A DNA stretch of 64,000 nt, taken from positions 1 to 64,000 of IMG/VR virus record IMGVR_UViG_3300042314_001189. One strand, 5' to 3'. Under the pieces are notes generated by a model that did not search any database, was not told the DNA's origin, and saw nothing but the letters and a program-made list of their open reading frames with translations. Every line of letters starts with the position of its first letter. The stretch's first letter is position 1. The position numbers and the translations under genes were made by a program. Below, piece after piece: positions 1-64,000 of the stretch. This stretch comes from a virus.

Positions 1-686
1 GCTGTGTCCCATTTTTTACCGTCAACAATAGTTGTGTCGTTGCAAAAAACGTTTATCTCACGTTCCCAGTTAATCTTGGTTGATGAGGTTGTTACGATTA
101 GAATCTTTTCAGCACCACTTTCCAATGCAGCAATAATTGATTGCATCGATTTACCTAAACCCATATCGTCAGCCAATATACAGCCATTCCTAGATAATAA
201 AAATTTAATACCTTCTTCTTGGTGTTTGTATAAGCTTTTACCATATTTACTTAAAATTTCATTGTATTTATCAAAATTAACATTTACGTTAATTTTTTCA
301 AAATATGGGTCATCGGTTACTTGTGTTTTTGGTATCCAATACATTTTAGATTCTTTTTGGTTCTGTTTTAGTTTACCGTAAACATGAAAAGTTTTTTCGG
401 TGTCAGCCAAAATAAATTCGATTAGTATTTTTTCTGGAACAAAAGATAATTCATCTATTTTCTTTAATTCTTCTCCTAAATAAGGTGTTATGCCGATTAC
501 TCTGTTTATGTATTGTGGTTCTCGGTTGTGGTTGTCTAATATGTATTTTGATTGGTTGTCTGTAAGAGCCAATTTCTTGTTTTTCAAGTATTCACCTTTC
601 AATTTTCTTAGATATGGGTTTATACCCTCGTAGTTTTCTAAGAGCGAAATAGCTGAGTGTCCTTTTATATCGTTAATATTTATCAA
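1..686 (-). CDS. SNF2/SWI2-family helicase, N-terminal part (runs off window start)
   Basis: Not in the ORF track. Hand translation from TTG at 686 is open to base 1 and gives LYKHQEEGIKFL...GCILADDMGLGKSMQSI...KILIVTTSSTKINWEREI (Q motif, motif I, motif Ia of SNF2). Confidence 0.9.
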   Translation of the reverse strand, partial: MININDIKGHSAISLLENYEGINPYLRKLKGEYLKNKKLALTDNQSKYILDNHNREPQYINRVIGITPYLGEELKKIDELSFVPEKILIEFILADTEKTFHVYGKLKQNQKESKMYWIPKTQVTDDPYFEKINVNVNFDKYNEILSKYGKSLYKHQEEGIKFLLSRNGCILADDMGLGKSMQSIIAALESGAEKILIVTTSSTKINWEREINVFCNDTTIVDGKKWDT

Positions 687-718
687 TTCAATTCTTTTTA
701 ATCCAGGATAATTATATT

Positions 719-750
719 CAAATATAATAAAATAATAGATAAAAATCAAG
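719..750 (-). promoter_or_regulatory. Bacteroidota-type housekeeping (early) promoter for the SNF2 gene
   Basis: Minus strand reads CTTG-N20-TATATTTG, matching the -33 TTTG / -7 TAnnTTTG consensus. Confidence 0.65.
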
Positions 751-778
751 TCTTATCCAATTATTATGCAAAAGATAA

Positions 779-786
779 ATATTTAT
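779..786 (+). promoter_or_regulatory. Putative phage late promoter motif ATATTTAT (first of about 17 intergenic copies)
   Basis: The same octamer recurs shortly upstream of most structural operons (list in findings). Confidence 0.6.
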
Positions 787-796
787 ATTAAAAGCC

Positions 797-1318
797 ATGA
801 ATAATAACAAAATAACACCGATAACAAGAATAAACAAGTTTTTTTCTGAAGAAGATTTTAACTTGGAGATTTCTATGGGTAGAGAGGCGATAGAAGGTGA
901 TGGTAATTTTACAATTATTTTATATCGTGTTGATAGAGAGGCATCTGCGTCAGACAATTTATATGGTGAGGCACCAAAGGACGGGATTAAATATTTTGCA
1001 CCAGTTGAATTAAAGGTTGTTCCGATAATGGATGAAGCTGAAAACAAAGCTTACAACGGAAATGGTACTTTAAGATATTTGCAAGACGGTAGATTTACTT
1101 TTGGTATTTATGATGCTCAATTGATAGAGGCCGAAGCGCAAATTAGTTACGGTGACTACATTGGATATCCAGTTACAGAAACTGAAATAAGGTATTTTAG
1201 TGTTGTAAATGATGGTGTTAAAAATTACGATAACAAACACACAATAATGGGGTATAAAGGTGCATTCAGAACAGTAGTTTGCGCACCAATAGACGCTAGT
1301 GAATTTAGAGGTGTATAA
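797..1318 (+). CDS. Probable neck / head-completion protein (T4 gp14-like position)
   Basis: 173 aa, directly before the gp15-like gene; NLYGE and ISYGDYIGY...RYFSVVND pattern typical of head-closure folds. Confidence 0.5.
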   Translation: MNNNKITPITRINKFFSEEDFNLEISMGREAIEGDGNFTIILYRVDREASASDNLYGEAPKDGIKYFAPVELKVVPIMDEAENKAYNGNGTLRYLQDGRFTFGIYDAQLIEAEAQISYGDYIGYPVTETEIRYFSVVNDGVKNYDNKHTIMGYKGAFRTVVCAPIDASEFRGV

Positions 1319-1337
1319 AATAAAAAAAGTATAGAGT

Positions 1338-2393
1338 ATGGCAATGCCAAAAGGATATATGACCAACATTAACATAAAACCAGGTAAAATTGGTTTTCCT
1401 AGAAGACAAGAAATATTGGATGATATTTCTGATAGGGGGACTTTTTTGCCTAGAGGTGTGTTAGAAGAAGATATGGACCAAACTTTTTTGGAGTTTTTAA
1501 CTTCAGATGAAAGAATGTCCTTATCTATCGATGGTCAAAAGGTTCCAGTTTTGTTTTTGACTATTCAGAGATGGACTGAGTTCAGTAAAACTTGGCAGTT
1601 TTCTGATAAATTTAAAAACGTAGAAATACCTTTTATTACAGTGGTTAGAAAACCAGATATCCAACAAGGTCAAAACCAAGCTGGGCTTTGGAATATACCA
1701 GTAAGTAGAACATACACGTACATGAAGGTTCCTACATGGGATGGTGTTAGAAGAGGTGTTGATTTATACAAGATTCCACAACCGACATCTGTTGATTTGA
1801 CGTATGAAGTTAGGTTGTTTACAAATAGAATGAAAGATTTGAATAAGTTTAACAGATTAATTCAAAGAGCTTTTCAATCTAGACAATGTTACATTAACGT
1901 AAACGGTCACCCAATGCCTTTACATTTAGAATCTATCGGTGACGAGAGTAATATCGATGATTTCGAAAACAGAAGATTTTATGTTCAACTTTTTGAGATG
2001 AAATTGTTAGGTTACATTTTAGATGAAGATGATTTTGAAATAGTACCAACTATTAACAGAAACGTAATTGCTATTGAGTTAGACGAAGAAAGAATTTACA
2101 ATAACATTGTGTTTGAACCATTGACTGTTGGTAATACGGCCACTTTTAGTTTTATATTTAAAGCTGGTGCTGATACCACATTTTCTTTTCGTTCAGCTTA
2201 TGACGTTACGTTTACACAAATTGCTGAAATTGTTGGTACAACTAGAGTAGTTATAAGTATAAACGGTGTCGGTGTTTTTGATGGTACGATATTAACATCA
2301 CCATTGATTATCCATGCTAACGACAACGTTACAATAAGAGTATATAAAAACCCTTTGGTTATTGGGTCGTTTAAATTAATAGGTAGTGTATAA
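1338..2393 (+). CDS. Tail terminator / sheath stabiliser (T4 gp15-like) with C-terminal beta-rich extension
   Basis: KVPVLF..QRW, IPFITVVR and PTSVDLTYEVRLFTNRMKDLN motifs; position in the neck cluster. Confidence 0.6.
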   Translation: MAMPKGYMTNINIKPGKIGFPRRQEILDDISDRGTFLPRGVLEEDMDQTFLEFLTSDERMSLSIDGQKVPVLFLTIQRWTEFSKTWQFSDKFKNVEIPFITVVRKPDIQQGQNQAGLWNIPVSRTYTYMKVPTWDGVRRGVDLYKIPQPTSVDLTYEVRLFTNRMKDLNKFNRLIQRAFQSRQCYINVNGHPMPLHLESIGDESNIDDFENRRFYVQLFEMKLLGYILDEDDFEIVPTINRNVIAIELDEERIYNNIVFEPLTVGNTATFSFIFKAGADTTFSFRSAYDVTFTQIAEIVGTTRVVISINGVGVFDGTILTSPLIIHANDNVTIRVYKNPLVIGSFKLIGSV

Positions 2394-2800
2394 TGAATCA
2401 AGAAAATCAATATAGACCTCTTTATCATTCAGACATAAACGAAACGTTTATCATTGAACCTTTATTAACAACTGGTGAAACATTGACAGCTTGTACTCAT
2501 GTTGTTACAAACGAGGTTATTAGTTGTAGTGGTGATTCAAGGATACAATTGTCTAGTGGACAAACAATTTTTAACACTAGTATTGTTCCAGATGTTGACA
2601 CAACAATAGATGTTGGTAAACCACTGAAAAGATTTAGAAACATAAACACAGTTAGTGGAACATCAAGTGTTTGGACTTCAACCGTAAAAGTTACAACACC
2701 CATGTTGGATTTAGGAGTAGATTCTTTGGGTAATGGTAGACAGATAACAGCTAATAACTCAGTAATACAAAATGACACACTTTTAGGTGGTGTTTATTAA
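2393..2800 (+). CDS. Small fibre-associated protein
   Basis: SIVPDVDTTIDVGKPLKRFRNI resembles the I.P..D..YDLG...RW fibre motif; ends LLGGVY; TAATG coupling to the upstream gene. Confidence 0.5.
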   Translation: MNQENQYRPLYHSDINETFIIEPLLTTGETLTACTHVVTNEVISCSGDSRIQLSSGQTIFNTSIVPDVDTTIDVGKPLKRFRNINTVSGTSSVWTSTVKVTTPMLDLGVDSLGNGRQITANNSVIQNDTLLGGVY

Positions 2801-2839
2801 CAATTAGAAAAACTAACATATTTATATAAAAAGAAAAAA

Positions 2840-4021
2840 ATGGCAAATAGATTTACAACATACGTATTAAAAAATAGCGATATTGTTAACAGACCTTTAC
2901 CGTCTGGGTTATTAAAAGGTGAACCAATTGTAAATACTGCTGAAGGTATCATGTATTTTTCTGGTGTTACAACTTCAACACCAGAATGGGTTACTGGTTC
3001 AACGGCTGGGGTTTTTGAGGTTGGTTCCAATCTTTACAATTTAAAAATTAGAAACCAAATAACATCGTATAGCGGTGTTACAAACTTGGCTGGGAAATTC
3101 CTTTCTGGTACTACTAGTGGGTTTGTTTTGGCTGATGTTACAAGTATACAAGGTGTTGATTCTTATGTTACTGGTGGTACATTCAGTAATAATACTTTAA
3201 CACTTAGACTTAATGAAGGTAAACCAAACGTACCAGTTACTGGTTTTACAGATTATTACACAACTGGTGCTACTCTTATTGGTAGTGTAGCTTATTTTAA
3301 GAGAAATGATGATTTGAGTGGGTATACTTTAGATTTATCAAGTTTTTCCCCTTCTGGTGATACATATGTAACTGGATTTACATATACATCAGCAACAAAC
3401 ACAATTTATTTACGTCAAAATCAAGGACAAGCAGAAAGAAGTATATACATTGATAGTCTTAGTGGTTTATCGTTAACTAACTTAACTTCTGGTAGAGTTG
3501 TTTATGTTGGTTCTGGTGGTGCTTTGACTGATGAAGCTGGATTTACTTACGATGCTGGAACAAATACGTTATCAGTTCCTTCAGATGGTGCTGTAAGTGT
3601 TGGTACTGGTGGTTTGAATGTTGCTGGTAGTGCGGTTATTCAAGGTGATTTAACTGTATTTGGTTCAGCAATTTCCGCTTTTACTAGCCAACTATATGTT
3701 GAAGACCCTAACATTACGCTTAACTATAACCCAACTGGAAATACAACAGCAACTTCTTTGGGTGCTGGTTGGACGATTCAAGACGGAAATGGTGTAAACG
3801 GTGGTAATGTTAATTTAGACATCAGAAGTATGGATACTCTTACTGGGTTGACTGCTAGTCAAGTTCCAAGTATTGCAGAATATACAGCATCTACTGGTTA
3901 TGCAAACAGAGGTTTTGTAACTCAATTGAATGACATCGTAATTAGAAGCACAAACATAACAACGCCAAATGGTGTTAGAGTGTTAGCAGAATTCGATATT
4001 TTAGATGGTGGCACATACTAA
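2840..4021 (+). CDS. Fibre protein (Mtd_N-like N-terminal module)
   Basis: LLKGEPIVNTAEGIMYF N-terminal module; T/G/S-rich; VEDPNITLN motif; ends ILDGGTY. Confidence 0.65.
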   Translation: MANRFTTYVLKNSDIVNRPLPSGLLKGEPIVNTAEGIMYFSGVTTSTPEWVTGSTAGVFEVGSNLYNLKIRNQITSYSGVTNLAGKFLSGTTSGFVLADVTSIQGVDSYVTGGTFSNNTLTLRLNEGKPNVPVTGFTDYYTTGATLIGSVAYFKRNDDLSGYTLDLSSFSPSGDTYVTGFTYTSATNTIYLRQNQGQAERSIYIDSLSGLSLTNLTSGRVVYVGSGGALTDEAGFTYDAGTNTLSVPSDGAVSVGTGGLNVAGSAVIQGDLTVFGSAISAFTSQLYVEDPNITLNYNPTGNTTATSLGAGWTIQDGNGVNGGNVNLDIRSMDTLTGLTASQVPSIAEYTASTGYANRGFVTQLNDIVIRSTNITTPNGVRVLAEFDILDGGTY

Positions 4022-4049
4022 AGATTTACTTTAAAAATACAATAATTAT

Positions 4050-4079
4050 AATATGCACAATTCAACGATTGTGCATATT
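4050..4079 (+). terminator. Perfect 12-bp hairpin (terminator or processing stem)
   Basis: AATATGCACAAT-tcaacg-ATTGTGCATATT followed by TATTTT; its 3' arm overlaps an ATATTTAT motif. Confidence 0.6.
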
Positions 4080-4087
4080 TATTTTAT

Positions 4088-4154
4088 ATCGGTTACATAA
4101 TCGATTTGGATAAAATAACTCTATATAGAGCTTTGAAATAAACCATAGATATGG
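4088..4154 (+). promoter_or_regulatory. Array of three 5'-UTR hairpins with UANAUA loops; the third occludes the start codon of the 4151 gene
   Basis: ATCGGT-TACATA-ATCGAT (4088-4105, one G.U pair), CTC-TATATA-GAG (4119-4130), CCA-TAGATA-TGG (4143-4154, contains ATG 4151). Confidence 0.65.
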
Positions 4155-6946
4155 CAAATAGAAAAAATACGTTATTACTTAAACGTTCAAATGTTGCTGG
4201 GAAAATTCCAGCATCTGGCGACCTTTTGTTGGGAGAGCTAGCAATAAACACAGCGGATGCTATTTTATACGCATCTGGTACAACATCAAATACAATTTTA
4301 CCGATAGGTTGGGACCGAGTGTCTAGAACTGGTGATACCATGACTGGTACGTTAAATGTACCAACAATATCTGCAACAACTTATCTGAATCTACCAACAA
4401 CAACATTTACTGGTGGTACAGTAAGTGGTGGTACTGTTTTCTTAAACGGTGTTACTGCAAATACTATATCAAATGTTGATTACATAAATTTTAAAACATC
4501 ACCATCTGTTCCAAATCCAACTGGTGGTACATTATATTTTGACTCAAATGAAAACGCATTGTCATATAAACCTTTGACTAATCAAAATGACGTTACAGTA
4601 AATTTAGGACAAGAAAGTTTAATTAGAATTTATAATAATTTAGGTTATCAAATCAATAATGGACAAGTTTTACACATAACTGGTTCAACTGGTGGTATTC
4701 CAACAGTTGCTTTGGCAAATGCTTCAAAATTAGGTGTAACGTTTACTGATAGTTTAGCTCAAACTTCTGGTGTCGCAACGCATGACATACCAAGTGGTCA
4801 ATATGGTTTTATGACTAATTTTGGTGTGGTAAGGGATTTGAACACGACAGCTTTTACGACTGGACAAGAAGTGTTTTTATCTGATACTGTTGATGGTGGG
4901 TTAACTAACGACCCAAACAATATAGCATTCACATCAAGAATCTCAACAGTAGGTTATTGTTTGGAATCAAACGCAACCACTGGTAAAATACTTGTAGTAA
5001 TCACAAACGAAAACCCACTCCAAAGTTTAACACAGCAAGAGATTAACGTACTTTTAGGTAACACAGTATCAACTGGTGCTTATTTTTATACTGGTGCAAC
5101 AACCGCATCAACAACAACCATAAATGTATCACCAATGAGAGGTTGGATTGTTTATAATACAGGTCCAACATATGCAACAAACCCATTGGTTTTAAATATC
5201 TATTATAGTGGTGGTACAAATTTACCAGTTACGGGTTTAACTAGTTCATTTGATACTTATTTATTGGTTAATAGTGGTGGTACACTATATCAAACAAATA
5301 CATACCCAACACCACAAGAAAGAAGACAAAATATATTTTTAGGTAGAGTTGTTCACCCAAATAAAACAACAATACTTAATATTGAACAAAGTGTTGATTA
5401 TGACGTTTCACCGTTATCATCACTTCGTGATTTATGGGTCCCTATAAAAATTATTAATGAAGGTGTGGTGCCAAGTCCTAATGGTGCTACTTTAACATTT
5501 AAAACCTCATCTGGTACTTTTTGGGGTAATGGTATAGGTTTTCCAACGGATGAATTAAATCCTAATGCAATTACAGTTCCAGGATATCTTCCAGCTTCTT
5601 TTTATTATACAACACAAACTGGTGGAACATTTACAGCGACAACCACAACTGTTGATACATTAAATTATGATGTTAATGGTGTGATAACAAATGTACCTGG
5701 AGCTGGTAACTATACGACACAAAGAATTTATATGTCTCAAAGTGGTGTCATTAGATTACAATACGGACAAAATTTTTATTCAACATTGGCAAAGGCAATT
5801 GCCGCAATACCAAGCGAAACTTTTGTAGTTAACCCAGATAACTCAATTGATTGTATATTGATTGGTTTATTAACTGTAAAAGATGGTATTAGTGATTTAA
5901 GTAATGTCGATGATGCTGTATTTACCTTTGTTTCAAAATTTGGTGAGGTGTTAGGTGGTACCGCTGGTATATCAACAACAACATTACAACAAGCATATGA
6001 TAATTCAGTAAACCCAGAAATTGTTACTAATTCTACATTAAACGGTGTACAATTTAAAGGTGGTACTGGTAATGATAATGATAAAAATATCATAATAGAA
6101 ACTAATAGTGGGACAGAAACTGGTTATTGGTTGGCTAATGGTGGTTTGTTAGCCAGTAATCTTACAGCAACAACAATATCCGCAACAACATTAACAACAC
6201 CATCATTTACCGCAAACACAAATGGACTGGTTGCAAGTACTGTTAAAGGTGTTTATGTTTCACCATATGTTACAGTAGGAGCAGCATATACAGCAACAAC
6301 AGCAAATTCAACAATCGAAATAAGTGGTGGTACATTTACATTGACATTATATACAGCTGTTGGTAATAGTGGTAGAACTATTTATATCAAAAATTCTGGT
6401 AGTGGGATTGTTACAGTAGATGCTAACGCTTCAGAAACAATCGATGGGCAATTAATAAGACCGTTAGGTACATTTGAAGATTTACTGTTGCAATCAAATG
6501 GTGCTAACTGGGTTATTTTAAATAGAAAACCAGTTGTTATGCAATTTTCACATGATTCCCAATCGGTAATAACACCAGCAGATGCGACTACATATTATAT
6601 TGGTAATTTCACTGTGGCTGACCCAGCAACTACTTCTGGTGCTACTAGACAAGTTATTGCTTTGTCATCTGGTTGGGTGAGAAGTGCTACTTTGATGATT
6701 TCAGTTGCTGGTACGTTAGCTTCCGCTCAAAATAGCACATTTTCTTTGAAAAATGTTACAACTGGTGCTGATTCCATCATTTCTTCAACAGTTGCACATA
6801 CATCAGCGGCTCAATTACTGTCATTTACATTAGCAACACCTATGTTAGTCACAAAAGGTGATTTGTTACAAATAAATTGGAGAACGCCAACTTGGGGAAC
6901 GAACCCAAGTTCTGTTAGACAATATTTAACCGCATTAATCGAATAA
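4151..6946 (+). CDS. Long fibre / receptor-binding protein
   Basis: N-terminal LLLKRSNVAGKIP...GELAINTADAILY (Mtd_N-like); cement-like GVATHDI...GQEVFLS segment; T4 gp9/10-like GRTIYIKN...ETIDG...LQSNGANW segment near the C-terminus. Confidence 0.75.
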   Translation: MANRKNTLLLKRSNVAGKIPASGDLLLGELAINTADAILYASGTTSNTILPIGWDRVSRTGDTMTGTLNVPTISATTYLNLPTTTFTGGTVSGGTVFLNGVTANTISNVDYINFKTSPSVPNPTGGTLYFDSNENALSYKPLTNQNDVTVNLGQESLIRIYNNLGYQINNGQVLHITGSTGGIPTVALANASKLGVTFTDSLAQTSGVATHDIPSGQYGFMTNFGVVRDLNTTAFTTGQEVFLSDTVDGGLTNDPNNIAFTSRISTVGYCLESNATTGKILVVITNENPLQSLTQQEINVLLGNTVSTGAYFYTGATTASTTTINVSPMRGWIVYNTGPTYATNPLVLNIYYSGGTNLPVTGLTSSFDTYLLVNSGGTLYQTNTYPTPQERRQNIFLGRVVHPNKTTILNIEQSVDYDVSPLSSLRDLWVPIKIINEGVVPSPNGATLTFKTSSGTFWGNGIGFPTDELNPNAITVPGYLPASFYYTTQTGGTFTATTTTVDTLNYDVNGVITNVPGAGNYTTQRIYMSQSGVIRLQYGQNFYSTLAKAIAAIPSETFVVNPDNSIDCILIGLLTVKDGISDLSNVDDAVFTFVSKFGEVLGGTAGISTTTLQQAYDNSVNPEIVTNSTLNGVQFKGGTGNDNDKNIIIETNSGTETGYWLANGGLLASNLTATTISATTLTTPSFTANTNGLVASTVKGVYVSPYVTVGAAYTATTANSTIEISGGTFTLTLYTAVGNSGRTIYIKNSGSGIVTVDANASETIDGQLIRPLGTFEDLLLQSNGANWVILNRKPVVMQFSHDSQSVITPADATTYYIGNFTVADPATTSGATRQVIALSSGWVRSATLMISVAGTLASAQNSTFSLKNVTTGADSIISSTVAHTSAAQLLSFTLATPMLVTKGDLLQINWRTPTWGTNPSSVRQYLTALIE

Positions 6947-6957
6947 AAATATTTATC

Positions 6958-7395
6958 ATGATTTTAGGAAAATACAAAATAGAAGATTACATCGTTACAA
7001 TAAATGGTGTTGATGAAACCAGACAAAAGGTTACGTATTACAATATTGAAGGTGAGGAAGTTTCAGTTACTAGGTTTAATGGTAATTACGATGAGATTGA
7101 TTCAAATTATTTAAGTTTTGACGATGTACCTTTAAAAGTAACTAGGTGGCAATTTAGAACACAGTTGGCTTTCATGCCTTCTACAGACCCTAATTTTGAT
7201 AACCTAAGAGATTTGGTTTCATATATGATAACTCAAATGAGTGGTAATGAAAAAGTAAAAGCAGAAGAGGCTTGGACTAGTGCTAACTATATTAGCAAAT
7301 ATTCACCGTTGGTTTTATCTATGGCGCAAGCTTTAGGTTTAAGTGGTTCAGATGTTGACCAGATTTTCATTGAAGCGTACAAGATAGAAATTTAA
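6958..7395 (+). CDS. Fibre-associated small protein (probable fibre assembly chaperone)
   Basis: VTRWQFR...W..A..I....PLV..MAQALGLS..DVDQIF.EA pattern typical of genes following phage fibres. Confidence 0.55.
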   Translation: MILGKYKIEDYIVTINGVDETRQKVTYYNIEGEEVSVTRFNGNYDEIDSNYLSFDDVPLKVTRWQFRTQLAFMPSTDPNFDNLRDLVSYMITQMSGNEKVKAEEAWTSANYISKYSPLVLSMAQALGLSGSDVDQIFIEAYKIEI

Positions 7396-7550
7396 TTTAT
7401 CTCATCACCATAGATATCTTTTTTGGGTGTACATTTTTCTTTGATTAATTTTTCAACAAAAGAAAACATTTTCAAACCGTTACTTTCACAATATTTCTTT
7501 AAAAGCTCATGTGTTGCTGGTGTTATTTTTATGTTTTTATCCCTTTTCAT
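7392..7550 (-). CDS. Ribbon-helix-helix (Arc/CopG-like) DNA-binding protein, 52 aa
   Basis: Below the track cutoff. MKRDKNIKITPATHELLKKYCESNGLKMFSFVEKLIKEKCTPKKDIYGDEIN: alternating beta strand, helix, G turn, helix. Confidence 0.75.
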   Translation of the reverse strand: MKRDKNIKITPATHELLKKYCESNGLKMFSFVEKLIKEKCTPKKDIYGDEIN

Positions 7551-7567
7551 TCATTGATTTTACTATA

Positions 7568-7598
7568 AGTATGACAAAAGTATGATAAAATTCATACT
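7568..7598. promoter_or_regulatory. Putative operator: AGTATGA x2 direct plus one inverted copy
   Basis: AGTATGA at 7568 and 7579 (11-bp period) and TCATACT at 7592; overlaps a minus-strand TACTTTTG (-7 element, 7575-7582) upstream of the RHH gene. Confidence 0.6.
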
Positions 7599-7700
7599 AA
7601 ATTAAATATATCTTTTTAAATGCGACTACTTTTGAAAAAAACACAATATTTATAATAAAGAAAACCATAAAGTAAATAACATAAAACAAAAAAGAACATT

Positions 7701-10544
7701 ATGTCAACAAAAGTATTCGTAAGTCCTGGGGTGTATACATCTGAAAAAGACTTAACATTTATAACACGTCAAGTAGGTGTTACAACACTAGGTTTAGTTG
7801 GTGAGACAACAATCGGTCCAGCTTTCCAACCTATTTTTGTAAGCAACTATGGAGAGTTTCAATCTTTCTTTGGTGGACAAAACGCTACAAAAATAAAAGA
7901 TACTGGAGCACCTAAATATGAATTACCATATATTGCTAAATCATACTTATCACAATCTAACCAATTATTCGTTACCAGAGTATTAGGATTTTCTGGTTAT
8001 GATGCTGGTTTATCTTGGGGTATCACGTTGGATGCAGCTATAGATTTATCTACAACTGCAACAACATCAACAACATCATATGACCCTTTGCTTACGTATA
8101 CGGCTACATCAGCTAATACAAACGTAACTTTGGTTAGTGCTGACCCATTGCTTCAAGCACTTATCGATAATGGTGACCTAGATAGTACTTTAGCAAGTCT
8201 TTCTAATTTATCAGTTTCTGGTACTTTAGATATTATAGACGCTACTCAAAAAACTGGTACAGTATTTAGTGGTCTTAATACGACTTTAGTGGTTACCGCT
8301 AAAGGTACTACTGGTGCTGGTGCTTTCATTACTGGTACGACATCTGGTGTTAGTGTACATTTTTCTGGTACTGGTTATTCTGATGTTGAAAACCAATTAG
8401 TAGCGTTGTTACGTTCTAGAGGTGGTATCAATTTAGATACTCAATTACCAGCGTTTGAGGTTACTGGTGCAACTGGTGTTGTATTTGACCCTACGCAAAC
8501 TGGCGCAACTGAAGATTCTTTAGGTGATTTTGCATTGACTGGTGTATCTACTATTCAAGGTGCGTTTAACTACGTTATGTCTTTAGATAGAACTAAGAAA
8601 AATTACTTACCAAGAGTTTTAGGTAGAACAGTATCTGATGGTAACACAGCTTTGTTCGCTGAAGAATTCTTTAACGTTATGTTTGAAAACTTAAACGATG
8701 CTAGCAAAATTAGAGGTATCAGACAATCGGTTGTTAATTATGGTCAACAATATAGTGATTATTTACAAGAATTCAAACCAGCTGTAACTCCTTACGTTGT
8801 ATCTGAGTTACGTGGTACTAAATTATTAAGATTGTTTAGATTGTGGACTATCTCTGATGGTAACGCAGCTAACGAACAATTTAAAATTTCAATTAGAAAC
8901 ATTAAATTAGATACAAAAGAATTTGACGTGGTTGTTAGAGCTTATTTCGATACAGATGCTCAGCCAACAGTATTAGAAACATTCGCTAAATGTACGATGG
9001 ACCCAACATCTAACAACTATGTTGCTAGAAGAATTGGTACGTTAGATGGTATATATCCTTCTAAATCTTCATATGTACTTATTGAAATGGATGATTCTTC
9101 TGATACATCAGATGCTTTCCCATCTGGTTTCATTGGATTCCCAGTTAGAAATTATCAATTAAATTCAAACGCTACGGTTGTTGAACCTAAATTGACTTAT
9201 AAAACAGAATATGGTGCGTTTGAAAACAAACGTAAATATTACTTAGGTCTTTCTGAGACAGTAGGTATTGATTCAGACTTCTTTGATTACAAAGGTGTTC
9301 CTCAAACTACTACCCCAGATATGTGGACTGGTTTAACTAAAGGTTTCCACATGGATATCGATGCTACTGGTGCAACTATCGACAATGTATCAGTTGTTAT
9401 TAACTCTTCTGGTGGTACTTATAACCCTACATTCTTGTTTGACACGGGTGACTGGCAATTTAGAACTGAGTCTGGTTTGCTTAATGGACCATACGAAAAA
9501 GTATACGCTCGTAAATTTACATTTGTACCTTACGGTGGTTATGATGGTTGGGATATCTACAGAACTAGAAGAACTAATTTAGATAGTTTCTTAATCAACG
9601 GTACTTTAGGTTCTAAAGGTTTATTGAGTGGTGCTTTCCAAAACAGAACACTTACAAATGGTGATAACGGTATCAATTCAGATTACTACGCATATTTGGA
9701 AGCTATCTGGACATTTAGAAATCCAGAAGCTGTAAACATTAACGTGTTTGCTACACCTGGTATTGATAACTTTGATAACAGTAACTTGATTGAAGCTACA
9801 ATCGATATGGTTGAGCAAGATAGAGCTGACTCTTTATACATTATGACAACTCCAGATACTGATGGTGGTGGAGATGTGTTAGGTGTTGAGGACGTAACTG
9901 ATTTCTTAGATGGTATGTACGATAGTAACTATTCTTGTACTTACTGGCCTTGGATTCAAGTTAATGATACTGAAAACAATGTCTATATCTTCATGCCGCC
10001 AACAAGAGACGTGGTAAGAAACATTGCATTGACAGATAACATTGCATTCCCATGGTTCGCAGTTGCTGGTATCCAAAGAGGTGATGTGGATGCGATTCAA
10101 GCTCGTAAAAAACTTACACTTTCAGAAAGAGATGTGTTATACGAAAACAGAATCAACCCAATCGCTACTTTCACAACTGATGGTATCAAAATCTGGGGTA
10201 ACAAAACTCTTCAAGTTAAAGACTCTGCACTTAACAGAATCAACGTTAGAAGATTACTATTACAAGCAAGAAAACTTATTTCTGCTGTTGCTATCAGATT
10301 GTTATTTGAACAAAATGATAACGTGGTAAGAAATCAATTCTTAGCCCTTGTTAACCCAATCTTGGATAACATTAGAGCTCAAAGAGGTTTAACTGATTTC
10401 CGTGTGGTTCTATCAAACGACCCAGAAGAAATCGACAGAAACCAATTGACTGGTCAAATATTCTTGAAACCAACAAGAGCATTAGAGTTCATCCAATTAG
10501 AATTCGTGATTATGAACACTGGTGCGTCATTCGACAACATCTAA
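7701..10544 (+). CDS. gp18: Contractile tail sheath protein (T4 gp18-like)
   Basis: FVSPGVYTSEKD start; PWFAVAGIQRG, LYENRINPI, IWGNKTLQ...SALNRINVRRLL and FLKPTRALEFI motifs. Confidence 0.96.
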   Translation: MSTKVFVSPGVYTSEKDLTFITRQVGVTTLGLVGETTIGPAFQPIFVSNYGEFQSFFGGQNATKIKDTGAPKYELPYIAKSYLSQSNQLFVTRVLGFSGYDAGLSWGITLDAAIDLSTTATTSTTSYDPLLTYTATSANTNVTLVSADPLLQALIDNGDLDSTLASLSNLSVSGTLDIIDATQKTGTVFSGLNTTLVVTAKGTTGAGAFITGTTSGVSVHFSGTGYSDVENQLVALLRSRGGINLDTQLPAFEVTGATGVVFDPTQTGATEDSLGDFALTGVSTIQGAFNYVMSLDRTKKNYLPRVLGRTVSDGNTALFAEEFFNVMFENLNDASKIRGIRQSVVNYGQQYSDYLQEFKPAVTPYVVSELRGTKLLRLFRLWTISDGNAANEQFKISIRNIKLDTKEFDVVVRAYFDTDAQPTVLETFAKCTMDPTSNNYVARRIGTLDGIYPSKSSYVLIEMDDSSDTSDAFPSGFIGFPVRNYQLNSNATVVEPKLTYKTEYGAFENKRKYYLGLSETVGIDSDFFDYKGVPQTTTPDMWTGLTKGFHMDIDATGATIDNVSVVINSSGGTYNPTFLFDTGDWQFRTESGLLNGPYEKVYARKFTFVPYGGYDGWDIYRTRRTNLDSFLINGTLGSKGLLSGAFQNRTLTNGDNGINSDYYAYLEAIWTFRNPEAVNINVFATPGIDNFDNSNLIEATIDMVEQDRADSLYIMTTPDTDGGGDVLGVEDVTDFLDGMYDSNYSCTYWPWIQVNDTENNVYIFMPPTRDVVRNIALTDNIAFPWFAVAGIQRGDVDAIQARKKLTLSERDVLYENRINPIATFTTDGIKIWGNKTLQVKDSALNRINVRRLLLQARKLISAVAIRLLFEQNDNVVRNQFLALVNPILDNIRAQRGLTDFRVVLSNDPEEIDRNQLTGQIFLKPTRALEFIQLEFVIMNTGASFDNI

Positions 10545-10570
10545 TAAACGAATAAATATTAAGCAGAAAG

Positions 10571-10592
10571 GCCCTCATATGAGGGCTTTTTT
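10571..10592 (+). terminator. Intrinsic terminator after sheath gene
   Basis: GCCCTC-ATAT-GAGGGC followed by T6. Confidence 0.85.
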
Positions 10593-10624
10593 GTTTATTG
10601 TAGATATTTATGATTAAAAGTATT

Positions 10625-11779
10625 ATGAAAAAACTTAAAATAACCAAAGAACAATACGATAGATTAGTCCTTACCGAACAAAAGGTTAGAACTAACGTTT
10701 ATGTTGACGGTATTTTGACTGAAGATATAAATAATAAAGCAGAACTTTTAGATGAAGGTTTAAAAGACATCCTTTTGGGTGTTTCCATGCTTATAGGTTT
10801 GAATTTAAGTGGTCAGAACAAAGACATTGGTGACAAAGCTTTGAATAATGCTAATATATTGAAACAAATAGAGGCAACGTTAGAAGATAAGAGTAAAACG
10901 CAAGAATTGATTGATGCAATGAAAGCTAAAGGTATAAAAGACCCTTCGGCTATGTTGGCTACAAACGCTGAAAAAATAATCGATAGATACAACGAAATAT
11001 CTGACGATAAAGATATAAACATCAAACTAGGTGTTGTTGCTGTAAATAATTTAAAATCGTTAGAGAGTAAATTAAAACAAGGTTACGCTGTTAAGTCAGC
11101 TGAAATGTCAACAGATACAATAAAAGGTGTTCAAGAAACTAAAATAGTTGTTGTTAAAGATACGCTAAGTATTGATTTGGATAACATGCAGAATATGTTT
11201 GTAACTGGTGGGTACCAACTATCAGAAGATGGTAAAAAAGCTATAAAAGACGCTATTGAATCAGTTACTTCACAAGGTGGTAAAATCATAAGTGTTGAGA
11301 TTGAGTCTTCTACTGATGCTGAAAAAATGGCTAGTCTAAGCACAAAAGAAGACCCTACTGGAAATATAGAATTAGCTAATTTGAGAAGTCAAAGTGTTAA
11401 TGATATTGTTGGTGGTTTGGTTTCTGGTGCTGAAGTTACAACTAGAGAGATTCCTAACAATGGTTCTGAAGTTGTTAGTCCAGAAATGTTTAAAAAAGCA
11501 GCTAATAATAAAGAGGAATTGTTAAAACTTAGAAACAAAACATCTGAATTCCGTTATGTTAAATTAAACATTGTGGCTGAGTTTACAACTGAATCAACAG
11601 ACCCAGAACCTAAACCAGATGTGATAATCAAAAAATATAGATTTGAAGTAGTGAAGATGTACGAGACATCTTCAACTGGTAAAAAACTTGGTGGTGATGG
11701 GCTTAAATTTAAACATAAAAAGTTTAAATGTAAAAAACAAAAAGACAAGTCTATTGTTGCTAAATGTTTTACTTTTTAA
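10625..11779 (+). CDS. Probable head-packaged protein with OmpA-C-like peptidoglycan-binding domain
   Basis: Start more likely 10625 (MKKLKITKEQY), because ATATTTAT overlaps ATG 10610. OmpA-like motifs FVTGGYQLSEDGKKAI, VEIESSTD, NIELANLRSQSV, FRYVKLNI. Confidence 0.6.
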   Translation: MKKLKITKEQYDRLVLTEQKVRTNVYVDGILTEDINNKAELLDEGLKDILLGVSMLIGLNLSGQNKDIGDKALNNANILKQIEATLEDKSKTQELIDAMKAKGIKDPSAMLATNAEKIIDRYNEISDDKDINIKLGVVAVNNLKSLESKLKQGYAVKSAEMSTDTIKGVQETKIVVVKDTLSIDLDNMQNMFVTGGYQLSEDGKKAIKDAIESVTSQGGKIISVEIESSTDAEKMASLSTKEDPTGNIELANLRSQSVNDIVGGLVSGAEVTTREIPNNGSEVVSPEMFKKAANNKEELLKLRNKTSEFRYVKLNIVAEFTTESTDPEPKPDVIIKKYRFEVVKMYETSSTGKKLGGDGLKFKHKKFKCKKQKDKSIVAKCFTF

Positions 11780-12321
11780 TCAAAGTTAATCACACAATAA
11801 AAATCAACTAAATAATGACTTTTGATGTTTTTAAAGGTCACTGTTTTCCCATTTATTACAACCTCGTTTGATTTAAACGTTATGTTTTTAATTACCGTTT
11901 CAAAACCAACATTTTTGTAATCACCTAACAATATTTTTTTATGTTTTGGTGATTTATCAAACATGTACAAGCAGTATAACTTAACGTATTTAACGACTTC
12001 TGTTTCTGTTTTAGGTTCTTCGTATTCCATACCCATAACCGACTCAACAAAAACAAAAAACTCTAATTTGCTATCAACAGTGGATGGTAAATGTTCACCC
12101 ATGGTTGCAATTTCAGATGTTTTGTGTGAGTGACTTAAACTATCGTCAGTGATTATTTTATTTGTTTGTTCAACAGATATTTTTGTTAAATCACTAGACA
12201 ACACCAAAGATGTTTTGCCAAGTTGTTTTCTGTACTGGTTGATATAACCAAGCATTTCGGTATCTTGTCCAAAAACGTTAGACAAGTTTAAAAAACAAAT
12301 TATATATAATAATACTTTCAT
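11776..12321 (-). CDS. Secreted CAP/SCP-domain protein
   Basis: Signal peptide MKVLLYIICFLNLSNVFG|Q; CAP motifs YINQYRKQLG..L, LSHS and SPKHKKILL..YKNVG. Confidence 0.75.
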   Translation of the reverse strand: MKVLLYIICFLNLSNVFGQDTEMLGYINQYRKQLGKTSLVLSSDLTKISVEQTNKIITDDSLSHSHKTSEIATMGEHLPSTVDSKLEFFVFVESVMGMEYEEPKTETEVVKYVKLYCLYMFDKSPKHKKILLGDYKNVGFETVIKNITFKSNEVVINGKTVTFKNIKSHYLVDFYCVINFD

Positions 12322-12325
12322 GAAA

Positions 12326-12357
12326 CAAAGGTAATAATAAAAAATTACATTACCAAA
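12326..12357 (-). promoter_or_regulatory. Bacteroidota-type promoter, probably giving a leaderless mRNA for the CAP gene
   Basis: TTTG-N20-TACCTTTG-N4-ATG on the minus strand. Confidence 0.7.
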
Positions 12358-12658
12358 TAATTTCGTATTTTTTTTCTAATAAATCGTAAATTAAATGTAT
12401 AATTTCTGGTATACCGTAGTTACTTCTCCATTCTGCATCAGTTTTAGAAACCTCGTCAACTCTATCTGAATACATTTTATAGAAATCTTGAACACAAATT
12501 TTTGGTTTGATATCGTTTTTTGTTAGAATACCAAAAACAATACCACATACTTCTTCACCAGTAAAATATGTTTTCCATTCACATTCATCAGCTATTTCGT
12601 TAACTATTTTGGTGTATTGCCTTAATAATTTTTTTTCTGTTATTTTAATTTTACCCAT
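12350..12658 (-). CDS. Hypothetical protein (102 aa)
   Basis: Clean ATG ORF with a consensus promoter upstream; no recognisable motif. Confidence 0.65.
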   Translation of the reverse strand: MGKIKITEKKLLRQYTKIVNEIADECEWKTYFTGEEVCGIVFGILTKNDIKPKICVQDFYKMYSDRVDEVSKTDAEWRSNYGIPEIIHLIYDLLEKKYEIIW

Positions 12659-12677
12659 AGTTAAAACTTCTTTTATG

Positions 12678-12709
12678 CAAAAGTACTAAAATTTTTTGTG
12701 AAAAACAAA
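12678..12709 (-). promoter_or_regulatory. Bacteroidota-type promoter
   Basis: TTTG-N20-TACTTTTG on the minus strand, 19 nt upstream of ATG 12658. Confidence 0.7.
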
Positions 12710-12826
12710 TTTATTCTCGTGAACCATATATTTATAGGAAAGCGGAAAATAATATTTTTTTTTGAAAAAAATAAATTTTCCAATATTTATAATTAAATAA
12801 GAACAAATTTTTAAAACAAATACGAC

Positions 12827-13315
12827 ATGGCTGATTTATTAATGAAAATGCCCCTACCTTACGAGCCTAAGAAAAAGAATCGTTGGTTAATCACTTTCCC
12901 AGCAGATTTAGGTATCCAACAATGGTGGTTATCTTCTGCTTCTAGACCTTCAATCACACAAAACGAAGTTGAGATTCCTTTCCTTAACACATCTACTTGG
13001 GTAATAGGTAGATTTACTTGGGAAGCAATTGACGTAACTTTCCGTGACCCGATTGGTCCTTCTGCTGCACAAGCAATTATGGAGTGGGTTCGTCTACACT
13101 CAGAATCTATTACTGGTCGTCAAGGTTACGCAGCTGGTTACAAACGTCCAGTTGAACTTGAGATGCTTGACCCAACTGGTGTTGTTATCGAGAAATGGTT
13201 ACTTGATGGTACCATGTTAACAAACGTTGGATTTGGTGACTTATCAATGGATGATGATGGTATCGCTGAAATCACTGCTACATTACGTTTTGACAGAGCA
13301 ATCTTATTATTCTAA
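12827..13315 (+). CDS. gp19: Tail tube protein (T4 gp19-like)
   Basis: YEPKKKNRW, GRFTWEAIDVTFRDPI, MEWVR, LEMLDPTGVVIEKW and ITATLRFD motifs; 162 aa. Confidence 0.92.
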   Translation: MADLLMKMPLPYEPKKKNRWLITFPADLGIQQWWLSSASRPSITQNEVEIPFLNTSTWVIGRFTWEAIDVTFRDPIGPSAAQAIMEWVRLHSESITGRQGYAAGYKRPVELEMLDPTGVVIEKWLLDGTMLTNVGFGDLSMDDDGIAEITATLRFDRAILLF

Positions 13316-13321
13316 TTAATA

Positions 13322-13435
13322 ATGGCAAAGGCTAAAAAAGAAGGTAAACCTAAAAAAAATAGGGGTAACTTAGTTAAGCGTTTGAAACTTATTAGTAAGA
13401 ATCGTGAACTACTAAAGAAATACGAAAATAATTAA
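13322..13435 (+). CDS. Small highly basic protein, 37 aa
   Basis: MAKAKKEGKPKKNRGNLVKRLKLISKNRELLKKYENN; fills the gap between tube stop and terminator. Confidence 0.6.
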   Translation: MAKAKKEGKPKKNRGNLVKRLKLISKNRELLKKYENN

Positions 13436-13439
13436 CATT

Positions 13440-13464
13440 AAAACCTAGGGAACTAGGTTTTTTT
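13440..13464 (+). terminator. Intrinsic terminator
   Basis: AAAACCTAG-GGAA-CTAGGTTTTTTT. Confidence 0.85.
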
Positions 13465-13493
13465 GTTTTATTTAATATTTATAAATAAAGATT

Positions 13494-14336
13494 ATGAGAA
13501 AATTAGATAAATTTAAAAACCTTAAAAAAGCTAATTCATTAGTTGAACAAAGATATTTGAAAACAAAAGGGTTGTTATCTGAAAACATTAACGAAGACCC
13601 TATTGGTGGTGGATATCTTGGTGATATTGGTTTTGTTCCTGGTAAAAAAGAGTTACAAATGGTTAAGGGTGAAGTTGAGGATTTAAAACCTAATTTCACA
13701 ATTAATTACAACGCATTAAAAGTTATGGATTTAGATTTAGAGATAACTTATGATTTAGAAGATAAAACATACGATGTTAGAAATTCTATAAATGGTAAGT
13801 ATTACGCCAACAATATAACATACACTCAGTGTGTTGATTGTGAATTTAGAACGCCAGAAGAAGTTGTTAAGTTTATCAGACGTAAAGCTGAACGTGGAGA
13901 TGTTAGATTCATGCCTCAACAAAATGAAAACGTTAAGGAAGCTGATTTAAACACATATAGAGCTAGTTTACAAAATACTGGTAACTATCCATGGACGATT
14001 TATTTAGGTAACAAAGAAAAAGGTGAGGTTGACAAAGCACAAAACGCTAAAGATTCTGAAGAATTTAAAAACGAATTCAAACAAGGTTACGCTGGACAAA
14101 CAATCGAAACAACTAACGGAACATATACTTTTTCTGATATAAAATATAAAAATAATTATGGTAATTATGATTTATTATTCACAAAACCTAAAGGTGAAAA
14201 TGATTGGTCTGATAAAACTCTTTGGATAACATATGACCCAACAAATGGTTATTATGTTGATAATTACTATGGTGTCGAATTATCGGATGCTGATTCGGAA
14301 GAAAAAGTAATAGAAATGCTAAGCTACAATAAATAA
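13494..14336 (+). CDS. Hypothetical late protein, possible internal head protein
   Basis: Own ATATTTAT motif and terminator; basic N-terminus with LVE, LSE and INE sites. Confidence 0.55.
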   Translation: MRKLDKFKNLKKANSLVEQRYLKTKGLLSENINEDPIGGGYLGDIGFVPGKKELQMVKGEVEDLKPNFTINYNALKVMDLDLEITYDLEDKTYDVRNSINGKYYANNITYTQCVDCEFRTPEEVVKFIRRKAERGDVRFMPQQNENVKEADLNTYRASLQNTGNYPWTIYLGNKEKGEVDKAQNAKDSEEFKNEFKQGYAGQTIETTNGTYTFSDIKYKNNYGNYDLLFTKPKGENDWSDKTLWITYDPTNGYYVDNYYGVELSDADSEEKVIEMLSYNK

Positions 14337-14337
14337 C

Positions 14338-14366
14338 AAAAAGCCACTCGAAAGGGTGGTTTTTTT
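14338..14366 (+). terminator. Intrinsic terminator
   Basis: GCCACTC-GAAA-GGGTGGT followed by a T tract. Confidence 0.85.
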
Positions 14367-14450
14367 ATTTTATTACATTCTATTTACAAAAAAAATTGTT
14401 TTTCTATATTTATCTTAAAGTTATAATATTAAAAACAAATTAGTTTTAAC

Positions 14451-15755
14451 ATGGAGAAAAAACCTAATGTTTTCCCTAAAAGGGAAACAACAAACACCCC
14501 AGTAATGACCGAAGAACAAAGACTTGCAGCTTTTGAAGCTGAAAAGGCTATGGCTACAAACGAAATATACAATACAGCTGTGGCACCAGAAGATACACCT
14601 CAAGGTCATATGAGTGCTGTTGAGATGATGAGATATAGAACTCAACAACAATTACAACAAAGAGAAGAAATGGGTATTGTTCAAGACGCTGCTTTAGCTG
14701 AAAAAACAACTACTAGAGTTTATCAAGACCAAAACCAAACGAAAAACGAAGAACAAATGAGGCTTCGTGACGAACAACTAAGAAAAAATATGGAACAAAC
14801 CCAAAGGTTTCAGCAATTAACTGAAGAAGCTAATAACAGAGTTAATACATATACAAACACTCAAAACAATATGCAACAAGAAACTTATCAAAACAATCAC
14901 CAAAACAATCAACCACCAGTAACACCACCGTCAAAACCACCAGTAAATAATGGTTATGGTGATAGTTACGGTAAAAATCCTTCTAACATCGACCCATATA
15001 TTTTGGAGTTGAGTCAGCCTAACTATAACGCACCTTTTGACGTTATTCCCTTACCTTCTCAAGGTAAACTATACAAAAACAAAAAGAAGAACATTAGATT
15101 GGCTTATATGACAACAGCTGATGAGAATATCCTTACAAGCCCTAACCTTTTGGAGAGCGGTCAGTTTTTAGAGATTCTTATCAATAGAAAGATTTTGGAA
15201 CCAGATTTGAGATATAAAGACCTTACTGTTGGGGATAGAAACGCTATTATGATATGGCTAAGAGCAACTGGTTATGGTGAAATGTATCCAGTGACTCTAT
15301 TAGATGGTAGCCAAGAAGCGTTTGACACTGAAGTTAATTTGAACGACCTTAAAACAAAATATTTAGGTGCTGAACCAGATGAAGATGGTTTATTTAGCTT
15401 TACGTTACCAATTAGTAAGACTGAATTAAAATTTAGATTATTAACATGTGGTGATTTAGATGATATTGACAACATGATTGAACAAGATAATGAAAGAAAA
15501 ATCCCAGTAAACAACTCAACAACTTATAGATTTGAGAAGATGATAGTTGAAGTGAACGGAAATAGAGATAGAACTTATTTAAGAGATTTTGCAAGTTTCA
15601 TGAGGATTGCAGACGCAAAAGCTTTGGATAATTACATTGAACAGATAGAAAGTGGTATCGACTTAAACATAGAGGTAACGACCCCTGGAGGTGGGTCTAT
15701 TGCCACCTTTCTTCCGCTTAACGTCAGCTTTTTTTGGCCTAACTTCAGAGTATAA
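14451..15755 (+). CDS. T4 gp26-like baseplate hub / tail assembly chaperone with long Q/N/P-rich N-terminal extension
   Basis: FDVIPLPSQGKLY, MTTADENIL, DLTVGDRNAIMIWLRATGYG motifs; ends SFFWPNFRV; lies between tube and tape measure. Confidence 0.7.
   Translation: MEKKPNVFPKRETTNTPVMTEEQRLAAFEAEKAMATNEIYNTAVAPEDTPQGHMSAVEMMRYRTQQQLQQREEMGIVQDAALAEKTTTRVYQDQNQTKNEEQMRLRDEQLRKNMEQTQRFQQLTEEANNRVNTYTNTQNNMQQETYQNNHQNNQPPVTPPSKPPVNNGYGDSYGKNPSNIDPYILELSQPNYNAPFDVIPLPSQGKLYKNKKKNIRLAYMTTADENILTSPNLLESGQFLEILINRKILEPDLRYKDLTVGDRNAIMIWLRATGYGEMYPVTLLDGSQEAFDTEVNLNDLKTKYLGAEPDEDGLFSFTLPISKTELKFRLLTCGDLDDIDNMIEQDNERKIPVNNSTTYRFEKMIVEVNGNRDRTYLRDFASFMRIADAKALDNYIEQIESGIDLNIEVTTPGGGSIATFLPLNVSFFWPNFRV
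15729..15735 (+). other. Candidate programmed frameshift site (U7)
   Basis: AGC TTT TTT TGG in frame 0 versus TTT TTT GGC in the +1 frame, which continues as the gp51-like ORF. Confidence 0.6.
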
Positions 15756-16020
15756 GGCTCCGTTATTAGAAGAAATCTATATTTGTACTCAATATTTAAA
15801 AGGTGTAACCTATAATGATGTGTTATCAATGCCTACTTATGAACGAAGATTCTTTTTAGGTATGTTAACCAAAGATGCTAGAGAAAAACAAGAAGAAGCC
15901 GAAAAATTTAAAGAAGAAGCTAAAGCTAGGTCAAACGGTTCAAAGGGAACTAGAACAACTAGGGTATCTGGTGACGCATTGAAAAACAAAATGAAAACGG
16001 GTGAAATACCAACAACATAA
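15730..16020 (+). CDS. T4 gp51-like / GT-type chaperone C-terminal part, probably expressed as a frameshift fusion
   Basis: LLEEIYICTQYLKGVTYNDVLSMPTYERRFFLGML; no ATG before the conserved-looking core (track start is a GTG at 15691 inside the upstream gene). Confidence 0.6.
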   Translation, partial: FFGLTSEYKAPLLEEIYICTQYLKGVTYNDVLSMPTYERRFFLGMLTKDAREKQEEAEKFKEEAKARSNGSKGTRTTRVSGDALKNKMKTGEIPTT

Positions 16021-16021
16021 T

Positions 16022-16051
16022 AAAATACCCACTTAAATTGTGGGTATTTTT
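16022..16051 (+). terminator. Intrinsic terminator
   Basis: AAAATACCCAC-TTAAATT-GTGGGTATTTTT. Confidence 0.85.
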
Positions 16052-16086
16052 GTTTTAAATGATATTTATTAACAAACATCGAAATA

Positions 16087-17523
16087 ATGAATAAAAAATT
16101 AATCATATCTGAAACTCAATACGAAAAGCTAAGATTCTTTATTCTTGAAACGTCATTTGATAAATTGGCAAAAAATGTCATCAAGGATGGTGACACTATC
16201 AAGATAAACGCTAACAATGAAGTTTTAAGTTTTAAAGTTATTGATAGTATAACTGGACAAGTTTATATGGAAAATATAGACAAGGGTACACCATACTTTG
16301 GAAAATTAGTATTCATTAGTTTTACATCATTTAATGATAGTAAATTAGATTTAAGAGTTGCTAATGATACACAAAAAACAGAAAAACCAATCAATTCTTC
16401 AAATTGGGCTAAATTAACATTAAAAAACATTGAAAAAATAGATGTCTATAGAGGTGATAATTTGATAGACTCAACATCTGATACTAAAACACAAGAACCA
16501 GAAGAGAAAAAAGATGATGCTGAACAAAACCTATCTGATGAAGCAATCGACAATATTAACGATTTAATGAGATTGATGTTGGATGGACTTGATGATGGTA
16601 AAGGGTTAACACTCGTAATGTCAAACAACGAACAAGTAAAATTATGTTGTCAATCAGCATCAAATGGTACTTTTATTTTAGAACCTATTGGTGAATCATC
16701 GATAGAATTATTATCAAAATTTGATAGTATAACTATCAAAATAATACCAGTTGATGATGAAGATGTTGATACTGATTTGCTAACAGCAAACAAAGAACTT
16801 TGGTCAACAACAGATAATGGTCAAACTGTTAATATAGTTGTGGAAGGGCGTTCTGGTGATAAAACAGAAACTTTTAAAATAACTGGTGTTTCAGATTTAA
16901 AAATTACCCAAACATGTTCTTCTGAGCTAGATAATGATGATGAAGAGGGTGAAGATTATGACGCTGAAAAAGTTTTAAAAATGGTCTTATCGGACCCAGA
17001 CTTAAAAGCGGCTTTTTATAAACAACCAACATTTTGGCAAGCATTTAAAGCTGAGTTAACTGGAAAAGAAGCGACTGGTAAGGGTATTATACCAACATTA
17101 GATTTAATCGCTAGATATATGGATAAAAAATTAACCGATAAATTAGGTGATGGTTTTAAGAAAAAAGGTAGTGTATCATTTATACCTTTAGAGTCTGTAT
17201 CGATTCCATATACAAATAAAAAAGGTGGTAGAGAATACTTTGAACTTAAAAAAGACATTAAGTATGAAGGTGAATTTGCGGTAATAGTTAAAGGGTTTTC
17301 TTATGAAGATGTTGAAAACCGTGATTACCAAGTTTTAGAAAATTTATCAAAAGGTTTTAGAATAATTGTTAAAGAAAAAACAGAAACACCTAACGTGTTT
17401 ATCTGTGATGTTGAAAAGCTTTATAGTGTTAAAAATGAACCTAAACGTGCCAAAGAAGAAGACGTTCAAATACGTTTGATGGATTCTAACGGTTATAAAT
17501 CAGACAAACAAGAAAAAAAGTAA
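16087..17523 (+). CDS. Hypothetical late protein with KKLIISETQY leader
   Basis: 478 aa acidic protein; N-terminus resembles that of the 10625 gene. Confidence 0.6.
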   Translation: MNKKLIISETQYEKLRFFILETSFDKLAKNVIKDGDTIKINANNEVLSFKVIDSITGQVYMENIDKGTPYFGKLVFISFTSFNDSKLDLRVANDTQKTEKPINSSNWAKLTLKNIEKIDVYRGDNLIDSTSDTKTQEPEEKKDDAEQNLSDEAIDNINDLMRLMLDGLDDGKGLTLVMSNNEQVKLCCQSASNGTFILEPIGESSIELLSKFDSITIKIIPVDDEDVDTDLLTANKELWSTTDNGQTVNIVVEGRSGDKTETFKITGVSDLKITQTCSSELDNDDEEGEDYDAEKVLKMVLSDPDLKAAFYKQPTFWQAFKAELTGKEATGKGIIPTLDLIARYMDKKLTDKLGDGFKKKGSVSFIPLESVSIPYTNKKGGREYFELKKDIKYEGEFAVIVKGFSYEDVENRDYQVLENLSKGFRIIVKEKTETPNVFICDVEKLYSVKNEPKRAKEEDVQIRLMDSNGYKSDKQEKK

Positions 17524-17529
17524 CATAGT

Positions 17530-20304
17530 ATGGCAAAAAGTAAAAAAGACGAAGCTGAAGAAGCGTTAAGGTTATTAAAAGAACAAGCTAGACTTCAAAA
17601 AGAGATTAGTACTAGTTATGATGCTTATATCGAAGGTGTTAAGAAGTACAAGGCTATTCAAGAAACTGTCAATAATAACATTGAAATAGAAAAAAAATTA
17701 CAAGACAATTTAGATAAGAATAGGTCTAAAATGTCAGCTGAAGAAATTAAGGCTGAAGAACTTAAACTTAAAATCTTAAAAGAACAAACTGAAGAGATGA
17801 AAAAACAAGGGCAGACTATGGAATCTGCTCTTAAATCAGTTAATGTTAAAAGTTTGGCTGGTGCTAAATTGTTGGCAAAATCAGCAAAAGGTTTAAGTGA
17901 TGCACTAGCTAGTTTACCAAACGTTGTTGAAAGGGCTTATGGTAAACTTAAAGGATTAGGGTTATTTGATTTGGATAAAGCGATGAAACAATCAGCTTTA
18001 TCTATGGGTGTTTTAAGCAAGGAAAGTGTTGGTTTTAGAAACAACATTAAAACTGTTGCTAAAGAAACTCAAATGATTGGTGTTGGTATTGAAAAACTAT
18101 CTCAGTTATCATCAGCATATAGTGATAATCTTGGTAGAAACGTAATGCTAAGCAAAGAGGGTCTTAAAGCCATGGGTGAAATGGTTGCGGCTACTCAATT
18201 GGGTGTTGAAGGTACTGCTCAAATGGCTGCCGATATGGAGCTTCAAGGTGTTTCAGCTGAAAAAACTGGTAAATTCATAGAGCAAACCATGAATGACTCC
18301 CATAGAATGGGGTTAAACGCTAGTAAGGTTCTAAAGAATATTACTGGTAACATGAAAATGTTAAACCGTTACAATTTTAAAGATGGTACAAAAGGTTTAG
18401 AAAAAATGGCTATGTTGGTTACAAAATTAGGTGTTGATATGGAGTTTGCGTCTGGTTTTGCTGATAAGCTTTGGGATGTTGAAGGTGCGGTTGATTTGTC
18501 AGCACAATTACAAGTTATGGGTGGCGCATGGGCAAACATGGCCGACCCATTCCATTTGATGTATATGGCACGTAACGATATGGAAGGGTTGACCGAGGAA
18601 ATTGGAAACGCAGCTGCTCAGTCTGTTAAATTTAATGAAAGGACTGGTGAATTTGATATGGCGGCAAAAGAAATGCACAAATTAAAAATTATTGCAGAAC
18701 AAACTGGTATGTCTTATGATGATTTGGTTACCGCTGGTAAAAATGCCAAAAAATTTAGTATGATTAAATCACAAATAAGATTTGATGTTGGTGGTGGTGA
18801 AGAAGGTAAGGCTTTGCAAGATTACTTGACAAACAAAGCTCTTTTCCAAGATGGTAAAGCGTATATTCAAGTAAAAGGTGAGAAAAAACTTATTAGTACA
18901 TTGACTGACCAAGATAAGAAAATCTTAAAAGCCGAAATGGAAGAAAAGAAAAGCATGAAAGAAAGAGCTGAAGAAGCTAGAACTTTTGATGAGGCACTTA
19001 CTAATTTGATTAACCAATTAAAAATTTATTTATTACCATTAATAGAAAAATTAAGCGACCCTAAAGATGGTTTAATTAAAAAGCTAGACACGTTAGCTGC
19101 TGATTTTAATAAACCTGGTGGTTGGGGTGATAAGATAGAATATTTTGCTGGTAAAATTGGTGAGTTTATAACAGCTGTTGGTGGTTGGATTATCGAACAC
19201 CCTAAATTAACCGCTGGATTATTATTGTTTAGTAAAGCCGTTCCTTTGGTTAGTGCAGCCTTTAAATTATTTGGTGGGGTTTGGGACACAATTAAATGGT
19301 TTAAAAACGGTGTTGCATTAGGTGAAGGGTTTAACACGGTTGCGTCTGCTGGTGGTGGCGGTGGCGGTGGCGGTGGTGACATAATGGATGAATTATCTGG
19401 TGGTAGAGGTAAAAGTAGAGGTTTTAATTTAAAAAGAACATTTCAAGCTTTTAAGAAAGGCGGTTTTAAAGGTGGTTTTAAGTCATTAGGTAGACAAGCA
19501 ATGAGTTATTTTAAACCAGCTGGTAAGACAGCTAGTGCTGCTGGTAAAACAGCTAAAGTTGCTGGTAAAACAGCTAGTTGGGGTAGTAAAGCAATGAATG
19601 TTGCTGGTAAAGGTTTGAATTTGGGTGGTAAAGTTGTTTCTAAATTTGCTAAGGTCTTAGCACCTTTAGAAGTTTTAAAAGACCAATTTGATTTCTTTAG
19701 TAGTAAAAGTATGAGAAAAACTGGTGCTGCTGGTTGGTTCGAATCGTTGGGTGGGTCTGGTATGAGTTTGATTGATTGGATTCCTGGTGTTAATCAGTTG
19801 ACGGAAGCCGTTGGTATTGGTGTTAATAATATGAACACCGATAACTTGGCAAATGCAAGAGCTGTTTACAGAAGCAAATACCCAAGCGCACCAACAATAT
19901 TACCAAACAAAGTGTTATTTAAAGACATTAGAAAAAATCCAAAAGATTACCCAGATGATGTTGTTGAAGATGCTGAAGACGTAACCGCTGAAGATTTGGA
20001 AGATGGTATTATTAGACCTGGACGTGGAAGACATGTTATTAAGAATGAATACGGTAAAACATGGATTACAAAAAGCGGTGACGGCCTTGCTGTATCACCA
20101 AACATAAGTCAAACTGGTGGTGGTGGAACAATGAGACATGAATTCGGTTCATTGAATATTTCTGGAAACATAACCGTTAATATTCCAGGAGCGTCATCAC
20201 TAACTGTTGAATTAACAAAAGATGAGACATTCCGTAGACACATTACAAGAATGGTACAAGAAGAAGCGGTAAAACAGTTGAATCAAGGTAAACCTAAACC
20301 ATAA
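17530..20304 (+). CDS. Tape measure protein
   Basis: 924 aa; helical, A/K/M/G-rich; hydrophobic segment and Gly run; position after chaperones and before baseplate genes. Confidence 0.8.
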   Translation: MAKSKKDEAEEALRLLKEQARLQKEISTSYDAYIEGVKKYKAIQETVNNNIEIEKKLQDNLDKNRSKMSAEEIKAEELKLKILKEQTEEMKKQGQTMESALKSVNVKSLAGAKLLAKSAKGLSDALASLPNVVERAYGKLKGLGLFDLDKAMKQSALSMGVLSKESVGFRNNIKTVAKETQMIGVGIEKLSQLSSAYSDNLGRNVMLSKEGLKAMGEMVAATQLGVEGTAQMAADMELQGVSAEKTGKFIEQTMNDSHRMGLNASKVLKNITGNMKMLNRYNFKDGTKGLEKMAMLVTKLGVDMEFASGFADKLWDVEGAVDLSAQLQVMGGAWANMADPFHLMYMARNDMEGLTEEIGNAAAQSVKFNERTGEFDMAAKEMHKLKIIAEQTGMSYDDLVTAGKNAKKFSMIKSQIRFDVGGGEEGKALQDYLTNKALFQDGKAYIQVKGEKKLISTLTDQDKKILKAEMEEKKSMKERAEEARTFDEALTNLINQLKIYLLPLIEKLSDPKDGLIKKLDTLAADFNKPGGWGDKIEYFAGKIGEFITAVGGWIIEHPKLTAGLLLFSKAVPLVSAAFKLFGGVWDTIKWFKNGVALGEGFNTVASAGGGGGGGGGDIMDELSGGRGKSRGFNLKRTFQAFKKGGFKGGFKSLGRQAMSYFKPAGKTASAAGKTAKVAGKTASWGSKAMNVAGKGLNLGGKVVSKFAKVLAPLEVLKDQFDFFSSKSMRKTGAAGWFESLGGSGMSLIDWIPGVNQLTEAVGIGVNNMNTDNLANARAVYRSKYPSAPTILPNKVLFKDIRKNPKDYPDDVVEDAEDVTAEDLEDGIIRPGRGRHVIKNEYGKTWITKSGDGLAVSPNISQTGGGGTMRHEFGSLNISGNITVNIPGASSLTVELTKDETFRRHITRMVQEEAVKQLNQGKPKP
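19351..19377 (+). repeat. Poly-Gly (GGY)9 run in tape measure
   Basis: ggtggtggcggtggcggtggcggtggt. Confidence 0.85.
19519..19644 (+). repeat. 21-nt / 7-aa degenerate tandem repeat in tape measure
   Basis: AGKTASA AGKTAKV AGKTASW GSKAMNV AGKGLNL GGKVVSK. Confidence 0.75.
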
Positions 20305-20359
20305 TATTAAGTTGATAATCAGATAATTAAAACTTTTTTAAAAAAAATTTGTTTAAAAA

Positions 20360-20391
20360 CTTGTTTTTGTGGTAAAAAAACTGTACATTTG
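20360..20391 (+). promoter_or_regulatory. Bacteroidota-type promoter with no downstream gene before the terminator
   Basis: CTTG-N20-TACATTTG. Confidence 0.6.
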
Positions 20392-20514
20392 CATTATTAT
20401 AAAATAATATAAATAATTATTAATAAATAAATTAAATACAAATATACTATGTTTTTAGGAAATATTGTATAAATATTAAAAATATTTTTTTCTTAAAAAC
20501 ATTAATTAAAATTT

Positions 20515-20539
20515 AAAGGCACTATCTGTGCCTTTTTTT
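20515..20539 (+). terminator. Intrinsic terminator
   Basis: AAAGGCAC-TATCT-GTGCCTTTTTTT. Confidence 0.85.
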
Positions 20540-20617
20540 ATTTATTGAAGTCGGTAATAACATTTATTTTATCAAAATTTATAGTACAATAGTATTTATA
20601 TATAAATCAATGTTATT

Positions 20618-23600
20618 ATGCCTATTTTTTATAATACAGCAGCACCAACACCGACAACTAAAAACACAATAAATAGTGTTACAGTTGGATATGGTATTCG
20701 TGACTTTTTATTAAACTTAAATTTACTACCAACGTCAATGGTACCAGCTGGGTACTCAACAAATACGGCAATAAACGGTAGTCCAAGAGTTGGTGAACCA
20801 GTTTTAAACCTTATGGTTAACTCTGGTGCTAATGTTGTTCCAAATGGTTTACCTTTAGAGACTGAAGGTATTCTTTGGAAGGAATTAATTATTGTTACAA
20901 ATAAATTCAAGAATACTGACTCAACAGCAAATAATTTAAAAAGTGTTGATTATGTTCAAGATATATCCAACACTGATTTTGGAAACGCTGAATGGCCACA
21001 AGGTATTCAACCATACCCAACTTTTGAAAATGCAGATGTTGAAGCGTATGGTATCAAAGGAAAAACAGCAGTTGCTGAATATAGAAAAAAGAATACTATA
21101 AAAAATTTATATTTAGATGCTTCAAAGCAAATAGATATGGCTTCTTTTATTGATTTACAACCTTTAGACATATCTCAACAAATAAAAGGTTATTTAGACA
21201 CATATGGTGGTTTAAATTTAGGTGGTAGTGGTGGTGTTCAAGCTGCAAATGTTATTGGTAGTATAGTAAACGGACAAGGGTTAGGTTTAGCAAAAGGTGG
21301 TGTGGTAACAAACTTTGATGTTAGGTCTTCATTGGCTGGTAGAGTGTTGGGAGCAACTGGTTTAATCAATGATACAAAATTAGGTTTGATTGGTGGTCAA
21401 CAATTAGCGTTGGCTTTAGCCAACAACGCAGCGTTTAATTTACAACAAGACATTTTAGGTGCGCTTAACATTCAAGATAACATATTAAGTTTAGTTAAAG
21501 GAGATGGTTTTGCTGCCTTTCCTAGACCTAACTATACTATTACAATACCAGAAGGTAAAACTGGTAGAATTTTAGATTATACGTCTAAAGTTTTAGGTTT
21601 TACAATACCTAGAAGTTATGTTACAGATGACGGTTCCTTATTTCAATCAGAAAGCGGTGCAGATACATCTAACGTTGATAGAGCAAACGCTTTAATTTTA
21701 ACAACTGGTAAAGGTCAAATACAAGCGTTATTAACAAATGTAAAAGCAAACCAAATAGGTACAAGCGCAGAAGGATACGATAGTCCAAAAAATTCACCAT
21801 TTAGAGTTGGTTATGCACCAGCATACGCTAATAACAAAGGTGAAGTTCAAATAACTGATGGTATTATTTATGCTTTTTATAAAGATGGTAAAACATTAAA
21901 CTTATTCAACAAAGAAGATGGTGTTATTTCTGATTTAACTTATTTGAGAGAAGATAAGGTTGATGGATATGGTTTTCAAAGTCCAGATGATTTTTTCCTT
22001 GAAACTTATCAAGGCAACGGGGTTTCGGATGAGAATAATATAAAAACACCAACATTTTCATGGTCAACAACAAAAGAAGGGTTAACAAATACTGAGTATG
22101 GGGCTACGTTTACCGCAAAAGTTATCCCACAAAGTGAAGAAACCAAGAAAAGTTTATTGGTTAAAACACAAAAACTTTTCAACAGTAAAGGTATGAAAAA
22201 TATCGTATCTAGAAAAGGTGAAATGTCTAAATTCTCAACACAAATACAAACAGCAAATGGATATGGTTTTTCAAAAGGTAATGCTGTTTTAAGCAAAGCT
22301 AGTTTTAATTTAGGGACTGGTAGAGTTGAGAGTTCTTTTAAAGAACCAGAAGATGCATATTGTAGAGCATGGACAACATATTCTAGATATGATACTATTG
22401 CTGGTGGACCAAATGAAGATAGAGCTGGTTTAGTTAGAAATGATGCGTTGTATTTAGGTACTGGTGAAAATTCTGTACCGTTTAGAAATATTGTACAAAA
22501 TTCGGTGTTGGAAGACACTGGTTTTGTTAAAATAGTTCCATATAGAACTGATTTTGATAAAGCTAAAGATGCTATTAGTGTTGATTCTAAAAGATATATG
22601 TTATCTATTGAAAATTTAGCGTGGCATGATAAAAGAGATATGTTACCTAAAGGAGAATTGGGTCCAGGTGATTTAATAACTGGTAAAAAAGGTAGAATCA
22701 TGTGGTTTCCACCTTATGATATTCAATTTAGCGAATCAACCAGTGTTGAATGGGAAACTAATAAATTTATTGGTAGAGGTGAACCAATATACACATACAA
22801 TAATACTGAAAGAACTGGTAACTTATCATTTAAGATAATTGTTGACCATTCAACATATACAAACACATTTAGAGACCCAAATGGTCCAGATGACCATTAT
22901 GTTGCTTCTTTTATGGCTGGTTGTATTGAACCAAGCAGTATTTGGACTGATAAATTTACTAGTTCTCAAAGTAGTCAAATTGTTAGTAAAGAAAACAGAA
23001 TACCACAAAAGAAACAAGACCCAAAAGAGCCGCCAATGCCAGAAGTTATGTTTGTTTATTTTGCAAACGATAACACTATTTTAATTAAAGGTTATGAAAA
23101 TGGTTTAAGCGGTTCAACTAGTGCAGACACAATAAACTATGAGGTTAACCCTAGTGGTGACGGTTTTGGTATTGGGGCGTACCCAGCTGGTCTTACAAAA
23201 GAATATTACGATAAAAAAATACCAAATTCAGCAACATCAACTTGGCCAGATACCAACAACTATGGATTAAACTATAGTAAAAATAGTAAATTAACTAAAG
23301 AATCAAAAGTTGGTGACGCTGTTTTTAGGGGTATTTACTCTCCAGGTTATTTTGATTCTTTAGCTCAATACCTTAAAACTGAGTGTAAGTTTTGTAACGC
23401 TACTGTTTCTGGTTACGCCAGTGGTCAAGGAACTGCTGAGGTCAATGAAAAATTATCTAAATTGAGGGCTGATGCTATTATTGAATTTTATATTAAAGAG
23501 TTAGTTGCTAGAGGTGTAGATTCAGAAGCTAACTTAACAAAAAGATTTAAAGTTGGTAAATTTATGGAGCTAGGTGCTGTAGGGTCCGCATACAATGTAG

Positions 23601-25069
23601 TATACGAAGGTAAAAAATATCCAGTTAAGAAAGCTGATAGTGGGTGTATTATTTGTGTAAATAAAGACAAAAAAACTGTAAAAGTTAGGAATATTATCTG
23701 TCCAGTTGACCAATTAGGATGTAAGCAAGATAGAAAAGCTGAAATTGTTTGGGCGTTTGATAAAGATGCTGCATTGGCCGCTGTTGAACAACCAGCGGAT
23801 AAAATTGAGATAACAAATGAAACAATAACAACAACAATAAAACAAAAATTCTATAATGAAACAATGTTTTTTGATAAGTTGTTAAAAACCGATTCATTTA
23901 TTTTTGATAAATTTAGAGAAAAGATAAAATATTTTCACCCAGCTTTTCACTCAACAACACCAGAAGGTTTAAACTCTAGATTGACATTTTTACAACAATG
24001 TACTAGACAAGGTTCTACCGATAATAAGAACACTAATAATTTAGCATTTGGTAGACCGCCAGTTTGTATTTTAAGAATCGGGGATTTTTACCACACTAAA
24101 ATTGTTATGGATAGTGTTAGTTTTGAGTACGAACCATTGGTTTGGGATTTAAACCCAGAAGGTATTGGTGTACAACCTATGATTGCTAATGTATCTATAT
24201 CATTCAAATTTTTAGGTGGTGAATCGATGTATGGTCCTTTGAACAAACTTCAAAATGCGTTATCATTTAACTATTTCGCAAACACGCAAGTTTATGAAGC
24301 TAGAGCTGATTATATTTCACAAGAAAGACAAACTAATACAACTGTTTCAGTTACAGACACACCAGGAAAAAAAGCAGAAGATGGCAGTAGTGAAAGATAT
24401 GATGTAACGGTTACAGCTCAAAGAATAAGTCCAACTGGTTTTTATTATAATAATGGTCGTGAAAGTATTGACCCAGAAATTAGCACTGTATCAACAACAG
24501 TAGCACCAGTGGCAAGCCCAGATAACCAAATAAAAGGAAATGAAAACGCAAACAGTGGAACAGCAAATCAGACTGAACCAGCAACAACTGGAACAACTGA
24601 ACCTAAACTAACTGGTATTAAATTTATTTCGGTTAACGAATCACAAACGCTTTTAAACAGTACTGGCATTAAAAATTCAATATTATTAAAAATGAATAGT
24701 GAAAACATTATAACTGGTGGTTTTATAGTAGAAAATATAGTAAAACCTTATGTTGAAAAAGGTATTAAAATAACTTTAAAGGGTATTGATTTACCTTCTT
24801 TAACTACTGGGTTAATTAAAAATGATTTTTATTATGAAGAAATTGTAAAATTTGAAGATGATGGTGACACATATAAAGGTATATCAGCATTGGTTAGTAA
24901 TGGTTACAAAATAGGTAAGTCTGATACTGATGATACACTATTGGATATACCAAATGGTTACTACACATTAAGCGTGTTAGAACAAACTAATATTGTAGCA
25001 AAAGCAGTAATAATAGTAGGTAAAACAGATGGGTATATATACCCACTTCCAACTCCTCTTTCAATATAA
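20618..25069 (+). CDS. Large baseplate tube-initiator-like protein with inserted OmpA-C-like domain
   Basis: WFPPYDIQFSESTSVEW...IGRGEPIYTYNNTERTGNLSF and FGRPPVCILRIGDFYHTKIV...IANVSISFKFLGG flank VYFAND...VSGYAS...NEKLSKLRADAI...DRKAEI. Confidence 0.65.
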   Translation: MPIFYNTAAPTPTTKNTINSVTVGYGIRDFLLNLNLLPTSMVPAGYSTNTAINGSPRVGEPVLNLMVNSGANVVPNGLPLETEGILWKELIIVTNKFKNTDSTANNLKSVDYVQDISNTDFGNAEWPQGIQPYPTFENADVEAYGIKGKTAVAEYRKKNTIKNLYLDASKQIDMASFIDLQPLDISQQIKGYLDTYGGLNLGGSGGVQAANVIGSIVNGQGLGLAKGGVVTNFDVRSSLAGRVLGATGLINDTKLGLIGGQQLALALANNAAFNLQQDILGALNIQDNILSLVKGDGFAAFPRPNYTITIPEGKTGRILDYTSKVLGFTIPRSYVTDDGSLFQSESGADTSNVDRANALILTTGKGQIQALLTNVKANQIGTSAEGYDSPKNSPFRVGYAPAYANNKGEVQITDGIIYAFYKDGKTLNLFNKEDGVISDLTYLREDKVDGYGFQSPDDFFLETYQGNGVSDENNIKTPTFSWSTTKEGLTNTEYGATFTAKVIPQSEETKKSLLVKTQKLFNSKGMKNIVSRKGEMSKFSTQIQTANGYGFSKGNAVLSKASFNLGTGRVESSFKEPEDAYCRAWTTYSRYDTIAGGPNEDRAGLVRNDALYLGTGENSVPFRNIVQNSVLEDTGFVKIVPYRTDFDKAKDAISVDSKRYMLSIENLAWHDKRDMLPKGELGPGDLITGKKGRIMWFPPYDIQFSESTSVEWETNKFIGRGEPIYTYNNTERTGNLSFKIIVDHSTYTNTFRDPNGPDDHYVASFMAGCIEPSSIWTDKFTSSQSSQIVSKENRIPQKKQDPKEPPMPEVMFVYFANDNTILIKGYENGLSGSTSADTINYEVNPSGDGFGIGAYPAGLTKEYYDKKIPNSATSTWPDTNNYGLNYSKNSKLTKESKVGDAVFRGIYSPGYFDSLAQYLKTECKFCNATVSGYASGQGTAEVNEKLSKLRADAIIEFYIKELVARGVDSEANLTKRFKVGKFMELGAVGSAYNVVYEGKKYPVKKADSGCIICVNKDKKTVKVRNIICPVDQLGCKQDRKAEIVWAFDKDAALAAVEQPADKIEITNETITTTIKQKFYNETMFFDKLLKTDSFIFDKFREKIKYFHPAFHSTTPEGLNSRLTFLQQCTRQGSTDNKNTNNLAFGRPPVCILRIGDFYHTKIVMDSVSFEYEPLVWDLNPEGIGVQPMIANVSISFKFLGGESMYGPLNKLQNALSFNYFANTQVYEARADYISQERQTNTTVSVTDTPGKKAEDGSSERYDVTVTAQRISPTGFYYNNGRESIDPEISTVSTTVAPVASPDNQIKGNENANSGTANQTEPATTGTTEPKLTGIKFISVNESQTLLNSTGIKNSILLKMNSENIITGGFIVENIVKPYVEKGIKITLKGIDLPSLTTGLIKNDFYYEEIVKFEDDGDTYKGISALVSNGYKIGKSDTDDTLLDIPNGYYTLSVLEQTNIVAKAVIIVGKTDGYIYPLPTPLSI

Positions 25070-25076
25070 ATAAATT

Positions 25077-25397
25077 ATGGCAAATTACGTAGATAGATAT
25101 TCAAGCTTTAGAGTTAATTCTGGAATGAAACCACTTCCAGGAATTGTAATACCACAAGCTGACAGCGATTTAACTTATGTTTACAAACAAGGTGTCACTA
25201 GACTTGACAAATTAAGCAACATGTATTATAATAATGCATGGAGTGGATGGATGATTATGGCTGCAAATCCACAATTTGGTGGGTTAGAGTTTAACATACC
25301 AGACATGACATTAATTATAATACCGTACCCTTTTGATAGTGCGGTTAATAGATACACAACAGAAGTGAGAAACAACAAATTATTATATGGCGAGTAA
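25077..25397 (+). CDS. LysM-like baseplate wedge protein (gp53 / P2 gpX-like)
   Basis: YVYKQGVTRLDKLSNMYY...WMIMAANP...IPDMTLIIIP. Confidence 0.75.
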   Translation: MANYVDRYSSFRVNSGMKPLPGIVIPQADSDLTYVYKQGVTRLDKLSNMYYNNAWSGWMIMAANPQFGGLEFNIPDMTLIIIPYPFDSAVNRYTTEVRNNKLLYGE

Positions 25398-28300
25398 TGA
25401 CGGAAAAATAGGATGTACAACTGGTAGGGCAAAAATAATCGACCCAAACGATTTTAATGGTTTTAACTCAGACTCAAATGTCCCAGTACAACTTGAAGAT
25501 TTGAATATTTCGGTTATTTTAACAACATATAAAAAACCTAGAACAAATCTAACAACAACATCTGATGGTAGTACCTTTGAAAGCTCTAGAGAGTTTCGAG
25601 TTAACTTCATAGAGGGAACAAATTTGGGTGGTAAAAAGGTTTTAACAACAAAATATACTGATTTAACAACTAGCTTTGAAAAAGGGGCTGTTAACGAAGA
25701 AACTTTAGGTATAACAAATATCGACATAGAGTTTAACTCTTCTATGGCACCTATGGTTGCCATAAGTTTTATAGATGTTAGAGGTAGTTCAATTTTTCAG
25801 AACGAAGAAAATATTTTAAATGGTTACAACAAATACAGCGTATTCTTCCAGCTGCCTTATCCTTTATTTGAATTAGAAATAAAAGGTTATTATGGTAAAC
25901 CAGTAAAATACTGTCTACACATGTTGAAGTTCAATTCAAAATTCAACTCACAAACTGGTAATTTTGAGATTACGTGTAATTTTATTGGTTATAGTTACGC
26001 TCTGTTATCAGATACGTTATTGGGTTATTTAAAAGCAATACCATATACAAAAATAGGTGAAGAAAGATATACTGCTTATAATTCAACTAGAAACACACCA
26101 ATTCTGAACTTAAACGAATTGATGAAAAAAATTGACGACATTAATAAGAATTTACCAAAAATTGCTGACTCAGCTCCAGAATCTGTTGAATTTAATTCAA
26201 CTACAACTGCTTTAGATAGGTTAACGTATATAAAAGATACCATGGACACATTTGCCGAATCCATGCCAGAATTAAATACAGATAAAGAAAACCACGACTA
26301 TATTGTTTTTAAAACAATAGATTTAAAAACAAAAGAAAATGAAATAAAAATATACAAAGATGATGTAACAAAATACATTGAATCTGATGAAGATAGTTTT
26401 AATAAATTAAGTGAAACTGATAAACTAGATGTTAAAACTTTTACATCATTAGAATCAAACAATGTTGCTTTAGGTGCTAAAGTATATAAGAGAGTTACAA
26501 AAAAAATGTTTACATCAAATACAGATGCAACGTTGACAACCGCTTTAGGTACACAAAATAATTTAGAAGAAAAAAAACAAAAAATATCTGAGTATCTAAA
26601 AAAAAATTATAGCACAGTTGGTGAAGATGAAAAATTAGATATAATTGATTTTAGTTTACAATATGAAGAACTAAACAAGAAAAAAAACACGACTGAAAAA
26701 GCTAATGAAAGTGCAAAGAAGGCTTTAGCTAAAAAATTTGAAGAGTCCGTTAGAGACACACTAGGTTTTGACCCAACTGTTAGAGAAATAGTTGAAATTT
26801 TTACAGCAGCAATAGAAGTTTTTATTGAAACGATATATGTAGTGTCAACAACAGCTGAAGGTAATTCAGAAAGAACAGAAGAATTGGCTAAAAAATTTAC
26901 AGCTACTGGTTCACAAGGTTTAGAAACCGACATTTATAATGCAAACATAGAATTAAAAAAATTCTTTCCATGGCCAGATTATAGAGAAAAAGATGATGAG
27001 AAAAACACCTATGTTGAAAAATATTTAGGTGCGTCTGGTGTATTGGAATCACCAGAAAAAGTCGATGAACTTGTTTTTATCGAAGATTTATTAAATGCAT
27101 TTAGAAAAGCTAAAAAAATAGAAGATGCGATAGTTGAAAATCAAGACACTGAAACAACAGCTTGGCTAGCATCAAACCCATTGGACAGTATTGTTTTTAG
27201 TGATAAAGAACCATATTCTAGATATGGTGAAGGTGGTGAATTCAAAACTAGAGAAGATTTTGTTAGACTTCTACTTATTAGAGGTATGACATTTTTAGGG
27301 TACTCAAACGACCCAGCCGTTCTCCAACCAGAAGAAATAAAAGCAATGGGTGAGGTTGAAGCAGCAGCGATATTAAGAGGTGTTAAAACGGTTGATACGT
27401 CTAGTGGTACGTTAAAACAATCATTAACAAAAATAACTTTAGATTTTATAAAAGATGTTGAAGGTACTATAAATGGTAATTCTAGAAAAGTAATAGAAAA
27501 AGCTGGGTCTGATTATAAATATACTTACATTTATAACGGAAATGAGTTTAAATTAATACCAGTAAACAAAGGGTTCAATAATGAAAATTGGGGTGACCCA
27601 AACAAAGAATATTTGCAAGTGTTAACTGATTTGATTACAAAAAGAGATGTTGATGAATATTTGTTTTTGACAAATTATAGTGATGATTATACACCAGTTA
27701 CAGCGGCTTCTAAACCAGTAGAAGAATCAAAACAAAGAAAAAATGATGATGGTGGAACATACGTTAAATTTTTTAAAGGAACTGAATTTCCAGCTGCTAA
27801 TGCAACAGTTACACTACCAGAAGGTGTTACTTCAGATAACGTTATGATATTAGAAAATTTAAAAAAAGATGCCGTAACGTTTGATGCTGGTTTTAATTCA
27901 TTTGCTGGTGGTTATGGTGCTCAAGATTTTAGTGTTATGGATTGGGGTAATGAAGATTTAACAGATTTAGCACTTATGTATGTTTTTTATAACGACTACC
28001 AAGTTGATAATAAATTAACTAATATGGGGAGTGGTTTAGCGTATACTAGGAAAAAAAGTGGTGAATTAAAAGGTAAAGACTTAACAACTAGTAAGTTTGA
28101 TTTAAAAACTAGTGGTAATATAACAGTACCAAAAATAGGTGACACTCTAAGGTCATTATACTTAAAAAAAGTAGATAATGAAGACGTTAGATTACATGCA
28201 GACTGGGGTAAAAATAGAATTTTATTTAATAATATCAAAGATGACTCTGTTAGCTACCCTTATGTGGTATTAAAATATGACGAAAATAAACAATTTTCTC

Positions 28301-31300
28301 TTTTTGGTAGTGAACTGTATTATAACCAATCATTTAGAGGTAGGTTTAAAAATTATAACAGAGCTTTATTGTTTTTACATTCATTACCTTTTAATAAAAT
28401 TAAAGAAGATACAGTATTTACCGACAACCCTTTCGGACCAAACGAGATAACACATTTATTTGATTCGAAAGCTGGGTTTGTACACGCACCTAGGTTGTGG
28501 TGTGCATATATTGGTGGTATATTATGGAGACAGTCTGGAGATAAGCCAAAGTATGATGATAGTGGAACAAAAATAATAGGTGGCGGTAGCGGTTCTGATG
28601 ACCCAATAGCATGGAATGTTAATTATGCTGATAACAACAAAGTTAATGTTACCGATACACCAGCTGGTTCTTATTCTTATTTATTTGAAGTACCTAATAA
28701 AAACACACAATATTTACCATCGAATATAGAATTCATCGGTGATTTTGACAACCTTAATGATTATGTGAAAATTAATAAACAATTCGATATATGGCCAAAC
28801 TTACCTAGACAAATAAAAAATGCTTTTAAAAAAACATTTTTTGATTTTGTTAACGGTGAAGATGGAATGACTAGTTTTGATGAAATAAGAAATGAATTAG
28901 AAATATATAACGGAACTGGTGACCAATTCCATAACTATTTAGGTATCATACGCTCTAAAATAAAAGATAAAGACACCAACAACCCATATATTAGTGCCTC
29001 TGACCTTTTAAATTCACAATATCTAAATATAGATGTTATTAAAAATAATTACGAAAGAATGGTTCCGTTATCTGATAAAGATAAAAAATTCTTTATGTTT
29101 TTGGAAATAAAAGATGGTTCAGAAGCTGCAAGTAAATTAAAAACAGCGTTGACTGAAGAATATGTAATTGCGAATAATAGCTATGCTGCATGGGTTGGCT
29201 CTGATGCTGGTCAAGGTCAAATTACAAGAAAACCTATAAAAGTTAGTAGCACAAATTTTGATTTATATTTTAAAAGTCTTGTTGATGCGTTGAAAAAAGA
29301 AGGTGACGATTTTTCACCAACAAAAGAAAAAGAAAATTTAGATATTTCAATATTTGGAACAGCAAACAAAGATTTAATTAGGTTAAATTTATATAGAACG
29401 TGTAAAAACATATATGACAAATGGTTAGGCGGTGCCAATGATGTAAACAAAGTAATGTATCAATGTGGTGGTAGAAGTTCAGTAGACGCTAAACTAGCTT
29501 CAAAATACGAAAATAAAGCTACTAAATTTATTGATAGCTTTAGATTTGTAAGTAGGTCGTTTAGAGATATTGGTGATAAGCTATACATAAACCCTTTACC
29601 AATTAATGATTGGTTAATTGGTAACCCTAATACTAGTTCCTACGATGCAATAAGCTCGTTGTTAGCGGCTAACAATTTTGAGTTTCAAGCTTTGCCTAAT
29701 TTTATAAACTTTAACAATGACGAAACATTAAAAGCAATCTTTAAACCATACAGTTATTACGATAAGCCGATTGAAGAAGGTATATGTGGACCATCATTTG
29801 TCTGTGTATATGTTGGTCAAACATCTAAACATTTAGATTTTAGAGGTGGTGAATACCCTAACGATGGTTTTGATTTGAGGTGTATAAATGGTAGCCCTAG
29901 CACTGAAATACCACCAGATTTTAATGAAGCGTCAAACGATTACGAAGATGCGGTTGGTGCTTTTACAGTAAGGTATAGCCAACAAAACCAAAACATTTTT
30001 AAAGACATAAATTTGGACCAAAGTGAATTTAGTGAAACTGATGAATCATTGCAGATTCAAGACGATATATCACAAAAAGGTGCTGAAAACAATAGAAGTT
30101 TTGTTGGTCAAAACATATACAACGTATATGCTGTTAGAAGTTATTCAGCTGAAATAGAAATGATGGGTAATGCCATGATACAACCAATGATGTATTTTCA
30201 ATTAGATAACATACCTATGTTTCATGGTGCTTATATGGTTACCAGAGTTAAACACTCTATTAAACCAAATAGCATGTCAACAAATTTTAAAGGTGTTAGG
30301 ATTAGATATCCAGAAACACCTTTGATTACAGCTTACGATATTTATATGGATTTAATTTCAACATTAGATACTAGTGGTGCTGGAACTGGAACATTCGGTA
30401 GTGGCGGTAGCGGTGGCGGTGTGAAAGGTACATTTGCACCAATTGTTGTTACATTAATCGAAAATGGTGCCATTAATGGTAAAGTAGAAGCTGGTAATAA
30501 CAAATTGAAACCATTACCTAAAATTGAAGGTGTTGATAACGCAAAATTAAACAATAAAGCGGAAAATCTATTAATACAAGAAGCCGTTGACCCATTTGTC
30601 AAGATGGTTAAAGATTGGATTGGTTGGATGAAACAAAACGGGTTTAAAGGTAATAATGGTTATTATGTTGATATTACTAGTATATTTAGAGATTATGAAA
30701 AACAAGTTCAAATCAAAAAAGAATATGGTTCGGCAGCTGCTGCACCTGGTTCATCTAACCATGGTTGGGCAATTGCGTTAGATTTTCAATTTTATAATAA
30801 AAAAGGTACTAAAATACCTAACACAAAAAACCAATCCCAATATTTTAAATTTGATTCAAACCCAGCAATAAAATGGATTTATGATAATTCATGGAAATAC
30901 GGATGGGTTATGCCGTCTAGTTTGAGAGACGGTAGTGGGTTAGAAGAACACTGGCATATTGAGTATCATGGAACAGCTGCAAAATGTATCATAGAAAAGA
31001 ACCCTACTATCTATGGTTATACTGTTAATATTGATAAAAACGCTAAAATAGATGCATCTGTTAAAAACCCAAAAACAAAAGATGGTAAAGAAGCTGTTTA
31101 CAATAGTTGTGATTATAAATTCATTGAAAAAGCTGGGGATGGAACCGAGGGTGGTGGCGGTGGTAAAGCGGCTTTTGGTTGTAAATCACCTAACTATAGC
31201 TTCCCGTTCCAAGACCCATTACCACCATCAAATAGTTTAACTATTAAAGAAGCTGTAACGATATTGAAAAAATTACCTAGTGGTACTGGAAAAGCTGTTT

Positions 31301-31683
31301 TTGCTATTTTGTGGGCAGAAGCGTCAAAAAATCCAGATAGAACAGCTTTCAAATCAGCTGGTGGGTATAACTATGCTGGTGTACAAACAGATGGTGGTAA
31401 ATGGGGTGCTCCAGGAATTATCGGACAATATTGTAGAGTTGATAGTGGTGGTAATAAAAGAGCGTTTGCTATTTTTGAAAATAATGAAACATTCTTAAAA
31501 TTTATGGCTGATAGGGTTGAAAAGAAAGGGTTTAACGGTAATAATGGTGATGATTGGACAACAACATACATCAATAGTTGGTGGTCACCAGCAGCAAAAG
31601 CAAGCTACACAAAAGGAACCGAAAAATATAATTCTAAACTATCAATTTATAATACGGCAATGAAAAAATGGAATGCTAATTGA
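25387..31683 (+). CDS. Baseplate hub protein fused to an M15B (VanY-like) peptidase and a lysozyme-fold (glucosaminidase-like) domain
   Basis: Hub motifs LGITNIDIEF..SMAPMVAISFIDVRG and YSAEIEMMGNAMIQPMMYF...GAYMVTRVKHSI; M15 motifs SIFRDYEKQ, PGSSNHGWAIALDF, EHWHIEY; C-terminal AILWAEAS...YNYAGVQ...RAFAIF. Confidence 0.75.
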   Translation: MASNDGKIGCTTGRAKIIDPNDFNGFNSDSNVPVQLEDLNISVILTTYKKPRTNLTTTSDGSTFESSREFRVNFIEGTNLGGKKVLTTKYTDLTTSFEKGAVNEETLGITNIDIEFNSSMAPMVAISFIDVRGSSIFQNEENILNGYNKYSVFFQLPYPLFELEIKGYYGKPVKYCLHMLKFNSKFNSQTGNFEITCNFIGYSYALLSDTLLGYLKAIPYTKIGEERYTAYNSTRNTPILNLNELMKKIDDINKNLPKIADSAPESVEFNSTTTALDRLTYIKDTMDTFAESMPELNTDKENHDYIVFKTIDLKTKENEIKIYKDDVTKYIESDEDSFNKLSETDKLDVKTFTSLESNNVALGAKVYKRVTKKMFTSNTDATLTTALGTQNNLEEKKQKISEYLKKNYSTVGEDEKLDIIDFSLQYEELNKKKNTTEKANESAKKALAKKFEESVRDTLGFDPTVREIVEIFTAAIEVFIETIYVVSTTAEGNSERTEELAKKFTATGSQGLETDIYNANIELKKFFPWPDYREKDDEKNTYVEKYLGASGVLESPEKVDELVFIEDLLNAFRKAKKIEDAIVENQDTETTAWLASNPLDSIVFSDKEPYSRYGEGGEFKTREDFVRLLLIRGMTFLGYSNDPAVLQPEEIKAMGEVEAAAILRGVKTVDTSSGTLKQSLTKITLDFIKDVEGTINGNSRKVIEKAGSDYKYTYIYNGNEFKLIPVNKGFNNENWGDPNKEYLQVLTDLITKRDVDEYLFLTNYSDDYTPVTAASKPVEESKQRKNDDGGTYVKFFKGTEFPAANATVTLPEGVTSDNVMILENLKKDAVTFDAGFNSFAGGYGAQDFSVMDWGNEDLTDLALMYVFYNDYQVDNKLTNMGSGLAYTRKKSGELKGKDLTTSKFDLKTSGNITVPKIGDTLRSLYLKKVDNEDVRLHADWGKNRILFNNIKDDSVSYPYVVLKYDENKQFSLFGSELYYNQSFRGRFKNYNRALLFLHSLPFNKIKEDTVFTDNPFGPNEITHLFDSKAGFVHAPRLWCAYIGGILWRQSGDKPKYDDSGTKIIGGGSGSDDPIAWNVNYADNNKVNVTDTPAGSYSYLFEVPNKNTQYLPSNIEFIGDFDNLNDYVKINKQFDIWPNLPRQIKNAFKKTFFDFVNGEDGMTSFDEIRNELEIYNGTGDQFHNYLGIIRSKIKDKDTNNPYISASDLLNSQYLNIDVIKNNYERMVPLSDKDKKFFMFLEIKDGSEAASKLKTALTEEYVIANNSYAAWVGSDAGQGQITRKPIKVSSTNFDLYFKSLVDALKKEGDDFSPTKEKENLDISIFGTANKDLIRLNLYRTCKNIYDKWLGGANDVNKVMYQCGGRSSVDAKLASKYENKATKFIDSFRFVSRSFRDIGDKLYINPLPINDWLIGNPNTSSYDAISSLLAANNFEFQALPNFINFNNDETLKAIFKPYSYYDKPIEEGICGPSFVCVYVGQTSKHLDFRGGEYPNDGFDLRCINGSPSTEIPPDFNEASNDYEDAVGAFTVRYSQQNQNIFKDINLDQSEFSETDESLQIQDDISQKGAENNRSFVGQNIYNVYAVRSYSAEIEMMGNAMIQPMMYFQLDNIPMFHGAYMVTRVKHSIKPNSMSTNFKGVRIRYPETPLITAYDIYMDLISTLDTSGAGTGTFGSGGSGGGVKGTFAPIVVTLIENGAINGKVEAGNNKLKPLPKIEGVDNAKLNNKAENLLIQEAVDPFVKMVKDWIGWMKQNGFKGNNGYYVDITSIFRDYEKQVQIKKEYGSAAAAPGSSNHGWAIALDFQFYNKKGTKIPNTKNQSQYFKFDSNPAIKWIYDNSWKYGWVMPSSLRDGSGLEEHWHIEYHGTAAKCIIEKNPTIYGYTVNIDKNAKIDASVKNPKTKDGKEAVYNSCDYKFIEKAGDGTEGGGGGKAAFGCKSPNYSFPFQDPLPPSNSLTIKEAVTILKKLPSGTGKAVFAILWAEASKNPDRTAFKSAGGYNYAGVQTDGGKWGAPGIIGQYCRVDSGGNKRAFAIFENNETFLKFMADRVEKKGFNGNNGDDWTTTYINSWWSPAAKASYTKGTEKYNSKLSIYNTAMKKWNAN

Positions 31684-31710
31684 TATTTTTAAAATTTATT
31701 AGTATATTTG
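31680..31710 (+). promoter_or_regulatory. Bacteroidota-type promoter, probably leaderless transcript
   Basis: TTG-N20-TATATTTG-N4-ATG(31715). Confidence 0.7.
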
Positions 31711-31714
31711 CAAC

Positions 31715-32353
31715 ATGATAGTTGCGAACATAGTTTCAAAGAATAAAATAAACGTTTCAGAAGATTTTAACGTAGTTCAATCCATGGATGAAATAATCCA
31801 TGGATTGCCTACATTAATTGTGGGTTTTGACTACATGGATAAACACTACCCAGATTTTAATATTTTGGATAGAAAGATTTCAGAAAACCTATATTGGACT
31901 TTTAAGAAAACAGAACGAAGAGATAAACATGACGAGGATTTAACTTGGTTTATGGTTAATTCTTACAACGACTTGATAAAAGATATTTCATATGTTTTTA
32001 TCGACCCATTACAATACAAGACTAAAGTGCTATGGAAAATTTTAAGAAAAATAAATGAAATTAAAAACATAGTCACTTACGTAAATGGCGATATGGCTTA
32101 CATATATGGCGAAAAATACATATTTGGGGTTGATTTAAGATTGCTAGAATATGTTGGGTTTAAAAAAGATAAGGTAAAACGCATGATTAAATCAAAAAGC
32201 TCAGTCTTTTTGGACCAAAACGAGATACTTATAGAATATAAAAAATACGTTGAAGACTTAGGGTTAAAAGTTAGATACTTACCATATTTATTTTCTATAA
32301 AAAATGAACAAAACAATATTACTAGCAACATTCATCTTCCCAGAGAGAGTTGA
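31715..32353 (+). CDS. Hypothetical early protein (212 aa)
   Basis: ORF with consensus promoter; no recognised family. Confidence 0.7.
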   Translation: MIVANIVSKNKINVSEDFNVVQSMDEIIHGLPTLIVGFDYMDKHYPDFNILDRKISENLYWTFKKTERRDKHDEDLTWFMVNSYNDLIKDISYVFIDPLQYKTKVLWKILRKINEIKNIVTYVNGDMAYIYGEKYIFGVDLRLLEYVGFKKDKVKRMIKSKSSVFLDQNEILIEYKKYVEDLGLKVRYLPYLFSIKNEQNNITSNIHLPRES

Positions 32354-32705
32354 TTGGTTTCTAAGTTATTTAGAAGCCAAATTTGCTATTACCAAAAATA
32401 AAGTGTTTTGTTATAAGAATCTTGATGACGAATCTAAAGTCATTATGACATTTAAAATAAATGTCCAAAAAGACAAGCCATTAAATCTTAAAAATTTATT
32501 CCCAAGTGCTGTACCAGTACATAAAAAAGGTGATGCTATTTATACAATAAATGCGTTAAATAAATTAATCGAAAAAAACTACCCAGAGTCAGTTGGAAAC
32601 ATAGATTACAAAACTGTGAAAATCAATTGGGAAGAATATCAAAACAAGATGATTTTAATAAATGGTGAAGAACTTACCATTTTTAATATAACTAGGGTTT
32701 TTTAG
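32304..32705 (+). CDS. Hypothetical protein (133 aa)
   Basis: Overlaps the upstream gene by 50 nt; HKKGDAIYTINALNKLI motif; no function assigned. Confidence 0.7.
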   Translation: MNKTILLATFIFPERVDWFLSYLEAKFAITKNKVFCYKNLDDESKVIMTFKINVQKDKPLNLKNLFPSAVPVHKKGDAIYTINALNKLIEKNYPESVGNIDYKTVKINWEEYQNKMILINGEELTIFNITRVF

Positions 32706-32756
32706 TGTTTTACTGATATTTATATAAAAACATAATACAAATTTAAAAATATAGTT

Positions 32757-32957
32757 ATGGAAAACAACACTTCAAATAAAAATGTTCCTAACCAAAAAGA
32801 TTTAGACAAAGCTTTAGAAGGATATTTGAACACAGAAAACCAAGACCCGAACTTAGATTGTAGTTCTGGTGTTTGTGTTATCAAAGGTGATAAAAGCCTT
32901 ATTGAAAGAATAAACAAAAAAATAATCACCGAAGACGGTAGACAATTATTATTCTAA
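32757..32957 (+). CDS. Small late protein (66 aa)
   Basis: ATATTTAT at 32716; CSSGVC and KIITEDGRQLLF motifs. Confidence 0.65.
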   Translation: MENNTSNKNVPNQKDLDKALEGYLNTENQDPNLDCSSGVCVIKGDKSLIERINKKIITEDGRQLLF

Positions 32958-32961
32958 TTAA

Positions 32962-33744
32962 ATGAAAAAAAATAAACTTAATCCAGAATTATTGAAAGAA
33001 GAACTTAAAAAGTTTAGGTTGCTTTCTGAATATGATTTTTATGGTAAAACAACTGAAGATTCAGAATATGAAAAACCATTAGTTTTAGGTGCTGAACTAG
33101 AAGAAGCTGACGAAGAAGAAGCTACTGATGCAATCGCTGCCGACTTAGGTTTAGATGCTGAACAACCAGCTAACGATGCTGAACAACCAGCTAACGATGC
33201 TGAACAACCAGCAACTGACGAAACTGGTGATGACGAACAAACTGGTGAAATACCTAACGAAGAACCAGCGACTGGTGAAGTTCCAGCGGAAGAACCAGTA
33301 GAGGAACCAGTAGAAGATACATCAGATGATGTTGAAATCGATGTTACATCGTTGGTGAAGGGTTCAGAAGATGCTAAAGCTGCTGCTGACAAAGCTACTG
33401 CAAACACAGAAGTTCTTTTACAGAAACTTTCAGACTTAGAATCACGTGTTGCTAGCATGGACAACATAACAAACAAAATCGAAGGTTTAGAACAAGAAAT
33501 AATCAAAAGAAACCCAACACCAGTTGAGAAACTAGAAATGCGTTCATTAAGTTCTTTCCCATACAGTCAAAAATTAACAGATTATTGGGCCGACAAAGAA
33601 GGTGCTTATGACGTTATGGGTAATAAAGACAAAAAAGAAGAATACGTTTTAACACAAGATGATGTTGATTATGGTTATAGTGAACCAGAAGTAAAAAGAA
33701 GTTTTGGTGTCAACCCAGACGATTACGAAGAAGAAGAAATTTAA
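32962..33744 (+). CDS. Acidic protein, possible prohead core/scaffold component
   Basis: LKE, LSE and LEE sites in the N-terminus; long D/E/P/A low-complexity linker; C-terminal coiled coil. Confidence 0.5.
   Translation: MKKNKLNPELLKEELKKFRLLSEYDFYGKTTEDSEYEKPLVLGAELEEADEEEATDAIAADLGLDAEQPANDAEQPANDAEQPATDETGDDEQTGEIPNEEPATGEVPAEEPVEEPVEDTSDDVEIDVTSLVKGSEDAKAAADKATANTEVLLQKLSDLESRVASMDNITNKIEGLEQEIIKRNPTPVEKLEMRSLSSFPYSQKLTDYWADKEGAYDVMGNKDKKEEYVLTQDDVDYGYSEPEVKRSFGVNPDDYEEEEI
33154..33212 (+). repeat. 21-nt tandem repeat x~3 (DAEQPAN)
   Basis: gatgctgaacaaccagctaac repeated exactly twice plus a 17-nt partial copy. Confidence 0.9.
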
Positions 33745-33753
33745 CAAATAACT

Positions 33754-33779
33754 AAAAGCCTCAGAAATGGGGCTTTTTT
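33754..33779 (+). terminator. Intrinsic terminator
   Basis: AAAAGCCTCA-GAAA-TGGGGCTTTTT. Confidence 0.85.
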
Positions 33780-33808
33780 ATTTTTATGAAAAATAAATTG
33801 GTTTTTTG

Positions 33809-33925
33809 TTGTATCATGAGAAATTTGTTAGTATATTTGTAGAAATTATGTGGCTAAAATTAATAAAAATACTTTAAAAAAGTTGTCTAAAATACTTGAC
33901 TTTTCAGAGTTTTTTAGTATATTTG
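33809..33925 (+). promoter_or_regulatory. Two tandem Bacteroidota-type promoters for the replication operon
   Basis: TTG-N20-TATATTTG (33809-33839) and TTG-N19-TATATTTG (33896-33925). Confidence 0.75.
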
Positions 33926-33978
33926 TAGTATCAAAAGTTAGTAAATAAATAACATAAATATATAAAACAAAAAGTAAA

Positions 33979-34890
33979 ATGAGTAATGAAAAAAGTGCAT
34001 TGGATGCAATGCTAGCACAGTACGAGAAGAACAACGCTCCTAAGTACGAAAAAAAATCTGAGAAGGTTTATGATTTAAAAAACTACTTTAACACTTACAT
34101 TAAAGAAGGTGTTAAAGCGGCAACTAAAGAAATCAGAATTCTTCCATCTGAAAACGGTTCTCCGTTTGTAGAAGTTCACGGACATAAAGTTCAAGTTGAT
34201 GGTGAGTGGAAAACATTTGCATGTTTAAAACATGAAAAAGGTGAACCATGCCCATTCTGCGAGGCTCGTGAAGCTTTGTTGGCTACTGGTAATGAGTCAG
34301 ACAAAGAATTGGCTAAAAAATACAACGCACGTAAAATGTATGTTGTTAAAGTAATTGACAGAGCTGCTGAAGAAGAAGGTGTTAAGTTCTGGAGATTTAA
34401 CCATGACTACCGTAAAGAAGGAATTTTCGACAAAATCCACGGTGTGTTGACGGCTCTTAAAACAAATAGAGATGTTACTAACCCAGAAACTGGTCGTGAC
34501 TTAGCTATCACAATCCAAAGAAACCAAAACAACATTCCAGTTGTATCAGCTGTTGTTGCATTGGATTCTACACCATTATCTGAAGATGTTGAAAAATCAC
34601 AAGAGTGGTTGGCTGATGCTAGAACATGGGAAGATGTTTATTCTGTTCGTACTTATGACTACTTGGAAATCATTGTTAAAGGTGGTGTTCCAGTGTGGGA
34701 TAAAGAAGAGAAAAAATTTGTTGACAAAGAATCTTTGAAAGCTGACGATAACTCAACTTTGGAAGCTGAATTGACAATGGGAGTTGAAAATGTTAAATCT
34801 AACGTACAAGCTGCGTCTGAAACAACAAAAACAACAACTACTACACAATCGGTTGAGTCTGATGACGAAGAAGACGACCTACCGTTTTAA
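33979..34890 (+). CDS. Single-stranded DNA-binding protein (T4 gp32-like)
   Basis: IRILP, H..C..CPFC zinc site, YVVKVIDR...GVKFWRF, D.TNPETGRDL motifs; acidic tail ending DDLPF. Confidence 0.85.
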   Translation: MSNEKSALDAMLAQYEKNNAPKYEKKSEKVYDLKNYFNTYIKEGVKAATKEIRILPSENGSPFVEVHGHKVQVDGEWKTFACLKHEKGEPCPFCEAREALLATGNESDKELAKKYNARKMYVVKVIDRAAEEEGVKFWRFNHDYRKEGIFDKIHGVLTALKTNRDVTNPETGRDLAITIQRNQNNIPVVSAVVALDSTPLSEDVEKSQEWLADARTWEDVYSVRTYDYLEIIVKGGVPVWDKEEKKFVDKESLKADDNSTLEAELTMGVENVKSNVQAASETTKTTTTTQSVESDDEEDDLPF

Positions 34891-34904
34891 TTAGGTTTAA
34901 ACTA

Positions 34905-34939
34905 AACAAAAAGAGGTGAGGAATTGCCTCTTTTTTGTT
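34905..34939 (+). terminator. Intrinsic terminator after SSB
   Basis: AAAAAGAGGTGA-GGAA-TTGCCTCTTTTTT. Confidence 0.8.
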
Positions 34940-34970
34940 CTAAAATAACAATTAAGAAAAACAAATTAAA

Positions 34971-36068
34971 ATGGCTAAAAAACCGACAAAGACACCAATC
35001 GATAAAAAAGAATTTAACCTAGAAGATTTTAAAAAAGAACAAGGGTTAGACTTTCAAGTTAAAGAAAAAGATTTAGCATGGATTCCATTATCAGAAGCAT
35101 TTCATGATGCTGTTAAGGTACCTGGAATCCCTATTGGATATTTTACAAGTTTTAGAGGTTATTCAAACACTGGTAAATCAACCGCTATGTATGAAGGTGT
35201 TGCTGGTTGTCAAAAATTAGGTATTTTACCTATTATTTATGAAACAGAAGGTAACTGGAATTGGGAACACGCTAGAAATATTGGTGTGGAATTCGAGGAA
35301 AGAGTAAACGAAGAAACTGGTGAGATTAATTACGTTGGGGATTTCCTTTTTATGCAAGGTGCTGATTTAGTAAAAATGTACTCTTGTTACGACCACCAAC
35401 ATAGCAAAATGGGTACGAAACCATTAAGATATGAACCAGTTGTAGAGGATATTTCATTCCACATGCATTCAATGTTAGATGCGCAACAAGAAGGTAAACT
35501 ACCAAGAGATGTTGCTTTTTACTGGGATTCAGTAGGTTCAATAAATTGTTTCAAAGGTTCTATTTCAAAAACAACGAACAATCAATGGACAGCTGGTGCG
35601 TTAGCAACATGTTTCAAATCACTTATCAATTACAGAATACCAGCTTCTAGACGTGAAGATTCACCATACACAGCTACATTTGCTGTTGTTCAACAAATTT
35701 GGTTAGATAACGAAAACAAAGTTATCAAACATAAAGGTGGTGAAGCGTTCTTTTACTCTCCAAGACTTATTTTCCATTTCGGTGGTATCTTAACACACAG
35801 TACCGAGAAATTAAAAGCAACAATGAATGGTAACGAATATGAGTTTGGTGTTGAAACAAGAATCAGATGCGAAAAGAACCAAGTTAATGGCGTGGTTCAA
35901 AAAGGTAAGTTATGTTCAACACCACATGGTTATGTAAACCCAGATAAAATAACTGAGTATACAAAAGAAAACAAGGAATTTTTCAAATTGCACTTGGACA
36001 CTGAATACGATGATTTTGTCGTAGAAAAAGAAGAAATCGGTTTAAGCAGAGAAGACATGCACGCTTAA
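34971..36068 (+). CDS. uvsX: RecA/UvsX-like recombinase
   Basis: GIPIG, Walker A GYSNTGKS, YETEG, Walker B YWDSVGS, KGGEAFFY, CEKNQV. Confidence 0.85.
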   Translation: MAKKPTKTPIDKKEFNLEDFKKEQGLDFQVKEKDLAWIPLSEAFHDAVKVPGIPIGYFTSFRGYSNTGKSTAMYEGVAGCQKLGILPIIYETEGNWNWEHARNIGVEFEERVNEETGEINYVGDFLFMQGADLVKMYSCYDHQHSKMGTKPLRYEPVVEDISFHMHSMLDAQQEGKLPRDVAFYWDSVGSINCFKGSISKTTNNQWTAGALATCFKSLINYRIPASRREDSPYTATFAVVQQIWLDNENKVIKHKGGEAFFYSPRLIFHFGGILTHSTEKLKATMNGNEYEFGVETRIRCEKNQVNGVVQKGKLCSTPHGYVNPDKITEYTKENKEFFKLHLDTEYDDFVVEKEEIGLSREDMHA

Positions 36069-36096
36069 CCTAGTACTAACTATTAACTTATAAAAT

Positions 36097-37149
36097 GTGA
36101 ATAAAAGACCACCAAGAAACGGTGATACTGTTCAAAAAATTCAAAATACACTACTGGTAGATGGCAATGCCCTTTTTAAAAGGGCATTTGCTGGTGCCAA
36201 AGATGAGTATAATTCAAAAGGTGAACACATAGGTGGTGTTTACCAATTTCTCACACTATTGCGTAAATTGTTAACTGAAGACCTATACCATAGAGTTTAT
36301 GTTTTTTGGGATGGTAATTTCAGTGGAAAACTACGTTATGACATTTACGAACCGTATAAAAGTGGTAGAGGTAAAGATTACAAAAACGGAACTCACCCTA
36401 TAGATGAAGAAGAGATAAAACAGCGTAAGCTTATCTGGGAATACTTAAATGAGTTATACGTAAGACAATTAAAACATGAAGTTATTGAAGGTGATGATTT
36501 TATTGCCTATTATTGTCTAACAAAAAAACAAAACGAAAAAGTCACTATCTGCACTAACGATAGGGATATGGCGCAACTAATAAGCGAAGATGTAAGGATT
36601 TATTTCTTGGACTTAAAAAATTATGTTGATAATTCTAATTTTATTTCGTACTTTTGCTATAAATTAGAAAACGCAGCCCTTATAAAGACTATGATTGGCG
36701 ATAACAGCGATACTATAAAAGGAATCAAAGGTTTAGGGGTGAAAACGTTATTAACACTGTTTCCAGAATTAACTGAAAGAGAATTAAATATTAACGAAAT
36801 TATAAGTATTGCAAAAGAAAAACAAGAAGAAAGATTAAAAAACAAACAAAAACCTCTAGCCGTTTTGGATAACATTATAAATTCGGTAACTGAAGGTGTA
36901 CAAGGTAAAAGAGTTTATGAGATAAACGACATGCTTGTCAACCTTAAAAGACCGATGTTAACTGAAGATGGTATTAGAGAGTTAGAACAATTGATTGATG
37001 GTACTTTAGACTCATCGGGTAGAGATATCAAAAAAGTTCTTATATACATGGAAAGAGATGGGTTAGATAAATCAATAGGTGAGGTTAGATATCCAGAATA
37101 TCTAATACCATTTAAAAAACTTATTGACAGAGAGAAATTAATTTTTTAA
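36097..37149 (+). CDS. 5'-3' exonuclease / RNase H (PolA N-terminal / FEN family)
   Basis: LLVDGNALFKRAF, VFWDG, YKSGR, EGDDFIA, TNDRDMAQL, GDNSDTIKGIKGLGVKT; GTG start. Confidence 0.92.
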   Translation: MNKRPPRNGDTVQKIQNTLLVDGNALFKRAFAGAKDEYNSKGEHIGGVYQFLTLLRKLLTEDLYHRVYVFWDGNFSGKLRYDIYEPYKSGRGKDYKNGTHPIDEEEIKQRKLIWEYLNELYVRQLKHEVIEGDDFIAYYCLTKKQNEKVTICTNDRDMAQLISEDVRIYFLDLKNYVDNSNFISYFCYKLENAALIKTMIGDNSDTIKGIKGLGVKTLLTLFPELTERELNINEIISIAKEKQEERLKNKQKPLAVLDNIINSVTEGVQGKRVYEINDMLVNLKRPMLTEDGIRELEQLIDGTLDSSGRDIKKVLIYMERDGLDKSIGEVRYPEYLIPFKKLIDREKLIF

Positions 37150-37171
37150 CAAAACAAAAAAAAAACAAAAA

Positions 37172-37660
37172 ATGAGTACCGAAACTGAAAAAACAGCTAA
37201 AAAAATTGAAGAACAAAGATTTGAATTTATTCTTTACATTAATGACCATATCATTTGTCAGAGATATTTCAATATTAGAGATTTCAATGAGGATTCTCTT
37301 AATTCACTTGAATTAAAAGAATTGATGGACAACATTGTTGGGATGAACAATGGGCAATATGGTTCTTTGGGTATTATACCTAGATACCTACAAAACAAGT
37401 CTAAAGACTATCTTTGGGATAACTACAACCCATATTTCACGCAAAAAGAAGAAACAACAAAAAACATTTTTGAAAAATTAGACAATTTTCAATTTGAAAT
37501 TAAAGTTGATAAAAATTCAGTTGCAAAAAGTGAGTTCTGTGGTAACTATTTTCCACCAAAGGTTAGATACGCTGTGGACGTTAGAGAAATTATCCCGTCA
37601 ATAATGTCTGAAATCAGACATTCATTGAGTCAAAAAAATTATAACTTGGTTGGTGCATAA
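37172..37660 (+). CDS. Hypothetical protein in replication operon
   Basis: 162 aa ATG ORF between the exonuclease and the helicase. Confidence 0.7.
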   Translation: MSTETEKTAKKIEEQRFEFILYINDHIICQRYFNIRDFNEDSLNSLELKELMDNIVGMNNGQYGSLGIIPRYLQNKSKDYLWDNYNPYFTQKEETTKNIFEKLDNFQFEIKVDKNSVAKSEFCGNYFPPKVRYAVDVREIIPSIMSEIRHSLSQKNYNLVGA

Positions 37661-37673
37661 TCGACCAAGTTAT
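37641..37673 (+). other. 14-bp RNA hairpin spanning the stop codon
   Basis: ATAACTTGGTTGGT-GCATA-ATCGACCAAGTTAT (two G.U pairs); no classical U tract. Confidence 0.55.
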
Positions 37674-37717
37674 TATATTTATTATAACAAACAGTTTTTA
37701 AAAACAGAAAGAAAAGA

Positions 37718-39148
37718 ATGGCAAAAATAGACAAAAATAGTTTAGGGTATCTAGGGTACGATTATCAATTAAGATTAATAGCGCAAATATTAACAGACAG
37801 AAAATTCGCCAGCTCAATTATAGACATTGTTGACCCTAATTATTTTGAAGACCCATATTTAAGGGTTGTTGCTGCCACAATTAAAGACGCTGCCAAAAAG
37901 GATGATATTATACCAGATGTTGGCAGTTTAGAGTTTAGATTATTAGAAGATGTAACCGATGATATACAAAGAAAGTATGTCATCGGTCAACTTCGTAAGA
38001 TAAAGGAAGCTGATTTGAACGATACGCTTAAAGTACAAGATATCGCAATGAAGTTTTGCAAGCAACAAGAATTAAAAAAATCGGTAAATGAAATTACCAA
38101 AATCATAAATAAAGGAAACATCGATGATTATGAACAATGTGAGGCTATATTAAGAAAAGCTTTAGAACATGGTGATAACAAAGATGATGGGATTAGTGTT
38201 TTCGACAACATTGATAGCGTATTGGAAGATGACTTTAGAAAACCAATACGAACTGGTATAAAGGGTTTAGATGATGTTATGGATGGTGGGTTATCCAAAA
38301 CAGAATTAGCTGTTATATTGGCACCTTTTGGTGTTGGTAAAACAACTATGATGACAAAAATTGCCAACACCGCAATCAGTGATGGTAAAAAAGTTTTACA
38401 AATATTTTTCGAAGATAACCCAAAAGTTATCCAAAGAAAACATTTATCTTGTTGGTCTGGTTACGATTTGAATAGTTTATCTCTACATAAAGACGAACTT
38501 ATTCAAATGACAAAAGAGTGGGAGGAAGGCATGAAAGGTAAAGGTCAATTAATACTTAAAAAGTTTTCTAGTGACGGAACCACTATCCCAGTAATTAGAC
38601 AATATATTAGAAAGTTGATTGCTCAAGGTTTCAGACCAGATATTGTTTTGCTAGATTATATTGATTGTGTTGAACCATCTAGAAAATTTGATGATGTTAA
38701 TGTTGGTGAAGGTAGCGTTATGCGACAGTTCGAAACCATGTTATCAGAATTAGATATTGCTGGTTGGACAGCCATTCAAGGAAACAGAAGTTCAATTAAA
38801 GCAGATGTGGTTGAGGCCGACCAAATGGGTGGTTCAATCAAGAAAGCTCAAATTGCGCATTTTGTTGTATCAATAGCAAAAACACTCGACCAAAAAGAGG
38901 CTGGAACAGCTACTATGGCTATTCTTAAATCTCGTTTTGGTAAATCTGGATTAATATTCGAAGATATTAGATTTGATAATGCAACAATTCAAATCGATAT
39001 GGGCCAAAACAATGGCGCAAGAACGCATAGTGAGCACAAGCAAGGAAAAGAAGTTGCTGGACAGCAAAGAGTCAACACTGTTTTAGAAGCAGCGAAACAA
39101 AGAAACGCTGTATTGAATGCGTTAACAACGCCAAAAATAGACGAATAA
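37718..39148 (+). CDS. dnaB: Replicative helicase (DnaB / T4 gp41-like)
   Basis: TGIKGLDDVMDGGL, Walker A APFGVGKT, FFED, LLDYID, TAIQGNR, KSRFG. Confidence 0.93.
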   Translation: MAKIDKNSLGYLGYDYQLRLIAQILTDRKFASSIIDIVDPNYFEDPYLRVVAATIKDAAKKDDIIPDVGSLEFRLLEDVTDDIQRKYVIGQLRKIKEADLNDTLKVQDIAMKFCKQQELKKSVNEITKIINKGNIDDYEQCEAILRKALEHGDNKDDGISVFDNIDSVLEDDFRKPIRTGIKGLDDVMDGGLSKTELAVILAPFGVGKTTMMTKIANTAISDGKKVLQIFFEDNPKVIQRKHLSCWSGYDLNSLSLHKDELIQMTKEWEEGMKGKGQLILKKFSSDGTTIPVIRQYIRKLIAQGFRPDIVLLDYIDCVEPSRKFDDVNVGEGSVMRQFETMLSELDIAGWTAIQGNRSSIKADVVEADQMGGSIKKAQIAHFVVSIAKTLDQKEAGTATMAILKSRFGKSGLIFEDIRFDNATIQIDMGQNNGARTHSEHKQGKEVAGQQRVNTVLEAAKQRNAVLNALTTPKIDE

Positions 39149-39173
39149 AAATTAAAATTAAGATTTAAGAGAG

Positions 39174-40127
39174 ATGTATTTAAAAGATAAGACATTAAAA
39201 AAAAGGTATTCTATTTTCCCAATCGTTCATAACGATTTGTGGCAGATGTACAAAAAAGCCGAAGCTCAAACATGGGTTGCCGAAGAACCAGATTTATCAA
39301 AAGATAGATTTGACGAATTAAAAGATAACGAAAAAACTTACTTGAAAAACATTTTAGCGTTTTTCGCTATTTCTGATGGTTTAGTTATTGATAACCTAGC
39401 TACAAACTTTTTAAATGAAGTTGAAATTCTAGAAGCTCAATATTTTTACGGTCACCAAACGTTTATTGAACAAGTACATGCAAATGGTTATTCTTTGTTA
39501 ATCGAAACGTATATAAAAAATCTATTGGAAAGAGAAGAGTTATTCAATTCTATGGAAACAAACCCAGCTGTTGGTAAAAAAGCAGCATGGGCTGAAAATT
39601 GGATTCAACACCCTTCATTTGGTCATAGATTAGTTGCGTTTGCATGTGTTGAAGGTATTTCATTTGCTAGTGTATTCTCTGGTGTGTTTTGGTTTAGAAG
39701 TAGAAACAAGATGCCTGGATTGGGTGCTATGAATGAACTTATTTTGAGAGACGAAACATTCCATTATGAATTTGCACTTAACCTTTATAAAAATTATTTG
39801 AAAGATGACTACAAACTTTCAAAAGAAGAATTGCGAAACATTATATTAGGGTGTTATGAGGCTGAAAAAGTTTTTGTTGAGGAAAGTATGCCAGATGGGT
39901 TACAAGGGTTAACAAAAGAAGATATGGTTAAATACGTACAATATGTTACAGATGTTGTGTTGAACGATTTTGGTTGTGAAACAGAATTCAAAGTAAGTAA
40001 TCCATTAGAATACATGTCTAGAATTGGTTTATCATCTAAAAATAATTTCTTTGAAAAAAGAGAGGGTGAATACACTAGAGTTGAAATACCAACAACTATG
40101 GATGGTATTTTTGATGAAGAATTTTAA
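39174..40127 (+). CDS. nrdB: Ribonucleotide reductase class Ia beta subunit
   Basis: FFAISDGLV, EQVHANGY (radical Tyr present), VEGISF, RDETFH, NFFEKR..EY. Confidence 0.96.
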   Translation: MYLKDKTLKKRYSIFPIVHNDLWQMYKKAEAQTWVAEEPDLSKDRFDELKDNEKTYLKNILAFFAISDGLVIDNLATNFLNEVEILEAQYFYGHQTFIEQVHANGYSLLIETYIKNLLEREELFNSMETNPAVGKKAAWAENWIQHPSFGHRLVAFACVEGISFASVFSGVFWFRSRNKMPGLGAMNELILRDETFHYEFALNLYKNYLKDDYKLSKEELRNIILGCYEAEKVFVEESMPDGLQGLTKEDMVKYVQYVTDVVLNDFGCETEFKVSNPLEYMSRIGLSSKNNFFEKREGEYTRVEIPTTMDGIFDEEF

Positions 40128-40149
40128 TAATTAAAATAAACAGATAAAA

Positions 40150-42306
40150 ATGAGAATACTTAAAAGAGATAAATCAACACAAGCTTTCACACCTAACAAA
40201 ATATTAACAAGAATAAAAACACAAGCCAAAGGCTTGAAAGTGGATTCGGATATTTTGTTTCAAGAAGTGATTCCTTTGATTAGTGATAATATAACGACAA
40301 CAGAGATTGATGAAATAATTGCGTTTAAGGCCGCTGATAAAATCATTCAACATCCAGATTATTCATTATTGGGTGGTAGAATTTTATTAAGTCGACAATC
40401 TAAATTAATAAACAAAGAATTACAACCAGTAGATTTAACCTATGACTTCTTTGCTGCGACAACTTTCTTGTCAAAATACTCAATGAAAGACGATAAAAAA
40501 ACACCTATCGAATTACCATCATGTATGTATGAAAGAGTTGCGAAACATTTGCATGGTGAAAATGAATCTGACAAATTAGAATTGTTAGAAGAACTTAAAT
40601 CTAAAAGAGGTAACTTTGCAACACCAACATACACAAACGCTGGTATTGAAAAAAGAGGTGGTATGATTAGTTGTAATCTAACACACTTGGAAGAAGACTC
40701 GTTTGACGGTATTGAAAATACTCTTTCTAAGATATCTTCAGCGTCAAAAGAAGGTTCTGGTATCGGATTACTGATTGACCCATTAAGAAGCAAGGAAAGT
40801 GTTGTTGAATCGTTTCAAGGAAACGCTGGTGGTGTTGTTAGATTGGCTGACATGGTTCAATCAAAAATGAGGTTCTATAAACAAGGTTCACGTTCTGGTA
40901 GCTGCGCATTATATTTGTCATTGTGGCATAAAGATATTATTGATTTCTTAGATTTAACATTACCTATTGGTGACGAACAATTAAGAACTCGTGATTTGTT
41001 TACATCTGTAATCGTGAACGACTTGTTTATGCAAAAATTAGAGAAGGGTGAAGATTGGTATTTGTTCTGTCCTAATGACATTAAAAAAGCTGGGTTAAAA
41101 CCACTTTACAATCTACATGGTGCGCAATTTAATGCTGAGTATGAAAAAGCCGTTTCTTTAGGTATTGGTAAAAAGGTTAACCCTAAAGACATTTTTGACT
41201 CGATAATTAAATCACAAGTTGAAAGCGGTAGACCTTATGTGATGTTTAAAGACAACGCAAACAAAAGAAACATGCAGAGCAATATCGGACCAATTAAACA
41301 ATCTAATTTGTGTATAGAGGTAATGCAAGCTTCAAAACCTAAATATACACCACAATGTACTTTAGCCTCAGTTAACTTAGCAGAACACGATAATCTAGAA
41401 ACAATAGCTAAAACAACAAAAGTTTTGGTTAAAGCACTGAACAGAGTAATCGAAACGAACAAATGGAGTGATGATTGGAGTAAAAAAGCTGGTGTTGACC
41501 AAAGAGCTTTGGCTATTGGTGTTGCTGGATTGGCTGATTTTTTCGCTAAGAAAAAAATATCTTTTGAAAGCGAAGAAGCTAAAAAATGGAATAAAGACAT
41601 TTTTGAAACAATGTATAAAGCTGCTGTTACCGAATCAATGGAATTGGCTATTGAACAAGGTATCAATTATCCAGCTTGGGAAGGTAGTCCATATTCTAAA
41701 GGTGAAACATATATCGAAGGATGGTCACCACTACCAGAGGGGCAACCAATCCCAATGCTTAATAGCTTATTGTTAGGTCTTATGCCAACAGCGTCTTCAG
41801 CTATTTTATTAGGTGTTTTTGAATCGTTTGAACCAGTTACATCTAATTTATTTACTAGAAGAGTTGGTCAAGGTGAATTTTTGATTGTAAACAAATACTT
41901 GGTAAATGAATTGATTGATAACGATTTATGGGATTCTGAAATGGTTGATAAAATCATAAAAAATAAAGGTAGTGTTCAAAATATTGTTGAAATACCAGAA
42001 GACATTAGATACAGATATAAAGACGTTTGGGAAATATCGCAAAAAGTATTGTTAGATTTATCTATAATCAGAAATAAATTTGTAGACCAATCACAATCAT
42101 TGAATGTTTACCATTCAGATGCTAAATACGGTAAAATAGCTAGTGCGCTCATGTATGCTTGGAAAGGTGGTTTAAAAACTGGTGTTTACTACACTAGAAC
42201 CAAATCAAAATTGGATGCAAACGCTAAATTAGCTAGCACACAGTTAGTCACAACGGTTGAAAAACCAAAAGACAGTCAATTTGAATGTTTTGGGTGTTCA
42301 GCTTAA
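40150..42306 (+). CDS. nrdA: Ribonucleotide reductase class Ia alpha subunit with ATP cone
   Basis: ILKRD ATP cone, ATPT..NAG, ISC, SNLCIE, CTLASVNL, MPTASS, DQSQS, LKTGVYY; C-terminal CFGC. Confidence 0.97.
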   Translation: MRILKRDKSTQAFTPNKILTRIKTQAKGLKVDSDILFQEVIPLISDNITTTEIDEIIAFKAADKIIQHPDYSLLGGRILLSRQSKLINKELQPVDLTYDFFAATTFLSKYSMKDDKKTPIELPSCMYERVAKHLHGENESDKLELLEELKSKRGNFATPTYTNAGIEKRGGMISCNLTHLEEDSFDGIENTLSKISSASKEGSGIGLLIDPLRSKESVVESFQGNAGGVVRLADMVQSKMRFYKQGSRSGSCALYLSLWHKDIIDFLDLTLPIGDEQLRTRDLFTSVIVNDLFMQKLEKGEDWYLFCPNDIKKAGLKPLYNLHGAQFNAEYEKAVSLGIGKKVNPKDIFDSIIKSQVESGRPYVMFKDNANKRNMQSNIGPIKQSNLCIEVMQASKPKYTPQCTLASVNLAEHDNLETIAKTTKVLVKALNRVIETNKWSDDWSKKAGVDQRALAIGVAGLADFFAKKKISFESEEAKKWNKDIFETMYKAAVTESMELAIEQGINYPAWEGSPYSKGETYIEGWSPLPEGQPIPMLNSLLLGLMPTASSAILLGVFESFEPVTSNLFTRRVGQGEFLIVNKYLVNELIDNDLWDSEMVDKIIKNKGSVQNIVEIPEDIRYRYKDVWEISQKVLLDLSIIRNKFVDQSQSLNVYHSDAKYGKIASALMYAWKGGLKTGVYYTRTKSKLDANAKLASTQLVTTVEKPKDSQFECFGCSA

Positions 42307-42324
42307 AAGATAAGTAAAAAAAAT

Positions 42325-42350
42325 AAAGGGGTCATATGACCCCTTTTTTT
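42325..42350 (+). terminator. Intrinsic terminator
   Basis: AAAGGGGTC-ATAT-GACCCCTTTTTTT. Confidence 0.9.
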
Positions 42351-42409
42351 ATTTACCATATTTACTTATAAAAATAATTTATTATCATATTTATCTAATA
42401 AACGATTTT

Positions 42410-42796
42410 ATGGCAAACGGAAAATATATTAACATAAACTATCCTTTCAAAGATAGTAAAAAGGGTTTTTTCTTAGATTTAACAGAACAAGACAATCAAG
42501 CGATAAAAGCTGACCTTTTACACTTAATTTTAACTAGAAGAGGGCAAAGACTTTACAACCCAGATTTTGGTACTGACTTGCTTAGATTTATCTTTGAACC
42601 AAACGATGCTTTGACCCTTCAAGGTGTTAAAGACGAGATAACAACTGTTGTAAAAAAATTTTTACCTAAATTACAATTAAACGAAATTATAATAGAGCAA
42701 TCACCAGAAAGTGAATATGCGGCTGTTGTAACAATAAGCTATGTAATAACTGATGACGTTTTTACAACATCAGATGTAGTAGTTATTAAAATATAA
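42410..42796 (+). CDS. gp25: Baseplate wedge protein gp25-like
   Basis: AIKADLLHLILTRRGQRLYNPDFGTDLLRFIFEP. Confidence 0.92.
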   Translation: MANGKYININYPFKDSKKGFFLDLTEQDNQAIKADLLHLILTRRGQRLYNPDFGTDLLRFIFEPNDALTLQGVKDEITTVVKKFLPKLQLNEIIIEQSPESEYAAVVTISYVITDDVFTTSDVVVIKI

Positions 42797-42805
42797 AACA
42801 AAAAT

Positions 42806-44623
42806 ATGGCACAAGAAGTTAATTATTCATCACGAAATTTTGCGGATATAAGAACAGACTTAGTTAATTACGTAAGACAATATTATCCAGATATCTTTAA
42901 TGATTTCAATGACGCATCGGTTGGTATGATGCTTTTAGAATTAAATGCTGCGGTTGGTGATATGTTATCATACAACACAGATAGAATGTTTGCTGAAACT
43001 CAAATTGATTACGCAAAAGAAAGGAAATCATTGTTATCTATGGCTAGAACATTCGGTTTAAAAATACCAGGAAAAAGAGCCAGCGCAACCATTGTTGATT
43101 TAAGTATTACATTACCAGTTTTTGGTGACACATTTGACGTTTCATATGCACCAATTATTAAAGCTGGGTCACAAGTTTCTGGTGCTGGAAAAGTTTTTGA
43201 ACTTGTTAGTGATGTAGATTTTTCTAGTCCGTTTACAATTGGCGGTATACCTAATAGGTTAATATTACCAAATTTTAACGCAAATGGGACATTGATAAAT
43301 TATACACTAATCAAAAGAGAAATGGTTACAAACGGTTTTTCAAAAATTCTTAAAAGGGTTATAACAACATCTGACGTAAGACCATTTTTAGAGGTTATAT
43401 TACCAGATGATAACGTATTATCTGTCGATTCAATCATAACATTACCAGGAACATCATACATTGGTGAACCTAGTTTAGATGAATTTTTAAATATAGACAA
43501 TAGATGGTTTGAAGTTGATGCTTTGGCCGAAGATAAAGTTTTCATTGAGGATAACACAAGAACTAGTGATAACTCTGGTATAAAACCAGGAAAATGGATT
43601 TCAGTAAGTAAAAAATTCATAAGGGAATACACAGATTTAGGTTTTACAAAAATAACATTTGGTGCTGGTACTCAAGACATAAGCAGCTTATGTGATTTCG
43701 ACACCAACAAAGCATTGGTCAACCAAATAGGTAATTTTATAAACAATATGTCGTTGGGTGTTATACCAACAGCCAACACAACTATGTTTATCAAATATAG
43801 AGTAGGTGGTGGTGCTGATAGTAATTTAGGACCCAACACGATTAAAGGACTTGGTATTATAAACATGAGTGTAAATGGTCCAGATAGCACTGTAAATCAA
43901 AATGTAAAAAAATCTCTAAAGGTTAATAATCTATTCCCAGCTATCGGTGGTAAAGATTCACCAAGCGTTGAAGAAGTTAGAAACATGGTTAGATACAATT
44001 TTTCATCTCAAAATAGAGCTGTAACAATCAAAGATTATCAAACAAAAATTGCGCAAATACCTGGAAAATTTGGAGCACCATTTAGAAATGGTATTTTTGA
44101 GGAACAAAATAAAATAAAAATGTATGTTTTAAGTTTGGACCAAAACGGTTCGTTAACAAACCAAACGACAACAACATTAAAAGAAAATATAAGCAACTAT
44201 TTGGCCGACTTTAGAATGCTTAATGATTATGTTCAAATAACTGATGGAAGAATCATTAACATATCTTTTGAAATTGATTTATATATTGATAAAAAAGCAC
44301 CGCAATCACAAGTAATTTCACAAGTTATAAATGAGGTTAAAAATTATTTTGATGTTAACAAATTTGAAATGGGTCAAGATATATACATTTCAAATTTAAT
44401 TGAAACAATAAATAATATTGGCGGTGTCTTGAATTTAGTTGGATTGAGGGTTTATAATAAAGTTGGTGGTGGTTATAGTTTAAATGAAACATCACAACCA
44501 TATTTTGATATAACAACTGGACAAATAGACATCTCCGAAGATAACACATTATTCGGTGAACCAACTTCTATGTATGAGATAAAATACCCAACAAAAGATA
44601 TTCTAGTTAGGGTTAGACAATAA
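42806..44623 (+). CDS. gp6: Baseplate wedge protein gp6-like (baseplate J family)
   Basis: NYSSRNFADIRTDL, DFNDASVGMMLLEL, YRVGGGADSN, GGKD, SSQNRAVTIKDY. Confidence 0.9.
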   Translation: MAQEVNYSSRNFADIRTDLVNYVRQYYPDIFNDFNDASVGMMLLELNAAVGDMLSYNTDRMFAETQIDYAKERKSLLSMARTFGLKIPGKRASATIVDLSITLPVFGDTFDVSYAPIIKAGSQVSGAGKVFELVSDVDFSSPFTIGGIPNRLILPNFNANGTLINYTLIKREMVTNGFSKILKRVITTSDVRPFLEVILPDDNVLSVDSIITLPGTSYIGEPSLDEFLNIDNRWFEVDALAEDKVFIEDNTRTSDNSGIKPGKWISVSKKFIREYTDLGFTKITFGAGTQDISSLCDFDTNKALVNQIGNFINNMSLGVIPTANTTMFIKYRVGGGADSNLGPNTIKGLGIINMSVNGPDSTVNQNVKKSLKVNNLFPAIGGKDSPSVEEVRNMVRYNFSSQNRAVTIKDYQTKIAQIPGKFGAPFRNGIFEEQNKIKMYVLSLDQNGSLTNQTTTTLKENISNYLADFRMLNDYVQITDGRIINISFEIDLYIDKKAPQSQVISQVINEVKNYFDVNKFEMGQDIYISNLIETINNIGGVLNLVGLRVYNKVGGGYSLNETSQPYFDITTGQIDISEDNTLFGEPTSMYEIKYPTKDILVRVRQ

Positions 44624-44688
44624 CATTTATTTATTTCTAAATAATCGTTATACTTGTAGAAATAAAAAGTTATTAAAAACAAAGAAAA

Positions 44689-45069
44689 ATGGGATGCAAT
44701 TGTAAAACTGGTGGGACACCTAATCCAAACTTTAAATCAAACAATAATGATTCTGGGGTGAATCCTAGACATAAGAATTTATCTTCTTTTTTAGGTTATA
44801 CAGCTAAACTAATTGGTTTTTTTGTTGGCCTTTTATTATTACCGTTAATAAACGTAGCCATTGTTTGGTTTATGTTTAACACATTGGTTTTAACGAAAGA
44901 AGTAGATGTAAGAGGGTTATTTTCCAGATTAACAAAAACAAAAAAGTTTAAATCATTAGTGAAAGACGAAGATGATGAGGACGAAGATGACGATGACGAT
45001 TATGAAAATTTAACTGAGGATGATTTGATAATGGTTGATGTCGAAGATATAACACCTAAGAGCAAATAA
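44689..45069 (+). CDS. Small membrane protein
   Basis: MGCNCK start, long hydrophobic segment LIGFFVGLLLLPLINVAIVWFMF, acidic D/E tail. Confidence 0.7.
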   Translation: MGCNCKTGGTPNPNFKSNNNDSGVNPRHKNLSSFLGYTAKLIGFFVGLLLLPLINVAIVWFMFNTLVLTKEVDVRGLFSRLTKTKKFKSLVKDEDDEDEDDDDDYENLTEDDLIMVDVEDITPKSK

Positions 45070-45074
45070 ATTTT

Positions 45075-48000
45075 ATGTCAGAAACAGTAAGAATAAGGAC
45101 AAAACCAAATGGTTCAGACAAATACCTTAAAGTAAAATTAGACCAAGAATTTGATTTCATTGAAGTTCTTTCAATGAAAATAACACAAGAAGAGGCGTAT
45201 AGAAACTTCTGTTCTGATTATGGTGTAATTGTAGGTAGAGTAATCATCAACAGTGGCTTTGGTTTACCAAACGCCAGAGTTAGTGTATTTATACCAATTG
45301 ATGATGTTGATAAAAATGACCCACAAATAAAAGGGTTATATCCTTATTCTATTGTTTCTGATAAAGATAGTGATGGTATTAGATACAATCTATTACCTAA
45401 ATCAAGTGAAACCAATAACGAATGTTTTACACCAATAGGTACATTTCCAAACAAAAGAGAAATATTGGATAATGATGAATTATTAGGTGTTTATTGCAAA
45501 TATTACAAGTTCACAACAACAACAAATAATGCTGGTGATTTTATGATATTTGGTGTGCCACTAGGCACATATACCGTACACGTGGATGCTGATATATCAG
45601 ATATCGGTATTGTATCTCAAAGACCATACGATTTAATTAGCCAAGGAACACCACTTAAATTTTTTGATAGTCCTACCAAATATAAAGGTGGTACAAATTT
45701 AGACAAATTAGTTCAAATCAAATCAACAAATTATGGTGTAAACGTACAACCTTTCTGGGGTAGTACTGATAATTGCGAAATAGGCATTACCAGAGCTGAT
45801 ATTGATATGAATTACAATATCAGACCATGTGCTATGTTCATGGGTAGTATTTTTGGTGACCAAGAAAAAAATAGTATAAACAAAAGATGTAGACCCAGAA
45901 AAAAACTAGGTCAGTTATGTGAACAAATAGCTGGCGAAGGTTCTATTGAGATGCTTAGAGAAACTATTGATGGTGGGGTTGAACAGTTTGATGTTGATGG
46001 TGGTCGATTAATAGACGAAGATGGAACATGGGCGTATCAAATACCTATGAACCTAGATTACGTTGTTACTGATGAGTTCGGTAACCTAATACCATCTGAT
46101 GATGAAACAAAAGGAATACCAACTAGAGCAAGTGTAAGGTTTAAAATAGGGATGGACAATACTGGTGGTGAAGGTAGGCTTAGAACAAGAGCCAAATATT
46201 TAGTACCTAATAATCCTAATTCTGTTTCTGAAATAGATTACACATTCAATGAAACAACAAAGAAAACTAGTTTTAGAAGTTTATATTGGAACAAAATATA
46301 CAGCGTTACCAACTTTATACCTAGATATCAAACATCTGACAATAAAAAAACAAGAGCGTTTACAGCTATAAAAGATGTCGATGGTTGTGCTGGTGATAAG
46401 ACAACGTTTCCTTTTAATAAAGTTAATACTGATTTTAGCCCTATATTTTTCATCATTTGTTTAATCATAAAAATAATTGCATTTTTAATTTATATTATGA
46501 ATGCGTTTTTAATTAAATTAGTAAACATAATCATAGGTGTTTTGAATGCTATTCTAAAAGTGATATGTAACATAATTTTTAGCATAGGTAAATTCATTAA
46601 TAAGATACCATTTGTCAGTGTAAATGTATGTAATTGGTGTATTGGTAATGGTTGTTGTAATTGTAGTGATATCTTAGGTTATATACCTTGTATTTGGGTA
46701 CAATGTCCCTTTGACGCTGATGCTGGGACTGGCTTGTATGCACCTGGTTGTAAGGAAACTGATAAAGGGTTTGAAGCGGTTAAAACAAACACTGGGTATT
46801 ACCCAACTTTTTACCCTGGTGATGATTTTGACCATCCAGATAAATTTGGTGATGCAGCTGGTTTAGATAAATGTGTCGCTGCTGTACTTGCTGAGAGCTT
46901 AGGTATATTCCAATTTGATTTTTACAATGATTGGGTAAATGGTACCTTATATGGTTATTTATTAAAATATAAAAGAAAGAGAAGAAAATCTGAGAGATTC
47001 TGTGAATATGATTGTGATGATTTCTTCAGCCAAGGTGGTGTAGATGGAAACAAAAATAATAACCCAGATAACAATTGTAGAACAAATTATTTGTTTGATA
47101 GTTGTTATAACGGTGGTGATGACTCACAAGATGAATTAAAATCTAGAGGTGGTGTTAGGGAAGGTTTGATAAAAAAGATTGACACTTTCCAAAATGGTAA
47201 AAAAATAAATGAAGAGTTTTTCTATGCCGCATCCCTTCATGATGCATCAGCAAAATTATTTGCAACTGATATTATTTGCATGGGTTCGGTTTTTGATTGT
47301 GATTGGCAAGGAATACCAAAGGTTCAATCATTATTGATACCTACAACATATAAAATACCACCAATTGTAGTTGAATTGACAGACGATAACCAAACTGTTG
47401 AAACAACTGGTATGATTGGTACTGGTGGTAGTTTACAAGGCTTGTTTTTTGAAGTTGATTGTATTGGTTTACATTCAGATTACAGTCAATGCTTAAATAT
47501 TAGACATTTATCTGAGTTTGGTGTTGATTTAGACCAATTACAGTTTGGCGCACCCTCAGCTTCATACCCTAATGGGGCACCGATTTATGCTGATAATAAC
47601 ATAGGTATAAAAGATATTGACGAAAACGGTGGTATTTGGTTTAGAGATGTGTATTACGAATTAAACAAAATCCCTAATCAAAATTCGTTTACGTTAGTGC
47701 CTTTTACAACCAGCTTTAACCTTAACGATGCCGCAACTTATTCGTTCTCAAACAATACTGATAACGGTGTTAACTATTCTAGTTTTAGAGGTTACCCTAG
47801 CGGTTCTGAGTCACAATTTACACAACCTAAACACTCGTATTTTTTCTACTTTGGTATTCTACCAGGAAAAGGTGCTTTAGAAAAATTAAACCAAAGATTT
47901 TTTACAAGATGTTTACCAGTAACTGAAAAAGAATTTAACGTTCTTGCTACATCACAATCAGCAACGGGGTCAAACCCTACTGGTTCGATAACGTTTAGTG

Positions 48001-49553
48001 TGGTTTCTGGTACAGCACCTTTCACATACACGATTAGTGGACCAAATGGATACAATAGTACTGGAACAATAGCTGCTCCACCAGCACCACAAACAGTTAC
48101 TATAACTAATTTACCAGTTGGTACTTATACAATACAAGTTGTAGATGCAAATGGAAATGTTGTAACCCAAAACACAACAATAGATGGACCACCAGCCTTA
48201 TATGCAACGGCTTCTGTTACTAAATTATGTAGTTCAGCTAGTGTTCAAGACGGTGAAATTACAATAACTAGTATAGGCGGTGGAACTGGCGTTTGGACTT
48301 ATCAATTGTTAAGAAGCAACGGTTCCGTAGCAAAACCAGTAACATCGATTTCTACCTCACCATTGATAATAACTGGTCTAGGTGCTGACACTGGTTCTGA
48401 TGGTTTAACACCACCGAATTTTGGTTATAAATTATTGGTTAGTGATGGTATAACAACAGTCACAATTACTGATTTGGTTTTAAACGGACCAACACCAGTT
48501 GTTTTAAGTGTTTTAACTCAGACACCTACAACATGTTGGGAATCAGCAGATGGCACATTCAACATAGGTCTTACTGGTGGTCAAGGTCCTTACACAAATA
48601 CAATAACTGGTCCAGCTGGTTTCCCATCTACAAATGGTTTATCAGTAAACGATGCGATTAGAGGTACATATACGATTACAACAGTTGATAATTACGGAAC
48701 AACAGATACACTATCTGTAATAGTACCTAGTTTAAATGTACAGATGATTGCATCAATGGCACCAACTGCTCAATTAAATAAACAATGTGACCCTAACAAT
48801 TATATTGTACCGTTTTACGTTACTGCTGGTGCAACTGCTGGACCAATAAAAATACAATACAATGTTGATGACAACACTGGTAGTGGTTTAGATTTAATTT
48901 GGAATGATGTTATATTAACATATGTTAATGCTTCAACACCTATGTTTGTTACAATACCAAACCCTAGCGGTGGGTTAAATAGCGGTATTAAAATAAGGAT
49001 GAAATCACCAGATGGTTTATGTTTTAGTAATATTTTATCAATTAATAAAGCTAGTATTGAATTACCTATCAACACATTATCGATAAATACAACTGGAATA
49101 AACAACGCTCAACAATGTAATCCAAACCTTGTATCGTTTAAATTTAATGTTAGTCATTTACAAGCTGGCTCAACAGCACGTCTACCTTATACGTTTGTTT
49201 ATCAAGTAAATGGTGGTCCAACAAACACTGTATCGATAACAACTAACCAACAATTGATAAACGCAACAATGCCGTCTATATCATCTAGTGCGGTTATAAC
49301 TTATACAATAACTGATAATAAAGGTTGTGTGGCTAGTGGAACATTACCAACAATAACAATGCCTACACAAGCATTAACTGCTTATTGGACATATAATACT
49401 AGTGTAACACCTAACACAAAATCACTAGTGATTAACGGTGGTTTAGCACCATATTCAACAGCACCAGCTGTAAACTCACTTAAATCAGCGATTCAAACAG
49501 TTAGTGTTAGTGATAACGTTGGTTGTACATTCATCACACCTTCTAGTACTTAA
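45075..49553 (+). CDS. Large Cys-rich virion protein with central hydrophobic segment and SprB-like repeats
   Basis: GRVI...GLPNARVSVF and NNAGDFMIFGVPLGTYTVHVD (prealbumin-like); hydrophobic stretch FFIICLIIKIIAFLIY...; repeats GSIT..VSGTAPFTY...NLPVGTYTIQVVDANG, TDNKGC, SDNVGC. Confidence 0.65.
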   Translation: MSETVRIRTKPNGSDKYLKVKLDQEFDFIEVLSMKITQEEAYRNFCSDYGVIVGRVIINSGFGLPNARVSVFIPIDDVDKNDPQIKGLYPYSIVSDKDSDGIRYNLLPKSSETNNECFTPIGTFPNKREILDNDELLGVYCKYYKFTTTTNNAGDFMIFGVPLGTYTVHVDADISDIGIVSQRPYDLISQGTPLKFFDSPTKYKGGTNLDKLVQIKSTNYGVNVQPFWGSTDNCEIGITRADIDMNYNIRPCAMFMGSIFGDQEKNSINKRCRPRKKLGQLCEQIAGEGSIEMLRETIDGGVEQFDVDGGRLIDEDGTWAYQIPMNLDYVVTDEFGNLIPSDDETKGIPTRASVRFKIGMDNTGGEGRLRTRAKYLVPNNPNSVSEIDYTFNETTKKTSFRSLYWNKIYSVTNFIPRYQTSDNKKTRAFTAIKDVDGCAGDKTTFPFNKVNTDFSPIFFIICLIIKIIAFLIYIMNAFLIKLVNIIIGVLNAILKVICNIIFSIGKFINKIPFVSVNVCNWCIGNGCCNCSDILGYIPCIWVQCPFDADAGTGLYAPGCKETDKGFEAVKTNTGYYPTFYPGDDFDHPDKFGDAAGLDKCVAAVLAESLGIFQFDFYNDWVNGTLYGYLLKYKRKRRKSERFCEYDCDDFFSQGGVDGNKNNNPDNNCRTNYLFDSCYNGGDDSQDELKSRGGVREGLIKKIDTFQNGKKINEEFFYAASLHDASAKLFATDIICMGSVFDCDWQGIPKVQSLLIPTTYKIPPIVVELTDDNQTVETTGMIGTGGSLQGLFFEVDCIGLHSDYSQCLNIRHLSEFGVDLDQLQFGAPSASYPNGAPIYADNNIGIKDIDENGGIWFRDVYYELNKIPNQNSFTLVPFTTSFNLNDAATYSFSNNTDNGVNYSSFRGYPSGSESQFTQPKHSYFFYFGILPGKGALEKLNQRFFTRCLPVTEKEFNVLATSQSATGSNPTGSITFSVVSGTAPFTYTISGPNGYNSTGTIAAPPAPQTVTITNLPVGTYTIQVVDANGNVVTQNTTIDGPPALYATASVTKLCSSASVQDGEITITSIGGGTGVWTYQLLRSNGSVAKPVTSISTSPLIITGLGADTGSDGLTPPNFGYKLLVSDGITTVTITDLVLNGPTPVVLSVLTQTPTTCWESADGTFNIGLTGGQGPYTNTITGPAGFPSTNGLSVNDAIRGTYTITTVDNYGTTDTLSVIVPSLNVQMIASMAPTAQLNKQCDPNNYIVPFYVTAGATAGPIKIQYNVDDNTGSGLDLIWNDVILTYVNASTPMFVTIPNPSGGLNSGIKIRMKSPDGLCFSNILSINKASIELPINTLSINTTGINNAQQCNPNLVSFKFNVSHLQAGSTARLPYTFVYQVNGGPTNTVSITTNQQLINATMPSISSSAVITYTITDNKGCVASGTLPTITMPTQALTAYWTYNTSVTPNTKSLVINGGLAPYSTAPAVNSLKSAIQTVSVSDNVGCTFITPSST

Positions 49554-49561
49554 TTAATAAC

Positions 49562-51367
49562 ATGGAAAGAACACAACAAAGATTAAATAAAGAAAAATCT
49601 GCATTATCAGTAAACACTGACACTACTTTAAAAATCAACATTGAAAATAGTCAAAGACTATTACCAACAAATGAAATTAATAAAATAGTTAATGTTGCTG
49701 AAAGATTTAATATTGAAAGACAAAGATGTAAATATTATCGTATTATTGGTACGATGAACACAACAATGTCAAACGTTTTATTTAATCTAAAAAATTCTGC
49801 CATGTCTGACAAGTATACATGGTCTTGGTTTAATTCTTTAGACTTTCTAGACACTTCATACCCAAAAGACAACGATATCATTGATGATACCGATTTGACA
49901 TACCCAGCGTCCTTAAAAACAAACTTAAAAGAAAAAGATGGTTGGTTTGGTTGCTATGACCCAGATATTGCAAAAGCTGCTTTATGTAATTATTTTGACA
50001 TGGAGCCAAAGAGAGAAAGATTTTATTTTACACCAGACATCATGCCATATATGGGTAACGCAAATTCCCAACCAGTGAAAAATTGGGAATTAACCATTAC
50101 GTACCCAAAAGAAATGGATAAAGCACATAATTTTGTAAACGGTGGTCTATTAATAACTGAAGCGGTTAGTGCGACAATAGCAACAAGACCAATGACAGCT
50201 ATTGGTATGTCATGCATGCATAATTTAAAAATAGGTGATGTTGTTAGGGTAACTGGAACAACTGGTTATGATGGTGACCATGTTGTTGTTAGAACTGGAT
50301 TAGATAATGGTGATTTTAAAGAATATTACTTTGTTATAGATAAACCAAATACTGGTGTCTTAGGTGCAAATTCTAGGATGAAAAGACTTGTAAACAACAT
50401 TGAATCAGAGTATTATTTTAGAATATTTAGAAAAATAAAAACTAGAGTGGCACCACTAATTGAAACGGATGATTACGAAGCTTACCGTGTTGGTTTTAGT
50501 GAAAACTTCTTTAACGATTCAATAATTCAGTTTGTTTTTAATGAAGATATAGATGTTACTGAATTAACAGATAACCTAGGCAGACCATTAAGTGAACTTT
50601 ACTTAACTATTATCAAAACAAATAGCAACAATTTATTTACAAATGTTTCATCTGGTTTTGAAACACCATATGCATCTAGACTAAATAATAGTAACACTAT
50701 AAGTTATTTAAGAAATATTCCTACGATACATAAAATACATAATGGTGGTTCATTACCATTTCCAACACACACACCATTGGAAAACGATATTAACATAAAC
50801 AACAATAATAATATCACAAACAATAATGATTTTTATGGTGATTTGGTAGAGTACAATATTAATGAATTAACTGAAGTAGTATTGGCTAACATCCAACACA
50901 GATTTAACACAGTAAATAGAGAAACAAACCCATCTTTAACATATGTTTCAGATAGAGGGACACCGCTTAACCCATCGTTTATAACAAAAACGATTACAAT
51001 GGGCCCAAGACAAGAAGGTTATTATTATCAACCACATCATTTAATTAAAATAAGAGAATTTTCTACTTATATCGAACAAGGTGATGAATTTACGGAAGGT
51101 ATACCTAGCTACGCAACAGATTTAGGTGATGGTAGAATAATATGGAGAGATTTACTAGACATAGGTTTCAACGAAAGTGATGAAAAACCATTGGATTATC
51201 CATTTTTAAATGGCTCTCATTACATGTATCAAAACTATTGTTTTACGGTTAGAAGACAAGACCCATTCGGTGTTTGGAATTTATATTACAGCAAATTCCC
51301 AGAAGACCCAGTTGGTGATAGAATAACAGATAAATTTAAAACCAATACAGAAGAAGATGTTTGCTAA
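49562..51367 (+). CDS. Baseplate-region structural protein
   Basis: 601 aa; HNLKIGDVVRVTG...YDG beta module common in phage virion proteins; coupled operon context. Confidence 0.55.
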   Translation: MERTQQRLNKEKSALSVNTDTTLKINIENSQRLLPTNEINKIVNVAERFNIERQRCKYYRIIGTMNTTMSNVLFNLKNSAMSDKYTWSWFNSLDFLDTSYPKDNDIIDDTDLTYPASLKTNLKEKDGWFGCYDPDIAKAALCNYFDMEPKRERFYFTPDIMPYMGNANSQPVKNWELTITYPKEMDKAHNFVNGGLLITEAVSATIATRPMTAIGMSCMHNLKIGDVVRVTGTTGYDGDHVVVRTGLDNGDFKEYYFVIDKPNTGVLGANSRMKRLVNNIESEYYFRIFRKIKTRVAPLIETDDYEAYRVGFSENFFNDSIIQFVFNEDIDVTELTDNLGRPLSELYLTIIKTNSNNLFTNVSSGFETPYASRLNNSNTISYLRNIPTIHKIHNGGSLPFPTHTPLENDININNNNNITNNNDFYGDLVEYNINELTEVVLANIQHRFNTVNRETNPSLTYVSDRGTPLNPSFITKTITMGPRQEGYYYQPHHLIKIREFSTYIEQGDEFTEGIPSYATDLGDGRIIWRDLLDIGFNESDEKPLDYPFLNGSHYMYQNYCFTVRRQDPFGVWNLYYSKFPEDPVGDRITDKFKTNTEEDVC

Positions 51368-52205
51368 TAAAGTTAAAATCAACATGTCAACAATACCTTC
51401 TGGCGCAACTGGTACAACGATTACAGTTCCAATTAACATGACGTTTCAGAATGTTGATAATGCGGAATTGATAGACAGAGTATTTGTTGAAACAGAAGTG
51501 GAGAATGCTATTAACCCAATCATAGATTATGAAAAAGTTAGGTTCCTACCTTTGGATTTACAAGGCACATATATTGATAAAATCATTTACGATGTTTACT
51601 TGTTAAACCCTACACAAAATTATGTAGGGTTTTATGGTAATATTGGGTTTACTGATGATGATATAAAATTTAGAAAAGAATCTTTTAAACAAACATTTTT
51701 AAGGTTGAGTTTTTATGATACCGATAATCCATTAACACAATCATTGGTTAGTTTTTTAACATTGTATTCTGAACTAAATTCTTCTGATTTACAACAACCA
51801 GGTCCAGGTATAATACCAGGCACCCCAAAACCAGCAAATCAAATACCCGTTAACTTTGTTGTTGAAAGTCCTTTGTTGAACCCTATGGGTTCTGCTGAAG
51901 GATATCACTTATATGATTACAAAAGTGAGTTAAATATAGGTGAGTCAAAGTATTTATATATGAGAGCAACGCTAGCAAATGCTAAAACGGGTAAAATTGT
52001 TAATTTAATGGTTAAAAATGTGGCACAGCCAATTGATAAACTAGTGCATGAACTTTACACTAGATACAAAATGGTTAGAACGGCTACTGGTTATTATTAT
52101 GAAATAGACAATACCTACCAAGGAAATGGCATTTCTGGTCAAAATAACGTAACATACAACACAAACACGTCTGTTGTAAAACTTTATGAAATAAATGCCA
52201 CATAA
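51357..52205 (+). CDS. Putative structural protein
   Basis: 282 aa, overlaps both neighbours in the baseplate operon. Confidence 0.55.
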   Translation: MFANKVKINMSTIPSGATGTTITVPINMTFQNVDNAELIDRVFVETEVENAINPIIDYEKVRFLPLDLQGTYIDKIIYDVYLLNPTQNYVGFYGNIGFTDDDIKFRKESFKQTFLRLSFYDTDNPLTQSLVSFLTLYSELNSSDLQQPGPGIIPGTPKPANQIPVNFVVESPLLNPMGSAEGYHLYDYKSELNIGESKYLYMRATLANAKTGKIVNLMVKNVAQPIDKLVHELYTRYKMVRTATGYYYEIDNTYQGNGISGQNNVTYNTNTSVVKLYEINAT

Positions 52206-53086
52206 TGGAAGTCATTAAAAGAAAAATATTACTAGAAAACAGTATTGATAGAAGCAGTGAAAATAAAAATTGGGGTACGTTAACAGCGACAACTTTTTAT
52301 TTAAAAGTTTTGATAACTCAAAACGTTGATGATATGGGTTTGTTTACAGATTCTGAATTTATCGTAAAAGATAAAGTTTCAACACCAGCTGACTATACAA
52401 TATTAAAGGATAAATTAACAACACTAGGTCTTTTATTCCCATTTATGACTGGTGCAACTGGCCCTACATTTACAACAAACAATACACCAGAAACATTATG
52501 GAAAGTTTTAAGGTATCCGATAAATACGGTGTCAAATTACTACAATTTTAGTAATATTGTTATTACTGGTGCCACAGATAGTAGAATTGAAGATGTTAGG
52601 TCATATGCTGCAATCAACCCTTTTAGAACAAATTTTAACGTTAACACTGAAACATATACAAACTACAACAACGTAACAGTAAACGGTGTTGATAGAATCA
52701 AATCAATGTCCGACCCTAAAATCTATGTTTTTGATACACCAAATGACACTAATTTAGGGACAAATAACCAAGTTTATGGGTTACAATTCATGGACTATAG
52801 CGGTGTCACAAGACAAATATTGGTTGAGGATGAAATCACTGTAGTACCTTTAACAACTTACCGATACATAGGCGAAGGATTTAATGAAACAAATATTTCA
52901 TTATCGGGATTGACCAAAGAAGAATATTTATTTGGTATAATTTCTCCACCAGAAGTTCAAAACGATGTATTTATAGATAGAGGTATAACAACTGTTATGG
53001 ATAGGCATTTAAAGCTCTCTGAAATAAGAAATATAAAAGAGTTAGAAAACTACGGAAACGGATATTATAAACTAAATAAACAATAA
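52205..53086 (+). CDS. Putative structural protein
   Basis: 293 aa, TAATG-coupled; PEVQNDVFIDRG...LENYGNGYY C-terminal motif. Confidence 0.55.
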   Translation: MEVIKRKILLENSIDRSSENKNWGTLTATTFYLKVLITQNVDDMGLFTDSEFIVKDKVSTPADYTILKDKLTTLGLLFPFMTGATGPTFTTNNTPETLWKVLRYPINTVSNYYNFSNIVITGATDSRIEDVRSYAAINPFRTNFNVNTETYTNYNNVTVNGVDRIKSMSDPKIYVFDTPNDTNLGTNNQVYGLQFMDYSGVTRQILVEDEITVVPLTTYRYIGEGFNETNISLSGLTKEEYLFGIISPPEVQNDVFIDRGITTVMDRHLKLSEIRNIKELENYGNGYYKLNKQ

Positions 53087-53226
53087 TGACAGAAAAAGAA
53101 AAAGAATATAATAAGAAGTGGTTACTTTCATACCATTTGTTATTACCTTTAGATGAAATAAATAAATTAAATGACCATGAAATTAACATCATGGTCAATT
53201 TTATAAATAATAAGTTAAAAAGTTAA
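53086..53226 (+). CDS. Small hypothetical protein, 46 aa
   Basis: Below the track cutoff. MTEKEKEYNKKWLLSYHLLLPLDEINKLNDHEINIMVNFINNKLKS; TAATG-coupled, ends 3 nt before the next ATG. Confidence 0.55.
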   Translation: MTEKEKEYNKKWLLSYHLLLPLDEINKLNDHEINIMVNFINNKLKS

Positions 53227-53229
53227 GAT

Positions 53230-54153
53230 ATGGCAACAGGAACATACGGAATAGTAAGACCAGCAGATATTTCCCCAGATGATGTGGAGATTTTTTATCA
53301 TTTTACACCATCTAGAGATAAAGCTGGTGATGCTGGACTAACAAAATTAGACCCAAATATAGTTTTAAAGAAAATCGATAACCCTAACAAAGTTCAATCG
53401 AATGTAACTGGATTTGAAGTTTTTGGTGGGATGTATACACTTACATTACCAGTTGCCAATTTTAGTACAAAAGGTTTTTATACAATTATTATAAAACCAG
53501 TTGAAATTAGAACCAAAATAGTTGATGTTGGTGTGTTATCATCATATCCAGATATCAAAGGTTTATTGTTTGATATAGCTAGCGTTCCTACAAATTTTTC
53601 AAATAGATTTGAAAACAACGGATTGGTTGGTTATAGAATTGAATATTTGGACACAACAACATCTAGACCAGACGCAAAAGTTAATAACTTTTTCAGAGTC
53701 ATCACATCAAATAACAGAGCTGAGCCAGTAAACCAAAATTTAACGAACACAAATCAAAAAGCTATCAGATATAGGTTCAACGATAATTCAAGTTTAACTT
53801 TTTGTACTGTTTCACCAGCATCTGCACCAAATGTCAAACCAAATGCGTTGCCGTTTATCGGACAACCTAACCAAGAAATAATTATCACAAATACTTTCTT
53901 CAACCCTATAATGATAGAAGTTGAAATGGTTGAACATGATGTTGAAACACTTGCATTTGCAATCTTTGGTAATCAGACTAAGAGTCTTGAAGATGGTATT
54001 TACACAATATACAACTTTAATAATGATATTTATAAACAATACAATTTATACGAAATAAAAGACCAGTTTACTGGTAAATCATTGTTTGAGGTTAGAGAAC
54101 AAAGAACAGCGATTGATTTTAGTAAAACTTTTAATAATATAACAACAATCTAA
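53230..54153 (+). CDS. Putative baseplate structural protein
   Basis: 307 aa in a continuous baseplate operon; no family recognised. Confidence 0.55.
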   Translation: MATGTYGIVRPADISPDDVEIFYHFTPSRDKAGDAGLTKLDPNIVLKKIDNPNKVQSNVTGFEVFGGMYTLTLPVANFSTKGFYTIIIKPVEIRTKIVDVGVLSSYPDIKGLLFDIASVPTNFSNRFENNGLVGYRIEYLDTTTSRPDAKVNNFFRVITSNNRAEPVNQNLTNTNQKAIRYRFNDNSSLTFCTVSPASAPNVKPNALPFIGQPNQEIIITNTFFNPIMIEVEMVEHDVETLAFAIFGNQTKSLEDGIYTIYNFNNDIYKQYNLYEIKDQFTGKSLFEVREQRTAIDFSKTFNNITTI

Positions 54154-54160
54154 TTTTTAA

Positions 54161-56893
54161 ATGGCAAAAAAGATAAAAGTAGCTGGGTATTCACAGAAAA
54201 TTTCATACGATGGAAACATTGAATACAGAGATTTTAGTCCAGATTTAGTAGGGTTACAACTGGCAAGTGATGGTGGTACCCCATTGTTTACAATGGGTAA
54301 TTTTGCTATTACGACCAACTTAGACCCAAAATTAGATAAAAATTATATTACTGGTAAATTTTCTGATTTTTTCACACTAGATAAATTAGACTTAACAGTT
54401 GAGCAATCAGTAAAACTTTTAGAAAATAACGCAAGTGTGTTTTTAAATTTAGATGAATCTAAATTAAAAAACTATGCGTTATTTGGTTCTATGGTTGAAT
54501 ACTTTAGGGTTACGCTAGAAGAAATAATATCTAAATGGCCAGCCGCTTTATATATTACACCTACAACTTTTTTTGATAATCAGTTTATTAACGGTTTTAC
54601 ATTTGAAGATTACACTTACGATTTTATAACCAATGAATCTAGTTTTAAGTTAAACACTACGTTCATCAACAATAAATTTAAGATAAATTATTTAGCCAAC
54701 GGAACGATTTCAGATTCCTTCAATCAAGAAAATGATTTAAGGAATTTAACGGTAAACTATAAATCATACGCTATCTTGGTAAATAGCACAGAATATGACC
54801 TTATTGGTTTCACTGGTTCTACATATGAACAAGCTGATTATGTTTATTTTAAAGTAAAAGGTGATGTTTTTTCTGGTGCAACAACTGGAGCTTACTTATA
54901 CTACCATATTAAACCTAACAAAACTATTGAAAATACATTTTTCAATAGTTTAAATGGATTACATGAATATTTGTTGAATAGGTACACACTACCATTATAC
55001 ACAGCTACATTTAACTTCCCAGTTAGAACACAAAGCGGTATTTTATTGTATTCATCCAAATCTGTTAAATGGCCAGTAACTGACGGTTATAATATAGATT
55101 TTGACACTACAGAATATATAAATTACGCAACAGAACTATTCGATTTATCAACAAACTATGATTTAAACGAAACAGATTTGATGACTAGATTTTTGGTTTC
55201 TGAGTCGATATCAGCTTTTGATACAACACCAGTACGTTTGGCTGAAGTTCATCAAGACACAACAACTGGTCAAAAAGTTAATAAAACACTTAAAATATAT
55301 GGTAGGTCTTTTGATGATATAAATCAGTTTATACAAGGTATTTCTTTTGCACATGTCGTAACATACAATAGACAAGACAACGTTCCAGATGCATATTTAA
55401 AAGATTTGGCAAGAGTTTTAGGTTGGGACTTGGTTTCTTCTGTTATTGAGAATAATCTTTTGGCTAATTATGTTGAAACTGATAGTTCAAATTACGCTGG
55501 TCAACCAGTTGGTTTAACAGCAGCACAAGCAGATATTGAACTATGGAGAAGAATAATTTTGAACTCACCATGGATTTGGAAATCTAAAGGTGCTAGAAAA
55601 TCAATAGAGTTCCTTTTAAACTTTATTGGAACACCAATGGGGTTGGTTACTTTTAATGAATACATCTATAGAGCCAAAGCACCTATAGATATTGATTTAT
55701 TTTTAGATGTGTTAGACTTAAATAGTCTAGATGCTGATTTATCATTATACGCTGTTGACAATGATGGTTACCCAAAAACATTACCAGAAACTCCAGATAT
55801 GTATTTCCAAAACTATGGTCTTTGGTATAGAGAAACTGGTGGTACTGGTGCAACAATAGATATAACTAGTGGTAACAACCCACACGTTGGACCTTACGAT
55901 GGGGGTTCTAAATATATAAATCAATTTAGAACACTTATACCTAATTTCACACCAGTAACTGTAACAGCGTCAACAGCTGTTACATCTGAAAGAAACTTAT
56001 TCTTGAATTATTCGCTAGGTGAAATAACAAACTATACTGGTGATACATATGTTGAAGTTGTTAATGAAGATGGTTCTGATTTAGGTGATTGTATTGTTTA
56101 CGAGACAGAAATAATCAAAGACCCAATGCCAGAGGATATTTTAACACCATGTGGGTGCCCATGTGAAGGTGAAGATGAGTCTTTGAGTATTTGTGTTAAA
56201 AAAACAGACCCAAAACCAGTAAAACCATGTGAAACATTGGCAAACCCACCAAAAAACGATACAACTTTGGGTTTATATGTGTTTAATGTTAATAAATACG
56301 ATATCAACGGTAATCTAATCAATGGTATCACTAATAAAACTGCTTTTATTGATAAAGAATGTTGTAGTTATTTAGGTGGAAAATCTACATATGCCGATTC
56401 AATTTATCAAGGTGCAATACCTTCAAATCCAAAATTAGTAACTAGTGGTTTTGTTTGTTGTACAACAGAAAGATGTGGTTGTAACGTTACTTGTAATTGG
56501 GTCATAACTAAAGACCCAATATATTTACCACAAGGCTCACCAACAGCTACACCTTACTTAAACTTTGTAACCCTATATGGTTCTGGTATAAATAAGGTTG
56601 TTGTTTCAGATGCATCGGCTTGTCCACAAAAAACGGTTGCGGTTCCAAATATAACAGACCCTTATACTGGTGAAGTTGGTATTGGTTGTAAGTTAACACA
56701 AGAATTGATAGATGACTCAAATTCATATGATGAATTATACAACTATTATCAATTTAAAGCAAATAATTTCAACGGGGTCGAGATAGTTGTTGGTGATTTT
56801 AAAATTGGTTGTTGTGAATTAACATTTGAGACATATTTGAAGTATGCTGAAGCAATTGGGTTAACACAATCTGGCCCAACAGCTTTAGCATAA
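54161..56893 (+). CDS. Baseplate wedge protein (P2 gpI / T4 gp7-like) with Cys-rich C-terminus
   Basis: VPDAYLKDLARVLGW...LWRRIILNSPWIWKSKGARKSIEFLLNFIG is the gpI-like signature. Confidence 0.7.
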   Translation: MAKKIKVAGYSQKISYDGNIEYRDFSPDLVGLQLASDGGTPLFTMGNFAITTNLDPKLDKNYITGKFSDFFTLDKLDLTVEQSVKLLENNASVFLNLDESKLKNYALFGSMVEYFRVTLEEIISKWPAALYITPTTFFDNQFINGFTFEDYTYDFITNESSFKLNTTFINNKFKINYLANGTISDSFNQENDLRNLTVNYKSYAILVNSTEYDLIGFTGSTYEQADYVYFKVKGDVFSGATTGAYLYYHIKPNKTIENTFFNSLNGLHEYLLNRYTLPLYTATFNFPVRTQSGILLYSSKSVKWPVTDGYNIDFDTTEYINYATELFDLSTNYDLNETDLMTRFLVSESISAFDTTPVRLAEVHQDTTTGQKVNKTLKIYGRSFDDINQFIQGISFAHVVTYNRQDNVPDAYLKDLARVLGWDLVSSVIENNLLANYVETDSSNYAGQPVGLTAAQADIELWRRIILNSPWIWKSKGARKSIEFLLNFIGTPMGLVTFNEYIYRAKAPIDIDLFLDVLDLNSLDADLSLYAVDNDGYPKTLPETPDMYFQNYGLWYRETGGTGATIDITSGNNPHVGPYDGGSKYINQFRTLIPNFTPVTVTASTAVTSERNLFLNYSLGEITNYTGDTYVEVVNEDGSDLGDCIVYETEIIKDPMPEDILTPCGCPCEGEDESLSICVKKTDPKPVKPCETLANPPKNDTTLGLYVFNVNKYDINGNLINGITNKTAFIDKECCSYLGGKSTYADSIYQGAIPSNPKLVTSGFVCCTTERCGCNVTCNWVITKDPIYLPQGSPTATPYLNFVTLYGSGINKVVVSDASACPQKTVAVPNITDPYTGEVGIGCKLTQELIDDSNSYDELYNYYQFKANNFNGVEIVVGDFKIGCCELTFETYLKYAEAIGLTQSGPTALA

Positions 56894-56945
56894 ACAACTA
56901 CATATAAAGTAATAAAATAGAAAATAATAATATAAAAATAAAAAA

Positions 56946-59678
56946 ATGGCAGATTCTAAGACTACAACATTTGGTGATGAAATATGTACAGTATTGTTAA
57001 GAAATATTGCTAATTCAATCAAAAAAGATGACGCAACTAATAGTTCTGCGTATTACCAACAATATGGTACACTAAATGGTTATACACCGTCACAACAAAC
57101 TGTGGTGTTAAATCAAAATGGTGATATCAACGTTTTTTTGGTATACAACGGACAAAACCAACCTATAGAATTGGGTAGTTATTGTTGTAAAACAATGATT
57201 CCAAAACTAATAACATCAGCTAGCCAATACTTTCCAAATGTAACTAGTGGTGATATATATTGGGATGATAACACACAAAAATGTAGATGGAAAACTTCAT
57301 CTAACGGTAACGATTGCGTTATAGATACCTTTAAAATAGTCTTAAACCCAGTTGGTAATGATGGAAGCCTTTTCAATACTGAAAGTGGTGAAAAAGAATG
57401 TAGTTTGACTGTTGATTTTAATTATCTTTTTAAATTAGAATGTGAAAATCTTGCTGATATATTAAACCCAACGATACCAGTAAATGTTGACCAACAAACA
57501 CTGGATGAAATAAAAAAATTAGAAGCGGAACTTTCAAATTTAGAAGCGGAGTGTGAATCAATAACGAGCAAACTTGAATTAACTATTTCAGAATATGAGA
57601 AAAGTTATTATTCAATGGTTTGTGATAATGTTTCTGTTGAAGATTTTTTAAAATACGCAGAAGCGGTTGGTTACGAAGGAAAAGCTGAACCAGTAAGACA
57701 AATTGTGTCTACAAAGAGTATTGCCACAGCAAAAACTGCGTTTGGAAAGACTGGTTTTGGCGGTACACCATTCGCTTTTCCAGCTTTAAGTAATAGCTCA
57801 ATTATAATAAACGCAAATACTAGTGTAACAATTTGTATTAACGAAGAAAACGGTGGGTTAACTGTGTTACAGAACTTACTAGGTTTAGATAAATACCAAA
57901 GGTTTTTAGACGGTGACCCAACATCTTATACGTGTTCTAACGTAATAGAAATGGTTGTTTTAAGTTACGAATCTATTCAAAATGGTGATTTAGAATTGGT
58001 GTTTGAATGTACAACACCTTTTGGTTTTAAAACACGATTAAAAAAAGAGATTGAAATTTTAACCAAATTATCAAAAGAATGTGATGATAAAGTAACCGCA
58101 TTAGAAACACAAATAAATACATTAAAAAGCGATAATGAGTTAAACACCGCTATTTGTTCTACACCATCTCAAGTATTAGAAACGCTTGATGTATCTATGA
58201 CCATTGATGTTATAGAATCAAATGGTACTTTAAGTACAGTATATGAATTTAATTTATTCCCTTCTATTGGTAGTGGTAACTTGTACACATACTTAAAAAA
58301 TCACCCAACAGATAGTGGTTTTTATATTTGTGGTGAACCTAAACAAACAGAAACATTTGCTAGTGGTTGTACAGTAATTAAATACCAAAAAACTGAGCTA
58401 AGCGGCTCAATCGAACCAGTTCTTAGCAATTGTGCACCACAAGACCCAAGCGATTTTTACTGTAACGTTCAATCTTGTATGCCAGTTAAAGATAATATAT
58501 TGGAATCGTTGTTCACCCAATCTAGTTTTACAAATAGTGTGGATGATTTAAAATCTTTTAGAGATTCTTTATCTCAAACTATTTTAGCTTCTAAATGGTT
58601 AAATTACACAACTGAAATAACAGACCCAGATATTATATCAAAAATAGAAGATAAAAAAATAACTTTATCGATAAAAATAAACAACACATGTTCAAATATA
58701 TGTGTTTTAGTTGATAATTTAAAATTAAATAAGATTTGTATTGACGGTGAAGCAAAAACTATTAAGGTTGATAAATCACCTGGTTTTGAATTGGAAAGAA
58801 TTATTGATAATAAAAAATCATGGATTAAAAATACAACACCAGTTAGTAGAACTTTTGACATAAAAAATAATCTAGGTGACAATAGAATTAGACAAACAGA
58901 GTACAACGTAAATGACGAAAGATTAGTCATAAACACAAAAGAAATTGATTTAGATATCAATTTGGCTAGTGCTGTTGAACACGATGTTTGGTGCTATGTT
59001 GTTGACAATCCATGTTTATTGACTGGGGTAACATGTGAAGATGTATTCACAATAGACTCACCATGTTGCCAAACTGGAACAACGTGTGGGGATAATCAAA
59101 TTGATTTTGATTATTTGTTAACTAGTTCGTTATCAACTGTTGATACTGTTGAAGAATTTGAAAATTTAATTTTATCTGAATTGATAGACGCTAAAGATAG
59201 AAAAACATTATCTGGATATCCAACTCTTAGAGCATTATATGATAGGTATTTGAATAGTACAAAATATTGTGGAACCGAAAGTTCAAAATACACATACGCA
59301 ACAATGGAACAATTTGCTGCTTTGGTTGGTGATTATTGGACAGACATTATTGAACAAGTTGTACCAGCAACAACAATATGGGGTAGTGTAAAAATTTATA
59401 GCAACACAATATTTGACCAACAAAAGTTTAAATACAAAAATGGTAGTTTGTTTATATGTGATGATTATGCTGCTGAAAGTATTGCTTTTGATTTAACCGT
59501 TGGCGTTGATAAAACAACAATAAGTAGTGGGGGTACATTACAACCAAACACAAAGGTTCAGAAATGTACTGGTGTTTATTTAAAACAAATAAATGCTTCT
59601 TCAGAATTTATTGGAACAGTAACAATTACTGAAGGTTCTGTAAAATCAGATAGTGATGGTGAAATTAGATTGAAGTAA
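56946..59678 (+). CDS. Cys-rich baseplate protein with coiled coil
   Basis: 910 aa; many Cys; C-terminal DYWTDIIEQVVPATTIW resembles the I....PA end of the gpI/gp7 fold. Confidence 0.55.
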   Translation: MADSKTTTFGDEICTVLLRNIANSIKKDDATNSSAYYQQYGTLNGYTPSQQTVVLNQNGDINVFLVYNGQNQPIELGSYCCKTMIPKLITSASQYFPNVTSGDIYWDDNTQKCRWKTSSNGNDCVIDTFKIVLNPVGNDGSLFNTESGEKECSLTVDFNYLFKLECENLADILNPTIPVNVDQQTLDEIKKLEAELSNLEAECESITSKLELTISEYEKSYYSMVCDNVSVEDFLKYAEAVGYEGKAEPVRQIVSTKSIATAKTAFGKTGFGGTPFAFPALSNSSIIINANTSVTICINEENGGLTVLQNLLGLDKYQRFLDGDPTSYTCSNVIEMVVLSYESIQNGDLELVFECTTPFGFKTRLKKEIEILTKLSKECDDKVTALETQINTLKSDNELNTAICSTPSQVLETLDVSMTIDVIESNGTLSTVYEFNLFPSIGSGNLYTYLKNHPTDSGFYICGEPKQTETFASGCTVIKYQKTELSGSIEPVLSNCAPQDPSDFYCNVQSCMPVKDNILESLFTQSSFTNSVDDLKSFRDSLSQTILASKWLNYTTEITDPDIISKIEDKKITLSIKINNTCSNICVLVDNLKLNKICIDGEAKTIKVDKSPGFELERIIDNKKSWIKNTTPVSRTFDIKNNLGDNRIRQTEYNVNDERLVINTKEIDLDINLASAVEHDVWCYVVDNPCLLTGVTCEDVFTIDSPCCQTGTTCGDNQIDFDYLLTSSLSTVDTVEEFENLILSELIDAKDRKTLSGYPTLRALYDRYLNSTKYCGTESSKYTYATMEQFAALVGDYWTDIIEQVVPATTIWGSVKIYSNTIFDQQKFKYKNGSLFICDDYAAESIAFDLTVGVDKTTISSGGTLQPNTKVQKCTGVYLKQINASSEFIGTVTITEGSVKSDSDGEIRLK

Positions 59679-59703
59679 TTAAAAGAGAAATATATTTATA
59701 GAT

Positions 59704-59946
59704 ATGCCACAATTATTAAAAAAAGTAGAAGGAGAAATATTGACACATGTAATAGGTGATGTTCGATTCGTCACTAGTGTTTCTGGTCAAATACAACAAG
59801 AAGATTTCATTAATCTTAATGGGTTTGTCGCATATCTTCAAAATTTATCCAGAACAGAATTTACCGCTGCTTTACTTAAACCAATGGAGTTTGGTTTAAA
59901 AAATGAAAATAACATTGAAACAATAACGTTAGATATAAGCTACTAA
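59704..59946 (+). CDS. Small late protein (80 aa)
   Basis: ATATTTAT at 59692; TAATG-coupled to the next gene. Confidence 0.6.
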   Translation: MPQLLKKVEGEILTHVIGDVRFVTSVSGQIQQEDFINLNGFVAYLQNLSRTEFTAALLKPMEFGLKNENNIETITLDISY

Positions 59947-61376
59947 TGAGATACCAAGATAGAATATACATACAAAACCAGAATTCAGCCGTTAGGAATA
60001 GAACATATACCAACGTAAATATGAGTTCTGATTTTTGTGTTTTTAACAGCCCATTATTTAACGTTAGTGGTGCGACTAAAATAGATTGTACTGGTACAAC
60101 AACTGGTGGGACATACGTTATATCTGCATCCACACAAACAATTCCGTTAACTTTTCAATTCACGGCAAACACTAGTTCATTTGTAGATACAAACGCAAAC
60201 TTTAACTTTCAAATATACAAGTATGACCAAAGTTTAAATGGGTTTGCCACGATACCAGTTTATAAGTCTGAAATATTAAGTTATTCAGCATTTAGTGCTA
60301 CAAACGAAACAACACAATATGTTCCAACAAGTGGGTTGACAATGGATGGTGACTATCTAATTAAAGGTTATTATCAATTTAGTGCGTGTACAGACTTCAT
60401 GAAAAGATTGGGTAAAGGTATTGATACCGTGAACTATATAAGCGGTTCTGAATATGGTATTTATGATAAAAGTTTGGATTATTACTTTGTTTCAATAAGA
60501 CAAGCAGAAAAACCTACATTTACAAACAACACTAGCAACTCTACATTAACAAACAGACTAATTCAAACAACATTACTACCACCAGCTGGTATAAAGGAAG
60601 TTGTAATTCCTAGTAATGTTCTTGGTGACTTTGTTATGACTTTAAATGGGTTGGTTTTAGCTAATAACCTAGATTATACATTTAGTGGCAGTATTGTAAG
60701 TTTAAGTGGTGAAACATATACTGATGATATAATAACATTTATTTATACGTCAGATGGTGGTAACAATTTAATTGGTGACAATATTGATATATCAGCACCG
60801 ATTATCAGTGGGGTGACAGACGCAGAAGGTTCTAATCTGGTCTACTTCAACACCTCAACACAAAAATACGAAATATACACGTCAGTACCACCATCACAAG
60901 GCAACGTTGTTGTGGTGATGTTAAACGGTATAACATTGGCAAATGGTATAGATTATTACCAATCTATATCAAATAGTAAAAGAATAATATTAGAAGGTTC
61001 GTTACTTGTTGGAGATATTATAACTATGGTTTATTTCCCAGCGATAAATACAGTAAATGGGTTAAATACTAGCACACCAGTTGTTACATGGACAGTAACA
61101 ACACCGCCAGACAAGGTTAATGGTTTCTTTTCACTAGAAGTTAGTACTGGTAATACATTTACAAGCTTCTATTATAGTGGTAAAACAGACTATTTTGTCG
61201 GTTCGACATATTATGCTGATAATTTTACAGCTAGTGGTACTGTTGGTACAAAATTATATTATAGAGTAAAAAATGAAAAGAATTATGAGACATTATGTGG
61301 TAATTATATCACTACAATAGCATATAGCGAAGTTATTCCTATTGTTATTCAAACTAATTCCATAAATTCGTACTAA
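59946..61376 (+). CDS. Baseplate/fibre-attachment protein with two LNG..L....DY repeats
   Basis: TLNGLVLANNLDYT...DDIITFIY and MLNGITLANGIDYY...GDIITMVY; FN3-like C-terminus (GTKLYYRV). Confidence 0.6.
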   Translation: MRYQDRIYIQNQNSAVRNRTYTNVNMSSDFCVFNSPLFNVSGATKIDCTGTTTGGTYVISASTQTIPLTFQFTANTSSFVDTNANFNFQIYKYDQSLNGFATIPVYKSEILSYSAFSATNETTQYVPTSGLTMDGDYLIKGYYQFSACTDFMKRLGKGIDTVNYISGSEYGIYDKSLDYYFVSIRQAEKPTFTNNTSNSTLTNRLIQTTLLPPAGIKEVVIPSNVLGDFVMTLNGLVLANNLDYTFSGSIVSLSGETYTDDIITFIYTSDGGNNLIGDNIDISAPIISGVTDAEGSNLVYFNTSTQKYEIYTSVPPSQGNVVVVMLNGITLANGIDYYQSISNSKRIILEGSLLVGDIITMVYFPAINTVNGLNTSTPVVTWTVTTPPDKVNGFFSLEVSTGNTFTSFYYSGKTDYFVGSTYYADNFTASGTVGTKLYYRVKNEKNYETLCGNYITTIAYSEVIPIVIQTNSINSY

Positions 61377-61432
61377 TATTATTTACTATTGTATATTTAT
61401 AACTAAAATAAAGAAAAAGATATTTATAAAAT

Positions 61433-63604
61433 ATGAGTTACATAATTAAAAGCACAAGTCCGTTTGTCAACATAAAATTGACAGAAAAAGGTAGAGAACA
61501 ATTAGCACAAGGTAAACTTAACTTTTCCTTCTGGGCTATTGGGGATTCTGAAATAAATTACACCAGAGAAGCCATTGTTGATAACGCAACATCAGTTGGC
61601 GACCCAACATTGACAGCTACAACGGTTGTTTTTAAACCGTTTGACAAGCAGCCAAACTTGAAATCATTCATTTATCCTTTAACATCAAACGAAATTTATC
61701 AACCAGTAAACGCTTCAGTTATCAATGTTGTTAAAGCTGTTGTTAATAACGAAGCTCAAGAAAGAGGTTTTTTCAGCGGCACAAGTTATAACACATTAAC
61801 TGGTTTGACATATTGTGCTTATAATGAATATGTTTCTGACACAACACCAGGCGCATCTAGATATGACGGTTCAAACATTATTTCAGTTAGTAGTAGTGCT
61901 TTTACAATTGGAGATTTTGTATTGATTAAAATTGGTGATTATTCAACTGGTGCTTTAACTCAAAACGACAACACAGTAGCTTTGCCAAATCTTTGGTATA
62001 AAATACAAGCGTTGACAGCTGGTACAACATCAATCATAGAATTAGATAGAAATTTACCTAATTTGAACGGTACTTGGACTGGTTATTCTCAGATTTTCAT
62101 CTACAAAGGCGGTGAAGTTTATAACTCTTTTGGTTATGATAACTCTACAGCGTATTGGGATAGTGGAACATTATCTTTTGATTCTTCTAGCAATATCACA
62201 TGTAACGATGTTCCAGTTTGGAATATGAACAATGTTTGGTGTGAGAGTTTGGCTGGTATTACTGGTCTAACAACAACAAATCTGTATGAAGGATATACTA
62301 AGTTTGGTTCATTCCCTTATTTAGGTACTAAAAACCCATACTTAGAATTTGTATGTAAAACAACTGCTGATACCGAAACTTCTTTGGCGTTTAGCTGTAC
62401 TGGTCCAGGTCAAAGTTACCTAGACGATGTATCAAAATCTATCTCTATTTTACATTACACAAACAATACTATCTCTAATCTTTACGGTGAGTTCTTCTAT
62501 ACTGATGCCGCAAACAACAAATATTTATCGTTGTTTATTCCAGATTTAATGTACCACAGAAGAAACGGTAGTACTGGTAGTGGAACAACAATGGGTATGA
62601 GATTTATCGCTACGGGTTCAACATTCACAACTAATCAAGACATCGAATACATTGAATTGATTGAAGACCCAGCAATGGTTGCTTCAGCATCAACTTCTGT
62701 AGCTGTTGGTAGAGTCTACCCACAACTAAAAACAGTTGTATTCTATAATGACGAAATAGTTTCTGCTTTATCATATAAATCTAACAGAAACTGGACATTA
62801 CCAGAACTATCAGCAACATTGGCAGCACCAAGCGGTGGTACATCTACTGGTATTCTAAATACACAACAAACAATGTATTTAACATATGTGTTAGACAACG
62901 TTGGTCAAAGCGGTTATACTTCTTCTTTACCTTGTCAAACATACATTAAAATAACAAACAACACTTCATCAGCTAAAGACGTTTCGTTTAAAATAACTGA
63001 AACAGACATGCTTCCATACATGAGAAAGATTGAAAGTGCTGGTTATGATGGATTAGGTTTTTATGCGTATAACTTTAAATTGTTATATCAAATTGTAACC
63101 GACTCTATGGACCGTCCAGACCCAGGTGCTTGGAAAGAGTATGACTTTACATCAACAGCTATTACAACAAATGCTGGTGAAACAATCGACCCTAAATTGC
63201 TAGAAAACCAAAATCCAGCTATTAATGGGTTTGTTTTAGACGTGTTAAAAGATGTGAGTGCGACAACATTTAATTTAATTTCACTATTAAACTTACCACC
63301 AACAGTTTCACCAGAGAAATTACAATTTGGTGATGAAAGATTCTTCTACGGAAACCTTTCAACATATATTGGTGCAACAATATACAAAACAATCTTCGAC
63401 ATTAGAGTTAATAGTAGTCAATTTAACGCTACAACTAACCCAACTAGAAGTTCAGATACAACAGTAAATCCACCAAACATAAAAATAAGTGAGGTTGGTA
63501 TTTATGACACAGACAAAAACTTAGTCTGCATTGGTAAACTTAGCACACCAGTTGCTTTAACCAATGGGAACACAATAATGCTTGAATTATCAATGGATTT
63601 CTAA
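61433..63604 (+). CDS. Baseplate / tail-collar protein (fibre-attachment fold with large insertion)
   Basis: N-terminal KLTEKGREQLAQG...WAIGDSEINY and C-terminal ISEVGIYD...LVCIGKLSTPV. Confidence 0.6.
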   Translation: MSYIIKSTSPFVNIKLTEKGREQLAQGKLNFSFWAIGDSEINYTREAIVDNATSVGDPTLTATTVVFKPFDKQPNLKSFIYPLTSNEIYQPVNASVINVVKAVVNNEAQERGFFSGTSYNTLTGLTYCAYNEYVSDTTPGASRYDGSNIISVSSSAFTIGDFVLIKIGDYSTGALTQNDNTVALPNLWYKIQALTAGTTSIIELDRNLPNLNGTWTGYSQIFIYKGGEVYNSFGYDNSTAYWDSGTLSFDSSSNITCNDVPVWNMNNVWCESLAGITGLTTTNLYEGYTKFGSFPYLGTKNPYLEFVCKTTADTETSLAFSCTGPGQSYLDDVSKSISILHYTNNTISNLYGEFFYTDAANNKYLSLFIPDLMYHRRNGSTGSGTTMGMRFIATGSTFTTNQDIEYIELIEDPAMVASASTSVAVGRVYPQLKTVVFYNDEIVSALSYKSNRNWTLPELSATLAAPSGGTSTGILNTQQTMYLTYVLDNVGQSGYTSSLPCQTYIKITNNTSSAKDVSFKITETDMLPYMRKIESAGYDGLGFYAYNFKLLYQIVTDSMDRPDPGAWKEYDFTSTAITTNAGETIDPKLLENQNPAINGFVLDVLKDVSATTFNLISLLNLPPTVSPEKLQFGDERFFYGNLSTYIGATIYKTIFDIRVNSSQFNATTNPTRSSDTTVNPPNIKISEVGIYDTDKNLVCIGKLSTPVALTNGNTIMLELSMDF

Positions 63605-63605
63605 A

Positions 63606-64000
63606 ATGGGATATAATAGTACTGCAACGACACTTACACTTACAGCTAAATTAACACCAATAGGTAGACAAAAGCTTGTATCAACAAATAACGCATTAAT
63701 CAAAACTTTTAGTTTAGGTGATTCGGATGCGAACTACTTTATTGACTTAACATTGGGAACTGGACAAGTTCCTGGTGAGGGTGGTAATATTGGGTTCAAC
63801 AACACTGTTAGTAATAGCACAGCTAGAAACCTAAATTTAGCAACGTATCTTATCGTAAATTCAAGTGGTTCGATTAGAAAAAGTGTATCACAACAATCAA
63901 CAACTGTTTTAACTGAAACACAGCCATTAGGTTTTAAAACCATTTCTGGTTCTAGTTTAACAATAAATGGGGTTGATAGAAACAACGCAACAACAGACCC
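63606..64000 (+). CDS. Baseplate protein, N-terminally paralogous to the 61433 gene (runs off window end)
   Basis: Not in the ORF track. MGYNSTATTLTLTAKLTPIGRQKL...TFSLGDSDANY; open to the end of the window. Confidence 0.75.
   Translation, partial: MGYNSTATTLTLTAKLTPIGRQKLVSTNNALIKTFSLGDSDANYFIDLTLGTGQVPGEGGNIGFNNTVSNSTARNLNLATYLIVNSSGSIRKSVSQQSTTVLTETQPLGFKTISGSSLTINGVDRNNATTD

Follow-up and report, generated by a model that had tools for sequence, protein, structure and literature searches.

The fibre locus and its phage

The window, by which we mean the whole stretch of DNA analysed here, is the first 64 kb of a 137,444-bp IMG/VR virus record from an uncultured freshwater phage. The record, judged 39% complete and ranging from 30 to 37% G+C, encodes tail sheath, baseplate hub and wedge proteins, SSB, a UvsX-like recombinase, a DnaB-like helicase and ribonucleotide reductase, and we regard the phage as a large freshwater myovirus. 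By sheath sequence its closest cultured relatives are Flavobacterium phages (36% identity), and no near-identical DNA was found among cultured phages. Nothing resembling a Shine-Dalgarno sequence was seen before the ATGs of the window, that of the fibre gene included, and the host is probably a Flavobacterium-like bacterium that makes no use of Shine-Dalgarno sites. A gene for ribosomal protein S21 is absent from the 137-kb fragment. Of the 22 sequencing runs listed, 20 contain all or some of the stretch; 19 of these are DNA runs, which with five exceptions carry a lake-water or freshwater label. The single metatranscriptome run (6% of words), compared with 3400-5000, yielded two short contig pieces, at 3400-3558 and, with low likeness, at 3977-4011; neither covers the leader, and the run is uninformative on transcription.

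Features of the fibre locus are collected in Table 1. The fibre gene is probably of the long-tail-fibre type. Residues 1-90 of its product give weak tblastn matches to the "long tail fiber protein distal subunit" of Serratia phage 92A1 (51% over residues 7-53, E 4e-5) and to the "tail fiber distal subunit" of Klebsiella phage Metamorpho (52% over residues 1-40, E 7e-4). An initial annotation of this DNA had spoken of LKRS/Mtd_N-type fibre genes; Pfam has no Mtd_N match for the N-terminus, searches of Pfam with eight proteins of the neighbourhood and with the fibre N-terminus assigned the fibre to no family, and profile comparison of the N-terminus with solved structures gave nothing below E 0.08. 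The upstream paralogue has its first 48 residues in common with the fibre protein, at 46% identity. Downstream, the 145-aa gene has a homologue in only one other locus among those fetched, the near-identical L014, and the small minus-strand protein, of 52 aa, matches Pfam RepB-RCR_reg at 19.5 bits, below the cut-off.

Table 1. Features at the fibre locus, in window coordinates
Feature	Position	Strand	Description
Upstream fibre-like gene (paralogue)	2840-4021		Ended by the terminator-like hairpin
Intrinsic-terminator-like hairpin	4050-4079	+	13 pairs, 4-nt loop, T-rich tail
Box ("late motif")	4075-4082	+	ATATTTAT; presumed late promoter element
Hairpin 1	4088-4105	+	ATCGGT-TACATA-ATCGAT; 6 pairs, one G.T; core GGT/ATC
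Hairpin 2	4119-4130	+	CTC-TATATA-GAG
Hairpin 3	4143-4154	+	CCA-TAGATA-TGG; overlaps ATG 4151-4153
Tail-fibre gene	4151-6946	+	931 aa; conserved N-terminal module MANRKNTLLLKRSNV...; PHROG tail fibre 1e-15
Possible fourth hairpin	4169-4186	+	ACGTT...AACGT; inside coding region, codons 7-12
145-aa gene	6958-7395		
Small ribbon-helix-helix-like protein gene	7392-7550	-	

A putative terminator, a presumed promoter box and three hairpins precede the fibre gene

The 3′ arm of the terminator-like hairpin overlaps the box ATATTTAT, and in relatives a G+C-rich hairpin and a T run likewise lie directly 5′ of the box. TATTTAT of the box is invariant in all 61 aligned leaders (columns T14-T20), and across the 137-kb record the box stands before an ORF 34 times, in most cases with 1-20 nt left to the ATG. 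The box does lie where the initial annotation had placed a late motif, and we infer that it acts as a late promoter. Some copies stand only 0-5 nt from the ATG, a distance that fits leaderless messages or another role only, and the box may be something other than a promoter. Only one -35/-10-like match occurs in the spacer, at 4025-4052 and thus before the terminator, and matches of this sort turn up just as often in shuffles. Boxes resembling TAnnTTTG, which we take to be the Bacteroidota promoter type, occur near 31.7 and 33.8-33.95 kb.

Between the box and the fibre gene stand three tandem hairpins on the + strand, at 4088-4154, and their arrangement is as first described: a UANAUA loop in each, loop starts spaced 28 and 24 nt apart, and a third hairpin that makes use of the AUG. 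The start codon contributes its A to hairpin 3 as the final base of the loop, and its TG, together with the first base of codon 2, to the stem. RNAfold draws all three as a U-A-closed stem around a 4-nt loop, with predicted pair probabilities of 0.73-0.97 at 37 C. In isolation, hairpin 1 is predicted at -3.9 kcal/mol at 37 C and -7.2 at 15 C, hairpin 2 at -1.3 and -3.4, and hairpin 3 at -1.2 and -3.3; the weakness of hairpins 2 and 3 at 37 C counts against reading the array as an operator. In the region of the possible fourth hairpin, codon pairings (ACG/CGT, CCT/AGG, CTC/GAG) are suggestive and fall in three different registers. Compared with synonymous-codon shuffles, the mean z of this region is -0.98, 13 of 61 sequences reach 0.05 or less, and over ten lack a hairpin.

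Counted over both strands of the whole record, hairpins of this type (at least three pairs, G.U allowed, TANATA loop) number 35 and form no second cluster; the number expected per 67 nt, calculated from that density, is about 0.009. With the looser loop TNNATA, 133 of 2,748 100-nt windows of the record hold one hairpin and seven hold two. Since the motif was defined post hoc, the comparative data constitute the real test, and the array withstood it.

The array recurs before homologous fibre genes

Relatives were compared in several ways. A first, protein-guided scan yielded 23 related loci, and all 12 of those that match from fibre residues 1-4 onward have two or three hairpins after the box, alike in loop type and different in stem. 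A second comparison, blind to the leader, chose 80 loci with 69 distinct leaders by N-terminal protein alignment only. Among its leaders with G+C below 0.30, at least two hairpins are present in 32 of 37 and none in three; at least one is present in nine of 11 leaders of intermediate G+C and in five of 21 of high G+C. The initial annotation had let its reading depend on finding such hairpins upstream of homologous genes, and these counts show them there. A DNA pattern that fixed the box and hairpin 1 only found 75 stretches with 59 distinct matches, comprising 44 fibre leaders, two sites before an endonuclease gene, 12 others and one that was cut off. Every one of the 44 fibre leaders carries further hairpins that the pattern did not request, one in 16 cases and two in 28.

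The 120 distinct leaders together hold 205 hairpins, compared with 13.6 +/- 3.7 (maximum 24) in 200 mononucleotide shuffles. By number of hairpins, the 86 AT-rich leaders divide into 43 with at least three, 23 with two, five with one and 15 with none, the last being mostly those of the paralogue. Stems differ widely among orthologues: hairpin 1 is closed by GGT/ACC, GGAT/ATCC, GAGT/ACTC or AGGC/GCTT, and hairpin 2 by CTC/GAG, CCC/GGG, CCT/AGG, CTTC/GAAG, TCC/GGA, TTC/GAA or ACTC/GAGT. Distant relatives, which use Shine-Dalgarno sites or have leaders of 35-60% G+C, still carry one to three such hairpins (for example L062/69/78, L088, L092/102/103, L061, L065/74/75, L073, L098/91, L100, L104 and L072), and a covariance model built from an alignment of 61 leaders matches L088 (E 0.004), L003 (E 0.05) and L061 (E 0.09). 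Exceptions are L132 and L164, which have no hairpin 3, and L059, in which the third pair of hairpin 3 is mismatched.

Stems co-vary around a constant loop

The alignment used for covariation contains 61 of the 120 leaders, chosen for having the box and at least two hairpins, a choice that inflates the percentage of paired cells and not the double changes. In its 13-pair structure 82.6% of cells pair, versus 24-43% when the partner is slid by 1-3 columns, and 11 of the 13 pairs show double-sided changes (91 cells). Both sides of the three core pairs of hairpin 2 have changed in 8, 22 and 14 of the 61 sequences. None of 500 shuffles reaches any of five covariation measures; because the sequences are related, these shuffle counts overstate independence and are not probabilities. 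RNAalifold, unaided, predicts hairpins 1 and 2 and does not predict hairpin 3.

Hairpin 3 follows the coding sequence. Its 5′ arm tracks codon 2 in the pairings GTCA/TGAC (7 sequences), GTCA/TGGC (23) and ACCA/TGGC (12), and more rarely GACA/TGTC (2), AGCA/TGCC (2) and CTCA/TGGG (1). A permutation test limited to hairpin 3 is weak (63 observed; mean 52.8, maximum 60 of 1000) because ATGGC is common to most genes. The variable stems around a constant loop that the initial annotation had singled out thus do co-vary upstream of homologous fibre genes, and the third does so with codon 2.

The loops, by comparison with the stems, hardly change. The ATA of the hairpin 1 loop is invariant in the 61 leaders, as are the box and the ATG, and the ATA of the hairpin 2 loop is kept in at least 90% of sequences. 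Over the hairpins the loop consensus is U-(A/U)-N-A-U-A, with nearly all loops T-N-N-A-T-A in the leaders listed. Positions U1, A4, U5 and A6 are near-invariant in the three hairpins and in distant phages, with stems that vary freely.

Strand asymmetry favours a fold of the RNA

In the six core pairs of hairpins 1 and 2 there are 9 G.U or U.G cells versus 2 A.C or C.A cells, and the two core pairs of hairpin 3 contribute 24 further U.G cells. Internal non-Watson-Crick pairs are G.T, on the + strand only, and A.C and other mismatches lie at stem ends. Where the loop is TATATA (72 sites), the stem is longer on the + strand in 18, longer on the - strand in 9 and equal in 45; the - strand stem has two pairs or fewer in 8 cases and the + strand stem never. 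The G.U pairs and the strand asymmetry favour, in counts that are modest, a fold of the + sense RNA.

The array belongs to one gene and its N-terminal module

Searched against its own record, the covariance model finds 4059-4159 only (86 bits, E 2e-11), with an extra weak match to the reverse strand of the same stretch (27 bits, E 0.19). Clusters, defined as at least two hairpins, each with at least two G-C pairs, no more than 45 nt apart, were collected from both strands of 1.28 Mb of loci and of the record itself, and all 134 are fibre leaders, their reverse strand or endonuclease-gene derivatives. The fibre site also stands apart among the 34 box sites. Its box lies 68 nt from the ATG and the intervening leader folds at -5.8 kcal/mol; most of the box sites have 1-20 nt and are unfolded. 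Two box sites have a gap above 68 nt, and these are a diverging spacer (12659-12826) and the antisense strand of an opposite-strand ORF. Only one other box site folds as well as the fibre leader, and it is located within an ORF.

In leaders of the upstream paralogue type the box stands 17-32 nt before the ATG, with no such hairpin between the two, and the few matches found upstream of these paralogues have stems of A/T only. In L008 the fibre body is kept (60% identity from residue 86), the N-terminus is a different one, and an open 17-nt leader follows the box. Since both the paralogue and L008 are without the array, the array goes with the N-terminal module and not with the fibre body or with late genes generally. 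In four loci a GIY-YIG endonuclease gene lies directly behind the leader.

Discussion

Taken together, the comparisons suggest that the hairpin array ahead of the tail-fibre gene is very probably a real RNA control element, so far undescribed. A conserved structure with compensatory changes, at a fixed position before one gene family, is what would identify a cis-regulatory 5′ leader RNA, and this is the pattern that the aligned sequences show. The RNA operator proposed in the initial annotation thus survives as a fair reading of a conserved and co-varying leader; its trimeric ligand, with the fibre or a chaperone as the binder, finds no support in these data.

We hold this operator reading tentatively, at a little under an even chance: the structured leader would throttle fibre translation via the AUG hairpin, and the loop would be the recognition site of a ligand. 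The transcript start, action at the level of RNA, repression rather than activation and the existence of the ligand are all proposed. Upstream transcription would stop at the terminator and restart a few bases after the box ATATTTAT, and 4083-4154 would then be the structured 5′ leader of a late fibre mRNA that starts with hairpin 1 at or near its 5′ end, followed by hairpin 2 and then hairpin 3. In the last, the UG of the start codon and the first base of codon 2 would be paired, with only the A left in the loop. For host ribosomes that need an open, A-rich start region, such pairing would lower initiation on the fibre message; other late genes have short, open leaders. The shared loop U-(A/U)-N-A-U-A is probably a U-A-closed tetraloop. 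Because it is the same in all hairpins, we take it to be what a single trans-acting ligand, in all likelihood a protein, would recognise. Such a ligand would occupy the strong upstream hairpins and, by cooperative binding, the weak AUG hairpin as well, and would in this way set or time fibre translation.

Much of the evidence could be accounted for with no ligand at all, as a purely cis-acting role would explain everything but the shared loop. In a protein-independent leader, hairpin 1 would shield the message from 5′-end-dependent decay, hairpin 3 would be a constant or temperature-tuned damper that sets a low fibre-to-sheath ratio, and the loops would be kept for folding. This is a serious alternative that we nevertheless judge rather unlikely. 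It agrees well with the position of hairpin 1, whose core begins 5-8 nt after the box across the family, and with the fibre gene being the only one among the late genes to have a long structured leader. Cooling to 15 C stabilises the predicted stems by about 2-3 kcal/mol, which would suit a temperature-tuned damper in a phage of lake water, and it is hairpin 3 alone that remains in distant high-G+C relatives. The near-invariance of U1, A4, U5 and A6 in hairpins whose stems change freely is left unexplained, and to our knowledge U-NNAU-A is not a known extra-stable loop.

The operator reading can also be extended. The leader hairpins and the N-terminal fibre module may form one mobile regulatory unit with a dedicated RNA-binding partner that reads the loop, a role that might fall to a small phage protein or to the N-terminal module itself, while nascent or not yet assembled; we consider this extension unlikely. 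If it were true, fibre translation would be coupled to fibre assembly. Because hairpins with the same loop type also precede such genes in Shine-Dalgarno-using and in high-G+C phages, the unit would be an old, cross-phylum and hitherto unseen translational operator of phages, and in Bacteroidota phages it would be a rare example of protein-controlled initiation without a Shine-Dalgarno site.

An element acting in the DNA is improbable on present evidence. The hairpins could be extruded or form cruciforms, could be sites for a DNA-binding protein such as the ribbon-helix-helix-like protein encoded on the minus strand, or could be part of a cassette for recombination or homing by which leader and N-terminal module move together. 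Many of the palindromes are indeed perfect, the 45 of 72 TATATA sites that are equal on both strands being one example, the array is co-inherited with the N-terminal module, and the endonuclease gene sits exactly behind the leader in its four loci. Cassettes of a promoter and a stem-loop are, moreover, described in passages of PMC2839356 as recombination sites of T4-type phages. A protein that binds the double strand would nonetheless be expected to keep the half-sites and vary the centre, the opposite of what is found here. Internal G.T pairs confined to the + strand, and an arm of hairpin 3 that tracks the codon following the ATG, also speak against a DNA site. The element is also present as a single copy per genome and not as a dispersed repeat, and the minus-strand protein occurs in L008 and L016, which have no hairpins.

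Of similarly low probability, in our view, is a signal for RNA processing or for the transcribing polymerase, with the A/U-rich loops as entry or cleavage sites of a ribonuclease, of host or phage, or the hairpins loading an antitermination or pausing factor onto the polymerase where the late unit begins, in the manner of nut/boxB or put. The array does lie just downstream of what is presumably the start of a transcription unit, which in turn follows a terminator, and it consists of repeated hairpins with a constant loop. Against this, nearly all relatives, Shine-Dalgarno users included, have hairpin 3 linked to the start codon, which points to translation, and no other late unit in the record has the hairpins.

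The sub-case of the operator reading with which the initial annotation had explained the number three, feedback by a trimeric ligand (unassembled fibre trimer or its chaperone) on three sites, is very doubtful. Self-regulation predicts that the array should co-occur with the N-terminal module and be gone when the module is replaced, as it is. The hairpin number, however, is not fixed at three, as the 86 AT-rich leaders make plain, but varies from one to three, with one or two in distant relatives; the overlap of hairpin 3, and perhaps of a fourth, with the start of the coding region is enough to explain why the two are inherited together, with no need of a binder; the 145-aa gene downstream lacks conservation; and sequence searches with the N-terminus found no relative that has a solved structure or binds RNA. 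Chance palindromes in A/T-rich DNA have a negligible probability, for although TANATA-like hexamers are common in 32% G+C DNA, three-pair stems are short and the motif was defined after the fact, the comparative data (a single cluster in the record, the shuffles, the covariation and the protein-chosen leaders) refute them.

Neighbouring gene products were considered as binders in their own right. The 145-aa product, one of two that the initial annotation had put forward together with the fibre itself, was rejected as a conserved partner on account of its occurrence in near-identical L014 only, and the other, the product of the upstream paralogue, comes from a gene that has no hairpins of its own. 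The minus-strand protein was likewise rejected, being present in the two hairpin-free loci named above.

Translation tuning without Shine-Dalgarno pairing is poorly understood in Bacteroidota and their phages, and the leader offers a compact, strongly conserved and gene-specific case that can be tested with reporters. It also gives a handle on how large phages keep the dose of the receptor-binding fibre low when other late proteins come from promoters of the same kind. The link with an exchangeable N-terminal module is of interest for the movement of fibre cassettes among phages. Should there be a binder specific for the loop, as the operator reading requires, it would be part of a new small RNA-protein pair.

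Relation to known elements

The leader matches no Rfam family, and the initial annotation had likewise recognised no named RNA family in it. A scan of Rfam release 15 over 3500-4700, both strands, with E up to 10, returned five matches, all far below the gathering score (the best at 21 bits versus 44) and none of them a bacterial or phage leader.

In design the leader is reminiscent of several known systems. CsrA/RsmA arrays consist of several hairpin-loop sites with a GGA core, one of which overlaps the Shine-Dalgarno sequence. The fibre leader likewise combines a single loop motif with stems of free sequence in a series of small hairpins, of which the last covers the initiation region, and the cooperative occlusion by which CsrA/RsmA acts is the logic proposed here. 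The differences are that the loops of this phage (TACATA, TATATA and TAGATA) and those of the leaders listed contain no GGA, and that hairpin 3 covers the AUG itself and not a Shine-Dalgarno site. The coat-protein operator of the RNA phages MS2 and PP7 is a single hairpin with a bulged purine (A) and an ANYA-type loop. It shares with hairpin 3 the start codon of the regulated gene held in a hairpin that is read by its loop, a mode of reading that is proposed for the present case; here, in contrast, up to three hairpins are found, free of bulges, with a U-NNAU-A loop and in a large DNA myovirus.

Other parallels come from late genes of DNA phages. In the Com/mom system of phage Mu the start region of a late gene is folded, an adjacent upstream hairpin is the site of a small phage protein, and the protein opens the fold. 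The fibre gene resembles it as a late phage gene with a folded start region and an upstream hairpin adjacent to it, although there is no sequence likeness between the two leaders. In T4 genes of the lysozyme e, soc and I-TevI type the late promoter lies inside the start-region hairpin, so that the late RNA is open. The present phage has a T4-like set of replication and baseplate genes, a late box and a hairpin over the start codon. Its box, however, lies about 60 nt upstream of hairpin 3 (5′ arm at 4143-4145), and at -45 to -82 across the family where present, so that the late RNA would contain the whole hairpin. The promoters of the N4 virion RNA polymerase are three tandem DNA hairpins with 3-nt loops at the genome end, on the template strand. 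They too are small tandem hairpins that keep the loop and differ in the stems; the loops here are of 4-6 nt, the coding strand alone has the G.U pairs, and the ATG falls within the last hairpin.

Passages of PMC2839356 describe the PeSL cassettes of T4-type phages, in which a terminator-like stem-loop and a promoter precede a gene, as compact units that are proposed to spread through recombination; the promoters are early and of sigma-70 type, the terminators G/C-rich, and the cassettes number about 50 per genome and lie before orphan genes. Set beside that description, the fibre leader also travels with a gene module. It differs in being present as one copy per genome, in belonging to a fibre gene and in having A/U loops, with three hairpins downstream of the box.

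A literature search found no description of such hairpins before fibre genes. The main text of PMC9723584, on freshwater Bacteroidota phages with S21, contains no UTR, motif, hairpin or promoter. PMC10690425 lists 8,495 structured-RNA candidates, all anonymous, that were drawn from intergenic regions of IMG/VR; tail, fiber and hairpin go unmentioned in its main text, and the leader motif may be among the anonymous candidates.

The distal fibre gene of Serratia phage 92A1 (OR088902.1), which encodes the same N-terminal module, has a leader with TATAAATA followed by the hairpin CCTAT-ATT-ATAGG, which runs into the ribosome binding site. In this single record there is one hairpin, with another loop, and it covers the Shine-Dalgarno site and not the AUG.

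The fibre N-terminal module and its leader

The tail-fibre gene (4151-6946) has its first 48 residues in common with the product of the gene that precedes it, and this 46% identity makes the two a tandem pair of fibre-type genes with one N-terminal module, of which only the second carries the leader of three TANATA-loop hairpins. Evidence for module exchange at the N-terminal joint comes from the related loci L008 and L016, where the same fibre body, matching from residue 86 at 60% identity, follows a different N-terminus and the gene has an open leader of 17 nt. At four other loci the hairpin leader lies directly 5′ of a gene for a GIY-YIG endonuclease of 235 aa, shortened to 54 aa in L133 (Pfam E 2.5e-8). 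The first codons of the fibre gene now belong to the endonuclease, and the fibre frame picks up where the endonuclease ends. The fibres of loci L147 and L151 begin with MADKI, the same start as the endonuclease, as if they retained the scar of an insertion event.

Within a candidate fourth hairpin in the fibre coding region, the Arg codon apparently varies jointly with the Thr/Phe/Leu codons across relatives, but a synonymous-shuffle test of this element gave a weak signal. A similar arrangement to the fibre leader is found in the cultured T4-like Serratia phage 92A1, whose distal long-tail-fibre gene is preceded by a terminator, then TATAAATA, then a short hairpin that extends into the ribosome binding site.

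Features discussed, with positions
Feature	Record	Position	Strand	Remark
Preceding fibre-type gene	window	2840-4021
Fibre gene, different N-terminus	L008	5803-8844		also L016
52-aa ORF	window	7392-7550	-
GIY-YIG endonuclease gene	L126	192-899	-	Pfam
GIY-YIG endonuclease gene	L127	164-871	+	Pfam
GIY-YIG endonuclease gene	L137	3856-4563	-	Pfam
GIY-YIG endonuclease gene, shortened	L133	1069-1233	-	Pfam
Candidate fourth hairpin	window	4169-4186		fibre codons 7-12
Distal long-tail-fibre leader	L179 (OR088902.1)	300-370		Serratia phage 92A1
ATATTTAT box, examples	window	779, 2818, 6949, 13475, 59692, 61420
TAGTATATTTG(T/C)A boxes	window	about 31.70 kb; 33.80-33.95 kb		ahead of genes 31715 and 33979

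A small neighbouring ORF

The 52-aa ORF runs opposite to all neighbouring genes and adjoins the upstream side of the sheath gene, which diverges from it. Its product is kept in 21 related loci (62-100% identity), has homologues in hairpin-free relatives and resembles small regulators of the ribbon-helix-helix type. Its Pfam match, to a RepB-type regulatory protein, is weak and falls below cut-off at 19.5 bits.

Promoter-like boxes

The ATATTTAT box stands upstream of 34 ORFs in the 137-kb record, frequently just 1-20 nt from the ATG and in some cases 0-5 nt. If the box is a promoter, many late messages would be leaderless or almost so; otherwise it would be a start-region signal of a non-promoter kind. 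TAnnTTTG is a promoter element of Bacteroidota, and the similarity of the TAGTATATTTG(T/C)A boxes to it suggests that these are early or middle promoters for the host polymerase.
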